Assembly: GCA_944363855.1 (NCBI GenBank)
Contig: CALVVM010000080.1
Location: 1-42,904, forward strand
Direction: 5' to 3'
DNA from: an uncultured Bacilli bacterium
Lineage (GTDB): Bacteria; Bacillota_I; Bacilli_A; RF39; UBA660
Length of the DNA: 42,904 nt
Numbering within the stretch: the first letter of the stretch is position 1; each line of letters begins with the position of its first letter. The translations under genes were made by a program, and so were the position numbers. Under the pieces are notes generated by a model. It was given only the letters and a program-made list of their open reading frames with translations, was not told the origin of the DNA and did no database searches. Of this stretch, positions 1 to 42,904 are shown in pieces.

Positions 1-68
1 TTCCATATACCAAACTCCCTTTAGTTTTAATGTATAAACATTATATCAAAAGAACATTTGTTTGTAAA
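1..68 (-). other. Start of the next gene (runs off the window), with RBS and sigma-A-like promoter; by synteny probably soj/parA
   Basis: Minus strand AAAGGGAG-N8-ATG GAA (ATG at 6..4); TTTACA(68-63)-17-TATAAT(45-40) with TG extension. Identity rests only on noc-soj-spo0J synteny. Confidence 0.35.
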
Positions 69-134
69 TAGAATTTGTGGGAAATTTTTGTGAAATTACC
101 AAGCACTTTCCTATTATATAAAAAAAATAGAGAA

Positions 135-1676
135 TTATTTCTCTATTTTGAAAATTACTTGATATAGATTTGATAAATCTATTTCTTCTACATCTATTTT
201 AAATCCTAATTGTTCTATCTTACTTGAACATTCTCTTATTGCATTTATTACTTCTTTAAAGTCTACTGCTGATGGCACTGTTCCATATTGTGGCATAACT
301 GGATCATATTGTTTAGAATAATCTGTAACAATAATTGGTTCAGGCATTTTAAATTCTGGAACCACAGGATCTACCGGTGATACTGTTGCTTCTGACGCAT
401 TTAAATTATTATCTCCAAAACTAAATAAATTTTCTGACTGTTGAGTCATTTCTATAGGTTGATTAACTACTGGTGACTCTATGATTGGAGCAGTAACAGG
501 AATTTCTGTCACTACTGGTGTAACTGGTTGGGCCTCTGGCATACTTGGAGCCTTTTCTGGCATTGGTGCTGATACTACATTTCCATTTGCATCAAATTGT
601 ATTCCGCCCATTGTTGGCATCTCTGGTACCACTTGTGTTGGTGCTACTATTGGTGTTTCCATTACTGGTGTAACTGGTTGGGCCTCTGGCATACTTGGAG
701 CCTTTTCTGGCATTGGTACTGATACTACATTTCCATTTGCGTCAAATTGTATTCCACCCATTGTTGGCATCTCTGGTACCACTGGTGTTGGTGCTACTAT
801 TGGTGTTTCCGTTACTGGTGTAACCGGTGTTGTATTAGCTCCACCAAATATATCAAAACTTGGAGCAACTGATTGTTGCACAGGTTCTGGAACTGTATTT
901 ATAACTGGTTGAGGAGATTGAGTATTTGATGGACCAAATATATCAAACCCTGTTGATGGTTGTGGATTTGTCTCAACAGCTGGCATACCAAACATATTAT
1001 TATTCATATCATTTTCCCCTTTTCTTATTATCTTTTGATTATCGTCGTCATCATTATCTTCTACTGATAGATTTTTTATTTTTTCAATTTCTTCATCTGT
1101 TCTTCTAACAGTTAATCTATCACTTATTATTCTATCTAACATTTCATTTTGTTGTTTTGAATTAGTTAATTTTAATAGTGATCTTGCATGTCGCTCAGAT
1201 ATTTTATTTTCAAGAAGTGCTTCTTGGACTTCATCAGAAAGATTTAATAATCTTATCTTATTGGCAACTGCAGATTGACTCTTACCTAATTTAGAAGCTA
1301 GATTTTCTTGAGTTATATATCCCATATCAAGGATTTTTTTATAACTTAATGCTTCTTCTATAGGAGTTAAATTTTTTCTTTGTATATTTTCTATAAGCGC
1401 TATTTCTGCACTATCTTTATCATTTAAGTTTTTAACAATTACTGGCACTGTATCTTTTCCAGCAAGTACACTTGCTTTATATCTTCTTTCTCCAGCAATT
1501 ATTTCGTATTTATCTCCGATAGTTCTTACTACTAAAGGTTGGATAACACCATGTTCTTTTATTGAATCAGATAATTCTAATATTTCTTCTTCATCAAATT
1601 GTATTCTTGGTTGAAATCTATTAGGTAATATTTCATTGATATCTACTTCTATTACCCTAGATGAATTATCATACAT
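135..1676 (-). CDS. noc: Nucleoid occlusion protein Noc (ParB family) with a long Pro/Val/Thr/Glu-rich linker
   Basis: ParB N-domain (PNRFQPR, IAGERR, IENIQR); HTH GKSQSAVANKIRLL..SERHAR has Noc-type rather than Spo0J-type residues; C-terminus resembles the B. subtilis Noc CTD; follows rsmG; NBS-like sites occur in the window. Confidence 0.8.
   Translation of the reverse strand: MYDNSSRVIEVDINEILPNRFQPRIQFDEEEILELSDSIKEHGVIQPLVVRTIGDKYEIIAGERRYKASVLAGKDTVPVIVKNLNDKDSAEIALIENIQRKNLTPIEEALSYKKILDMGYITQENLASKLGKSQSAVANKIRLLNLSDEVQEALLENKISERHARSLLKLTNSKQQNEMLDRIISDRLTVRRTDEEIEKIKNLSVEDNDDDDNQKIIRKGENDMNNNMFGMPAVETNPQPSTGFDIFGPSNTQSPQPVINTVPEPVQQSVAPSFDIFGGANTTPVTPVTETPIVAPTPVVPEMPTMGGIQFDANGNVVSVPMPEKAPSMPEAQPVTPVMETPIVAPTQVVPEMPTMGGIQFDANGNVVSAPMPEKAPSMPEAQPVTPVVTEIPVTAPIIESPVVNQPIEMTQQSENLFSFGDNNLNASEATVSPVDPVVPEFKMPEPIIVTDYSKQYDPVMPQYGTVPSAVDFKEVINAIRECSSKIEQLGFKIDVEEIDLSNLYQVIFKIEK
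511..828. repeat. 150 bp (50 aa) tandem repeat, 2 copies plus a partial third, in the noc linker
   Basis: 511-660 vs 661-810 differ at 5 positions; unit PVTPVTETPIVAPTPVVPEMPTMGGIQFDANGNVVSVPMPEKAPSMPEAQ. Confidence 0.95.
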
Positions 1677-1705
1677 GATATCCCTCCTTTTTATTCTTCA
1701 CTATC

Positions 1706-1772
1706 ATTCTACAACATTTTGGGAAATAATGCAATAAGTTTGGGAAATATTTAAAAATATTTTTGGGAAATA
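1706..1772 (-). promoter_or_regulatory. noc promoter overlapped by three Noc-binding-site half-sites
   Basis: TTGCAT(1734-1729)-17-TAGAAT(1711-1706); TTTGGGAAATA with GGG starting at 1721, 1742, 1765. Confidence 0.55.
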
Positions 1773-1795
1773 ATATAAAATAAAAAGAAAACCTA

Positions 1796-2497
1796 TTATA
1801 AAGGTTTCTTTTTTATCTCACTATATTTTCTGGGAAATAATTTTGAAGTTGATTTTTCTTTTTTTATTTTTATTAAACTTCTATTACTTTCTTCTATTGG
1901 TAATTTAAATTTTACAATATTTCTCAAAGAGCAATCTAATTTTTTTATTGCATTACTATAATCAGGTTCATTTTCTATATTACCTTTCATAGCGATGAAG
2001 TATTTCCCAATTTTTACTAAATTAATACCTAATTCTAAAAGAATGTTTAGAGGCGCTACTGCTCTAGCAGTTACTACATCAAATTTTTCTTTATTAGCAA
2101 CTGCATATTCTTCTATTCTAGAATGAATAGCTGTTATATTTTCTAAACCTAATTCTTTTATAACTATATTTAAAAAATTTATTCTCTTATTTAATGAATC
2201 TATTAAAACAATATTTAAATTAGGATAAAATATTTTTATAACAATACCTGGAAAACCTGCTCCACTACCTAAATCACATAAACTATTTTCTTTATTTAAA
2301 TCTATTATTTTTGATATAGTAAGTGAATCATAGAAATGTTTTAAATATACTTCATCTTTTTCTGTAATACCAGTTAAATTAATCACTTTATTGTATTCAA
2401 TTAGAAGTTCGTAATATTTTTCTAATTGATTTAATTTTTTATCAGTTATTTCTATACCAAGATTTTCTACTTCTTCAATAAATCTATCTTTGTTCAT
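1796..2497 (-). CDS. rsmG: 16S rRNA m7G527 methyltransferase RsmG (GidB)
   Basis: NLTGIT, KHFYDSL, DLGSGAGFPG, VTARAVA motifs; follows mnmG. Confidence 0.97.
   Translation of the reverse strand: MNKDRFIEEVENLGIEITDKKLNQLEKYYELLIEYNKVINLTGITEKDEVYLKHFYDSLTISKIIDLNKENSLCDLGSGAGFPGIVIKIFYPNLNIVLIDSLNKRINFLNIVIKELGLENITAIHSRIEEYAVANKEKFDVVTARAVAPLNILLELGINLVKIGKYFIAMKGNIENEPDYSNAIKKLDCSLRNIVKFKLPIEESNRSLIKIKKEKSTSKLFPRKYSEIKKKPL
1824..1839. promoter_or_regulatory. Noc-binding site (NBS)-like
   Basis: TATTTTCTGGGAAATA, 14/16 match to TATTTCCCGGGAAATA; inside the rsmG 3' end. Confidence 0.5.
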
Positions 2498-4355
2498 AAA
2501 AATATTCCTTCTTTATATATACCATTATTAAAGATATATCTGCTGGATTTACTCCACTAATTCTTAAAGCTTGTCCTATTGATGTAGGTCTTATTTGATT
2601 TAATTTTTGTTTTGCCTCACTTGCAAGATTATGTATTTTATCATAATCTATATCTTCTGGTATTTTTTTATTATCTAAATCTACCATTTTATTAGCTTCT
2701 TCTACTGCTTTTTTAATATATCCTTCATATTTAATATTTATTTCTACTTGCTCTAGTATTTCATTTGAATATTCTTTTTCTATATATTTAGTTAAATTTT
2801 CTAATTTTACTTCTGGTCTTTTTATAAAATTATATAAACTTATCCCATCTTTTAATTCAGGTAAACCAATACTTGTTAAATATTCATTAGTTTCAACTTT
2901 TGGAGTAAGTTTTATATTTTTTAAAGATTCTGTTAATTCTTCTATTTCTTTTTTCTTATTCTCAAACTTATCATATCTTTCCTGATCTACTAAACCAACT
3001 TGATAACCATAATTTCTAAGTCTCATATCTGCATTATCATGTCTTAAAAGTAATCTATATTCAGCACGAGAAGTTAATAATCTATAAGGATCTATTATTC
3101 CCTTAGTTACTAAATCATCTATTAAAACTCCTATATATGCTTCATTTCTTTTAAGTATTAAAGGTTCTTTTCCTTCTAGTTTTAATGATGCATTTATACC
3201 AGCAATTAAACCTTGACAAGCAGCTTCTTCATATCCACTTGTTCCATTTATTTGCCCAGCAGTAAATAGATTTTCTATTACTTTAGTTTCTAATGATTGT
3301 TTTAATTGTTTTGAATCAATAGCATCATACTCTATAGCATAAGCATATTTATTTATTATTGCATTTTCTAACCCTGGTAAACTATGCACCATTCTTTCTT
3401 GTACATCCTTAGGCATACTTGTTGAAAAACCTTGAATATAAATATCATCATAATAAATACTTTCTGGCTCTAAAAATAATTGATGTCTTTCTTTATCAGC
3501 AAATCTAACTACCTTATCTTCTATAGATGGACAATATCTTGGACCTACACCTTTTATATCATCAAGACCACCATACATACTTGATTTATTTAAATTTTCT
3601 CTTATTATTTCATGTGTTTCTGGTTGAGTATAAATCAAATGGCATGGTATTTGTTTATCTTTGTCATAATAAATTTCATTATCAAAACTAAATGTCCAAT
3701 TTTTATCATCACCATATTCTACTTTAGTTTTTGAATAATCTATTGAACTTTTTTCTATTCTTTGAGGAGTACCTGTTTTAAGTCTTATAATATTAAATCC
3801 ATATTCTTTTAATTTTTCACTCAAATGATTACTAGGCTTTTCTCCATGTGGACCTTGTCTAGTTCTAGTATCTCCTATTAATATATCTGCTTTTAAGTAT
3901 GTTCCTGTTGTAAGTATTACTGCATCACTATATATTTCTATTCCATCTTCTAACCTTATACCTTTTATCTTATTATCTTCAACAATTAAATCTTCTACTA
4001 TTGCTTCTTTTATTTCTAAGTTAGGTGTGCTATTTAATGTTTCAATCATATTTTTAGGGTATGTTATTTTATCGGCTTGAGCTCTTAGTGCCCTAACAGC
4101 AGGACCTTTTGCACTGTTAAGCATCTTTATTTGTAGTAAACTTTTATCAGCATTACGACCCATTTCTCCACCTAATGCATCTATTTCTCTTACTACAATA
4201 CCTTTCGCACTTCCACCTATTGATGGATTACAAGGCATGTCTGCTATATTTTTTATATTACCTGTTACAAGTAATGTTTTATGTCCTTTACGAGCACAAG
4301 CTAAACTTGCTTCACACCCAGCATGACCTCCACCTACTACTATAATTTCATACAT
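2484..4355 (-). CDS. mnmG: tRNA uridine-5-carboxymethylaminomethyl modification enzyme MnmG (GidA)
   Basis: GGGHAGCEA, CNPSIGG, GPRYCPSIEDK, GQINGTSGYEEAA; start moved to ATG 4355 after AGGTGA RBS. Confidence 0.98.
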   Translation of the reverse strand: MYEIIVVGGGHAGCEASLACARKGHKTLLVTGNIKNIADMPCNPSIGGSAKGIVVREIDALGGEMGRNADKSLLQIKMLNSAKGPAVRALRAQADKITYPKNMIETLNSTPNLEIKEAIVEDLIVEDNKIKGIRLEDGIEIYSDAVILTTGTYLKADILIGDTRTRQGPHGEKPSNHLSEKLKEYGFNIIRLKTGTPQRIEKSSIDYSKTKVEYGDDKNWTFSFDNEIYYDKDKQIPCHLIYTQPETHEIIRENLNKSSMYGGLDDIKGVGPRYCPSIEDKVVRFADKERHQLFLEPESIYYDDIYIQGFSTSMPKDVQERMVHSLPGLENAIINKYAYAIEYDAIDSKQLKQSLETKVIENLFTAGQINGTSGYEEAACQGLIAGINASLKLEGKEPLILKRNEAYIGVLIDDLVTKGIIDPYRLLTSRAEYRLLLRHDNADMRLRNYGYQVGLVDQERYDKFENKKKEIEELTESLKNIKLTPKVETNEYLTSIGLPELKDGISLYNFIKRPEVKLENLTKYIEKEYSNEILEQVEINIKYEGYIKKAVEEANKMVDLDNKKIPEDIDYDKIHNLASEAKQKLNQIRPTSIGQALRISGVNPADISLIMVYIKKEYFYEQR

Positions 4356-4455
4356 ATTATCACCTAACTTTCGTGTTTCTTGCAATATTATACTATCTTT
4401 TTTTTATTTTAACAATAAATATTTTTTTAAATAAAAAAAGTATACACTAAGTATA

Positions 4456-4749
4456 CTAAATTTTTTCTACTAAATCTGCTACACCTGATGAAAAATCACA
4501 AATAGAATTTTGTATTGAATTGATAAATACTATAATTGCTTCTGAAAAATCATCTTCTGTATAATTACTGTTTTCTAAATCTAAAAGTTCTTTATTAGTT
4601 ATTAATTCATTTTTTATACCTGCAGTTTCACATAAATTATTTGTAAATCCAGATAAAAGTTTTAGTTGGTCATAAATTATTTTTTGTTTTTCTTTCAATG
4701 ATAGATTCTTAAAATAATCCATATATTCTTGAAAATTTTCATTATTCAT
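4456..4749 (-). CDS. Hypothetical acidic protein (97 aa)
   Basis: ORF with AGGTGA RBS overlapping the upstream stop; no recognisable motif; hairpin plus U-tract at ~4434-4457. Confidence 0.7.
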   Translation of the reverse strand: MNNENFQEYMDYFKNLSLKEKQKIIYDQLKLLSGFTNNLCETAGIKNELITNKELLDLENSNYTEDDFSEAIIVFINSIQNSICDFSSGVADLVEKI

Positions 4750-4753
4750 ATTA

Positions 4754-5260
4754 TCACCTAAATAATTTATTTAATTCTTCACTTACTTGTTCCTGTTGTT
4801 GTTCATTTAATTGATTTGCAGCTTTATTCCATAGTTGTTGAAATTTTTTATATTGTCCATTCATTTTTGCAATAGTTTGTTTTAATTTTCCCATCGCAAA
4901 AAATCTGTGTTGAGCATCATATCTAGCAGCAAGTGCTTGAGATTTTGTTTCCATCTCTTTTCCACCAGCTGTATACCCGTACTTTGGTATTTGACTTTCT
5001 CTTATAAATTCTTGTCTTTCTCTTTCTGCTTGAGCATTTTTTGCATAATTTTCTATTTTTCTATCTAATTCTTTTATTTCATCTATAAGTCTATAAGCTT
5101 TACTTGTGTCAGTATATTCATTATAAGAATACGAATCTGATTTATGTTGATCTTGGATTCCAGCAGCCCAAGGAGTTGATCCATGTTTTTTTATTGTTAT
5201 TTTTTCAAGATCATATTCAGCTTGTCTTTTTCTGTTTTTTAAACTTTCTAAACTCTCCAT
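4754..5260 (-). CDS. Hypothetical coiled-coil-rich protein (168 aa)
   Basis: AGGAGG RBS and own promoter; no recognisable motif. Confidence 0.75.
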   Translation of the reverse strand: MESLESLKNRKRQAEYDLEKITIKKHGSTPWAAGIQDQHKSDSYSYNEYTDTSKAYRLIDEIKELDRKIENYAKNAQAERERQEFIRESQIPKYGYTAGGKEMETKSQALAARYDAQHRFFAMGKLKQTIAKMNGQYKKFQQLWNKAANQLNEQQQEQVSEELNKLFR

Positions 5261-5285
5261 ATATTAACCTCCTATTATTACTTTA

Positions 5286-5314
5286 AGTTTAGCACGTTTT
5301 TATTTTAAATACAA
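5286..5314 (-). promoter_or_regulatory. Sigma-A-like promoter for the two-gene insert
   Basis: TTGTAT-17-TAAACT with TG extension. Confidence 0.5.
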
Positions 5315-5321
5315 AACTTTT

Positions 5322-5346
5322 AAAAAAAATACACTTTTAAGTGTAT
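5322..5346 (-). terminator. Intrinsic terminator after mnmE
   Basis: ATACACT-TAAA-AGTGTAT followed by a U-run on the minus strand. Confidence 0.55.
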
Positions 5347-5363
5347 AAAAAGTGTAAATTTTA

Positions 5364-6713
5364 TTATTTTCCTAAACAAAATTGACTAAATAATTGATCT
5401 ATAAGTTCATCAGTGTATGTCTCACCTATTATTTCTCCAAGTGTAGACCACATTTGTTTCAAATCTATTTCTACCATATCTACTGGCATATTATTTTTAA
5501 TACCTGTTTTAACTGCATCTAAACTTTCTAATGATTTTTTTAGAAGTGATATTGAACGAGCACTACTTAGATAAGTATAATCATTTTGTTCTATTTGTTC
5601 TAAATTAAACATTTCTTTAATCTTATTTCTTAATTCATCAATGCCAACATTATCTTTTACTGACATTTGAATATAATTTGATAATTCATTTAAATCAAGT
5701 TTATTTTCTAAATCTATTTTGTTAACTATTACTATATGATTTTTATCTTTAATTTTTTCTAATATTTCTTTTTCTTCTTTAATTAATTCTTCATTATTAT
5801 TTAAAACATATAATATTAAGTCAGCTTCATTTATTAAATCAAGACTTTTCTTAACTCCTATACTTTCTACTACATCATCAGTTTTTCTAATACCTGCTGT
5901 ATCTATCATATTAAGAACTATTCCATCTATTTGAACATTTCCTTCTACAATATCTCTTGTAGTTCCGGCTATATCAGTAACAATAGCTTTCTCTTCATTA
6001 AGAAGTCTATTTAATATACTACTTTTTCCTACGTTAGGACTTCCTATTATTATTGTTTTAATTCCTTCTTTAATTAATTTACTATCTTCTGAATGTCTTA
6101 ATATGTTTTTTATTTCTTTTTCTATTGAATCTATATTAGTTAAAATCATACTATTATTCATTTCTTCTATATCTTCATATTCTGGATAATCTATATTAAC
6201 TTCTATATTAGCTAAAATTTCTATTACCTTTTGTCTTAAATCTTTAATAAGTTTAGATACTTCACCATTTACTTGACTTATAGCAAGTTTTCTAGATTTC
6301 TCAGTTTTAGAATTTATTAAATCCATTACCCCTTCTGCTTCTATTAAATCTATTCTACCATTTAAGAAAGCTCTTTTAGTAAATTCTCCGGGTTCAGCAA
6401 GTCTACATCCATTAAGTAATAATAACTCCAATACTTTATTTGTTATAGCTATACCACCATGAGTATTTATTTCTACTACATCCTCTCTAGTAAAGGTTTT
6501 TGGAGCACGCATTATACTTACTAAAACTTCATCTATTATATTTTCATTATCTATAATATGTCCATAAGTTATAGTATGACTATCTACTTTAGTTAAATCT
6601 TTTCCTTTAAATATTTTTTTAACTATATTTATTGAATCATTTCCACTTACTCTTATTATAGATATAGCACCTACACCCATTGTAGTTGAAATTGCAGCTA
6701 TTGTATCATTCAT
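5364..6713 (-). CDS. mnmE: tRNA modification GTPase MnmE (TrmE)
   Basis: DTIAAIST, FTREDVVEINTHGG, GSPNVGKSS, GTTRD, DTAG, C-terminal FCLGK; start at ATG 6713. Confidence 0.98.
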   Translation of the reverse strand: MNDTIAAISTTMGVGAISIIRVSGNDSINIVKKIFKGKDLTKVDSHTITYGHIIDNENIIDEVLVSIMRAPKTFTREDVVEINTHGGIAITNKVLELLLLNGCRLAEPGEFTKRAFLNGRIDLIEAEGVMDLINSKTEKSRKLAISQVNGEVSKLIKDLRQKVIEILANIEVNIDYPEYEDIEEMNNSMILTNIDSIEKEIKNILRHSEDSKLIKEGIKTIIIGSPNVGKSSILNRLLNEEKAIVTDIAGTTRDIVEGNVQIDGIVLNMIDTAGIRKTDDVVESIGVKKSLDLINEADLILYVLNNNEELIKEEKEILEKIKDKNHIVIVNKIDLENKLDLNELSNYIQMSVKDNVGIDELRNKIKEMFNLEQIEQNDYTYLSSARSISLLKKSLESLDAVKTGIKNNMPVDMVEIDLKQMWSTLGEIIGETYTDELIDQLFSQFCLGK

Positions 6714-6776
6714 ATAATCACTTCCCAACACGTATATAATATCAAAAAAATAAAAAAAAATATACCTTTTGGTATA

Positions 6777-7373
6777 TTATTTTTCTACATATCTAATTAC
6801 TACATATCTTTCTGGTTCTTCACCGAAACTTTCAGTTTCAATATTGTAGTATTCACTAGATACTGAATGAACTATTCTTCTTTGATATGAATTCATTGGA
6901 TCTAATTTTACTTCATCTTTTGATTTCATAACATCATTTATTATATTTTTAATATTTTTTTCAAAGAATCTTTCTCTTTTTACTTTGTAATTAGAAGCAT
7001 CTAAATTAACTTTTACATTGAATTTAATTTGATTACTAAGTGCTTGTCTAAGTAATACTTGTAAAGATTTTAATGTTCTTCCTTCTTTTCCAATTAATAT
7101 TGGATTATTATTTGAAAACATTTTAGCAGTAAATATTCCATCTTCTTCTGTTATTTCAATACGTGCTTTAACTCCCATATCTGTAGTAGTTTTAGTTAAA
7201 AATTCATTTATATATTCTTCTACATCTGATTTTTTAACTACTTCCATATGATATGCATTTTCTTCTTCATATTCTTTTGTTAAGATTTCATTATTATAAA
7301 CATCTAATTCTTCTAAACATTTAATTCTACAGTTTTCTTCTGTATCACTTTCAAATTTATAAACTTTTACCAT
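6777..7373 (-). CDS. jag: Jag/KhpB (EloR) RNA-binding protein, KH + R3H
   Basis: LIGKEGRTLKSLQ (KH), LDPMNSYQRRIVH (R3H), SFGEEPERYVVI; yidC-jag-mnmE synteny. Confidence 0.93.
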   Translation of the reverse strand: MVKVYKFESDTEENCRIKCLEELDVYNNEILTKEYEEENAYHMEVVKKSDVEEYINEFLTKTTTDMGVKARIEITEEDGIFTAKMFSNNNPILIGKEGRTLKSLQVLLRQALSNQIKFNVKVNLDASNYKVKRERFFEKNIKNIINDVMKSKDEVKLDPMNSYQRRIVHSVSSEYYNIETESFGEEPERYVVIRYVEK

Positions 7374-7374
7374 A

Positions 7375-8370
7375 TTATTTATTTCCTTTCTTAACTAGTA
7401 AGTTTTGACCAATCCCTAATAAACTATTAACCACCCAATATATAATGATTGCAACTGACATACTAAATGAAGTTACAAATATCATTACTACCATTATATT
7501 AAACATCATATTCATTTGTTTAATTTGATTATTTGGTTGAGCTGTTTTATTCATTTTAAATGAGAAATATGTAACAAGTCCAACTATTACTGGTAATATT
7601 AAGTAATACCAATCACCTTGTCCTGCAGCTGCAAGTGGTGTAATTCCCATATGAAAACCTAAGAACTTACCTTCAAAAAGAAGTGGTAAACGATATAAAG
7701 CTTCATAGAATGCAAAGAATATAGGAATTTGTAAGAAACTAGTTAAACATCCAGACATAGGATTTATTTTATATTCTTTATAAACAGCCATCATTTCATT
7801 AGATTTCATCATCATTGATTCTTGATCTGTTTTACCTGCATATTTTTTTTCAATCTTATTTAATTTAGGTTGAACTTTTTTTATTACTTCACTTTGTTTT
7901 AATGATTTATATGTTAATGGGAATAATACTAATTTAATTAATATTGTTATTAATACGATTGCTAAACCATAATTTTTAACTAATTTTCCTAATTGTACAA
8001 TTACCCAAGCTAAAGGTTTAACAAATATACTTGTCCAAATTGATTCATATCCACCTGATGTAATAGACATTTCAGTACATACAGGTAATTCTTCTATATC
8101 TAGAAGTTTATCAACTTGTTTTTTATGTTCTTTTTTAGATATTTCTCCATCTTCCAATAATTTATCTAAATCATTTTTCTTTTCTTCTATTGCTTCTTCG
8201 TATGTATCTTTTAAATCTACTGGTTTACATAAAATATTTTCTACTAATGTTTGTTTTGTTGTTTCATCTTGGATTACTTTTCCTTCTGCATCTTTAAATT
8301 GCTTAGTACATCCAGTAATTAAAAACATTAAAGCAATTACTACTATTAATAATTTTTTATTTTTTTTCAT
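7375..8370 (-). CDS. yidC: Membrane protein insertase YidC/SpoIIIJ
   Basis: Lipobox LITGC, GLAIVLITILIK, NPMSGCL..QIPIF, YWVVNS. Confidence 0.95.
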   Translation of the reverse strand: MKKNKKLLIVVIALMFLITGCTKQFKDAEGKVIQDETTKQTLVENILCKPVDLKDTYEEAIEEKKNDLDKLLEDGEISKKEHKKQVDKLLDIEELPVCTEMSITSGGYESIWTSIFVKPLAWVIVQLGKLVKNYGLAIVLITILIKLVLFPLTYKSLKQSEVIKKVQPKLNKIEKKYAGKTDQESMMMKSNEMMAVYKEYKINPMSGCLTSFLQIPIFFAFYEALYRLPLLFEGKFLGFHMGITPLAAAGQGDWYYLILPVIVGLVTYFSFKMNKTAQPNNQIKQMNMMFNIMVVMIFVTSFSMSVAIIIYWVVNSLLGIGQNLLVKKGNK

Positions 8371-8707
8371 CTGTTTTCTCCTTTATTATATTTAAGTTAT
8401 TTAAGGCAATTAATAAATTATTTTCCTTTTCTTCATAAGTTCTTTCATTAATTCCCCTACCAACTATTATAATACAATTGAAATTATTTTGATAGTCTTT
8501 TTTATCAATTATAGATTTTAATTGTCTTTTAATTTTATTTCTATTAACTGCATTTCCTATTTTTTTACCTACAGATAATCCAAACTTATATAAATCATTA
8601 GTATTTCTTTCTATATATATAATATAGTCTTTATATTTATATGGTTTGTTGCCTTTTATTATTCTATCAAAATCTCGACTATTTTTTAAAATATTGATTT
8701 TTTTCAT
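8357..8707 (-). CDS. rnpA: Ribonuclease P protein component
   Basis: FGLSVGKKIGNAVNRNKIKRQL (RNR motif). Confidence 0.96.
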   Translation of the reverse strand: MKKINILKNSRDFDRIIKGNKPYKYKDYIIYIERNTNDLYKFGLSVGKKIGNAVNRNKIKRQLKSIIDKKDYQNNFNCIIIVGRGINERTYEEKENNLLIALNNLNIIKEKTDEKK

Positions 8708-8725
8708 TTACTCACCTACTTTGTA

Positions 8726-8752
8726 AAAATAAAACCACTGACGAATCAGTGG
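8726..8752 (-). terminator. Terminator/attenuator between rpmH and rnpA
   Basis: CCACUGA-UUCG-UCAGUGG followed by UUUUAUUUUU. Confidence 0.75.
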
Positions 8753-8756
8753 ATTA

Positions 8757-8879
8757 TTAATGAGATAAAACTTTACGTCCTTTTCTTCTTCTTCTATTAA
8801 CAATTTTAGTTTTCATTCTAGCCATGAATCCTAATTTTTTACTTTTTCTATGATTATTTGGTTGATATGTTCTTTTCAT
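8757..8879 (-). CDS. rpmH: 50S ribosomal protein L34 (40 aa; not in the ORF track)
   Basis: [40 protein letters not shown]; GGAGGT RBS; divergent from dnaA. Confidence 0.95.
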
Positions 8880-8923
8880 TCGTTACACCTCCATCACTTA
8901 TAATTTTTCTGCTTGCTTTATAG

Positions 8924-8952
8924 ATTATATATTTTTTTTATGATTTTGTCAA
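8924..8952 (-). promoter_or_regulatory. rpmH sigma-A promoter
   Basis: Perfect TTGACA-17-TATAAT. Confidence 0.8.
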
Positions 8953-9024
8953 TTATTTTTATAGGGTTTTTTATTTTAGTTGTAATTAATATTTAGTAGT
9001 ACCCTACTTTTTTATAAAATTTAA

Positions 9025-9040
9025 TATTTCCCAGGAATTA
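9025..9040. promoter_or_regulatory. NBS-like site at the edge of oriC
   Basis: TATTTCCCAGGAATTA, 14/16 match to the NBS consensus. Confidence 0.5.
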
Positions 9041-9055
9041 ATTAAAAAATATAAG

Positions 9056-9324
9056 TTATACACATTTTTGTTTATAAATTAGATGTGGACAAAAATTATG
9101 CACAAAATAATACACTTATTAACATTTAATATAAAATGTTTACATGTTTTATTTAATAAAGTTATGCACAAAAATGTCAATAAATGTCGAATTGTGTTAT
9201 AATATAATAAAAAAATTGTTTAAAAGTGGTGTTTATAAGTAAAAATTAGGATGTTTATAATTAATTATTAAAAAATTGTCATGTTCATAACTAAAAAAAT
9301 ATTGCTTTATTTGATTTATACACA
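9056..9324. other. oriC, DnaA-box cluster upstream of dnaA
   Basis: TTATACACA 9056, TGTGGACAA 9084, TTATGCACA 9096 and 9162, TTATACACA 9316, plus several one-mismatch boxes; the coding strand switches here. Confidence 0.9.
9175..9191 (+). promoter_or_regulatory. Tandem Spo0A-box-like sites in the dnaA upstream region
   Basis: TGTCAAT(9175) and perfect TGTCGAA(9185), just upstream of TG-T-TATAAT(9198). Confidence 0.45.
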
Positions 9325-9394
9325 CATTTTTGTTGTTTTTACTGAAAAAATATTGTAAAATATAGGTGTATAAGTTTTAAGGAGGTTAAGCGGT

Positions 9395-10750
9395 ATGGAT
9401 TTAAATAACATTTGGAATTCATTTCTAGAGAAAATAAAAGTTCAAATATCAGATATTGCTTTTGAAACTTGGTTCTCAGAAACTAAATTAATAAGTTTAA
9501 ATAATAAAACAGCTACTGTTTTAGTTCCTTATCATATACATAAAAAGAATTTGAGTGAAAACTATAGTGATATAATAGAAGAAGTTTTTACTGAAATTAC
9601 TGGTAGTAACTTTAAATTCAATTATGTTATTGAAGAAGAAGTAGAAAATAACTTAACTGAAGATAATCAAATAATAGGTGTTCCTAATAATAATGATTTA
9701 TATGAATCTAATCTAGATCCTAAATATTCATTTGAAAATTTTATGATCGGACCTAGTAATAAGTTTGCAGCTACTAGTGCTTTAGCGGTTGCTGAACAAC
9801 CTGGTAAAATGTATAATCCTTTATTTATATATGGATCAAGTGGGTTAGGGAAAACACACTTAATGCACTCAATAGGTAACTATATAATAAAGAATAGTAA
9901 TAAAAAAGTTTTATATATAACTTGTGATAACTTTGTATCTGATTTTGTTGACATCTGTAGAAAGAATGCAGGTTCTAACAATATGGATGCTATTAAACAA
10001 TTTAAAAATAAATATAGAGATATAGATGTATTAATAATTGATGATATCCACAATTTAGTAGGAGCTACTAGTGCTCAACAAGAGTTTTTCAACACATTTA
10101 ATGAACTATATAATAATGAAAAGCAAATAATTATATCATCAGATAGATCACCAGACGATATTAAAAAATTAGAAGAAAGATTAAAAACAAGATTCAACTG
10201 GGGACTTCAAGTTAATATATTACCTCCAGATTTTAAACTTAGAATGTCTATATTAAATAAGAAAATAGAAAATAATGAACTATCTGGAGTTGTTCCTGAA
10301 GATGTTAAAGAATATATTGCTAGTAATTGTGTAGGGGATGTAAGAAAACTAGAAGGCGCAATAACTCGTGTATTTGCTTACGCAACTATGATGAATGGTT
10401 CAGATATTACGATGGATTTAACAGTTGAAGCTTTAAAAGATTATTTTGTTAAAACTATTGTGTCTAAAAATAAAATGGATCAAGTAGTTCAAATAGTTTG
10501 TGATCATTATAATTTAACTAATGAAGAATTATTAAGTAAAAAAAGAAGTAATGATATAGCAATCCCAAGAATGATAGCTATGTATATATGTCGTGTATAT
10601 CTAGATGAAAATCTTACTAAAATAGGTATTCAATTTGGTGGTAAAAACCATACAACAGTTATGCACGCAGTTGATAAAATTAAAAAAGAAATAATAAAAG
10701 ATGATCATTTGAATGGAGAAATCCAAAAAATGATAAATGAAATTAGATAA
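9395..10750 (+). CDS. dnaA: Chromosomal replication initiator DnaA
   Basis: YNPLFIYGSSGLGKTHL, IIDDI, QQEFFNTFN, RLKTRF, FGGKNHTTVMHA. Confidence 0.99.
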   Translation: MDLNNIWNSFLEKIKVQISDIAFETWFSETKLISLNNKTATVLVPYHIHKKNLSENYSDIIEEVFTEITGSNFKFNYVIEEEVENNLTEDNQIIGVPNNNDLYESNLDPKYSFENFMIGPSNKFAATSALAVAEQPGKMYNPLFIYGSSGLGKTHLMHSIGNYIIKNSNKKVLYITCDNFVSDFVDICRKNAGSNNMDAIKQFKNKYRDIDVLIIDDIHNLVGATSAQQEFFNTFNELYNNEKQIIISSDRSPDDIKKLEERLKTRFNWGLQVNILPPDFKLRMSILNKKIENNELSGVVPEDVKEYIASNCVGDVRKLEGAITRVFAYATMMNGSDITMDLTVEALKDYFVKTIVSKNKMDQVVQIVCDHYNLTNEELLSKKRSNDIAIPRMIAMYICRVYLDENLTKIGIQFGGKNHTTVMHAVDKIKKEIIKDDHLNGEIQKMINEIR

Positions 10751-10882
10751 ATGTTGATTAAATAAAAATATAAACTTTTTATAAACATTAACAAAAGTAT
10801 TGAAAATAAAGGATAAAATAGGATTATACACATTATGAACACTAATAAAAATAATAATATTATTAAAGAAAGAGGGTAAATT
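10751..10882. other. oriC unwinding region between dnaA and dnaN
   Basis: TTATAAACA 10779; adjacent boxes TTATACACA 10824 and TTATGAACA 10833 followed by trio-like CTA ATA AAA ATA ATA ATA TTA TTA, as in the B. subtilis incC layout. Confidence 0.7.
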
Positions 10883-12004
10883 ATGAAATTATCAATAAAA
10901 CAAAAAGTATTAATGGAGCACTTAAACTATGTTATTAAAGGAATATCTAGTAAAAATTTAATACCTATTTTAAACTGTATCAAATTTGAATTAACAAATG
11001 AAGGTTTATATTTATTAAGTACAGATAATGAACTAGCTATTAAATCTTTTATACCAGCTAGTGAAATAGATAATATAGAAGTTCAAGGAGAATTATTAAT
11101 ATCAGGTAAATATATATATGATATAGTAAGAAAATTAAATAATGAAATAATAAATATAGAAGAAATTATAGATTCACAAGTATTAATTACTACTGAATCA
11201 TCTTCATTTAAATTAAATTGTAATGAAGTTAGTGAATTTCCAAGTATAGATTTAGAATTTACAGGTACTCCTGTAGTTATGGATAAAAGAGTATTTAAAA
11301 CTACTATAAATCAAACTATATTTGCTACATCAACACAAGAAAGTAGACCAGTATTAACAGGTATTAATTTTAAAATAAATGAAAATATAATGGAAGTAAC
11401 TGCTACAGATTCATATAGATTATCTAAAAAAAGAATTACTTTAGATCAAAAAGTAGCTGATAATGTAGATATAATTATTCCAAGTAGAAACTTAAGTGAA
11501 ATAATTAAATTAATGAGTGATGATGAAGAACAAACAGAATTACATATTTTCTCAAATAAAGTAATATTTAAAATAGGTAATTTAATAGTAATGACTAGAT
11601 TAATAAATGGTAATTATCCAGATACAAACAAATTAATTCCAAAAAATTTTGAATTAAAAATAAAAGTAAATCTTGATAATTTCTATAATGCTATAGATAG
11701 AGCTTCTTTATTAACAAATGCAGAAGAAAAAAATATTATTAAATTAGAAACTAAAAAAGATATTATGATTATTTCATCTAATATTCCAGAAATCGGTAAT
11801 GTAGAAGAAAAAATAAAAATAGAAAAGAGTGTAGATTCAGATATTAAAATATCTTTTAGTTCAAAATATATGATGGATGCTATTAAAACATTTGATAGTG
11901 AAGAAATTGAATTATCATTTAATGGAGAAATTAAACCAATTATTATTAACTATGTGGATAACGATGATTTAACACAATTAATATTACCAATAAGAACATA
12001 TTAA
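10883..12004 (+). CDS. dnaN: DNA polymerase III beta clamp
   Basis: SRPVLTG, ATDSYRL, RLINGNYPD, LILPIRTY. Confidence 0.98.
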   Translation: MKLSIKQKVLMEHLNYVIKGISSKNLIPILNCIKFELTNEGLYLLSTDNELAIKSFIPASEIDNIEVQGELLISGKYIYDIVRKLNNEIINIEEIIDSQVLITTESSSFKLNCNEVSEFPSIDLEFTGTPVVMDKRVFKTTINQTIFATSTQESRPVLTGINFKINENIMEVTATDSYRLSKKRITLDQKVADNVDIIIPSRNLSEIIKLMSDDEEQTELHIFSNKVIFKIGNLIVMTRLINGNYPDTNKLIPKNFELKIKVNLDNFYNAIDRASLLTNAEEKNIIKLETKKDIMIISSNIPEIGNVEEKIKIEKSVDSDIKISFSSKYMMDAIKTFDSEEIELSFNGEIKPIIINYVDNDDLTQLILPIRTY

Positions 12005-12021
12005 TTAAAATATATGTGTAT

Positions 12022-12055
12022 AAAACTACAAAAATCAACAATTTGTAGTTTTTTT
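12022..12055 (+). terminator. Terminator after dnaN
   Basis: AAAACTACAAA...TTTGTAGTTTT plus T-run. Confidence 0.65.
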
Positions 12056-12073
12056 ATACAATTTTTTAGAGTT

Positions 12074-12100
12074 ATCGACATAAATCTTCTTTTTTCGACA
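12074..12100 (-). promoter_or_regulatory. Two Spo0A-box-like sites upstream of comK
   Basis: ATCGACA 12074 and TTCGACA 12094 (reverse complement TGTCGAA), exactly 20 bp apart, each followed by AAATCTT. Confidence 0.5.
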
Positions 12101-12140
12101 AATCTTAGGTGTATAAGAGATAGCAAGAAAGGGGGATAGT

Positions 12141-12599
12141 ATGGAAGATTATGAAATAAGCTCAGCAACTTTAGCTATAGTGCCTTTGGGTGAAGAAGTA
12201 TCTAAAGTTTATGAAGAAGAAGATGAATATATTATTCAAAAATCTGCTAATAGTATTATTAAAGATAATTGTGAGTTTTATGGCAGTTCATATGAAGGTA
12301 GATGTATTGGTACTAAAACTTTAACTGGTATTAAAACAAAATTTCCAATAATAATAGAAGAAAGTAGAAATATTATATTTTTTCCAACTTCATCAACTAG
12401 AACTAAACAAAGTACTTGGATAGCACTAAATAAAATTAAAGAAATATCAAAAAAAGAACATCAAAATAGTGAAATTTTATTTAAAAATCAAGATACTTTA
12501 GATTTAGATATTTCAGTTAACTCATTAGAAAATCAAATTGTTAGAGCTACTATGTTGAAATCTAAATTATATGAAAGAAAATTAGAAGAAAAAAACTAA
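12141..12599 (+). CDS. comK: Competence transcription factor ComK family protein
   Basis: YEISSATLAIVP, CEFYGSSYEGR, PIII..IIFFPT, WI, ISVNSLENQIVR align with B. subtilis ComK. Confidence 0.88.
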   Translation: MEDYEISSATLAIVPLGEEVSKVYEEEDEYIIQKSANSIIKDNCEFYGSSYEGRCIGTKTLTGIKTKFPIIIEESRNIIFFPTSSTRTKQSTWIALNKIKEISKKEHQNSEILFKNQDTLDLDISVNSLENQIVRATMLKSKLYERKLEEKN

Positions 12600-12709
12600 T
12601 TTTTCTTTTTTTATTGGGTAATTTATGATATAATATGTATAGGTGTATAGGAGTACTTAAACTTACTAAAATTGAAAATAGGGTGGTTTTAAATGAAAAA
12701 AGTGAAAAT

Positions 12710-13837
12710 ATGTATATAAAAAAGTTAAAATTACACGATTTTAGAAATTATAAAAGTTTAAATGTTACTCTTACAAAAGGAATAAATATAATTTATGGAG
12801 AAAATGCCCAAGGTAAAACTAATTTACTTGAAAGTATATATGTTTTAGGCCTTACAAAATCACATCGAAGTTTTATAGATAATAATCTTATAAATAATAC
12901 TGGTGAATATTTAACTATAGAAGGTATTGTTAATAATGAGAAGATAGATAATAAATTTAATATTTATATAGATAATAAAAATAAAATATTAAAATTTAAT
13001 AATAATACTATAAAAAAGATAAGTGATTATATTTCTTTAATGAATATAATTATTTTTTATCCAGATGATTTGGAATTAATAAAAGGATCTCCAATAAATA
13101 GAAGAAAATATATTAATTTAGAATTATCTCAATTATATAGTAATTATTTTATCTTAATAAATGAATATAATAAGATTTTAAAATTAAGAAATGAATATTT
13201 AAAAAAAATAAACAAAAAAGTATCTGTTGATAAAAATTATATAGAAATATTAACTGGCTATTTGATAGATAAATCTATAATGATATATAAAATGAGAGAT
13301 AAGTTTATAAATAAAGTAAATGAATATTGTACTGATATTTATAATGATATTATGAATTTAGATGGATTTAGTATTAAATATAGACCAAGTATAGAAATAG
13401 ATTTGAAAGATTTTAATTTAAAAGAATATTTAAAAAATGAATATGATAAAAAGTTAGATTATGATATAAAACTTTGTTCAACTAGTATTGGACCACATAA
13501 AGATGATATAGAATTTTATTTAGGTGATAAAAATTTAAAGTATTATGGTTCACAAGGTCAACAAAGAGTAGCTGTTTTAGCTTTAAAATTAGCTGAAATA
13601 GAAATATTTAAAAAATATAAAGAATCAACTCCAATATTACTATTAGATGATATATTTAGTGAGTTAGATGATAAAAAGAAAAATAATTTGTTAAAGTATA
13701 TAAGTAAAAATATACAAACAATTATTACAACAACTGATTTGAATAATTTAGATTCTAAATTAATTAAGAAATCTAAGTTATTTAATATAAATAATGGCAA
13801 CATAATAAAAATAAAAGAGGTGAAGTTAGATGAGTAA
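12710..13837 (+). CDS. recF: DNA replication/repair protein RecF
   Basis: [41 protein letters not shown]; start moved to MYIKK. Confidence 0.96.
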
Positions 13838-15755
13838 TGAGACACATTATGATGCATCGGATATTCAAGTATTAGAAGGATTAGAAGCAGTTAGAAAAAG
13901 ACCTGGTATGTACATAGGTACAACAGATGTTAAAGGGTTACACCATTTAGTTTGGGAAATAGTGGATAATGCTATAGATGAATCTTTAGCTGGATACTGT
14001 GATGATATTGAAGTTATTATAAATAAAGGTAATTCAATAACAGTAAAAGATGATGGTCGTGGTATTCCAGTAGATATACATCCAAAAACTAAAAAGAGTA
14101 CAGTAGAAACAGTTTATACTGTGCTTCATGCTGGAGGAAAATTTGGTGGAGGAGGATACAAAGTATCTGGAGGTCTTCACGGAGTTGGTGCTTCAGTTGT
14201 TAATGCATTATCAAGTTATGTGGAAGTAACAGTTTATAAAAATGGTAAAATTCACTATATCAAATTTGAAAATGGTGGTAAAACTACTGAACCATTAAAA
14301 GTAATAGGTGAGTGTGAACCTGATAGAACAGGTACTTGGGTAACATTTAAACCAGATCCAGAAATATTTGATACTGATATTTATGATTATAATACATTAA
14401 AAGTTAGAATTAGAGAGCTTGCTTTCTTAAATAAAGGCTTAAGAATAACTTTAAGAGATGATAGAGATGATGAAGATACAACAGGAGAAACTTTTGTTTA
14501 TGAAGGTGGTATAAGTGAATATGTTAAATTTATAAATCAAGAAAAAACACCAATTCATGAAAATATTATTCATTTAGAAGGTACTGAAGATAACGTAGTA
14601 TTTGAAGTAGCTTTACAATACACAAATGGATATAATGATAATATTTATTCATTTGTTAATAATATCAATACTCATGATGGTGGTACTCATGAAGATGGCG
14701 TTAAAAGAGCTTTAACACGTGTTATAAATAATTATGCTAGAAAGTTTAATATATTAAAAGAAAAAGATGAAAACTTAACTGGAGACGATGTTAAAGAAGG
14801 TTTAACAATGATAGTTTCTTGTAAACATCCAAATCCACAATTTGAAGGTCAAACAAAAGGAAGACTTGGAAATAGTGAAGTTAGAAAACTTGCAGATAAT
14901 GTATTTAGTGAAGGTTTTGAAAAATTCTTATATGAAAATCCAGATGAAGCAAGAGTTATCATAGAAAAAGCAATGTTAGCTTGTAGAGCAAGAAATGCTG
15001 CTAAAAAAGCAAGAGAAATTACAAGAAAAAGTGATTTAGCAATGACTAATTTCTTTGGTAAACTTTCTGATTGTAAAAGTAAAGATCCAAAAGTATCTGA
15101 AATATTTATAGTCGAAGGGGACTCTGCTGGAGGAAGTGCTAAAAAAGGTAGAGATGCCATGACACAAGCAATTTTACCACTTAGAGGTAAGATTTTGAAT
15201 GTAGAAAAGGCAAGATTAGATAGAGCTTTAGGTAATGAAGAAATAAGAACAATAATAACTGCATTCGGTACAGGTATAGGTGAAGATTTTAATTTAGAAA
15301 AATTAAGATATGATAAAATCATAATCATGACCGATGCCGATGTTGATGGATCTCATATTCGTGTATTATTATTAACATTATTCTATAGATTTTTTAAACC
15401 TATAGTAGAAGCAGGACATGTTTATGCAGCTCAACCACCATTATTTAGAATAATGCATGGTAAAACACGTAAATATGTACTTGATGAAAAAGAAAAAGAT
15501 GAATATTTAGCTACTTTACCAGAAAATGTAAGAAATAGAGTAGAAATCGCACGTATGAAAGGGTTAGGAGAGATGGATGCATCTGAGCTTAACGAAACTA
15601 CTATGGATATTGAAAAAAGAACTCTTAGAAAAATTACAGTTGATGATTGTGTAGCTGCAGATGCTATATTTGAAAAATTAATGGGTGACGAAGTAGAACC
15701 TAGACGCGCATTTATTGAAGAAAATGCTAAATTTGTAGAAAACTTAGATATTTAG
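13830..15755 (+). CDS. gyrB: DNA gyrase subunit B
   Basis: [41 protein letters not shown]. Confidence 0.98.
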
Positions 15756-15767
15756 GAGGTGTAATAT

Positions 15768-18311
15768 ATGGAAAATGAAGAAAAAGTAACAGAAGAATTA
15801 GAAGAAAAACAAGAATTTGGTGGAACATTCCATGAAAGAGATAGTTTATCTGAAAATAACATAGTAAATGAAGTAAGAACTTCTTTCCTTGATTACTCAA
15901 TGAGTGTTATTACATCTCGTGCTATTCCTGATTTAAGAGATGGTTTAAAGCCTGTTCATAGAAGAATTTTATGGTCTATGTATGAAGAAGGTAATACACC
16001 GGATAAACCACATAAAAAATCTGCAACAACAGTTGGATACGTTATGGGACATTACCACCCACATGGAGATTCATCTATTTATGATGCAATGGTTCGTTTA
16101 GCTCAAGATTTTAACCAAAGATATATGTTAGTTGATGGACATGGTAACTTTGGTAATATTGAAGGTGATGGCGCTGCTGCTTACCGTTATACAGAAGCAA
16201 GACTTGCTAAAATATCATTAGAACTTTTAAGGGATATTAAAAAAGATACTGTTGATATGGATTGGAACTTCGATGTAACAAGTAAAGAACCAAAAGTTTT
16301 ACCATCAAGATTTCCTAATGTTTTAGTTAATGGATCAATGGGTATTGCAGTTGGTATGGCAACTAACATTCCACCTCATAATTTAGGTGAAGTAATAGAT
16401 GGTTGTATTGCATATATAGATAATCCTGATATAGATACTAATGGATTAATGCAATATATTAAAGGGCCAGATTTTCCAACAGGTGGTATAATATTAGGAA
16501 ATTCAGGTATTAAAAAAGCATATGAAACAGGTCGTGGATCAATTACTATTAGAAGTAGAGCTATGATAGAAGAAGAAGGAAATCATAGTAATATAGTAAT
16601 TACTGAAGTTCCATATGGAGTAAATACTTTAGAATTAAAAAACAAAGTTGCAGAACTTGTTCATAATAAAGTAATAGAAGGAATAGCTGACTATCATACA
16701 GATTTAAAAGAAGGAGTAAAAATAACAATAACTTTAAAAAGAGATGCTAATCCACAAGTAGTATTAAACAATTTATATAAACATACCAATTTTCAAGTAA
16801 ATTATGGAATTATTTTATTAGTTATTGATGATGGAACACCAAGAACTTTAGGTCTTAAAGATATAATATCTAAATATATTGAACATCAAAAAGAAGTAAT
16901 TATAAGAAGAACTAAATTTGATTTAGAAAAAGCAGAAAATAGAGTTCATATATTAGAAGGTTATAAAATTGCTCAAGATAATATAGATGAAGTTATTAAG
17001 ATAATTAAATCTGCTAAAAGTGATATAGAAGCAAAAGAAAAATTAATGTCTAGGTTTGGATTAACTGAAATTCAAACAGATGCTATATTAGAATTAAAAT
17101 TAAGACGTTTAACAGGTTTAGAAAGAGAAAAAATAGAAGCAGAACTTGCTGAATTATTGAAACTTATTGCTGAATATAAAGAAATTTTAGCAGATATGAA
17201 TAAAGTATTAGAAATTATTAAAAATGAAATGCTTGAAATAAAAGAAAAATATTCAGATGAAAGAAGAACTTCAATAGATATGACAGCAATTGATTATATT
17301 GATGATGAATCATTGATTCCTGTTGAAGATTTAGTTATAACTTTAACTAATAAAGGATATATTAAACGTGTTGAAAGTGATACTTATAAAGCTCAAAATA
17401 GGGGTGGTGTAGGTATTAAAGGTATGACAACAAATGAAGAAGATTTTGTTGAAAATATTCTTTCAATGACAACACATGATTACATTATGTTCTTTACTAA
17501 TAAAGGTAAAGTATATAGAATGAAAGGTTATGAAGTTCCTTTATTCAATAGACAATCAAAAGGATTACCAATAATTAACTTACTACCATTAGAAAAAGAT
17601 GAAAAAGTTAATGTTATGTTAAAAGCAACTCCAAAAGATGTTCCAGCATATGTTGTACTTTGTACACAAAAAGGAATAATTAAGAGAACTAAAATAACAG
17701 AATTTGAAAATATTAGAACTAATGGTAAGATAGCTATTACATTAAAAGATGATGATGAACTTATTTCAGCTAAAATTACTGAAGGAAATTCAGAAATTTT
17801 AATTGCTTCTTCAAATGGTAGATTAATTAGATTTAATGAAAATGAAGTAAGAATCATGGGAAGAAGTGCATCAGGCGTTAGAGGTATTGATGTAGGAGAT
17901 GGAATAGCTGTTGGTATGGAAATTTCTTCAGAAAAAGATGATGTATTGGTTGTAACTGAAAAAGGTTATGGTAAAAAGACAAATATAGATCAGTATAGAA
18001 TGACACATAGAGGAAGTAAAGGTGTTAAAGCACTTAATGTTACAGAAAAGAATGGAAATATAGTTTCATTTAAAATAGTAAATGGGGAAGAAGATTTAAT
18101 GATTATTACAGATAGTGGAATAATTATTAGATTACCGCTTTCTCAAGTATCATCTACTGGCCGTGTTGCTCAAGGTGTTAAATTAATTAACTTAAAAGAT
18201 AATCAAAAAGTAAGTACAATAGCAATTATTGAACATAATGAAGAAGAATCAGAAGTAGAGGAACAACAAACAATAGAACAAGAAGTAGAAAATAATAATA
18301 GTTCTGAATAA
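15768..18311 (+). CDS. gyrA: DNA gyrase subunit A
   Basis: DGLKPVHRR, HPHGDSSIYD, YRYTEA, GyrA-box QNRGGVG. Confidence 0.98.
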   Translation: MENEEKVTEELEEKQEFGGTFHERDSLSENNIVNEVRTSFLDYSMSVITSRAIPDLRDGLKPVHRRILWSMYEEGNTPDKPHKKSATTVGYVMGHYHPHGDSSIYDAMVRLAQDFNQRYMLVDGHGNFGNIEGDGAAAYRYTEARLAKISLELLRDIKKDTVDMDWNFDVTSKEPKVLPSRFPNVLVNGSMGIAVGMATNIPPHNLGEVIDGCIAYIDNPDIDTNGLMQYIKGPDFPTGGIILGNSGIKKAYETGRGSITIRSRAMIEEEGNHSNIVITEVPYGVNTLELKNKVAELVHNKVIEGIADYHTDLKEGVKITITLKRDANPQVVLNNLYKHTNFQVNYGIILLVIDDGTPRTLGLKDIISKYIEHQKEVIIRRTKFDLEKAENRVHILEGYKIAQDNIDEVIKIIKSAKSDIEAKEKLMSRFGLTEIQTDAILELKLRRLTGLEREKIEAELAELLKLIAEYKEILADMNKVLEIIKNEMLEIKEKYSDERRTSIDMTAIDYIDDESLIPVEDLVITLTNKGYIKRVESDTYKAQNRGGVGIKGMTTNEEDFVENILSMTTHDYIMFFTNKGKVYRMKGYEVPLFNRQSKGLPIINLLPLEKDEKVNVMLKATPKDVPAYVVLCTQKGIIKRTKITEFENIRTNGKIAITLKDDDELISAKITEGNSEILIASSNGRLIRFNENEVRIMGRSASGVRGIDVGDGIAVGMEISSEKDDVLVVTEKGYGKKTNIDQYRMTHRGSKGVKALNVTEKNGNIVSFKIVNGEEDLMIITDSGIIIRLPLSQVSSTGRVAQGVKLINLKDNQKVSTIAIIEHNEEESEVEEQQTIEQEVENNNSSE

Positions 18312-18315
18312 TATT

Positions 18316-18348
18316 AAAGGAATGTTTCACGTGAAACATTCCTTTTTT
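18316..18348 (+). terminator. gyrA terminator built on a parS palindrome
   Basis: AAAGGAATGTTTCACGTGAAACATTCCTTT perfect 30 bp palindrome continuing into a T-run, 4 nt after the stop. Confidence 0.7.
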
Positions 18349-18511
18349 ATATTTTATTTAATAAATAAAAAAAATTATAACTATCAATGTTTCACGTGAA
18401 ACATTGATATAAACTAAATAAATTGTTTTAAAATATATTAAATTTATATGTTTCACGTGAAACATATAAATAAAGTATTGATATTTTTTTTATTTATAAT
18501 ATATTATTAAT

Positions 18512-18581
18512 GCACAACATTTATATTCAAATCAGGTCAGAGTTGGAAGACAGCAGCCTTAAGAATCTCTAAATGTGTGTG
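18512..18581 (+). ncRNA. ffs: Small SRP (4.5S) RNA, copy 1
   Basis: Domain IV GG-UCAGA-GUU-GGAA-GAC-AGCAG-CC; outer stem GCACAACAUUUA/UAAAUGUGUGUG; TTGATA upstream and a T-run downstream; near tadA-dnaX like B. subtilis scr. Confidence 0.85.
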
Positions 18582-18675
18582 TTTTTTTTTGTTTTTGTAA
18601 TAAAACACTAATGTTTCACGTGAAACATATAAATAAAGTATTGATATTTTTTTTTATTTATAATATATTATTAAT

Positions 18676-18746
18676 GCACAACATTTATATTTGAATCAGG
18701 TCAGAGTTGGAAGACAGCAGCCTTAAGAATCTCTAAATGTGTGTGC
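18676..18746 (+). ncRNA. ffs: Small SRP (4.5S) RNA, copy 2
   Basis: Identical domain IV; closing stem GCACA/UGUGC fully paired. Confidence 0.85.
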
Positions 18747-18966
18747 TTTTTTTTATTTTTTGTAATAAAACACTAATGTTTCACGTGAAACATTAGTGAA
18801 AAAACAACTAAATATAATACAAAAAAACAAAAATATTAAAATTTATATAATTTTATAATATAATATAGATAGAAAATATCAATGTTTCACGTGAAACATT
18901 GATGAAATAAACACTAAAAAATATAATTATTAATAAATAAATTAAAATAATTTTATTTAAATAAAT

Positions 18967-18982
18967 TATTTCCTGGGAAATA
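18967..18982. promoter_or_regulatory. Noc-binding site
   Basis: TATTTCCTGGGAAATA, 15/16 match to the NBS consensus, 7 bp from parS7. Confidence 0.7.
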
Positions 18983-19017
18983 AAAAATATGTTTCACGTG
19001 AAACATTGGAGGTTAAA

Positions 19018-19371
19018 ATGAATGAAAATTATATGAATCTAGCAATTCAACAAGCTAAAAAAGCTTATAAATACGAGGAAGTACCGGTAGGTGCTATAAT
19101 AGTTAAAAATAATAAAATAATTGCTATATCAAAAGCATGTAAAAAAATAAAAAATTGGAGATTAGATGATTGTGAAATTTATGTAACAATGGAACCATGT
19201 ATGATGTGTTGTGGCGCAATAGAACAATCAAGAATAAAAAAAATAATATATGGTGTTAAAAATGAAAATTATGGGTCTACTGAATTGTTAAAAAATGTAG
19301 AAATTATTTCCCAAGTTTGTGAAAAAGAATGTAGAGAATTAGTTCGATCATTCTTTAAAAAAAGAAGATAA
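19018..19371 (+). pseudogene. tadA: tRNA adenosine(34) deaminase TadA with an in-frame deletion of the HAE motif (probably inactive)
   Basis: EVPVGAIIV and TMEPCMMCCGAI are present, but IIA joins directly to ISKAC with no N..HAE segment; 117 aa from ATG 19018. Confidence 0.75.
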
Positions 19372-19427
19372 CGTCTTTTTTTTTTACTTGTAAAAGTGTA
19401 TAATATTAATAGATTTGAGGTGAAATA

Positions 19428-21101
19428 ATGTACCAAGCACTTTATAGAAAATATAGGCCAAAAACTTTTGAAGATGTAGTTGGTCAAAAGGTAATAAAGA
19501 AAACATTAACTAATAGTATTATTAATGATAAAATCAGTCATGCTTATCTATTTACCGGTCCTAGAGGGACTGGTAAAACAAGTATAGCTAAGATACTTGC
19601 TAAAATAGTTAACTGTGAATCATTAGATAATATTACACCTTGTAATAAATGTGTAAGTTGTACACAAATAAATAATAAACAAAATACAGATATAATTGAA
19701 ATAGATGCTGCATCAAATAATGGAGTAGACGAAATAAGAGAATTAAGAGATAAAGTAGGGTTAGTGCCTTCATTTGGAAAATATAAGGTTTATATAATAG
19801 ATGAGGTACACATGCTTACTACAGCTGCTTTTAATGCATTATTAAAAACACTAGAAGAACCTCCAAAACATATCATATTTATATTAGCTACAACAGAACC
19901 ACATAAAATACCATCTACAATACTTTCTAGATGTCAAAGATTTGATTTTAAAAAGATAAGTGTAACAGATATAAAAACAAGATTAAACTATATTTGTAAG
20001 GAGGAAAATATAAATATAGAAGAAGAAGCAATAGAATTAATTGGAAAATTATCAGATGGAGGTATGAGAGATTCAGTAAGTTTACTAGATCAATTAACTG
20101 CTTATACTACTGAAAAAATAACAGTAAATGATGTTAATAATGTATATGGAACAATAACAGAAAAAGAAATAAGTGATTTATTGACTTTAATATTTAATAA
20201 TAAATTGAGTGAAACATTTGATTTAATATCTAAATATGATGAAGATGGTAAGAACTTAACTAAAATAATAGAAACAATAATTGATTTTTTAAAAAATACA
20301 TTAATATATTTTAATAGTTCAGAGTATTTTGATAATGAAGAAAAGAAAAAACTTTATTCAAAAACATGTGATTTAATTACTGAAGACCAAATATATAAAA
20401 CAATAGAGATATTACTTGATTCTATTAAATCTAGTAAAACAACTAATAATGTTAAATTAATATTTGAACTTTCTATAATAAAAATAATTGAATTAACAAA
20501 AGAAAAAGTAGTAGTTCAAAAAATAGAAAAACAATCAGAAATACCTGTATTAGAAGAAAAAAAGAAAATAGTTACAGAAACTAAAATAGAAAAAAAAGAA
20601 ACTAATACTAAAGTAAAAGAAAATGTAGAAAAATTAAAGAAAATAAGAATAAATAATACGTTAGCAAAATTTAATAAACAAGAATTTGTAACATTCAAAA
20701 AAAAATTAGATAACATAAAAGAACTTCTAATGGATCCTGATTATAGTTCAGTAGTTTCTTTAATACTGGATGGAGAATTGAAGGCTAAGGGTGGTCAAAA
20801 TCTATTATTTGTTTATAAATTAAAAAATTTAGAAGAATGTTTTAATTTTTCACTTATTGATATAGAAAAAGTTTTTAGTAAAGTCTTTAATGAAGATTTA
20901 AAACCTATAGCTGTTTTTGAAGAAGAATGGGAACCAATAAAAGTAGAATTTAATAAGCACATGAAATCAAAAACAAATGCTTATGAATATAATGAAGAAA
21001 CTATATCGTTAGAAGAAATATATGAAATAACAAAAGAAGAATCTATTTCAAATACTAATGAAATAGAGAAAATTTTTGAAGATATGATAGTTTATAATTA
21101 G
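19428..21101 (+). CDS. dnaX: DNA polymerase III gamma/tau
   Basis: YRKYRP, GPRGTGKT, EIDAASN, IDEVHML, TILSRC. Confidence 0.98.
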   Translation: MYQALYRKYRPKTFEDVVGQKVIKKTLTNSIINDKISHAYLFTGPRGTGKTSIAKILAKIVNCESLDNITPCNKCVSCTQINNKQNTDIIEIDAASNNGVDEIRELRDKVGLVPSFGKYKVYIIDEVHMLTTAAFNALLKTLEEPPKHIIFILATTEPHKIPSTILSRCQRFDFKKISVTDIKTRLNYICKEENINIEEEAIELIGKLSDGGMRDSVSLLDQLTAYTTEKITVNDVNNVYGTITEKEISDLLTLIFNNKLSETFDLISKYDEDGKNLTKIIETIIDFLKNTLIYFNSSEYFDNEEKKKLYSKTCDLITEDQIYKTIEILLDSIKSSKTTNNVKLIFELSIIKIIELTKEKVVVQKIEKQSEIPVLEEKKKIVTETKIEKKETNTKVKENVEKLKKIRINNTLAKFNKQEFVTFKKKLDNIKELLMDPDYSSVVSLILDGELKAKGGQNLLFVYKLKNLEECFNFSLIDIEKVFSKVFNEDLKPIAVFEEEWEPIKVEFNKHMKSKTNAYEYNEETISLEEIYEITKEESISNTNEIEKIFEDMIVYN

Positions 21102-21114
21102 AAAGAGGGATATC

Positions 21115-21411
21115 ATGAATATGCAAGCAATGCTTAAACAAGCACAAAAATTACAAAAAGATATGTTAGCTACACAAGAAGAAATTAATAATAAAGAGTT
21201 TACTGGTAAATCATCAATAGTAACAGTAAAAATGAATGGTAAAAAAGAATTATTAGATGTTAAAATTGATATGGATCAAATTGAAAGCGATGATGTTGAA
21301 TTATTACAAGATATGATTATAGTAGCGCTTAATGATGCTATGAAACAAATAAATAAAGAGACTGAATCAAAGATGGGTAAATATACTCAAGGAATGCCAG
21401 GATTATTCTAA
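21115..21411 (+). CDS. ybaB: YbaB/EbfC nucleoid-associated protein
   Basis: MLKQAQKLQ, DDVELLQDMIIVALNDA; dnaX-ybaB-recR synteny. Confidence 0.95.
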   Translation: MNMQAMLKQAQKLQKDMLATQEEINNKEFTGKSSIVTVKMNGKKELLDVKIDMDQIESDDVELLQDMIIVALNDAMKQINKETESKMGKYTQGMPGLF

Positions 21412-22010
21412 TGAAATATCCTAGTATTATACAAAATTTGATAGAGTGTTTTAAAAAACTTCCGGGTGTTGGTGAAAAATCAGCAGAAAGAATGGCTCTA
21501 TCAGTATTAGAATTTGATAAAGAAACAATAGATTTATTTGCTAAATCACTAAAAGAATCTAAAACTAAAATAAGAAGATGCGAAAAATGTAATAACTTAA
21601 GTGAAGATGATAAATGCGAAATATGCAAAGATAATGGTAGAAACAAAGAAATTTTATGCGTGGTAGAGGAACCTAAATTCGTAAATTTATTTGAAAAATT
21701 AAATATATTTGATGGTTATTATCATGTATTAGATGGTTTAATTTCTCCAATAGACGGAATAAATCCGGAAGATATAAATATATCAACTCTTATAGATAGA
21801 GTAAAAAAAGATAAAGTAAAAGAAATTATATTAGCTCTTAAGCCTAGTGTAGAAGGTGAAACAACATCTCTTTATATATCCAAAATATTAGAAGGTACAG
21901 GTGTTAAAATATCTAAAATAGCGCATGGAGTACCTATGGGCGCAGAAATAGATTATGTAGATTCTTTAACTTTAGAAATGGCTTTAGAAAATAGAAGATA
22001 TATGGACTAA
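21411..22010 (+). CDS. recR: Recombination mediator RecR
   Basis: LPGVGEKSAER, C4 zinc finger, YHVL.G.ISP, EGETT. Confidence 0.97.
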   Translation: MKYPSIIQNLIECFKKLPGVGEKSAERMALSVLEFDKETIDLFAKSLKESKTKIRRCEKCNNLSEDDKCEICKDNGRNKEILCVVEEPKFVNLFEKLNIFDGYYHVLDGLISPIDGINPEDINISTLIDRVKKDKVKEIILALKPSVEGETTSLYISKILEGTGVKISKIAHGVPMGAEIDYVDSLTLEMALENRRYMD

Positions 22011-22015
22011 TATAT

Positions 22016-22044
22016 TCATAAAAAAATTATTTTAAACATAATAT
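22016..22044 (+). promoter_or_regulatory. Sigma-E-like promoter of bofA
   Basis: TCATA-N16-CATAATAT; B. subtilis bofA is sigma-E dependent; AT-richness lowers specificity. Confidence 0.45.
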
Positions 22045-22062
22045 AAAGTAGGTGGACAAATT

Positions 22063-22251
22063 ATGCTGAAAATACTGTTTAAAATAATAAAACGAATAGT
22101 TATTAGTTCTTTTTTGTTATATGGATATAATGTTATTGTGCAACCCTTAGGTTTGATAATTCCAATAAATGTATTTACGGTAGGTTTTCTTTCAATATTA
22201 GGAGTACCAGCACTCCTTTGTTTAATTTTTATTATGGTTTTAATATATTGA
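22063..22251 (+). CDS. bofA: Pro-sigmaK processing inhibitor BofA family
   Basis: Hydrophobic 62 aa with IPIN..T....ILGVP; downstream of recR as in B. subtilis. Confidence 0.75.
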   Translation: MLKILFKIIKRIVISSFLLYGYNVIVQPLGLIIPINVFTVGFLSILGVPALLCLIFIMVLIY

Positions 22252-22384
22252 TTTTTAAATTTTTGTATGCTATTAAATTAAACCTTTTGTAGGAGATCAA
22301 GTGGTTTTAGAAGTTAAACCATATGAGCAAGATAAACAAAAAAATGAGAAAAACCAAAAGTGAAAAAACTAAAAAAGCTTATTT

Positions 22385-22408
22385 AAATAGCTAATTTGCT
22401 ATTTTTTT
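22385..22408 (+). terminator. Intrinsic terminator
   Basis: AAATAGC-N6-GCTATTT plus T-run. Confidence 0.55.
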
Positions 22409-22470
22409 CTTGTTTTAAAATAATATAAAACTATGTTATAATATATATGACTTTGTTTGGAGGTGTAAGT

Positions 22471-23436
22471 ATGTTAGATGATTTTAGTTTAGAACAAAAT
22501 ATAGTTTATAAAACTTTAATTAATTCAGTTAAAAATAATAAGTATAGTCATGCTTATTTAATTGAAACTAACGGATATTCTAAAGGTTTAGATTTAGGTA
22601 TAGCTTTTGCTAAATACTTACTATGTCCAAATAGTTATAGTAATAATAAAAAATGTGGCAACTGTAGTCAATGTAAAAATATTGATAAAAATGAGTTTAT
22701 TGAACTTAAAATAATAGATTCTGAAGGACAATGGATTAAGAAAAGTCAACTTGAAGAATTACAAGAAATATTTTCTAAAAAGTCTGTTGTAGGAAATAAG
22801 AAAGTTTATATAATTAATAAAGCAGAAAAATTAAATCCTGCATCATCTAATTCACTACTAAAATTTTTAGAGGAACCAGAAGAAGGAATAATTGCTATAT
22901 TAATTACAGAAAATATATACCAATTATTGAGTACTATAGTATCACGTTGTCAAGTTTTATCTTTAAAAAATAAAATAAAATTAGATAATCTTTCTACTAA
23001 AGAAAAACTTGCTCATTATTTAAGTAATAATAATGAAGATATAGAATTTTTTATAAATAATGAGGATAGTATAAATAAAATAGAGAAAGTAATTGAGTTT
23101 ATTAAATACTATGAAGAAAATCATTCTAATACATTAGTTTATATAAATAAATTATGGCATGAATTTTTTAAAGAAAAACAGGATATTTATGATTCTTTTA
23201 CTATTATGCTTTTATTTTATAAAGATGTGTTAAATTTAAAATTAGGAAAAATTATACAAGTATTTACTGATTATGTAAATGATGTTAATATTGTAGAAGA
23301 AAAAAATAATTTAGATGAAATAACTAGCAAAATAAATGTTATAATGGATTTGAGAGAAAAAATTAAGTTTAATGTTAATAATAATTTATTGATGGATAAA
23401 TTAATCATTGAACTTGAAAGGTGTGAAAAAAAATGA
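22471..23436 (+). CDS. holB: DNA polymerase III delta-prime
   Basis: SHAYL, CGNCSQC, NSLLKFLEEP, TIVSRCQ; start after GGAGGT. Confidence 0.92.
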   Translation: MLDDFSLEQNIVYKTLINSVKNNKYSHAYLIETNGYSKGLDLGIAFAKYLLCPNSYSNNKKCGNCSQCKNIDKNEFIELKIIDSEGQWIKKSQLEELQEIFSKKSVVGNKKVYIINKAEKLNPASSNSLLKFLEEPEEGIIAILITENIYQLLSTIVSRCQVLSLKNKIKLDNLSTKEKLAHYLSNNNEDIEFFINNEDSINKIEKVIEFIKYYEENHSNTLVYINKLWHEFFKEKQDIYDSFTIMLLFYKDVLNLKLGKIIQVFTDYVNDVNIVEEKNNLDEITSKINVIMDLREKIKFNVNNNLLMDKLIIELERCEKK

Positions 23437-24224
23437 TAGAAGTAGTAGGTGTTGTATTTAAACCTAAAAATAAAGTTTACTATTTTTCGCCTAATGGCAT
23501 GAAAATAAAAAAAGGTATAAATGTAATAGTAAAAACTGAAAGAGGATTGCAATTTGGTACAATAGAAATGTCTAACTTTGAAATAGAAGAATCTAAAATA
23601 AGAAGTTCTTTATCTAAAGTTATAAGAATTGCTTCTAAGAAAGATTATGAAAAACATGTCAAAAATGTTAATGATGCTAAAAAAGCACTAAAAAAATGTA
23701 AAGATTTAGTAGAAAGATATAAATTAAATATGATGATATTGGATGCTAATTATACGTTTGATAGAAGTCAGTTGTTGTTTACTTTTATTGCTGATAATAG
23801 AATTGACTTTAGAAAATTAGCTAAGGATTTAGCTAATAATTATAAAACAAGAATAGAATTAAGACAAGTAGGGGTTAGAGACAAAGCTAAAGAAATAGGT
23901 GGATATGGCTCTTGTGGAAGAGAACTTTGTTGTTCTAAGTTCTTATGTGATTTTGATTCTGTTTCAATAAATATGGCTAAAAATCAAAATATTGCTTTAA
24001 ATCCTACTAAGATAAATGGATTATGTGGAAGACTTCTTTGCTGTTTGAAATATGAAGATGAATACTATAAAGAATGTATGAAGAAACTTCCTAAAATAGG
24101 AAAAAAAGTTCAAACTGAGTTTGGTGAAGGTAGAGTTATAAGTACAGATATATTAAAACAAACTTATAGAGTAGATGTTAAAGATCATGGAATAGTGGAA
24201 GTTGATGTAAATGAAGGTAACTAA
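23433..24224 (+). CDS. ricT: RicT/YaaT (PSP1) protein
   Basis: RIDFRKL, RIELRQVGVRD, CGRELCC, CGRLLCCLKYE. Confidence 0.94.
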   Translation: MIEVVGVVFKPKNKVYYFSPNGMKIKKGINVIVKTERGLQFGTIEMSNFEIEESKIRSSLSKVIRIASKKDYEKHVKNVNDAKKALKKCKDLVERYKLNMMILDANYTFDRSQLLFTFIADNRIDFRKLAKDLANNYKTRIELRQVGVRDKAKEIGGYGSCGRELCCSKFLCDFDSVSINMAKNQNIALNPTKINGLCGRLLCCLKYEDEYYKECMKKLPKIGKKVQTEFGEGRVISTDILKQTYRVDVKDHGIVEVDVNEGN

Positions 24225-24930
24225 TTATTTATTAGGTTATAAAGATTTAAAAATAGTACAAGATAATGAAATGTTTAATTTTTCATTAGACTCGGTATTA
24301 CTTCCAAACTTTGTCACACTTAATAAAAAAATAGATAGAATACTTGATATAGGGTGTGGTAATGCACCTATACCTTTAATACTATCTACTAAAACTAATG
24401 CAAAAATTACTGGTGTAGAAATACAAAAAGAAGTATATGATTTAGCTTTAGAATCAGTTAATATCAATAAAAAAGAAAATCAAATAACTATAATAAACAA
24501 AGATATAAATGATTATTATAAAAAAATTGAAACTGATTCTTTTGATGTAATAACTTGTAATCCTCCATTTTTTAAGTATATAGAAACGTCTAATATAAAT
24601 AAAAATGATTATAAGACTATTGCTAGGCATGAAGTTAAATTAAATTTAAATCAACTATTTAGTATAGCTAAAAAACTTTTAAAAAATAATGGTGTAATAG
24701 CTATCGTACATAGACCAGAAAGATTTGTTGAAGTAGTAGAAGAAATGAAAAAGAATAATATAGAACCTAAAAGAGTTCAATTTGTATATCCAAAGAAAAA
24801 TATGGAAGCTAATATAATGCTAATAGAAGGAAGTAAAAATGGTAAGCCGGGATTAAAAATTTTAGCGCCTATCTATAGTCATAAAGACAATGGAGAATAT
24901 ACAGAGGACGTAAAAAAATATTTTGAATAG
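24211..24930 (+). CDS. yabB: tRNA1(Val) A37 N6-methyltransferase-like protein
   Basis: FSLDSVLL, LDIGCGN, CNPPFF, ARHE; synteny. Confidence 0.88.
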   Translation: MKVTNYLLGYKDLKIVQDNEMFNFSLDSVLLPNFVTLNKKIDRILDIGCGNAPIPLILSTKTNAKITGVEIQKEVYDLALESVNINKKENQITIINKDINDYYKKIETDSFDVITCNPPFFKYIETSNINKNDYKTIARHEVKLNLNQLFSIAKKLLKNNGVIAIVHRPERFVEVVEEMKKNNIEPKRVQFVYPKKNMEANIMLIEGSKNGKPGLKILAPIYSHKDNGEYTEDVKKYFE

Positions 24931-24940
24931 AGGTGATATT

Positions 24941-25789
24941 ATGTCACAAAAAAGTTATGATAATAGTCCAACTTTATATCTTATTCCAACTCCAATAGGA
25001 AATATGGAAGATATAACAATAAGAGCGATTAATACATTAAAAATGGTTGATGTAGTTTTCTGTGAAGATACTAGAGTAACTGGACAATTATTAAAATATT
25101 TAGATATAAGTAAAAAGTTAATATCTAGTCATAATTATAACGAATCAGGTAATAAAGAAAAGTTGTTAGAGTATTTAAGTAGTGGAAGTAATGTAGGGTT
25201 AGTTAGTGATAGAGGAACACCTATAATAAGTGATCCAGGATATGAACTTGCTAAAGTAGCTATAGAAGAAGGTTATAATGTGGTAAGTTTACCAGGAGCT
25301 ACTGCTTTAATACCAGCTCTAACTTCATCAGGTATTAGTCCTATGCCATTTTACTATTATGGATTTTTGAATAGTAAAGATAGTGCTAGAAGGAAAGAGT
25401 TAGAATTTTTAAAAAATATAGATGCTACACTAATACTTTATGAAGCTCCACATCGCATAAATAAAACATTAAAAGATTTGGAAAATATTTTGGGAAATAA
25501 TCGTAAAATATGTATTTCCCGGGAAATAACTAAAAAGTATGAAGAAATATATAGGGGAACAATAGGTGAACTAATAGAGCAAAAAAACGAATATAAAGGA
25601 GAACTTGTAGTAGTAGTAGAAGGTAATAAGGAAACTACTGAATACAAAAATTTAACAGTTGAAGAACATGTTAAACTATATATAGAAGATGGTAAAAGTT
25701 CAATGGATGCTATTAAGATAGTTGCTAAAGAACGTGGTATGAAAAAAAGTGAAGTATACGATATTTACCACAATATAGAAAAGAAGTGA
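24941..25789 (+). CDS. rsmI: 16S rRNA C1402 2'-O-methyltransferase RsmI
   Basis: PTPIGNMEDIT.RA, EDTR, SDPG, YEAPHR, REITK. Confidence 0.96.
   Translation: MSQKSYDNSPTLYLIPTPIGNMEDITIRAINTLKMVDVVFCEDTRVTGQLLKYLDISKKLISSHNYNESGNKEKLLEYLSSGSNVGLVSDRGTPIISDPGYELAKVAIEEGYNVVSLPGATALIPALTSSGISPMPFYYYGFLNSKDSARRKELEFLKNIDATLILYEAPHRINKTLKDLENILGNNRKICISREITKKYEEIYRGTIGELIEQKNEYKGELVVVVEGNKETTEYKNLTVEEHVKLYIEDGKSSMDAIKIVAKERGMKKSEVYDIYHNIEKK
25513..25528. promoter_or_regulatory. Perfect Noc-binding site inside rsmI
   Basis: TATTTCCCGGGAAATA, 16/16. Confidence 0.8.
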
Positions 25790-25793
25790 TAAA

Positions 25794-26348
25794 ATGAAAC
25801 TTATAGTAGGTTTAGGAAATCCAGGAAGGGAGTATAATAAAACTAGACATAATATTGGATTTATGTGTATAGATAAAATTGCTGAACATTTTAAAGTAAG
25901 TTTTGATTCAAATAAATTTACTGGTTCTTATACACAATTTAATCATAATGGTGAAAAGATAATTCTTCTAAAACCTGGAAAATATATGAATTTGTCTGGA
26001 GAAGTAATAAGAAATTTTGTTAATTTCTTTAAAATAGATATAGAAGATGTACTAATTATTTGCGATGATTTAGATACAAAAATAGGCAACTTTAGACTTA
26101 GATATAAAGGATCAAGTGGAGGACACAATGGTCTTAAGAATATAGAACTTCACTTATCCACTAAAGATTATAAAAGAATAAAAATTGGTATATCAAATGA
26201 TAAAAATATGGATACTAAAGATTATGTATTAGGAAAATTTACTAAAGAAGAAATGAATTTAATAAATCCAATAATAGATAAAATGCCTGATATTATAGAA
26301 GATTATTTAAAATTACCATTTGATAATGTAATGAATAAATATAATTGA
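25794..26348 (+). CDS. pth: Peptidyl-tRNA hydrolase
   Basis: GLGNPG..Y..TRHNIGF, MNLSG, GGHNGLK. Confidence 0.97.
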   Translation: MKLIVGLGNPGREYNKTRHNIGFMCIDKIAEHFKVSFDSNKFTGSYTQFNHNGEKIILLKPGKYMNLSGEVIRNFVNFFKIDIEDVLIICDDLDTKIGNFRLRYKGSSGGHNGLKNIELHLSTKDYKRIKIGISNDKNMDTKDYVLGKFTKEEMNLINPIIDKMPDIIEDYLKLPFDNVMNKYN

Positions 26349-26414
26349 AAATTAAAATTAATAAACTAATGATACCAAAGTGTATCATTTTGCCGTTGGA
26401 AAGGAGGAAGTATA

Positions 26415-29400
26415 ATGAGTTTATTTAATAATATTTTAAATGAATTGGATGGAGATTCTGTTTATGGTTTAACACCCGAACTTAAAGGTTTATATTTATA
26501 TAAAAAGTTTAAAAAAGAAAATAAAAGTATAGTGTGTGTAACTTCTACTATCTATGAAGCAAATAAACTATACCAAATATTATTAAATTATACAGACAAA
26601 GTATCTTTCTTCCCAATGGATGATTTTCTAACAAGTGAAGCATTAGCTATCAGTCCAGAGTTTAAATTTACTAGACTTGATACTTTAAATACTTTGCTAG
26701 AAGAAAAAAGAGTAGTTATAACTAACTTAATGGGATTTCTAAGATTTTTACCTAGTCCAAAAGATTATAGAAATTCATATTCTAAAATTAAATTAGGTGA
26801 TGAAATAAAAATAGAAGAATTAATTTCAAATTTATATAGAATTGGATATAAAAGAGAATCTTTAGTTAATAAAACAGGTGAAATAGCTGTTCGTGGATTT
26901 ATAATAGATATATTTCCAATTAATTATAGAAATCCTATAAGAATAGAGTTTTGGGGAAATGAAATAGATAGAATTAGTGAATTTGATATTGATACTCAAA
27001 TTTCTAAAGATAGATTAGATGAAGTATTAATAACACCTACAACTGAGTTTATTATTGATAAGGAACTAGAAGAGGAACCTAAATATAGAGAATTGATAAA
27101 ATATATAAAACCTGTATCTATATTAGATTATTTAGATGATTGTATAATTTTTTATGATGATAAAAAATCTATTGAAAAAAGTTTTGAATTATTAATTGAA
27201 GAAATAAACGACTATAAAAATAATAATGAAATAAGTTCTAATACTAGATTCATGTTTGATTTAGAAAAAAGTTATAAATATGAAGAAATAGACTTTGTAT
27301 CATTTGATAATAAAACTAACTCTAAAAAATCTATAAATTATCAATCATTTGAGTTAGATAATTTTATAGGTGGCATGGATTCAATAAGTAAAAGACTTAA
27401 TGGGTATATAAAAGATGGTAAAACTGTTATAGTTTGTTTATCAGATAGATATAAAATTAATAGATTAGAAAGTGAACTCGTAAGTAGTAATGTAGTAGTT
27501 ACAAGTATATCAGATATAATAGACAATAAAATAAATCTTGTAGTTAGAAAAATAAATAGCGGCTATATAATTGGAAACTATGTAGTAGTTTCTGAAAAGG
27601 AACTATTTAATAAAAAAGAAAGTGGAGTAGCATATAAATCTAACTTTAAGATGGGATCTAAGATTAGAGATATAAATAAACTTAATATAGGTGATTATGT
27701 AGTTCATGTAGTTCATGGTATTGGTATTTATAGAGGTATAAAAACTTTAACTAAGAATGGCCTAAAAAAAGATTATTTAACAATTGAATATAAAGGTGAA
27801 GATAAACTTTATATCCCAGTTGAAAAGTTAGAATTCATAAATAAATATTCATCTAATGAAGGAGCAACCCCTAAAATAAATAAATTAGGTGGTACTGAGT
27901 GGACTAAAACTAAGTTACATATAAAGAAAAAAATAGAAAGTATGGCGGGTGATTTATTAAAACTTTATTCTGAAAGAGAAATGGCTATAGGATATGCTTT
28001 TGATAAAGATACAGAAGAGCAAATAGAGTTTGAAAAGAATTTTCCATATATTGAAACAAAAGACCAATTAAAGGTAACAGAAGAAATAAAAAAAGATATG
28101 GAAAAAAGTATTCCTATGGATAGACTTTTATGTGGCGATGTTGGATATGGTAAGACTGAAGTAGCATTCCGTGCTATATTCAAAGCTATTATGTCTAATA
28201 AACAAGTATTATTCTTATGTCCAACAACAATTCTTTCTCAGCAACACTTTCAAAACGCTATAGAAAGATTTAAAGAATTCCCTGTAAGAATAGAACTTTT
28301 AAATAGATTCATTTCTAAGAAAAAACAAAACGAAATATTAAAAGATTTGAACGATGGTAAAGTAGATTTACTTATAGGTACTCATAGAATTTTAAGTGAA
28401 GATGTAGTTTGTAAAAGATTAGGATTACTTGTAATAGATGAAGAGCAAAGATTTGGTGTTAAGCACAAAGAAAAAATAAAATCTTATAAAAATAATATAG
28501 ATGTTTTAACTTTAAGTGCAACTCCAATCCCACGAACACTTCAAATGTCACTTGCTGGAGTTAGAAGTTTATCTTTAATAGAAACTCCACCGGTAGATAG
28601 ATATCCTATACAGACTTATGTGTTAGAAGAAAATAAAAATGTAATTAAAGATGCAATATACAAGGAACTTGCAAGAAACGGTCAAGTATTTATACTTTAT
28701 AATGATATTCAAACAATGGAAGAAAAGAAAAGAAGTTTAGAATATCTTGTTCCAGAAGCACGTATTATATGTGGTCATGGTAAAATGAAAAAAGAAGAAT
28801 TAGAAGATGTTATGTATAAGTTCATGAATAAAGAATATGATGTTTTACTTTGTACTACAATTATTGAAACAGGTATTGATATACCTAATGTAAACACATT
28901 AATTATAATAAATGCTGATAGATATGGTTTATCTCAACTTTATCAAATAAGAGGGAGAGTAGGTCGAAGTAATAAAATTGCTTATTCTTATTTAATGTAT
29001 AATAAAGGTAAGATTTTAAGTGATGTTGCTAAGAAAAGATTAAACGTTATAAAAGAGTTTACTGAACTTGGTAGTGGGTTTTCTATAGCTATGAGAGATT
29101 TATCTATAAGAGGTGCAGGAGATATACTTGGATCTGAACAATCCGGTTTTATAGATACAGTAGGAGTAGAGCTGTTCCTTGATATGCTAAATGAAGAAGT
29201 AAGTAAATTGAAGGGTATAAATATTGAAAAGAATGAAAGTGATACTCAACCTTTAATAGAAGTAGAAACAACTATTGATGATAAGTATGCCAAAGAAGAA
29301 GATTTAAAAATAGAGATACATCAAAAAATTAATAAAATTGATTCCATTGAAACTTTAAATAAAACAAAAGAAGAGTTGGAAGATAGATTTGGTGTGCTAG

Positions 29401-29702
29401 ATGAAAATGTAATTATTTATATGTATGAAGAATTATTTGAAAAAGAAATAAGAACACTAAAAGTTAAAAGTGTTAATCAAACTAAAAACTTTGTTTCAAT
29501 AACACTTACAAAAGAATTAACAAAAAATATAGATGGAGAATTACTTTTTTTAGATGTAATATCATTAACTAGAAAGTTTAGATTTTCTATGAGAAATGAT
29601 GAACTTACAATAACTCTTGATACAGTAGGTTTAGATAAACATTTTATTTATTATTTAATAGATATGTTAAATATATTAAAAAAAGCTATAAAAGAAATGT
29701 AA
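26415..29702 (+). CDS. mfd: Transcription-repair coupling factor Mfd
   Basis: RID GDYVVH..HGIG, CGDVGYGKTEVA, DEEQRFG, SATPIPRT, QIRGRVGR. Confidence 0.98.
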   Translation: MSLFNNILNELDGDSVYGLTPELKGLYLYKKFKKENKSIVCVTSTIYEANKLYQILLNYTDKVSFFPMDDFLTSEALAISPEFKFTRLDTLNTLLEEKRVVITNLMGFLRFLPSPKDYRNSYSKIKLGDEIKIEELISNLYRIGYKRESLVNKTGEIAVRGFIIDIFPINYRNPIRIEFWGNEIDRISEFDIDTQISKDRLDEVLITPTTEFIIDKELEEEPKYRELIKYIKPVSILDYLDDCIIFYDDKKSIEKSFELLIEEINDYKNNNEISSNTRFMFDLEKSYKYEEIDFVSFDNKTNSKKSINYQSFELDNFIGGMDSISKRLNGYIKDGKTVIVCLSDRYKINRLESELVSSNVVVTSISDIIDNKINLVVRKINSGYIIGNYVVVSEKELFNKKESGVAYKSNFKMGSKIRDINKLNIGDYVVHVVHGIGIYRGIKTLTKNGLKKDYLTIEYKGEDKLYIPVEKLEFINKYSSNEGATPKINKLGGTEWTKTKLHIKKKIESMAGDLLKLYSEREMAIGYAFDKDTEEQIEFEKNFPYIETKDQLKVTEEIKKDMEKSIPMDRLLCGDVGYGKTEVAFRAIFKAIMSNKQVLFLCPTTILSQQHFQNAIERFKEFPVRIELLNRFISKKKQNEILKDLNDGKVDLLIGTHRILSEDVVCKRLGLLVIDEEQRFGVKHKEKIKSYKNNIDVLTLSATPIPRTLQMSLAGVRSLSLIETPPVDRYPIQTYVLEENKNVIKDAIYKELARNGQVFILYNDIQTMEEKKRSLEYLVPEARIICGHGKMKKEELEDVMYKFMNKEYDVLLCTTIIETGIDIPNVNTLIIINADRYGLSQLYQIRGRVGRSNKIAYSYLMYNKGKILSDVAKKRLNVIKEFTELGSGFSIAMRDLSIRGAGDILGSEQSGFIDTVGVELFLDMLNEEVSKLKGINIEKNESDTQPLIEVETTIDDKYAKEEDLKIEIHQKINKIDSIETLNKTKEELEDRFGVLDENVIIYMYEELFEKEIRTLKVKSVNQTKNFVSITLTKELTKNIDGELLFLDVISLTRKFRFSMRNDELTITLDTVGLDKHFIYYLIDMLNILKKAIKEM

Positions 29703-29739
29703 AGTAAGTAAAAAAATAATAATTTTTACTTGCTTTTTT
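29701..29739 (+). terminator. Terminator after mfd
   Basis: AAAGTAAGTAAAAA...TTTTTACTTGCTTT plus T-run. Confidence 0.6.
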
Positions 29740-29767
29740 TATATAGTTTATAATAAAATTATGTTGG

Positions 29768-29790
29768 ATAGTACAACGTATATGTACTAT
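29768..29790. promoter_or_regulatory. Inverted repeat, candidate operator
   Basis: ATAGTACA-N7-TGTACTAT immediately before the AAAGGAGGA RBS. Confidence 0.45.
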
Positions 29791-29801
29791 AAAAGGAGGA
29801 T

Positions 29802-30863
29802 ATGATGGAAAAAATAAAATTTGTCCAAATTGGATGTGGTAAAATGTCTATTTATACTATGAGATATGCTATTGAAAATGGATATGAAATAGTAGGTGCG
29901 GTAGATATTAATCCAGAAGTAATTGGTAAGGATGTAAGTAGTGTTATAGGATGTGATAAATTAGGAGTAACAATTAGAAATGTTAATGAATTAGATTCAT
30001 TATTAAAAGAAGTTAAACCTGATATTGCTATAGTTACTACTATGAGTTTAATGAGTGACTTAGAGAGTGTTTTAATGACTTGTGCTGAAAATGGAGTAAA
30101 TGCTATTACTACTTGTGAAGAAGCGTTTTATCCAGCAAACTCATCACCTAGAATTACTGAAGAATTAGATAGAGTAGCTAAAGAAACTAACTGTACTATT
30201 ACAGGTAGTGGATATCAAGATGCTTTCTGGGGTAATTTAATTACTACAATTGCTGGTGCTACTCATAATATTACAAAAATAAAAGGATCTTCTTCTTATA
30301 ATGTAGAAGATTATGGTATTGCTTTAGCTCAAGCACATGGTGCAGGACTTACTTTAGAAGACTTTGATAAAGAAGTTGCTAGTTCTGATAGAATGAGTGA
30401 AGAACAAAGATTAGAAATAATAGAAAAAGGAGAATTTGCTCCTAGTTATATGTGGAATACTAATGGATGGTTATGTGATAAATTAGGATTAACTCCTATA
30501 CATCAAACACAAAAATGTATTCCAATGACTCATACTAAAGATATATATTCTTCAACACTTAACATGACAGTTAAAGCAGGAGATGCAACAGGAATGAGTG
30601 CTGTTGTAACAACTGAAACAAAAGAAGGTATTGTAATAGAAAGTGAATGTATTGGTAAAGTATATGCTGATACCGATTGTGATAAAAATGAATGGACTGT
30701 TTATGGGGAACCTGATACAACATTCGTTGTAACTAGACCAAGTACTGTAGAACTTACTTGTGCTTCAATAGTAAATAGAATTCCTGATGTTATAAAAGCT
30801 GAATCTGGATTTATACCAACATCAAGAATGGGAGAATTAAAATATCAAAAAATAACTTTTTGA
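29802..30863 (+). CDS. NAD(P)-dependent dehydrogenase, 2,4-diaminopentanoate/amine dehydrogenase-like (DapB-N Rossmann fold)
   Basis: GCGKM nucleotide motif, VGAVD, NAITTCEEAFYP, AKETNCTITGSG. Confidence 0.65.
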   Translation: MMEKIKFVQIGCGKMSIYTMRYAIENGYEIVGAVDINPEVIGKDVSSVIGCDKLGVTIRNVNELDSLLKEVKPDIAIVTTMSLMSDLESVLMTCAENGVNAITTCEEAFYPANSSPRITEELDRVAKETNCTITGSGYQDAFWGNLITTIAGATHNITKIKGSSSYNVEDYGIALAQAHGAGLTLEDFDKEVASSDRMSEEQRLEIIEKGEFAPSYMWNTNGWLCDKLGLTPIHQTQKCIPMTHTKDIYSSTLNMTVKAGDATGMSAVVTTETKEGIVIESECIGKVYADTDCDKNEWTVYGEPDTTFVVTRPSTVELTCASIVNRIPDVIKAESGFIPTSRMGELKYQKITF

Positions 30864-30874
30864 TAATGTTTAAG

Positions 30875-30908
30875 ACTATTAACAAATAAATTTTGTTAAT
30901 AGTTTTTT
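30875..30908 (+). terminator. Intrinsic terminator
   Basis: ACTATTAACAAA-N5-TTTGTTAATAGT plus T-run. Confidence 0.7.
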
Positions 30909-30943
30909 GTATAATAATTTTATAAAATTCCCCTTAAAAAATA

Positions 30944-30971
30944 TTGACAGCGTGGGGGGTAATGCTATAAT
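30944..30971 (+). promoter_or_regulatory. Sigma-A promoter with a G6 tract in a 16 bp spacer
   Basis: TTGACA-GCGTGGGGGGTAATGC-TATAAT. Confidence 0.75.
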
Positions 30972-31022
30972 AAAATAGATAGATAAGATATGTCATCTAT
31001 AGTAGAAAGAAGGAAGATATAA

Positions 31023-31824
31023 ATGAAAAAAAAGGATTTACGCTAATAGAACTATTAGCCGTAATAGTAATACTAGCAATCATAGCATTAATAGCAACCC
31101 CAATAATACTAAACATAATAAGTGATTCAAGAGAAGAATCAAATAAAAGAAGTGTAGAATTATATGCTAGTTCAGTAGAACAAGCAATAGCAAAATATCA
31201 ATTAAATAATAATGAAAGTATTTCAGGAACATTTACAACAACAGATGGAAAAATATTAACAAAACAAAATGATTCAACAAAAACGATGAATATAGAATAT
31301 GATGGAAATGTAGTATGCGTAAAATAGAAATATATACAGATGGTAATATATATTTGGGAGATTGTACAGTAAATGGTGGAGATAAAAAATATTCACATGG
31401 CGAATTAATAGCAGGAGCATTCGATGACAATAACAATTTAATAGCAGATTGAGATACATTAGTAAATATATATGGACTAGATGTCGAAAATGGTTCAAAT
31501 TCAGAAGTACTTAGAAATGAAGCGTTAAAAAATGTTACAAAATTAGTAATATCAGATAGTGTAACAAGCATTGGTACGGCTGCATTTGAAGATTGTACAA
31601 GTTTAACAAGTGTAACAATCCCAGATAGTGTAACATATATAGGTTTTTATGCATTTGGTGGAACAGGTTTAACAAGTGCAACGTTTAATAATCCTAATGG
31701 TTGGGAAGCATCTGATGCATTTAATGTGGATTCAGAAGCGGTAGACTTAGATCTTTCAGATCCAACTACTAATGCAACATATTTTAAAGATACATATAGT
31801 TTTTATAATTGGAAAAGAAGTTAA
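31023..31824 (+). pseudogene. Type IV pilin-like protein with BspA-type leucine-rich repeats, disrupted (not in the ORF track)
   Basis: ATG-A8-GFTLIELLAVIVILAIIALIATP (class III signal, out of frame with the ATG); second frameshift near 31319; in-frame TGA at 31450; LRR SVTSIGTAAFEDCTSLTSVTIPDSVTYIG. Confidence 0.85.
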
Positions 31825-31826
31825 TG

Positions 31827-31857
31827 AAAAATGGCTGAATAATCAGTCATTTTTTTT
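31827..31857. terminator. Bidirectional terminator between the pilin pseudogene and clpB
   Basis: A-run ATGGCTGA-ATAA-TCAGTCAT T-run. Confidence 0.65.
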
Positions 31858-33963
31858 AATAATAAATTTATCATTATCAATATCTATTGTAATAGTTTGA
31901 CCAAAAGAAATATTATCTTCTATGATATTGTTTGCTAGTAAAGATTCAATATTTTTACTTACAAATCTCTTCATAGGTCTAGCTCCATACTTTTCATCGT
32001 ATGAATTATCAATAATATATTTTTTAGCCTCATCAGTTAGATTAATACTAATATGCATATTAGAAAGTCTACTTTCAATATTTTTTATAATATTATCAAG
32101 TATATCGTATAAAACATTTTTGCTTAATGGATTAAATACTATAATTTCGTCAATTCTGTTTATAAATTCAGGTTTAAAGGTATGTCTTAATTCTTCCATA
32201 ACTAAAGTTTCAGAGTTTTCAACATTATCAAGAATATATTCACTACCTAAATTAGATGTCATAATAATTATTGTGTTTTTAAAGTCAACTGTTCTACCTT
32301 GTGAGTCAGTAATTCTACCATCATCTAATATTTGAAGTAATATATTAAACACATCTTTATGTGCCTTTTCTATTTCATCAAATAAAACTATACTATATGG
32401 ATTTCTTCTAACTGCTTCAGTTAGTTGTCCACCCTCATCATAACCTACATATCCAGGAGGAGCACCAACTAATCTAGATACAGAATGAGATTCCATATAT
32501 TCACTCATATCAATTCTAACTATGTGTTTTTCATCGTCAAATAATTCACTAGCTAAAGTTCTAGCTACTTCAGTTTTACCAACTCCAGTAGGACCTAGAA
32601 ATATAAATGAACCAATAGGTCTATTAGGATCTTTTATACCAGCTCTAGCTCTTTTAATAGCTTCACTAACGAGTTCAAGAGCTTTATCTTGTCCTTTTAC
32701 TCTTTTACCCATATTTTCTTTTAAACTAAGTAATTTCTCTTTTTCACCTCCAACAAGCTTACTTACTGGAATATTAGTCCATTTAGAAACAATACTAGCA
32801 ATTGATTCATCATCAACACTATCACTTAATATTTCATTTTTATTCTTATTATTTAATTCATCTAATTCCTTTTGTAATTTAGGAAGAGTTCCATGTCTTA
32901 ATATTGCAGCTTTTTCATAATCATAGCTATCTTCTGCTTTTTCTAATTCGAAAGTTGCTTTTTCAATTTCTTCTTTCTTTTTACTTATTTTAGTATTAAT
33001 ATTTTTTTCATCTTCCCAGTCATTTCTTAATTTTTTCTCTTTTTCTTTTAAATTATCTAATTTTTCATCAATTTCACTAATTCTATTTTTAGATATTTCA
33101 TCTTTTTCTTTTTTCAAAGCTTCTTTTTCTATTTGAAGTTGCATTATTTCTCTAGTTAATGTATCAAGTTCTACTGGAACTGATTCCATTTGTACTTTAA
33201 TAGTAGCGCATGCTTCATCAATTAAATCTATAGCTTTATCTGGTAAAAATCTATCTGTTATATATCTATCAGAGAGTGTTGCAGCAGCAACAAGAGCTTT
33301 ATCTTTAATATTAACTCCGTGATAGACTTCAAATCTAGATTTTAATCCTCTTAAAATAGTTATTGTGTCTAAAACAGTTGGAGCTTGAACTAATACTTTT
33401 TGAAATCTTCTTTCTAAAGCACCATCTTTTTCAATATATTTTCTATATTCATTTAATGTTGTAGCTCCTATACAAAGTATTTCACCACGAGCAAGCATTG
33501 GTTTAAGTAAGTTTCCAGCATCCATAGCTCCTTCTAATGCGCCAGCACCTACTATTAGATGGATTTCATCTATAAAAAGTATTATTTTTCCATCAGACTC
33601 TTTTATTTCTTTTAATACTGCTTTAAGTCTTTCTTCAAATTCACCTCTATATTTAGCACCCGCAATAAGTGCGCCCATATCAAGTTCCCAAATTGTTTTA
33701 TCTTTTAAACTATTTGGAACATCTCCTTTGACTATACGATTAGCTAGTCCCTCAACTATTGCAGTCTTACCAACACCAGGCTCACCAATAAGTACGGGAT
33801 TATTTTTAGTTTTCCTTGATAAAATTCTTGTGATGTTTCGTATTTCTTCATCTCTACCAATTACTGGATCTATTTTACCTTCTTTAGCAGCAGCAACAAT
33901 GTCTCTACCATATTTTTCTAACACATTTTCTAATGATTCTCCAAAAGGATTATTATTATTCAT
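31843..33963 (-). CDS. clpB: Chaperone ClpB lacking the N-terminal domain (~706 aa)
   Basis: Two AAA+ modules ([16 protein letters not shown]), long coiled-coil M-domain, GYVGYDEGG; start after GAGGTG RBS. Confidence 0.93.
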
Positions 33964-33982
33964 TTTCATCACCTCATATAAC

Positions 33983-34024
33983 ATTGTACTCATTTTTTTA
34001 GCACTTGTCAAGTTAGAGTGCCAA
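33983..34024 (-). promoter_or_regulatory. CIRCE (HrcA operator) overlapping the clpB promoter
   Basis: TTAGCACTT-N9-GAGTGCCAA at 33998-34024; TTGACA(34011-34006)-17-TACAAT(33988-33983). Confidence 0.9.
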
Positions 34025-34043
34025 AAAAATAAGATGTAATTTT

Positions 34044-35441
34044 TTACATCTTTTTTATAAAATTATTTTCAGGTAAATCCCCAATTTCATTTTTTAGAGC
34101 TTTTAAAAATCTCATTCTTAATAAATCTTCTTCTACAGAATTTGCTTTAGCTTCTTTTAAATCTTCATCAAGAGTTGGTTCTTCATAAAGATTTAAAGCT
34201 TTTAATAGTCTGATTTCACTTGTTTCTTTAAAATATCGATTGCAAACATTATCAATTATTTCTTCAGTAGGTTCATAATCAATGATACCATTTATATATT
34301 CAATTTTTCTAATTTTATATAAAGCATTTTTAAACGCACTTTCTTTAATTGTTTTGCTGTATAATTTAAAAACTAATTTTATTTTTTCTTTAAGCACTTC
34401 ATTATCAACATTTAATAAATTCATAAAATTTGTTTCAGTTAAATTTTTGTTAAATGTTTTTTCTAAACTATTCAAATCCATTAAAAAATTTATAGATTTA
34501 TAATAATTATTTTTATCTAATTCATCTATTGTTTCTTCACAACTTTTTTCTAATACAGAAAATTTTAATTGAGATGATACATTTTCTGTTGGATTAACGT
34601 ATTTAAAATATCTAAATGGTTTTAAGAAAAATCTATAATTATCTAAATATTCATCACTTTTTTTAGAGTCCCAAGTGGCATCTAAGAAAAAAACACCATT
34701 AATATTATATTTCTCATCAATCAAATGTATATAATTTCTTTCATGACCTGATTTTTTATTTTTATATTGTAAAGTGATTATATTAGAATCAATATCTAAA
34801 TTTATTAATAGGTAATCTAATAAATTAGCAAACCCAACACATACAATTTTATTACTATTTAAAATTTGGTTTAAATTCCTAGATATATTATAACTATCTT
34901 TTCTTTTTTCTTGTCTATATTTATTAGATTTTACTATGTCATATACTAACATAACTCTTTCTAGTGGACTTAAATTATAATGTTTTACAAACTCAATTAT
35001 TTCATTTAGTTTATTATACATTTCTTTAAATTCTTTATGAGTTAATATATCTGTACTATTTTTAAATCTTATTTTTAAATTTTTATAATCTTCATTTTTT
35101 GTGTTACTGATAAAATCTTTAAAATTATTTATTTGTATTTCAATATTTTGATTTTCAAATATTTTTAAAAATTTATATAAATTTTCATTACTATCCTGAG
35201 TTAATTGAAAATTTAAAAATTCAATATTTTTAATATCTAAAAAATCTTTATGTTTAACTATAAAAGTTTTTAATTTATCATTTAATTCATTAAAATTTAA
35301 AGAATTAATATTACACTCATAGAATGATTCGTTTTCAATTTTACTATAAATTTCAATATCTTTTTCCATAAATTCAGAAGGTAAAAATAATTGAAAAGAC
35401 AAATTGTTGTTATTAAATTCTACATAAATATCTAAATTCAT
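34044..35441 (-). CDS. Hypothetical protein with a transglutaminase-like Cys-His-Asp core
   Basis: [10 protein letters not shown]...GHERN...FLDATWD; no signal peptide evident. Confidence 0.65.
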
Positions 35442-35473
35442 ACTATCACCAAGACAATTATACCACTTTTTTA

Positions 35474-35502
35474 GAATAAATAAAATTATTTAATACAAAA
35501 TA
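35474..35502 (+). promoter_or_regulatory. Sigma-G-like promoter of spoVT
   Basis: GAATA-17-CAAAATA; B. subtilis spoVT is sigma-G dependent. Confidence 0.4.
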
Positions 35503-35518
35503 AATTTAGGAGGATTTT

Positions 35519-36049
35519 ATGAAAGCAACAGGAATAATAAGAAGAATAGATGATTTAGGAAGAGTAGTAATACCAAAAGAAATAAGAAAGAACCTAAGAA
35601 TTAAAGAAGGAGATAATTTAGAAATATTTGTAGTAAACGAAGATATAATATTAAAAAAATATTCTATGATGAATAAAATAAATGATTTAGCTCAAGAGCT
35701 TACAGATGCAATATATACATTTATGAAGCACAGTATATTTATAACTGATACAGATCAGGTAGTAGCCGCAAGTGGTCCTTTAAAGAAAAAATATTTAAAT
35801 AAAAATATAAGTGATTTTATAACAGAATCTATAAAAAGAAGAGATAAAATATTAGAAAATCATTTTAAAGAGTTAAACTTTATTGAAGATGAAAAACTTA
35901 CTTGTAGTTATGTTTTATCAACTATACTTGTTAATGGTGAAGCAACAGGTATGATACTTATAATAAGTGAAGAAGAAAAAATGAGTGAATCAGAGATGCA
36001 GATGGCTGGAATAGTTTCATCTTTTATGACAAAATATCTTGAACAATAA
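35519..36049 (+). CDS. spoVT: Stage V sporulation protein T (AbrB-like + GAF)
   Basis: MKATGIIRRIDDLGRVVIPKEIR, LKKYS, ITDTD; 176 aa. Confidence 0.92.
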   Translation: MKATGIIRRIDDLGRVVIPKEIRKNLRIKEGDNLEIFVVNEDIILKKYSMMNKINDLAQELTDAIYTFMKHSIFITDTDQVVAASGPLKKKYLNKNISDFITESIKRRDKILENHFKELNFIEDEKLTCSYVLSTILVNGEATGMILIISEEEKMSESEMQMAGIVSSFMTKYLEQ

Positions 36050-36083
36050 TGGAAAATGTGCTATAATCTAACTCAAGAAATCA

Positions 36084-36287
36084 AATGCAGTGAAGGAAAG
36101 AAGGATACAGGAGTATTTTTTAGAGAACTTGATTAGGTGAAAGCAAGTAATACAAAGTATCTCGAATGGGTCTGGAGCATATTTAAATAATACGGTAACA
36201 ACGTTATAGTTTTAAGGTGTATTTATACACGAATTAAGGTGGTACCACGTAAACTCACGTCCTTATACTAGGATGTGAGATTTTTTT
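36084..36287 (+). ncRNA. Met-specific T-box riboswitch
   Basis: K-turn GCAGUGA/GAGC, AGAGA bulge, GGUGAAAG loop, specifier AUG 36166-68, T-box AAGGUGGUACCACG 36236-49, terminator 36254-87; promoter TTGAAC-17-TATAAT 36039-67. Confidence 0.9.
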
Positions 36288-36301
36288 ATAGAGGTGATAT
36301 T

Positions 36302-36778
36302 GTGAGAAAGTTTGAAAAGATTAGTTTTGAACAATTCAAAAAAGACATAAAAGATGATAAAGAATTATATGAATCATATAGTTTACCAAAAAGATGTACT
36401 AAAGCTTCTGCTGGTTATGATTTCTTCGCACTTTATGATTATACACTAAAACCAGGAGAAATTATGAAAGTACCAACTGGGATAAAGGCTAGTATGGAAA
36501 GTGATGAAGTATTGTTTCTTATAGATAGGAGCAGTATGGGATTTAAGTACAATGTACGAATGTGTAACCAAGTTGGTGTTATTGATCAAGATTACTATAA
36601 CAATCCAAATAATGAAGGTCATATGTGGATTAGAATACAAAATGAAGGAGATAAGGATTATATAGTAAAAAAAGGGGAAGGAATGATTCAAGGTATATTT
36701 ATGAAATACCTTAAAACAGATGATGATATAGAATCAGAAAATGAGAGAAATGGTGGATTTGGATCCACAACTAAATAG
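36302..36778 (+). CDS. dut: Trimeric dUTPase
   Basis: SAGYDF, PTG, RSSMG, GVIDQDYY, QGIF, RNGGFGST; GTG start after GAGGTG. Confidence 0.93.
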   Translation: MRKFEKISFEQFKKDIKDDKELYESYSLPKRCTKASAGYDFFALYDYTLKPGEIMKVPTGIKASMESDEVLFLIDRSSMGFKYNVRMCNQVGVIDQDYYNNPNNEGHMWIRIQNEGDKDYIVKKGEGMIQGIFMKYLKTDDDIESENERNGGFGSTTK

Positions 36779-36791
36779 AAAGAGGGATATT

Positions 36792-38321
36792 ATGGAAAAA
36801 TATTATATATCAACTGCTATTGCTTATACATCAGGTAAACCTCATATAGGAAATACTTATGAGATAATACTTGCAGATGCAATCGCTAGATTTAAAAGAT
36901 TACAAGGTTATGATGTTTATTTTCAAACAGGAACAGATGAACATGGAGAAAAAATAGAATTAAAAGCTAAAGATCAAGGAAAAACTCCAAAAGAGTTTGT
37001 AGATGAAGTAGCTAGTGAAATTAAAAGAATATGGGATACAATGAATACTAGTTATGATAGATTTGTAAGAACTACAGATGAGATACATGAAAAACAAGTT
37101 CAAAAGATATTTAAAAAAATGTATGATAAAGGAGATATCTATTTAGATGAATATAAAGGATTATACTGTACTCCTTGTGAATCTTTCTGGACTGAATCCC
37201 AACTTGTAGATGGTAAATGTCCAGACTGTGGTAGAGAAGTTAGTGAAAAAAGTGAACAAGCATACTTCTTTAGATTATCTAAATATCAAGATAGATTAGA
37301 AAAATTCTTAACTGAGAATCCTAACTTTTTACAACCAGATTCAAGAAGAAATGAAATGTTAAATAACTTTATTAAACCTGGATTACAAGATTTATGTGTA
37401 TCAAGAACTAGTTTTGATTGGGGAATCCCTGTAGATTTTGATCCAAAACATGTTGTTTATGTTTGGTTAGATGCACTTACAAACTATATTACTAATATTG
37501 GTTACGATGTAGATAATCCAAGTGAAGAATTTAAAAAATATTGGCCAGCTGATTTACACTTAATAGGTAAAGATATCGTTAGATTTCATAGTATTTATTG
37601 GCCAGCATTCCTATGGAGTTTAGATATAGAATTACCTAAACAAATTTTTGGACACCCATGGCTACTCACTAACAATGATAAAATAGGTAAGAGTAGAGGG
37701 AATGCTATATACGCAGATGACTTAGCTGAACAATATGGTGTAGATGCTGTAAGATATTACGTACTACACGAAATACCTTTTGCTAACGATGGTAATTTAA
37801 CTTATGAATTGTTAGAAGAAAGATATAATTCAGATTTAGCTAACATTCTAGGAAATCTTGTTAATAGAACAATATCAATGAATAAAAAATACTTTGATAA
37901 TATTGTTTCTAATAGTGATGTTACTGATACTGTTGATGAAGATTTAATAAATACAGTAATGGGTGCTAAAGGTAAAGTAGAAAAATGTATGGATGATTTA
38001 AGAGTAGCTGATGCTATAGATGAAGTATTTAATATATTTAAAAGATGTAATAAATATATAGATGAAACTACTCCATGGATACTTGCTAAAGAAGAAAATA
38101 AAGATAGATTAAAGAAAGTAATCTATAACTTACTTGAATCAATTAGAATAGGTGCAGTACTACTACACAGTTTCTTACCAACTACTTCAGAAGAAATATT
38201 TAGACAATTAAACACTACTGAAACTAGTTATGATTCAATAAATGAATTTGGCAAATTAAAAGTTGGAGATACTTTAAATGATCCAAAACCATTATTTATA
38301 AGAATAGAGAAAGAAAAATAA
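36792..38321 (+). CDS. metG: Methionyl-tRNA synthetase, short form without the C-terminal tRNA-binding domain
   Basis: HIGN, TGTDEHG, CxxC..CPDC, YVWLDAL, GKDIVRFH, KIGKS. Confidence 0.97.
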   Translation: MEKYYISTAIAYTSGKPHIGNTYEIILADAIARFKRLQGYDVYFQTGTDEHGEKIELKAKDQGKTPKEFVDEVASEIKRIWDTMNTSYDRFVRTTDEIHEKQVQKIFKKMYDKGDIYLDEYKGLYCTPCESFWTESQLVDGKCPDCGREVSEKSEQAYFFRLSKYQDRLEKFLTENPNFLQPDSRRNEMLNNFIKPGLQDLCVSRTSFDWGIPVDFDPKHVVYVWLDALTNYITNIGYDVDNPSEEFKKYWPADLHLIGKDIVRFHSIYWPAFLWSLDIELPKQIFGHPWLLTNNDKIGKSRGNAIYADDLAEQYGVDAVRYYVLHEIPFANDGNLTYELLEERYNSDLANILGNLVNRTISMNKKYFDNIVSNSDVTDTVDEDLINTVMGAKGKVEKCMDDLRVADAIDEVFNIFKRCNKYIDETTPWILAKEENKDRLKKVIYNLLESIRIGAVLLHSFLPTTSEEIFRQLNTTETSYDSINEFGKLKVGDTLNDPKPLFIRIEKEK

Positions 38322-38346
38322 TTTTTTCTTTTTTTATAAAAAAATC

Positions 38347-38377
38347 TTGCATATTATAACCTAATAGGTTATAATAT
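38347..38377 (+). promoter_or_regulatory. Toxin-antitoxin promoter with a palindromic operator
   Basis: TTGCAT-17-TATAAT overlapped by ATATTATAACCTA-A-TAGGTTATAATAT (38351-38377). Confidence 0.75.
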
Positions 38378-38393
38378 CTTAAAAGGAGAGAGT

Positions 38394-38720
38394 ATGATAA
38401 TCAACAAGAATAAACAATATTTAAAAAGTTATAAGAAAGATATATTAAATAAAAACTTAGTAAAAGAAAAAATTAGAATAGAAAATATAGAAAATCTTAT
38501 AATAAATTCTAGTAATTTACAAAGTTTAATAAATAGTCCTTATAAAAATATTTATCATATAGAACAAAAGCAAGGGGATTTAAAAGAGTATTATACAGCT
38601 AGGGTTAATAATAAAATAAGACTTATTATGAAACCAATTGGAGAATATCCATATAATAAAATTGAAATAGAAGAAATAGATTTTATTGATATAGATTCAA
38701 AACATTATGGGGAGGGATAA
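38394..38720 (+). CDS. HigB/RelE-like toxin
   Basis: HIEQKQGDLKEYYTARVNNKIRLIMKP resembles the HigB H.L.GD..G.YS.R....R..F pattern; toxin-first order. Confidence 0.7.
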   Translation: MIINKNKQYLKSYKKDILNKNLVKEKIRIENIENLIINSSNLQSLINSPYKNIYHIEQKQGDLKEYYTARVNNKIRLIMKPIGEYPYNKIEIEEIDFIDIDSKHYGEG

Positions 38721-38721
38721 C

Positions 38722-39744
38722 ATGAATGGATTTGGAAGTATGTTAAAAGATTATTTAGATTACTATAAAATATCACAAACTGATTTTGCTGATAGAATAG
38801 ATGTGTCTAGTAAGCATATGAATGAAATATTAAATGAAAATACAAATATATCTGAGAGTGTTATGCTTGCTATAAGTTTAATAACGGATATAGATATCAA
38901 TTTAATATTTTATGTAGAAAATAAAAAAAGAATATATGAATATTTAAATAAAAAATATAAAACTGAAAAAGAAATAAAAGAGTTTTTAAATAGTTATTAT
39001 ATAAATGAAATGCATAAAAAAGAATGGATAACCCTTAAAGATAAAACATCAGTAGTACAAAATACAATAGATTTATTAGATTATTTAAGTGTTAAAAACT
39101 TTGAAGTATTAGATAGTTATTTAAGTAAAAGAGTATTATATAAAAAAAGTGATTCTGCTAATATGAAAAAGATTTATTTATGGATAAAACATTGTGATAA
39201 AATAATAGAAAAACAAGAAGTAGAAAATTATAATAGTTCAAATTTAGTTAAATTATTAGAAGAATTAAAAATAGAAAGAAATAATTCTTTTAATAAAGAA
39301 AACTTAATAAAGTTATTCAATAAGTATGGTATTTATTTATCTATAGAAGATGCTTTAGAAGGAACTAAACTTAGAGGATGTATGATGGTTAAAGGAACTA
39401 ATCCTGCAATATATATGACAAAACACTTAAAAGATAAAGCAAGTTTTTACTATGCTTTATACCACGAATTAAGTCATATAAAAACCGATTATAATAAAGC
39501 AAAAAATAAAATAATAATAGATGAAGAAATAGATAAGTTAGAAAACAGAGCAGATGAGTTTGCTCTAAATCAAATGATAGATAATAAAGTTTGGGAAGAA
39601 ATATTAAATAATTATAACGAAAGAGAAGAAATATGTAAGAAAAACTTTATTCCTTTATCATTTCTTTATAGTAAACTAGCCTATTTAGGCTACATAAAAT
39701 ATTCAAGTGAAGAATATAATAATCATAAAGAAAAAATATATTAG
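38722..39744 (+). CDS. HigA-like HTH antitoxin fused to an ImmA/IrrE Zn-peptidase domain
   Basis: N-terminal XRE HTH (ISQTDFADRIDVSSKHMNEIL); HELSH and E.RADEFA motifs. Confidence 0.8.
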   Translation: MNGFGSMLKDYLDYYKISQTDFADRIDVSSKHMNEILNENTNISESVMLAISLITDIDINLIFYVENKKRIYEYLNKKYKTEKEIKEFLNSYYINEMHKKEWITLKDKTSVVQNTIDLLDYLSVKNFEVLDSYLSKRVLYKKSDSANMKKIYLWIKHCDKIIEKQEVENYNSSNLVKLLEELKIERNNSFNKENLIKLFNKYGIYLSIEDALEGTKLRGCMMVKGTNPAIYMTKHLKDKASFYYALYHELSHIKTDYNKAKNKIIIDEEIDKLENRADEFALNQMIDNKVWEEILNNYNEREEICKKNFIPLSFLYSKLAYLGYIKYSSEEYNNHKEKIY

Positions 39745-39878
39745 TTTTTCTTTTTTTTGTAAACAAATATGTAAAATGTAGTAATTTGTCGAGTAAAAAA
39801 AATTAAAAACTATTTATTATTATTTTTATATATGTTATATTTGATTTGCTGTATTTTTAAAATAGATAAGGAGAAAAT

Positions 39879-40049
39879 ATGTCAAACAATAAAAACGTAG
39901 AAAAATATCTTTGGATATCAGCAGTAATGTTTGTAACTTATTTACTTTTAGGCAGTTTTATCGTAAGTAAGAATTATTTAGAATTAGGTTATTTAATAAC
40001 TCTTTATGTTTTTTTACTAATTGCTAAATTATCAAATAGAAAGAAATAG
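39879..40049 (+). CDS. Small two-helix membrane protein (56 aa; not in the ORF track)
   Basis: AAGGAG RBS; MSNNKNVEKYLWISAVMFVTLFTLGSFIVSKNYLELGYLITLYVFLLIAKLSNRKK. Confidence 0.7.
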   Translation: MSNNKNVEKYLWISAVMFVTYLLLGSFIVSKNYLELGYLITLYVFLLIAKLSNRKK

Positions 40050-40090
40050 AAAAATTATATCAAGTGTGGTATAATTTTTTTGGTGGTTAT

Positions 40091-40843
40091 ATGTTAATAG
40101 ATACACATTGTCATTTAAGTTATGAAGATTATGAAAACTTAGATGAAATAATAAAAAATATGGATGGTATTATGATTGCTAGTGGATGTAATGATAAAAC
40201 TAATAAAGAGGTTTTAGAACTAGTAAATAACTATGATAATGTTTATGGTACTCTAGGGCTACATCCAGAAGAAGTAGATAATATAGATAAAGATAGTTTT
40301 AAGTTTTTAGAAGAAAATATAAATAATCCTAAAATAGTTGCTATAGGAGAAATAGGTCTTGATTATTATTGGGTTAGTGACAATAAAGAAAAACAACAAG
40401 ATATATTTAAAAGACAATTAGATATTGCTACAAAGTATAATAAATCTATAGTAGTACACTCTAGAGAAGCAATACAAGATACTTACGATATATTAAAACA
40501 ATATAAATTAAAAGGATCGCTACACTGTTTTAGTTCTAGTTTAGAAATGGCTAAAGAGTTTATAAAATTAGGATATAAAATAGGAGTAGGTGGTACTGTA
40601 ACTTTTAAAAACTCTAAAAAGTTACAAGAAATAGTTAAAGAAATAGATTTAAAAGATATATTACTTGAAACAGATAGTCCTTATCTATCACCTGAACCTT
40701 TTAGAGGTAAAAAAAATAATCCAAGTAATACTTATTATGTTGCTCTTAAAATATCTCAATTAAAAAGTATAGATATTAAAGAAGTATTAGATATTACAAG
40801 TTCTAATGCCATACAATTATTTGACTTAAACCTTCAAAAATGA
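40091..40843 (+). CDS. tatD: TatD family nuclease
   Basis: DTHCH, GLHP, GEIGLDY, HSR, HCF, ETDSPY. Confidence 0.96.
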   Translation: MLIDTHCHLSYEDYENLDEIIKNMDGIMIASGCNDKTNKEVLELVNNYDNVYGTLGLHPEEVDNIDKDSFKFLEENINNPKIVAIGEIGLDYYWVSDNKEKQQDIFKRQLDIATKYNKSIVVHSREAIQDTYDILKQYKLKGSLHCFSSSLEMAKEFIKLGYKIGVGGTVTFKNSKKLQEIVKEIDLKDILLETDSPYLSPEPFRGKKNNPSNTYYVALKISQLKSIDIKEVLDITSSNAIQLFDLNLQK

Positions 40844-40876
40844 TATAATTATGCTATATATGGTAGAGGTGAGAAA

Positions 40877-41569
40877 ATGACAAAAAAAGTTAAGTTTTCA
40901 TTATTTTTATCAATAAGTGCAATGGTTACTATAATAACAGTTACAATGTTAAATACAGGAACTACTATTTATAATAACGTTGGAGATAAGACTGCAACTG
41001 TATTAAATGAAATAGAACCTTATGGAACTGATTATATATATGTATCAAATATGCCTTCTAATGCAGAACCAATAGTAATAAGTGAAGGTATAAATGGATT
41101 AGATTATACTTATGATGGTTTAAATTATATACATTTAAGCGATATGAAAAATGAAGTTGTTAAAGTAGGAACTGGAAAACAAGGAAACTATAAAGGTAAA
41201 CTTACTGGATATGGTCCTGATTGTCCTGGATGTAGTAAAGTAGGGAATGTTGCTTGTAGAACAGAAAACGGTAAAAATCATAGTTTAATTTATGATGGAC
41301 TATATTATACAGATGATGAATATGGTAGTGTTAGAATACTTGCTGCAGATCATAATTTATTTCCATGTGGGACAATAGTTACTGTAGATAATGGAACACT
41401 TAATAAGTTCACAGGAATAGTATTAGATACAGGATCTGCTATGAGAGGTGCTTGGAGAAATGAAGGAGTAGTTTGGATGGATTTAGCATTCACTTCTCAA
41501 AAAGAAGCACTTACAGGTGGAGCTACTAGTTCAAATACATCATTTAATGTACAAAGATGGGGATGGTAA
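40877..41569 (+). CDS. YabE-like membrane-anchored G5 + 3D-domain cell-wall protein
   Basis: N-terminal TM; G5-like EGING..VVKVGT; 3D-like AAD..FP.GT, DTG.A, DL; lies between tatD and rsmA; promoter TTGACT-17-TATAAT at 40821-49. Confidence 0.7.
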   Translation: MTKKVKFSLFLSISAMVTIITVTMLNTGTTIYNNVGDKTATVLNEIEPYGTDYIYVSNMPSNAEPIVISEGINGLDYTYDGLNYIHLSDMKNEVVKVGTGKQGNYKGKLTGYGPDCPGCSKVGNVACRTENGKNHSLIYDGLYYTDDEYGSVRILAADHNLFPCGTIVTVDNGTLNKFTGIVLDTGSAMRGAWRNEGVVWMDLAFTSQKEALTGGATSSNTSFNVQRWGW

Positions 41570-41623
41570 TCCCTTTTTATTTTCATAAAAATGTGATATT
41601 ATAAGATGGAATGGAGAGATATT

Positions 41624-42457
41624 ATGCAGTATTCACCAATAAAGTTTAAAGAAAAAATGGAAAAATACAATTTTAATCTAAAAAAAATGTTTGGACAAAA
41701 CTTTATAATAGATGAAAATATAATAAATAATATAATTACAAGTGCTAATATAGATAAAGATACATTAGTAATAGAAATAGGTCCTGGAGCAGGGTCTTTA
41801 ACATATAAATTATCTGAGTATTCTAAAAATGTACTTTGTTATGAAATCGATACAACACTTAAAGAACTTTTACAAGATAATTTAAAAGATTGTAATAATG
41901 TAGATATAATATTTAAAGACTTCTTAAAAGCAAATGTACTTGAAGATATAAAAAAATATAGTTATAAAAAACTATATGTAGTTGCTAATCTACCTTACTA
42001 TATAACAACTCCTATAATAGTAAAGTTTATAGAAGATAATATACCAGTAGATAAAATAGTTGTAATGGTACAAAAAGAAGTTGGAGATAGATTTAAAGCA
42101 AAACCAAATACAAAAGAATATAACTCACTATCTATATATTTAAATTATTACTTTAATGTAAAAAAGCTACTAGATATATCTAAAAATGTATTTATACCTA
42201 AACCAAATGTAGATAGTATAGTAGTAGAGTTTACTAAAAAAGAAAATAATTTTAAATTAAAAGATGAAAGATTATTCTTTAACTTAGTAAAAGATTCATT
42301 TACACAAAAAAGAAAAACAATAAAAAATAATTTAAAAAAATATAATTTAGAAAAAATAGAAGAAGTATTAAAAAAACATAACTTTGATTTAAGTGTAAGA
42401 GCAGAACAATTACCAATAGAAGTATTTGTTGATATATCAAATAATTTAACAGATTAA
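41624..42457 (+). CDS. rsmA: 16S rRNA dimethyladenosine transferase RsmA (KsgA)
   Basis: GQNF, EIGPGAG, ANLPYYITTP, QKEV, P.PNVDS. Confidence 0.97.
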   Translation: MQYSPIKFKEKMEKYNFNLKKMFGQNFIIDENIINNIITSANIDKDTLVIEIGPGAGSLTYKLSEYSKNVLCYEIDTTLKELLQDNLKDCNNVDIIFKDFLKANVLEDIKKYSYKKLYVVANLPYYITTPIIVKFIEDNIPVDKIVVMVQKEVGDRFKAKPNTKEYNSLSIYLNYYFNVKKLLDISKNVFIPKPNVDSIVVEFTKKENNFKLKDERLFFNLVKDSFTQKRKTIKNNLKKYNLEKIEEVLKKHNFDLSVRAEQLPIEVFVDISNNLTD

Positions 42458-42477
42458 AAAACTAATCTGTTTTTTTG
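42449..42477 (+). terminator. Terminator after rsmA
   Basis: AACAGATTA...TAATCTGTT plus T-run. Confidence 0.65.
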
Positions 42478-42793
42478 TATATTTTTTTATAAAAATTAAA
42501 TAATAATAAAAAGAACTTACTTTAATATAAAGCAGTTCCATTTGTTTTTATTATTTAATTAAACTTTATTTTATAATATATATTTAAATATTTAGACAAC
42601 CTAGCATACTGTTTTATTATAATATTATTGTTTTAAATAATTTGTAGAATATTGAAAAACTTATTTATTTACTTATTATTTATACTAAAGCTTAGACTGC
42701 TTTATAAAAATAATAGTAAATATCTTTTCTTTTAAATTAAATAAATTGTGAAAAATATATAGAAATATTTTTAATAGTGTGATTATCTAAGTT

Positions 42794-42822
42794 TTGTCAA
42801 ATTAAAAAAAATATGATATTAT
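42794..42822 (+). promoter_or_regulatory. Sigma-A-like promoter for a transcript leaving the window
   Basis: TTGTCA-17-TATTAT with TG extension. Confidence 0.45.
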
Positions 42823-42904
42823 AATCACGACAAAAAGAACTGAGTTTTCTCAATTTTTTTTAAAAATGTATGAACAAGTTTATTTGTTATGGTATGGACA
42901 ATCC

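Follow-up and report, generated by a model that had tools for sequence, protein, structure and literature searches.

Published work, as far as the accessible text of PMC4331003 and PMC8429893 goes, describes the amphipathic helix at the N-terminus of Noc as conserved, essential and under the control of a CTP switch. The locus described here raises the question of how a Noc may work when this helix is missing. The window, i.e., the whole 42,904-nucleotide stretch of DNA that was analysed, comes from an uncultured Bacilli bacterium and encodes a ParB family protein of 513 aa (ATG start, MYDNSSRVIEV...) with a long linker ahead of its C-terminal domain (Table 1). The sequence-only reading had taken this protein for a Noc with no N-terminal membrane helix and with a low-complexity linker of ~250 aa. 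All three statements stand: the first is backed by synteny, the ranking of PDB matches, the specificity residues and the tree; the second by a start just before the ParB N-terminal domain, the stops upstream of it and the alignment to solved Noc structures; and the third by linker bounds at residues 206 and 455, with motifs at 228, 244, 274, 308, 358 and 417 as it had listed and AlphaFold2 confidence values in keeping with disorder.

Table 1. Features of the noc locus and NBS sites in the window (positions refer to the window; residues to the Noc-type protein).
Feature	Position	Strand	Basis
noc-type gene (513 codons + stop)	135..1676	-	ORF list, translation, TIGR04285 match, best PDB matches are Noc
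C-terminal dimerisation domain, residues 456-513	138..311	-	AlphaFold2 pLDDT >90 (about 470-513)
Subclade-conserved segment EFKMPEPIIVTDYSKQYDPVMP, residues 441-462, just ahead of the C-terminal domain	291..356	-	KQYDP[IV] counts
Disordered acidic linker, residues 206-455	312..1061	-	net charge -25, 41 Pro; pLDDT mostly <50
LFSFG (residues 417-421)	414..428	-	LF[ST]FG in 53/120 homologues
150-bp tandem duplication, 2.1 copies, 96% matches	513..828	.	Tandem Repeats Finder
FDIFG motif 2 (residues 274-278)	843..857	-	FD[IVLM]F homologue count
FDIFG motif 1 (residues 244-248)	933..947	-	FD[IVLM]F in 115/120 homologues
MFG (residues 228-230, in NNNMFGMP)	987..995	-	N-x-FG-[MIL] in 41/120 homologues
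ParB HTH DNA-binding domain, residues 101-201	1074..1376	-	Pfam PF17762 (HTH_ParB), E = 1.1e-32
ParB N-terminal (CTP-binding) domain, residues 8-99, GERR (62-65), ENIQR (96-100)	1380..1655	-	Pfam PF02195, E = 3e-33
Ribosome-binding site AAAGGAGG	1683-1690	-	read from sequence
In-frame stops TGA (1698-1700) and TAG (1701-1703)	1683..1703 block	-	close the frame upstream of the noc ATG
Three direct repeats of 23 bp in the rsmG-like/noc intergenic region	1716..1783	.	Tandem Repeats Finder
NBS-like site ATTTTCTGGGAAAT, 2 mismatches, in the rsmG-like 3' end, about 150 bp upstream of noc	1825..1838	.	site scan
NBS-like site, 2 mismatches, in the gap between rnpA-like and dnaA-like genes (presumed oriC region)	9026..9039	.	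site scan
NBS ATTTCCTGGGAAAT, 1 mismatch, bordering the parS cluster	18968..18981	.	site scan
Perfect NBS ATTTCCCGGGAAAT, the only one in the assembly	25514..25527	.	site scan

Such an architecture might be an artefact of assembly or gene calling (start misplaced, frame shifted or insert chimeric), given that the source genome is a fragmented assembly (86 contigs, 92% complete) in which noc lies 134 bp from a contig end. However, the start is framed by a strong ribosome-binding site and by in-frame TGA and TAG stops, which precede the ATG by 8 and 9 codons, in agreement with an open frame of 520 codons. With these stops in place an N-terminal extension is impossible, whether table 11 is used or TGA is read as tryptophan, and an alternative start or genetic code was rejected on this ground. 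The reading frame runs without interruption, and the architecture recurs in 120 database proteins of many sources as well as in 96 independent genomes, some of them represented by long contigs or complete chromosomes. An artefact is thus extremely improbable. Genes resembling rsmG, mnmG and mnmE (named by eye from their translations) precede noc, the rsmG-like one directly, and this order resembles that of canonical Noc loci, where noc follows rsmG and lies upstream of soj-spo0J. Past noc, within the 134 bp that remain, the next gene begins with M-E-, unlike Soj, which is encoded with Spo0J as a separate pair on another contig (C51) of the same genome. The distance between noc and the Spo0J gene in relatives is ~2 kb in several cases and large in others. 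For MinD, no match above the cut-off was obtained in the 92%-complete genome, ParA-type matches being the only ones.

The protein is very probably of Noc type. Its match to the NCBIfam Noc model TIGR04285 (291.2 bits, divided by the linker into two parts) lies below the curated cut-off of 315, against 183 bits for the generic ParB model, and among solved structures the Noc entries 7ng0/7nfu (206 bits) and 7ol9 (180 bits) rank above Spo0J (6sdk, 167 bits). The accessible part of Jalal 2020 (PMC7383237) assigns NBS specificity to Q173, K179 and/or K184, and R201, one lysine at 179/184 being sufficient, and gives R173 and G201 as the parS-specificity residues. The corresponding residues here are Q134, K140, N145 and R162, three of the four being the Noc residue. 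A tree of 65 rows placed 25 long-linker proteins in one clade (99/98) within the Noc polytomy and 11 Spo0J proteins from the same genomes in another (100/100); a grouping with Spo0J, which the sequence-only reading had named as an outcome that would overturn it, did not appear. Seven perfect parS sites 17 kb away on the same contig, and the match to the generic ParB model, might suggest a partition protein of the Spo0J/ParB kind, the second of this genome and with parS as its binding site, and the window protein and Spo0J do share the fold and the CTP-clamp family (6sdk, 1vz0 and 4umk match at 165–167 bits). Such an identity is hardly credible, however, with Q instead of R at position 173 and R instead of G at position 201, with Spo0J below the Noc structures among the PDB matches, and with a separation from Spo0J in the tree at 100/100 support. 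Moreover, the LG(R/K)GL peptide that contacts ParA is present in the genome's own Spo0J and missing at the N-terminus of the window protein. A more distant ParB-family relative is the CTP-clamp repressor KorB of plasmid RK2 (8qa8, 55 bits).

With B. subtilis and Geobacillus thermoleovorans Noc (TIGR04285; 7ol9, 7nfu, 7ng0, 6y93) the window protein shares the ParB N-terminal domain with its GERR and ENxQR boxes, the HTH domain with the Q/K/R residues, and the C-terminal domain, whose last motif resembles the canonical ...Y-x-V-x-I-K-I-x-K. Both boxes are intact, as G62, E63, R64, R65, E96, N97 and R100 are invariant among 125 family rows. AlphaFold2, supplied with the 125-row alignment, returned pLDDT >90 for residues 1–207 and about 470–513 and mostly <50 for 210–465, and modelled the C-terminal domain as a helix (473–489) and two strands (494–500 and 505–511). 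A homodimer of this domain was predicted with a score of 0.43 against 0.02 for the best control, a mark attained by 20 of 30 solved pairs and by 1 of 23 single chains. The runs had 92% or more of their contacts in common, and the partner pLDDT was at least 61. ParB C-terminal dimers are known from solved structures, and the score may simply mirror this likeness. The conserved segment ahead of the C-terminal domain was considered as a part of the dimer interface and rejected, being absent from the confident contacts and specific to the subclade (KQYDP[IV] in 119 of 120 close homologues and in only about 12 of 96 order-level proteins).

The part that is missing is the N-terminal anchor. The protein starts 7 residues before ParB_N and has no amphipathic membrane-targeting helix. 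In alignments with solved Noc, its residue 8 falls on residue 28 of 7nfu, and its residue 4 on residue 26 of 7ol9 (B. subtilis Noc), so about 22–26 N-terminal residues, including the membrane-targeting sequence, are missing. The engineered N-delta-26 truncation of Geobacillus Noc begins at about the same place, residue 10 of the window protein being matched to residue 6 of 7ng0. The accessible text of Adams 2015 (PMC4331003) describes the N-terminal helix as extremely conserved across the homologues examined and as needed for function. The N-delta-10 and N-delta-26 truncations are reported, in the available portions of PMC4331003 and PMC8429893, to keep DNA and CTP binding and to lose membrane binding and function. 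In contrast to these constructs, the truncated protein is here what an entire family naturally has and conserves, together with a new linker. The start is positioned 16–20 residues ahead of the P-x-R-x-QPR box in 119 of the 120 best database matches. The papers listed by the literature search included none on a Noc with a long linker and without the anchor. With a long linker bearing Phe motifs instead of the membrane anchor, this Noc probably gets to its target by another route. Anchor loss alone need not call for a replacement, since some canonical-length Noc-like proteins of the class likewise lack the anchor.

The organism comes from an uncultured family of gut Bacilli with small genomes (0.6–1.6 Mb), and the window protein is that family's orthologue of Noc. 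Ninety-six of 99 loci gave a protein, all 96 of them with a short N-terminus and with 162–572 residues after ERHAR, compared with about 100 in canonical relatives. The linkers measure 59–469 residues (250 in the window protein versus roughly 20–40 in canonical Noc) and are net negative in all 96 (median -24). An order-wide search gave a match in 121 of 121 genomes; the long proteins listed had 323–764 codons, and Spo0J of about 295 aa turned up as well. Outside the long-linker family, Noc-like frames of the class had 252–310 codons, one other family excepted. A family sampled in 61 genera keeps Noc, the CTP motifs and the NBS sites, yet has no helix, and the linker of its clamp has grown as much as twenty-fold to form a disordered acidic chain in which short motifs are conserved.

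The NBS palindrome of canonical Noc, ATTTCCCGGGAAAT, occurs in the window genome. Unlike in B. subtilis, where the sites are scattered round the chromosome, the two good sites of this genome are both near oriC, and its sites are far less numerous than those of B. subtilis. One perfect and one single-mismatch site compare with about 0.003 and 0.15 expected by our own estimate. With up to two mismatches allowed, the window holds four sites against 0.06 expected from shuffles; the genome total is five, four of which are on this 43-kb contig together with 10 of the 16 TATTTCCCA half-sites of the genome. Each 23-bp repeat upstream of noc contains one such half-site (at 1720, 1741 and 1764), and the proximal repeat possibly falls between a -35 (TTGCAT, 1729–1734) and a -10 element (TAGAAT, 1706–1711), a pair that the consensus promoter scan did not list. 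The promoter half-sites suggest noc autoregulation, and binding sites at a promoter, here noc's own, point to a regulatory role in comparison with KorB. Among relatives, 25 of 73 carry an NBS with at most two mismatches within 300 bp upstream of noc, perfect in six of them, and NBS sites were found in 56 of 61 genera (median 2 per genome). An alternative NBS present in many copies was also considered and rejected: the genome-wide count of 10–16 bp palindromes was enriched for parS only, and ATTTCCC occurred 93 times overall versus 86 expected, i.e., at expectation.

The linker of the window protein contains 41 Pro, 32 D+E, 7 K+R and 11 aromatic residues. The tandem duplication within its coding sequence encodes two 50-aa units, each with MGGIQFDANGNVV, and places GIQFD at residues 308 and 358. 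Exactly one such unit separates close homologues, P0002 and P0007 each being one unit short. The FD[IVLM]F motif is found in 115 of 120 homologues. When the linker bounds were set slightly differently the count was 116 of 120, whereas shuffles matched in composition, which ignore the kinship of the sequences, gave 0.5 on average; by this comparison its conservation is above chance. The motif is confined to the close subclade, with 10 of 96 order-level proteins carrying it, and so cannot be the universal effector motif of the long-linker family. The earlier expectation that the aromatic motifs are conserved holds, therefore, for FD[IVLM]F in the close subclade and fails across the order. The linkers of other genera have other motifs: a MDIEKIMREAKDI-like helix in 41 of 96, a [KR]F[FI]N-type motif in 50 and F-D-x-[IM]-F in 41, against 0–3.4 in shuffles.

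These data bear on the possibility that the linker is a spacer only: an acidic, rapidly evolving chain that works as an entropic spacer or as a DNA mimic and adjusts the size of the clamp, its sliding or its non-specific DNA binding. The motifs would then have no partner, and Noc would stay off the membrane as an organiser of the origin region and/or an autorepressor. The uniform acidity of linkers that vary enormously in length and sequence, the gain and loss of repeat units among near-identical strains, the predicted disorder, and the fact that none of the motifs is universal across the family all agree with this. So do the lack of a significant match of the anchor profile in the linkers and the existence in the class of other Noc-like proteins with neither anchor nor linker. 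The few NBS sites, near oriC and in noc's own promoter region, likewise fit a local organiser or repressor, similar to KorB as described in the accessible text of PMC11790492. The near-invariant motifs amid diverging linkers (FD[IVLM]F in 115 of 120 close homologues, and the motifs of other genera in 41–50 of 96 against at most 3.4 in shuffles) are what a spacer would not require; judged from the sequences, this pattern is the signature of binding motifs and not of a pure spacer. We regard a spacer without partners as possible but rather doubtful.

The sequence-only reading had also suggested a sticker-and-spacer condensate, in which the Phe motifs would be the stickers that make Noc phase-separate at NBS sites, and the condensate would mediate occlusion. 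The spread of the aromatic residues along a Pro-rich chain of 250 aa and the variable number of repeats are compatible with it, and B. subtilis Noc phase-separates in vitro in a CTP-regulated manner (accessible text of PMC9606368). According to the same text, however, canonical Noc condenses without such a linker, and the charge of the linker here, -25 with hardly any basic residues, opposes homotypic association, as does the negative charge of all 96 linkers. The match to Pfam Nucleoporin_FG was not significant (E = 0.7, 11.2 bits versus a cut-off of 32.2). A condensate of this kind is therefore unlikely, and the proposal was not upheld.

We favour a reading in which the protein is an origin-loaded, CTP-dependent clamp whose linker motifs would tether Noc to a partner or to the membrane; we give this tether about an even chance. 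As in B. subtilis, and judging from family membership and the conserved residues, Noc would load on NBS sites and close into a CTP-dependent sliding clamp. Clamps near the origin would then carry two long flexible arms per dimer, in which the two FDIFG, the two GIQFD (a copy-variable repeat) and LFSFG may act as multivalent, individually weak contacts. They might bind in a hydrophobic groove on some division or segregation protein close to the membrane, or else bind the membrane directly, and would in either case stand in for the lost N-terminal anchor. A bolder version holds that the effector end has moved, i.e., that the CTP-gated helix was lost and that several degenerate Phe motifs along the giant acidic linker within the clamp took over its role, so that a few Noc clamps loaded beside oriC tether the origin region to the envelope or to a division or replication protein. 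We put it forward tentatively, at well below even odds; nucleoid occlusion or origin anchoring would in that case proceed via a multivalent disordered tether and not via an amphipathic helix.

As to the target of the tether, a protein partner is somewhat more likely for this Noc than lipid. The earlier suggestion that internal F-x-x-F-G motifs reach the membrane found no backing: FDIFG, GIQFD and LFSFG lack flanking Lys or Arg and sit within the -25 chain, which is unfavourable toward anionic membranes. In the AlphaFold2 model FDIFG has pLDDT <50, forms no helix and does not dock onto the folded domains of the window protein. An HMM of nine canonical N-terminal anchors reached at most 3.9 bits over 97 linkers and had no match in the window protein (shuffled linkers reach 5 bits 0.1 times per 97), which leaves the idea of a relocated anchor without support from this profile. 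The hydrophobic moment does not discriminate, canonical N-terminal peptides scoring no better than internal linker motifs. By eye, FDIFG resembles N-terminal peptides of some canonical Nocs of the same class, e.g., MGLFDFLGTKN and (V/M)FNIFSRDD. A KFFNFLEDE-type motif, which occurs in long-linker family members outside the close subclade, is similar by eye to two short, Phe-rich membrane-targeting peptides of division proteins of the same genome, the C-terminus of FtsA (...GKIFGFFFSE) and the N-terminus of SepF (MGFIKNLFDK). The likeness to these targeting peptides is statistically unsupported, and FDIFG, GIQFD and LFSFG differ from them in having no basic residue or predicted helix. The beta-clamp, FtsA, FtsZ, SepF and DivIVA were weighed as partners from sequence alone, with no pointer to any, and no usable match to the linker came from the ESM Atlas.

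If the motifs are effector sites, the family would have a second, new route that couples DNA to the envelope or divisome, and the ParB clamp would tolerate, and could exploit, a lumen-forming linker of very large size. Otherwise, Noc would have a membrane-independent job at the origin. To our knowledge, RicO of Staphylococcus aureus is unrelated to Noc. It may offer a functional analogy, as an origin-region DNA-binding protein tied to the membrane according to the accessible text of bioRxiv 10.64898/2026.03.06.710092. For the short-linker relative L102, AlphaFold2 placed only short, low-confidence helices in the linker (about residues 216–222 and 251–254, pLDDT about 55–70), and these fall roughly at the two conserved linker motifs of that protein.

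The 513-aa noc product reads MYDNSSRVIEV at its N-terminus, and in-frame TGA and TAG codons, 8 and 9 codons ahead of the ATG, close the frame upstream, so that a longer N-terminus is impossible even if TGA were decoded as Trp. Aligned with solved structures, residue 8 falls on residue 28 of Geobacillus Noc 7nfu, and residue 10 falls on residue 6 of 7ng0, the N-delta-26 construct; the protein therefore begins naturally at about the start point of a laboratory truncation. The Noc N-terminus is described as extremely conserved across the homologues examined, a 10-residue deletion abolishing function, in the available part of Adams et al. 2015 (PMC4331003), and a CTP switch is described as releasing the N-terminal helix in that of Jalal et al. 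2021 (PMC8429893). An assembly or gene-calling artefact is out for practical purposes.

The protein is Noc-type, not Spo0J. The NCBIfam Noc model scored 291.2 bits in two stretches, under the cut-off of 315, and the generic ParB model 183.3; among solved structures, Geobacillus Noc (7ng0/7nfu, 206 bits) ranked over B. subtilis Noc (7ol9, 180) and Spo0J (6sdk, 167). Specificity for the Noc-binding palindrome (NBS) was assigned to Q173, K179, K184 and R201, a single lysine at 179 or 184 being enough (Jalal et al. 2020, PMC7383237, as far as available). The window protein has Q134, K140, N145 and R162 at these positions. Across 125 family rows K140 and R162 never vary and Q134 hardly does; GERR and ENxQR are invariant as well. 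A maximum-likelihood tree of 65 core regions placed the 25 long-linker proteins in one clade (99/98), itself inside an unresolved Noc polytomy, and the 11 Spo0J from the same genomes in another (100/100). The protein thus does not group with Spo0J, an outcome that would have counted against the sequence-only reading. Spo0J identity is out for practical purposes. A separate soj-spo0J pair lies on contig C51 of the same genome, and this Spo0J differs in carrying the LGRGL peptide and R...G residues. A third parAB pair (273 and 276 aa), of the kind carried by plasmids or mobile elements, has ORFs resembling an XRE regulator and a signal peptidase as neighbours.

Positions of features of the noc gene, its product and its surroundings
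Feature	Position	Strand	Remark
noc-type ORF	window 135-1676	-	513 codons, no interruption (ORF list)
Ribosome-binding site AAAGGAGG	6 nt 5' of noc ATG	-	read from sequence
ParB_N domain	residues 8-99		Pfam
HTH_ParB domain	residues 101-201		Pfam
MFG	residue 228		linker motif
FDIFG	residues 244, 274		linker motif
GIQFD	residues 308, 358		linker motif
LFSFG	residue 417		linker motif
Tandem duplication	window 513-828		150 bp, 96% matches; holds both GIQFD motifs
Perfect NBS	window 25514		only perfect one in assembly
1-mismatch NBS	window 18968		only 1-mismatch site in assembly; beside last parS of cluster
parS cluster	window 18312-19005		seven perfect 16-bp sites (TGTTTCACGTGAAACA) in ~680 bp
Small SRP RNA genes	window 18506-18591, 18670-18755		Rfam RF00169; 54.1, 57.5 bits
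Promoter-like site 3' of noc	68 to 40	-	TTTACA, 17 nt, TG-TATAAT; strong
11-bp repeat with ATTTCCCAC	window 72-97		precedes promoter-like site
Two small ORFs	window 4456-5260		97 and 168 aa
Third parAB pair	contig C49 ~9770-11380		locus L003, 633-2235
NBS of relative's genome G320	contig C1 89140-90102		

This architecture recurs in a family of uncultured gut Bacilli. The 120 best database matches, referred to here as the close subclade, come from metagenomes (the few named entries say 'MAG: Bacilli bacterium'), are 313-683 aa long and start 16-20 residues ahead of the P-x-R-x-QPR box in 119 cases, the remaining one being a truncated entry. An order-level search found a match in 121/121 genomes; among the long proteins it listed, open frames span 323-764 codons, and a Spo0J of ~295 aa was seen too. 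The species representatives that carry the gene are MAGs of uncultured gut Bacilli, from hosts such as sheep, goat and rabbit, and include Firmicutes bacterium CAG:822 and Candidatus Coprosoma. Of the 99 loci fetched, 96 gave a readable protein and three none under the filter used; in every one of the 96, no more than ~27 residues precede the box, 162-572 follow ERHAR, and the recognition helix carries Q/K/R. Outside the family, Noc-like frames in a sample of 200 scored genomes from the class have 252-310 codons, with the exception of one other family (loci L137, L138 and L139 of genomes G193, G169 and G216), whose acidic extension lies C-terminal to the C-terminal domain and not within the linker; one of its proteins, of 675 aa, retains an N-terminal MALFNRKDK and ends in GFWNLFK. 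A query with canonical Noc returned 150 representatives at 50% identity, 139 of them parseable: 65 have the canonical tail, many with N-terminal peptides like MKKPFSKLFGLKDKE or ...SISRFFGLGEKN, and 74 a long tail, nearly all with a short N-terminus. The N-terminal peptide is also absent from some canonical-length Noc-like proteins. A literature search found no description of an anchor-less, long-linker Noc family.

The linker (residues 206-455, 250 aa) contains 41 Pro, 32 Asp+Glu and just 7 Lys+Arg, giving a net charge of -25, and the aromatic motifs listed in the sequence-only reading match it exactly. AlphaFold2, run with a 125-row family alignment, gave pLDDT >90 for residues 1-207 and ~470-513 and mostly <50 for 210-465, the sole small rises (65 and 72) falling at the two GIQFDANGNV turns. 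Exactly one 50-residue unit separates homologues P0002 and P0007 from P0001 and P0004, thus the repeat copy number shifts between close strains. The G+C content of the linker-coding region is 0.40-0.43 versus 0.21-0.29 in its flanks. The final 58 residues are similar to the C-terminal domain of Noc, and a homodimer model of residues 430-513, with helix 472-492 and strand 503-513 as the interface, scored 0.43 (best control 0.02), a level attained by 20/30 solved pairs and 1/23 single chains; contact agreement between runs was at least 92% and partner pLDDT at least 61. As C-terminal dimers of ParB have already been solved, the model may mirror no more than likeness to them. All 96 family linkers are net negative (-6 to -75, median -24) and 59-469 residues long (median 262). 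The main rival to a contact function, that the linker is a spacer or DNA mimic acting without a partner, is possible but rather doubtful in our estimate.

Conservation of the aromatic motifs, which the sequence-only reading had made one of its tests, was found within the close subclade and failed family-wide: FD[IVLM]F occurs in 115/120 close homologues but just 10/96 family members. In the former, FD[IVLM]FG is found in 100/120, LF[ST]FG in 53/120, QFD in 63/120 and KQYDP[IV] in 119/120, and the first FD[IVLM]F keeps near-constant spacing from the DNA-binding domain despite spacer divergence. Linkers of other genera carry a helix like MDIEKIMREAKDI (41/96; shuffles 0), [KR]F[FI]N-type motifs such as PNKFFNFLEDE (50/96; shuffles 3.4) and F-D-x-[IM]-F, e.g., TFDSMFNQH (41/96; shuffles 2.3), the shuffles being composition-matched and ignoring relatedness. 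NNNMFGMP and FDIFG of the window protein appear to be the positional counterparts of the latter two. In the short-linker relative L102, AlphaFold2 gave only short low-confidence helices (~216-222 and 251-254), roughly coinciding with its two conserved linker motifs. By eye, the linker motifs are alike to canonical Noc N-terminal peptides of the class (MGLFDFLGTKN, (V/M)FNIFSRDD, MASLFNIL) and to the FtsA and SepF membrane peptides of the same genome. An HMM of nine canonical N-termini reached at most 3.9 bits against 97 linkers, no better than shuffles, with no match at all in the window protein, and in this test the likeness found no support; hydrophobic moments were uninformative.

We put at roughly even chances that a Noc-type CTP clamp would load near oriC, with short aromatic motifs on its disordered arms serving as multivalent contact points for a protein partner or the membrane. 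For the window protein we favour a protein partner over lipid, as its motifs are without basic flanks. That aromatic motifs drive condensation seems improbable, since acidity runs uniformly along the chain and condensation is already a property of canonical Noc (PMC9606368, in the part available).

Judging from the distribution of sites, it is very probable that the protein binds NBS, and that it does so at only a few places, close to the origin. By the names given to genes by eye, the neighbourhood is the origin region: ORFs read as rsmG, mnmG and mnmE lie upstream of noc, followed further on by jag-, yidC- and rnpA-like genes and then dnaA, dnaN, recF, gyrB and gyrA. Four of the assembly's five NBS with up to 2 mismatches are on this contig (0.06 in shuffles), as are 10 half-sites TATTTCCCA versus 0.76 expected, from 16 in the whole genome, of which the contig makes up 3.9% of bases; no other palindrome was enriched in a genome-wide count. 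NBS with up to 1 mismatch are present in 56/61 genomes, one per genus (median 2, range 0-23; reversed-pattern control 0-1), and are often clustered. Genome G320 has 23 NBS (contigs C1, C53 and C68), 13 in an array of ~79 bp period.

The noc gene probably regulates itself. A full NBS-like site with 2 mismatches lies 150 bp upstream, and three half-sites lie within 23-bp direct repeats between noc and the rsmG-like gene; the noc-proximal one possibly sits between a candidate -35 and -10, which a consensus promoter scan did not list. NBS with up to 2 mismatches occur within 300 bp upstream of noc in 25/73 relatives' loci (6 of the 25 perfect), the 73 being the 96 minus 23 removed by hand (18 densely sampled CAG:822-like, 5 short-flank or near-duplicate).

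Also encoded in the genome are FtsZ, whose C-terminal peptide is normal, FtsA, whose C-terminal peptide is Phe-rich, SepF, SMC and an ORF that by eye is DivIVA-like; MinD was not detected above cut-off in this 92% complete genome. An ORF starting at window position 6 extends past the contig end; it opens with M-E, unlike the C51 Soj, and soj-spo0J may therefore not follow noc here. The mnmE and mnmG genes are usually adjacent; here the two small ORFs, of no obvious identity, separate the mnmG-like gene from the mnmE-like one. The parS sites, the assembly's only perfect or near-perfect ones, occupy a single intergenic region between gyrA-like and tadA-like genes, and the two tandem SRP RNA copies lie inside the cluster, each in a repeated unit with parS on its flanks.

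What the first reader, a model, noticed from the sequence alone, without database searches (positions are those of the whole stretch)
18442..18798. SRP RNA gene duplicated by recombination between flanking parS sites, leaving a chimeric parS at the junction
Seen: the unit parS-promoter-ffs-T-tract is repeated. parS4 (18612) has the left arm of parS5 (CACTAA) and the right arm of parS3 (TATAAAT), so it lacks the extended symmetry of its neighbours. That is the footprint expected from unequal exchange between parS3 and parS5. The copies differ by 4 transitions and 2 indels, none in domain IV. Known: ffs is normally single copy. Inference: parS repeats act as an accordion that co-amplifies centromere sites and an essential RNA gene.
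Basis: partly seen in the sequence, partly recalled or inferred. Interest (0 to 1): 0.72.

Follow-up and report, generated by a model that had tools for sequence, protein, structure and literature searches.

The report
SRP RNA gene duplicated between centromere sites
In an uncultured, AT-rich gut bacterium with a small genome, the gene for the signal-recognition-particle RNA lies inside a dense row of chromosome-segregation (parS) sites and has been copied once in tandem by mispairing between two of those sites; this shows neatly how such rows grow but is otherwise an ordinary kind of duplication.

Summary
Rfam finds two full-length small SRP RNA genes, at 18506-18591 and 18670-18755. They lie in a 164-nt head-to-tail repeat (18448-18793, 96% identical). 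Each unit holds a perfect 16-nt parS, a sigma-70-like promoter, ffs and a T tract.

The middle parS (18612) carries the left arm of the downstream site and the right arm of the upstream site. This is the junction expected from misaligned exchange or replication slippage within the shared 18-nt core.

All seven parS sites of the 1.09-Mb genome lie in this 695-nt gyrA-tadA spacer, 8 kb from dnaA. A canonical ParB is encoded elsewhere in the genome.

Of 27 species of the genus, only this one has two ffs hits. Single-copy relatives carry the two parental parS arms, so the duplication is probably derived. Other parS-bounded spacer duplications occur in relatives, which partly supports the "accordion" idea.

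Read evidence is indirect. Contigs built independently from two runs show the break pattern of a tandem repeat, and one run has a short contig across the junction.

Copy A has two unique changes at positions that are otherwise invariant in the genus.

Interest is moderate.

The parts
15768..18311 (+). gyrA, left border of the parS spacer
   Evidence: NCBIfam NF004043 at 1142.7 bits
18316..18345 (.). parS1 (core 18323-18338) inside a 30-nt perfect palindrome followed by a T run; terminator-like hairpin just after the gyrA stop
   Evidence: -11.1 kcal/mol as DNA
18382..18409 (.). parS2 (core 18388-18403) in a 28-nt palindrome
18442..18471 (.). parS3 (core 18449-18464) in a 30-nt palindrome; left parent of the duplication; arms TTTATA / TATAAAT
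   Evidence: the same arms occur in congener G010 (L028)
18448..18611 (+). repeat unit 1 (parS + promoter + ffs copy A + T tract)
   Evidence: TRF period 164; alignment
18478..18505 (+). promoter-like site of copy A: TTGATA, 16 nt, TATATT
   Evidence: consensus scan only
18506..18591 (+). ffs copy A (small SRP RNA). It has unique G-to-A (18529) and C-to-T (18582) changes at positions that are invariant in the 20 other sequences aligned
   Evidence: Rfam 54.1 bits; alignment columns 29 and 82
18612..18627 (.). parS4, the junction site: left arm CACTAA as in parS5, right arm TATAAAT as in parS3; palindrome extends only 1 nt
   Evidence: I15, I7; -4.3 kcal/mol
18612..18776 (+). repeat unit 2 (parS4 + promoter + ffs copy B + T tract)
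18641..18669 (+). promoter-like site of copy B: TTGATA, 17 nt, TATATT
   Evidence: consensus scan only
18670..18755 (+). ffs copy B (small SRP RNA). Its only derived RNA change is a C-to-U that turns a C-G pair into U.G, a state that three other species also have
   Evidence: Rfam 57.5 bits; column 28/63 pair types
18771..18798 (.). parS5 (core 18777-18792) in a 28-nt palindrome; right parent of the duplication; arms CACTAA / TTAGTG
   Evidence: the same arms occur in sister species G011 (L024)
18878..18903 (.). parS6 (core 18883-18898) in a 26-nt palindrome
18990..19005 (.). parS7, lying directly against the GGAGG ribosome-binding site of tadA
19006..19371 (+). tadA-like gene, right border of the spacer; lacks 20 residues including the HAE motif

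Best explanation
The 695-nt gyrA-tadA spacer, 8 kb from dnaA, is the chromosome's centromere array. It holds seven perfect 16-nt parS sites, the only ones in the genome, and these are presumably loaded by the canonical ParB encoded on contig C51.

The small SRP RNA gene, with its own promoter and T-tract terminator, lies inside this array between two parS sites. The same holds in every congener examined.

In this lineage the two flanking sites, parS3 and parS5, share an identical 18-nt core (A + 16-mer + T). They mispaired during replication or sister-chromatid exchange. The result is a head-to-tail duplication of the 164-nt unit parS-promoter-ffs-terminator and one extra parS (parS4) with hybrid arms.

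Because the repeat is only 18 nt long and 164 nt apart, RecA-independent slipped misalignment (microhomology-mediated tandem duplication) is more likely than classical unequal crossing-over. It may be helped by hairpin formation at the long palindromes.

Both copies keep every conserved SRP RNA motif and a promoter. Copy B looks like the working orthologue. Copy A carries most of the derived changes and may be under relaxed constraint.

What is shown: the repeat, the hybrid junction, the single-copy state in relatives, and the presence of the parental arms in relatives. What is inferred: ParB binding, the molecular mechanism, and expression of both copies.
For: - Two Rfam hits above the threshold. 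Ffh and an FtsY-like gene are present.
- A 164-nt tandem repeat at 96% identity.
- Homology starts at 18448/18611 and ends at 18628/18793, which are exactly the edges of the 18-nt core.
- parS4 has the left arm of parS5 and the right arm of parS3.
- All 7 parS sites of the genome (1 mismatch allowed) lie at 18323-19005; the reversed-pattern control gave 0.
- ParA and ParB lie on contig C51. ParB has the ParB_N and HTH_ParB domains and a GERRVRA motif.
- In the genus, G000 has 2 ffs hits, 25 species have 1 and 1 has 0.
- In a class-wide sample, 3 of 150 scored genomes have 2 hits and only G000 has them in tandem.
- 18 of the 19 congeneric loci have parS on both sides of ffs; the 19th is cut by a contig end.
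- The arms of parS3 occur in G010 and the arms of parS5 in G011.
- For duplicated parS-bounded spacers in other congeners, 6 of 48 same-size spacer pairs are at or above the 99.9th percentile of shuffles. Of these, 5 exceed every shuffle, and one of the 5 is the ffs unit itself. A 47-nt unit occurs in 2.4 copies in G009.
- In the assembly only one other tandem repeat has a period of 100 nt or more at 95% identity or more, and it lies inside a gene. Tandem stitching is therefore not a general feature of this assembly.
- For Logan contigs (k=31, as I recall it), runs X1 and X2 each give a separate 181/182-nt unit contig ending exactly at 18611 and 18793, and a downstream contig starting at 18764. 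That is a 30-nt overlap at the predicted branch node. X1 also has a 42-nt contig matching 18603-18640 with no differences, which covers both arms of parS4.
Against: - No raw reads were available. X1 is labelled a synthetic metagenome and may derive from this assembly. X2 may be the source sample.
- In X1 and X2 only one unit contig was laid, and it carries mostly copy-A letters. The copy-B letters at 18692/18693 were not seen in those contigs (table 3). Contigs drop variants, so this is compatible with two copies but does not show them.
- Two exact-pattern scans of JGI metagenome contigs found nothing, so there is no independent assembly with the junction.
- The genome is a MAG of 86 contigs.
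- The copies differ by 4 substitutions in 147 aligned positions. That is about as much as either differs from sister species G011 (5 and 6). The event is therefore not recent, or the copies come from diverged lineages.
- Promoters and terminators are consensus matches only: 14 promoter-like sites were found against 9.8 expected by chance in this AT-rich stretch.
Confidence: 0.75

Rival explanations
1. Assembly artefact: two strain alleles of a single ffs locus were placed in tandem by the assembler, and no cell carries two copies.
For: - The genome is a MAG of 86 contigs.
- The copies differ at 6 sites, about as much as between sister species.
- Only one allele set is visible in the Logan contigs of X1 and X2.
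- No other public assembly holds the junction.
Against: - A tandem stitch needs words that span the hybrid junction. The shared core is only 18 nt, so any de Bruijn assembly with k of 21 or more needs real reads that contain both arms (my reasoning from the sequence).
- Contigs built independently in X1 and X2 break exactly at the two repeat borders, as in a loop. X1 holds the 42-nt loop-back piece.
- Long-period, near-identical tandem repeats are otherwise almost absent from the assembly.
Confidence: 0.12
2. The direction is reversed or the event is older. The two-copy state predates the split from the sister species, and relatives such as G011 returned to one copy by deletion between parS sites or short repeats.
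For: - Divergence between the copies (4 substitutions) is close to the divergence from G011 (5 and 6).
- G011 lacks parS3. Its sequence upstream of the promoter reads as if a segment ending at the ATATAAAT arm had been deleted.
- Deletion between close repeats is easy.
Against: - 25 of the 26 other species have one copy, and none shows a hybrid parS next to ffs.
- No derived state is shared between G011 and only one of the two copies.
- G010 and most congeners keep the single-copy arrangement parS3-ffs.
Confidence: 0.1
3. The duplication is real and is kept by selection, for a higher SRP RNA dose or for an added centromere site, rather than being a neutral passenger event.
For: - Both copies keep a promoter-like site and all conserved motifs after enough time for 6 differences to accumulate.
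- The number of parS sites varies from 0 to 12 in the genus, so site number is free to vary.
Against: - Copy A has two unique changes at positions that are invariant in 20 other sequences. It also has a 16-nt instead of a 17-nt promoter spacer, which looks more like relaxed constraint.
- The duplication occurs in only 1 of 27 species.
- There are no expression data.
Confidence: 0.15

Closest known systems
Chromosomal parS clusters near oriC (ParABS centromeres; e.g. the four-site cluster of Pseudomonas aeruginosa and the 20-23 sites of Streptomyces coelicolor, as summarised in the review PMC7333895, of which I read passages)
   Same: The sites are perfect matches to the 16-nt consensus palindrome. 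They are origin-proximal (dnaA lies 8 kb away). There are multiple sites. A ParA and a ParB with a CTP-motif N-domain and an HTH domain are encoded in the genome.
   Different: All seven sites are packed into 695 nt of one intergenic spacer. About half of the sites across the genus lie in longer perfect palindromes with site-specific arms. An essential RNA gene lies inside the array. The review lists the cause of parS clustering and of variation in site number as open questions.
Microhomology- or short-repeat-mediated tandem duplication (slipped misalignment). Source: preprint 10.64898/2026.02.28.708716, of which I saw only the search listing and the start of the abstract. RecA-independent slippage between close short repeats is recalled from the literature.
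   Same: A single-copy segment flanked by two short direct repeats becomes repeat-unit-repeat-unit-repeat, and the middle repeat has hybrid flanks.
   Different: Here the microhomology is a functional protein-binding site that is also a palindrome. Each event therefore adds a centromere site, and the passenger is ffs.
Iterated plasmid centromeres such as sopC of the F plasmid
   Same: The array is dense, with short palindromic ParB-type sites at spacings of tens of nucleotides, and it evidently grows by tandem duplication. Congener G009 has a 47-nt unit in 2.4 copies.
   Different: This array is chromosomal. Its spacers are mostly unrelated to each other and irregular in length (61-165 nt). 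It is interrupted by a transcribed gene.
Bacterial small SRP RNA (Rfam RF00169; 4.5S-type)
   Same: Both copies match the model end to end above the threshold. They have the GGAA tetraloop and the conserved GGUCAG...AGCAGCC core.
   Different: There are two tandem copies. 142 of 150 genomes sampled from the class have one hit, 5 have none and 3 have two.

Membership tests
Bacterial small SRP RNA (RF00169) | Covariance-model score above Rfam's gathering score, over the full length | tested here: met
   57.5 and 54.1 bits against a threshold of 40; model positions 1-97 of 97 for both copies
Bacterial small SRP RNA (RF00169) | Conserved hairpin with a GNRA-type tetraloop and the symmetric and asymmetric loop motifs, supported by covariation | tested here: met
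   In the consensus fold of 21 genus sequences, 23 pairs are predicted and 4 of them show compensatory changes. The core GGTCAG...GGAA...CAGCAGCC is identical in both copies
Bacterial small SRP RNA (RF00169) | Partner protein Ffh and receptor FtsY are encoded | tested here: met
   TIGR00959 at 611.7 bits on contig C20; a second, FtsY-like match on C83
Bacterial small SRP RNA (RF00169) | Both copies are transcribed and bind Ffh | not testable with these tools
   Only consensus promoter matches are available.
parS centromere site of a chromosomal ParABS system | 16-nt palindrome matching TGTTNCACGTGAAACA | tested here: met
   7 perfect sites; 0 in 100 shuffles
parS centromere site of a chromosomal ParABS system | Origin-proximal position | tested here: met
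   dnaA lies at 9395-10750 and dnaN, recF, gyrB and gyrA lie directly upstream. oriC itself was not mapped
parS centromere site of a chromosomal ParABS system | Cognate ParB (N-terminal CTP-binding domain, HTH, dimerisation domain) and ParA in the genome | tested here: met
   Contig C51 encodes a ParA of 261 aa and a ParB of 294 aa. The ParB has ParB_N, HTH_ParB, a weak ParB_C match and the motif GERRVRA
parS centromere site of a chromosomal ParABS system | ParB binds and loads at the sites | not testable with these tools
   This needs ChIP-seq or in vitro binding
Short-repeat-mediated tandem duplication | Head-to-tail copies whose homology begins and ends in the same short direct repeat, with a hybrid repeat in the middle | tested here: met
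Short-repeat-mediated tandem duplication | The single-copy ancestral arrangement, flanked by the two parental repeats, exists in relatives | tested here: met
   25 of the 26 other species have one hit and one has none. The arms of parS3 occur in G010 and the arms of parS5 in G011. No single relative examined has both arms together
Short-repeat-mediated tandem duplication | The junction is present in sequencing reads, with unit coverage twice that of the flanks | tested here: inconclusive
   Only contigs were available. X1 gives a 42-nt junction piece, with unit depth 15.8 against flank depth 8.72. X2 gives unit depth 8.31 against flank depths 6.6-7.8. The break points are as expected for a loop

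The most novel reading that the evidence does not exclude
In this family of small-genome gut Bacilli the centromere is a self-remodelling array. parS sites set in long palindromes act as hot spots for slippage or recombination, and these events continually add and remove site-plus-spacer modules. The SRP RNA gene is not a chance resident but a working part of the array. For example, its strong transcription could set a boundary for sliding ParB clamps, or ParB could tune its promoter, which starts 13 nt after a parS. On this reading centromere strength and SRP RNA dose are mechanically coupled and can change together in one step.
Probability: 0.12. Interest if true: 0.65.

Novelty: new variant of a known kind. 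Interest (0 to 1): 0.4.

Why it matters
A review of the ParABS field lists two open questions: why the number of parS sites varies, and what drives their clustering (PMC7333895, section 5, passages read). This locus gives a sequence-level footprint of one answer. Neighbouring parS sites serve as the short repeats for tandem duplication, so each event creates a new site next to the old ones.

The same genus shows several further parS-bounded spacer duplications, and site counts range from 0 to 12. The locus also shows that an essential, normally single-copy RNA gene can be carried along. That yields a natural pair of ffs alleles in which early divergence after duplication can be studied.

The limits are clear. 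There is one metagenome-assembled genome, no raw reads, and no evidence that the duplication has any phenotypic effect.

Tried and rejected
- Exact scans of JGI metagenome contigs for the 34-nt junction and for a 36-nt promoter/5'-ffs stretch both gave 0 hits. No independent assembly was found. This says nothing about absence.
- Read laying gave only Logan contigs. Copy-B-specific letters were not seen in X1 or X2, and nothing was laid on 18427-18597 in X1. Contigs drop variants and the tool masks 18565-18602, so I draw no conclusion from these gaps. Runs X3 and X4 (about 0.55 of the words) could not be read for copy number.
- I tested whether parS next to ffs is widespread, using the pattern parS-N60-90-CAGGTCAG in the species-representative genomes. 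I passed 20 of the 80 to Rfam. 8 had a true ffs, and all 8 were gut Bacilli-type MAGs by their record titles. The 3 Streptomyces loci tested and the other 9 had no Rfam match. I therefore reject a general parS-ffs link outside this group of Bacilli.
- TRF on L014 found no tandem repeat that matches its regular 62/165/62 parS spacing.
- In the class sample, G120's two ffs hits have the same score, one of them starts at base 2 of its contig, and I did not check them further.
- Literature searches for parS together with ffs, SRP RNA or tandem duplication returned nothing relevant.
- Two congeneric loci (L023, L027) did not match my ffs regular expression. They were left out of the palindrome and spacer counts.

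Full report
**What is there.**
The window is contig C80 of a metagenome-assembled genome of 1,088,370 bases in 86 contigs, 92% complete and 25.4% G+C.

The gene order is that of an origin region of Bacillota: rnpA, yidC, jag, mnmE, mnmG, rsmG and a noc-like gene on the minus strand, then dnaA, dnaN, a ComK-family gene, recF, gyrB and gyrA. After a 695-nt spacer come a tadA-like gene, dnaX, ybaB and recR.

The spacer holds seven perfect copies of TGTTTCACGTGAAACA, at 18323, 18388, 18449, 18612, 18777, 18883 and 18990. None was found in 100 shuffles. They are the only matches in the whole assembly when one mismatch is allowed.

Rfam finds two full-length small SRP RNA genes, at 18506-18591 (54.1 bits) and 18670-18755 (57.5 bits). 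These are the only Rfam matches in the window and the only ffs matches in the genome.

**The repeat.**
Tandem Repeats Finder reports 18448-18793 with period 164, 2.1 copies and 96% matches. Each unit consists of:
- a parS site;
- 13 nt of spacer;
- a TTGATA ... TATATT promoter-like site, with a 16-nt spacer in copy A and 17 nt in copy B;
- ffs;
- a T tract;
- the sequence GTAATAAAACACTAA.

Homology starts at the A before the parS core (18448/18611) and ends at the T after it (18628/18793). As a result parS4 has the left arm of parS5 (CACTAA) and the right arm of parS3 (TATAAAT...).

Five of the seven sites lie in perfect palindromes of 26-30 nt. parS4 and parS7 do not. The predicted DNA hairpins are -8.4 to -11.1 kcal/mol for the five, against -4.3 and -4.0 for the two.

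**Relatives.**
- In the 27 species representatives of the genus, G000 has two ffs matches, 25 have one and one (G003) has none.
- In a sample of 150 scored genomes of the class, three have two matches. G000 is the only tandem case. G120's two hits have the same score, one starts at base 2 of its contig, and I did not check them further. G129 is discussed below.
- In 18 of the 19 congeneric loci fetched, ffs has parS sites on both sides. The 19th is cut by a contig end.
- Genome-wide parS counts in the genus run from 0 to 12. In the rows that were listed, nearly all sites lie in one array around ffs.
- The upstream site of G010 has the same arms as parS3. The downstream site of G011, the closest relative over this unit, has the same arms as parS5.

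The parental sites therefore exist in single-copy genomes, and parS4 is a derived hybrid. G011 itself lacks parS3.

**Which copy changed.**
I aligned 21 genus sequences.
- Copy A has A at column 29, where the other 20 have G. It has U at column 82, where the other 20 have C, which turns a G-C pair into G.U.
- Copy B has U.G at the pair 28/63, where the three closest species have C-G. The U.G state also occurs in three other species.
- The ancestral dinucleotide was probably CG. It is now CA in copy A and TG in copy B.
- The T8 promoter spacer and the G in the T tract are also peculiar to copy A.

Copy A thus carries about four of the six derived states. All motifs of the SRP core are identical in both copies.

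My use of the term "domain IV" is recalled and comes from no call.

The copies differ by 4 substitutions in 147 aligned positions. They differ from G011 by 5 and 6. The event is therefore not recent, or the copies evolve faster than orthologues do.

**Is it real.**
No raw reads could be laid. Only Logan contigs of four runs were available.

In X1 (labelled a synthetic metagenome) and X2 (a chicken gut metagenome) the unit appears as a separate contig of 182 or 181 nt. It spans exactly 18611-18793. The next contig starts at 18764, which is a 30-nt overlap. This is the pattern expected when a 30-mer has two continuations, that is, when the graph loops.

X1 also holds a 42-nt contig that matches 18603-18640 without a difference and so covers both arms of parS4.

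Unit depth against flank depth is 15.8 against 8.72 in X1, and 8.31 against 6.6-7.8 in X2.

Against the reading:
- The single unit contig in both runs carries copy-A letters at 18692/18693, and copy-B letters were not seen. Contigs drop variants.
- X1 may have been derived from this assembly, and X2 may be the source sample.

From the sequence itself, the shared core is 18 nt. An assembler that uses words of 21 nt or more cannot join the two alleles in tandem without reads that contain the hybrid junction.

The assembly has only one other long-period, near-identical tandem repeat, and it lies inside the noc-like gene.

I put the chance that the duplication is real at about 0.85.

**Mechanism.**
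The anatomy is that of a tandem duplication between two short direct repeats. With 18 nt of identity 164 nt apart, slipped misalignment during replication is more plausible than RecA-dependent unequal crossing-over. That judgement rests on recalled literature on close short repeats, and on the abstract of preprint 10.64898/2026.02.28.708716 seen in the listing. The sequence cannot separate the two mechanisms.

Long palindromes could stall replication and favour slippage. This is inference.

**The accordion idea.**
I compared 48 same-size pairs of inter-parS spacers within 18 genomes.
- Six pairs reach 0.80 identity or more, which is the 99.9th percentile of 960 shuffles.
- Five of them exceed every shuffle.
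- The six pairs come from five genomes: G005 (1.00), G009 (0.97 and 0.90), G000 (0.96, the ffs unit), G022 (0.88) and G013 (0.84).
- G009 has a 47-nt parS-plus-spacer unit in 2.4 tandem copies.

Arrays in this genus do therefore grow by duplication of modules bounded by parS. That ffs is co-amplified is shown only here.

A second possible case is G129, in another genus of the family. A module of parS, 49-nt spacer and parS occurs three times there, and twice it is followed by promoter and ffs. One of those ffs copies is cut by a contig end, and the two contigs may represent strains.

**Known and new.**
parS clusters near the origin, tandem duplication between short repeats, and the SRP RNA are all well known. 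Four literature searches found no paper that links parS with ffs or with tandem duplication. The ParABS review asks what drives parS clustering and the variation in site number.

I file the finding as a new variant of known kinds, of moderate interest.

Noticed in passing
window 19006-19371: The tadA-like gene encodes 121 aa and lacks a 20-residue block (KAYNKKEK...KHAEIIA in relatives) that holds the HAE zinc/catalytic motif. All 15 congeners translated have the block. The gap lies between two IIA-coding repeats. No other tadA passes the cut-off in the genome, yet a tRNA-Arg(ACG) gene is present. An X4 contig carries about 50 extra letters at about 19120, so full-length alleles seem to exist in related strains.
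   Followed up: partly
window 18967-18982, 25513-25528, 1824-1839, 9025-9040: These are Noc-binding-site-like palindromes (TATTTCCCGGGAAATA; the consensus is recalled). The genome has four matches at up to 2 mismatches, all on this origin contig, with one between parS6 and parS7. Relatives have a perfect copy in the same array (L014, L165).
   Followed up: partly
window 135-1676 (-): A ParB/Noc-like protein of 513 aa has the ParB_N and HTH_ParB domains in its first 200 residues and an extension of about 300 residues with no family match. The extension contains a 150-nt tandem repeat (513-828, 2.1 copies, 96%).
   Followed up: partly
genus-wide; window parS1, 2, 3, 5, 6: 51 of the 107 parS sites in 18 genomes lie in palindromes that extend at least 5 nt beyond the 16-mer, against 3.9% when the flanks are re-paired among sites. 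The arms differ from site to site, and orthologous sites show paired changes (CACTAA/TTAGTG against CACCAA/TTGGTA). The reason is unknown. Options are hairpin terminators, cruciforms, or a mutational process that perfects palindromes.
   Followed up: partly
window 18990-19019; L030, L021, L034: The last parS lies directly against the GGAGG ribosome-binding site of tadA in this genome and in several congeners. The tadA-dnaX leader would therefore contain a parS hairpin.
   Followed up: no
L164 (G129:C15:1-2200) and L165 (G129:C23:58000-59277): Another genus of the family has a triplicated parS-spacer-parS module and perhaps two ffs copies (97.7% over 216 nt). One copy is cut by a contig end.
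   Followed up: partly
window 12141-12599: A ComK-family gene (Pfam PF06338, E 1.3e-43) lies between dnaN and recF.
   Followed up: no
G011 contig C30: The sister species has six further perfect parS sites spread over 16 kb of another contig, unlike the other congeners. This may be contamination, a second replicon or a different layout.
   Followed up: no
L039-L118: 38 of the 80 listed loci with parS followed 60-90 nt later by CAGGTCAG are from Streptomyces, at similar spacings. The 3 tested had no Rfam match, so this is a conserved non-ffs neighbour of a parS site or a chance pattern.
   Followed up: no
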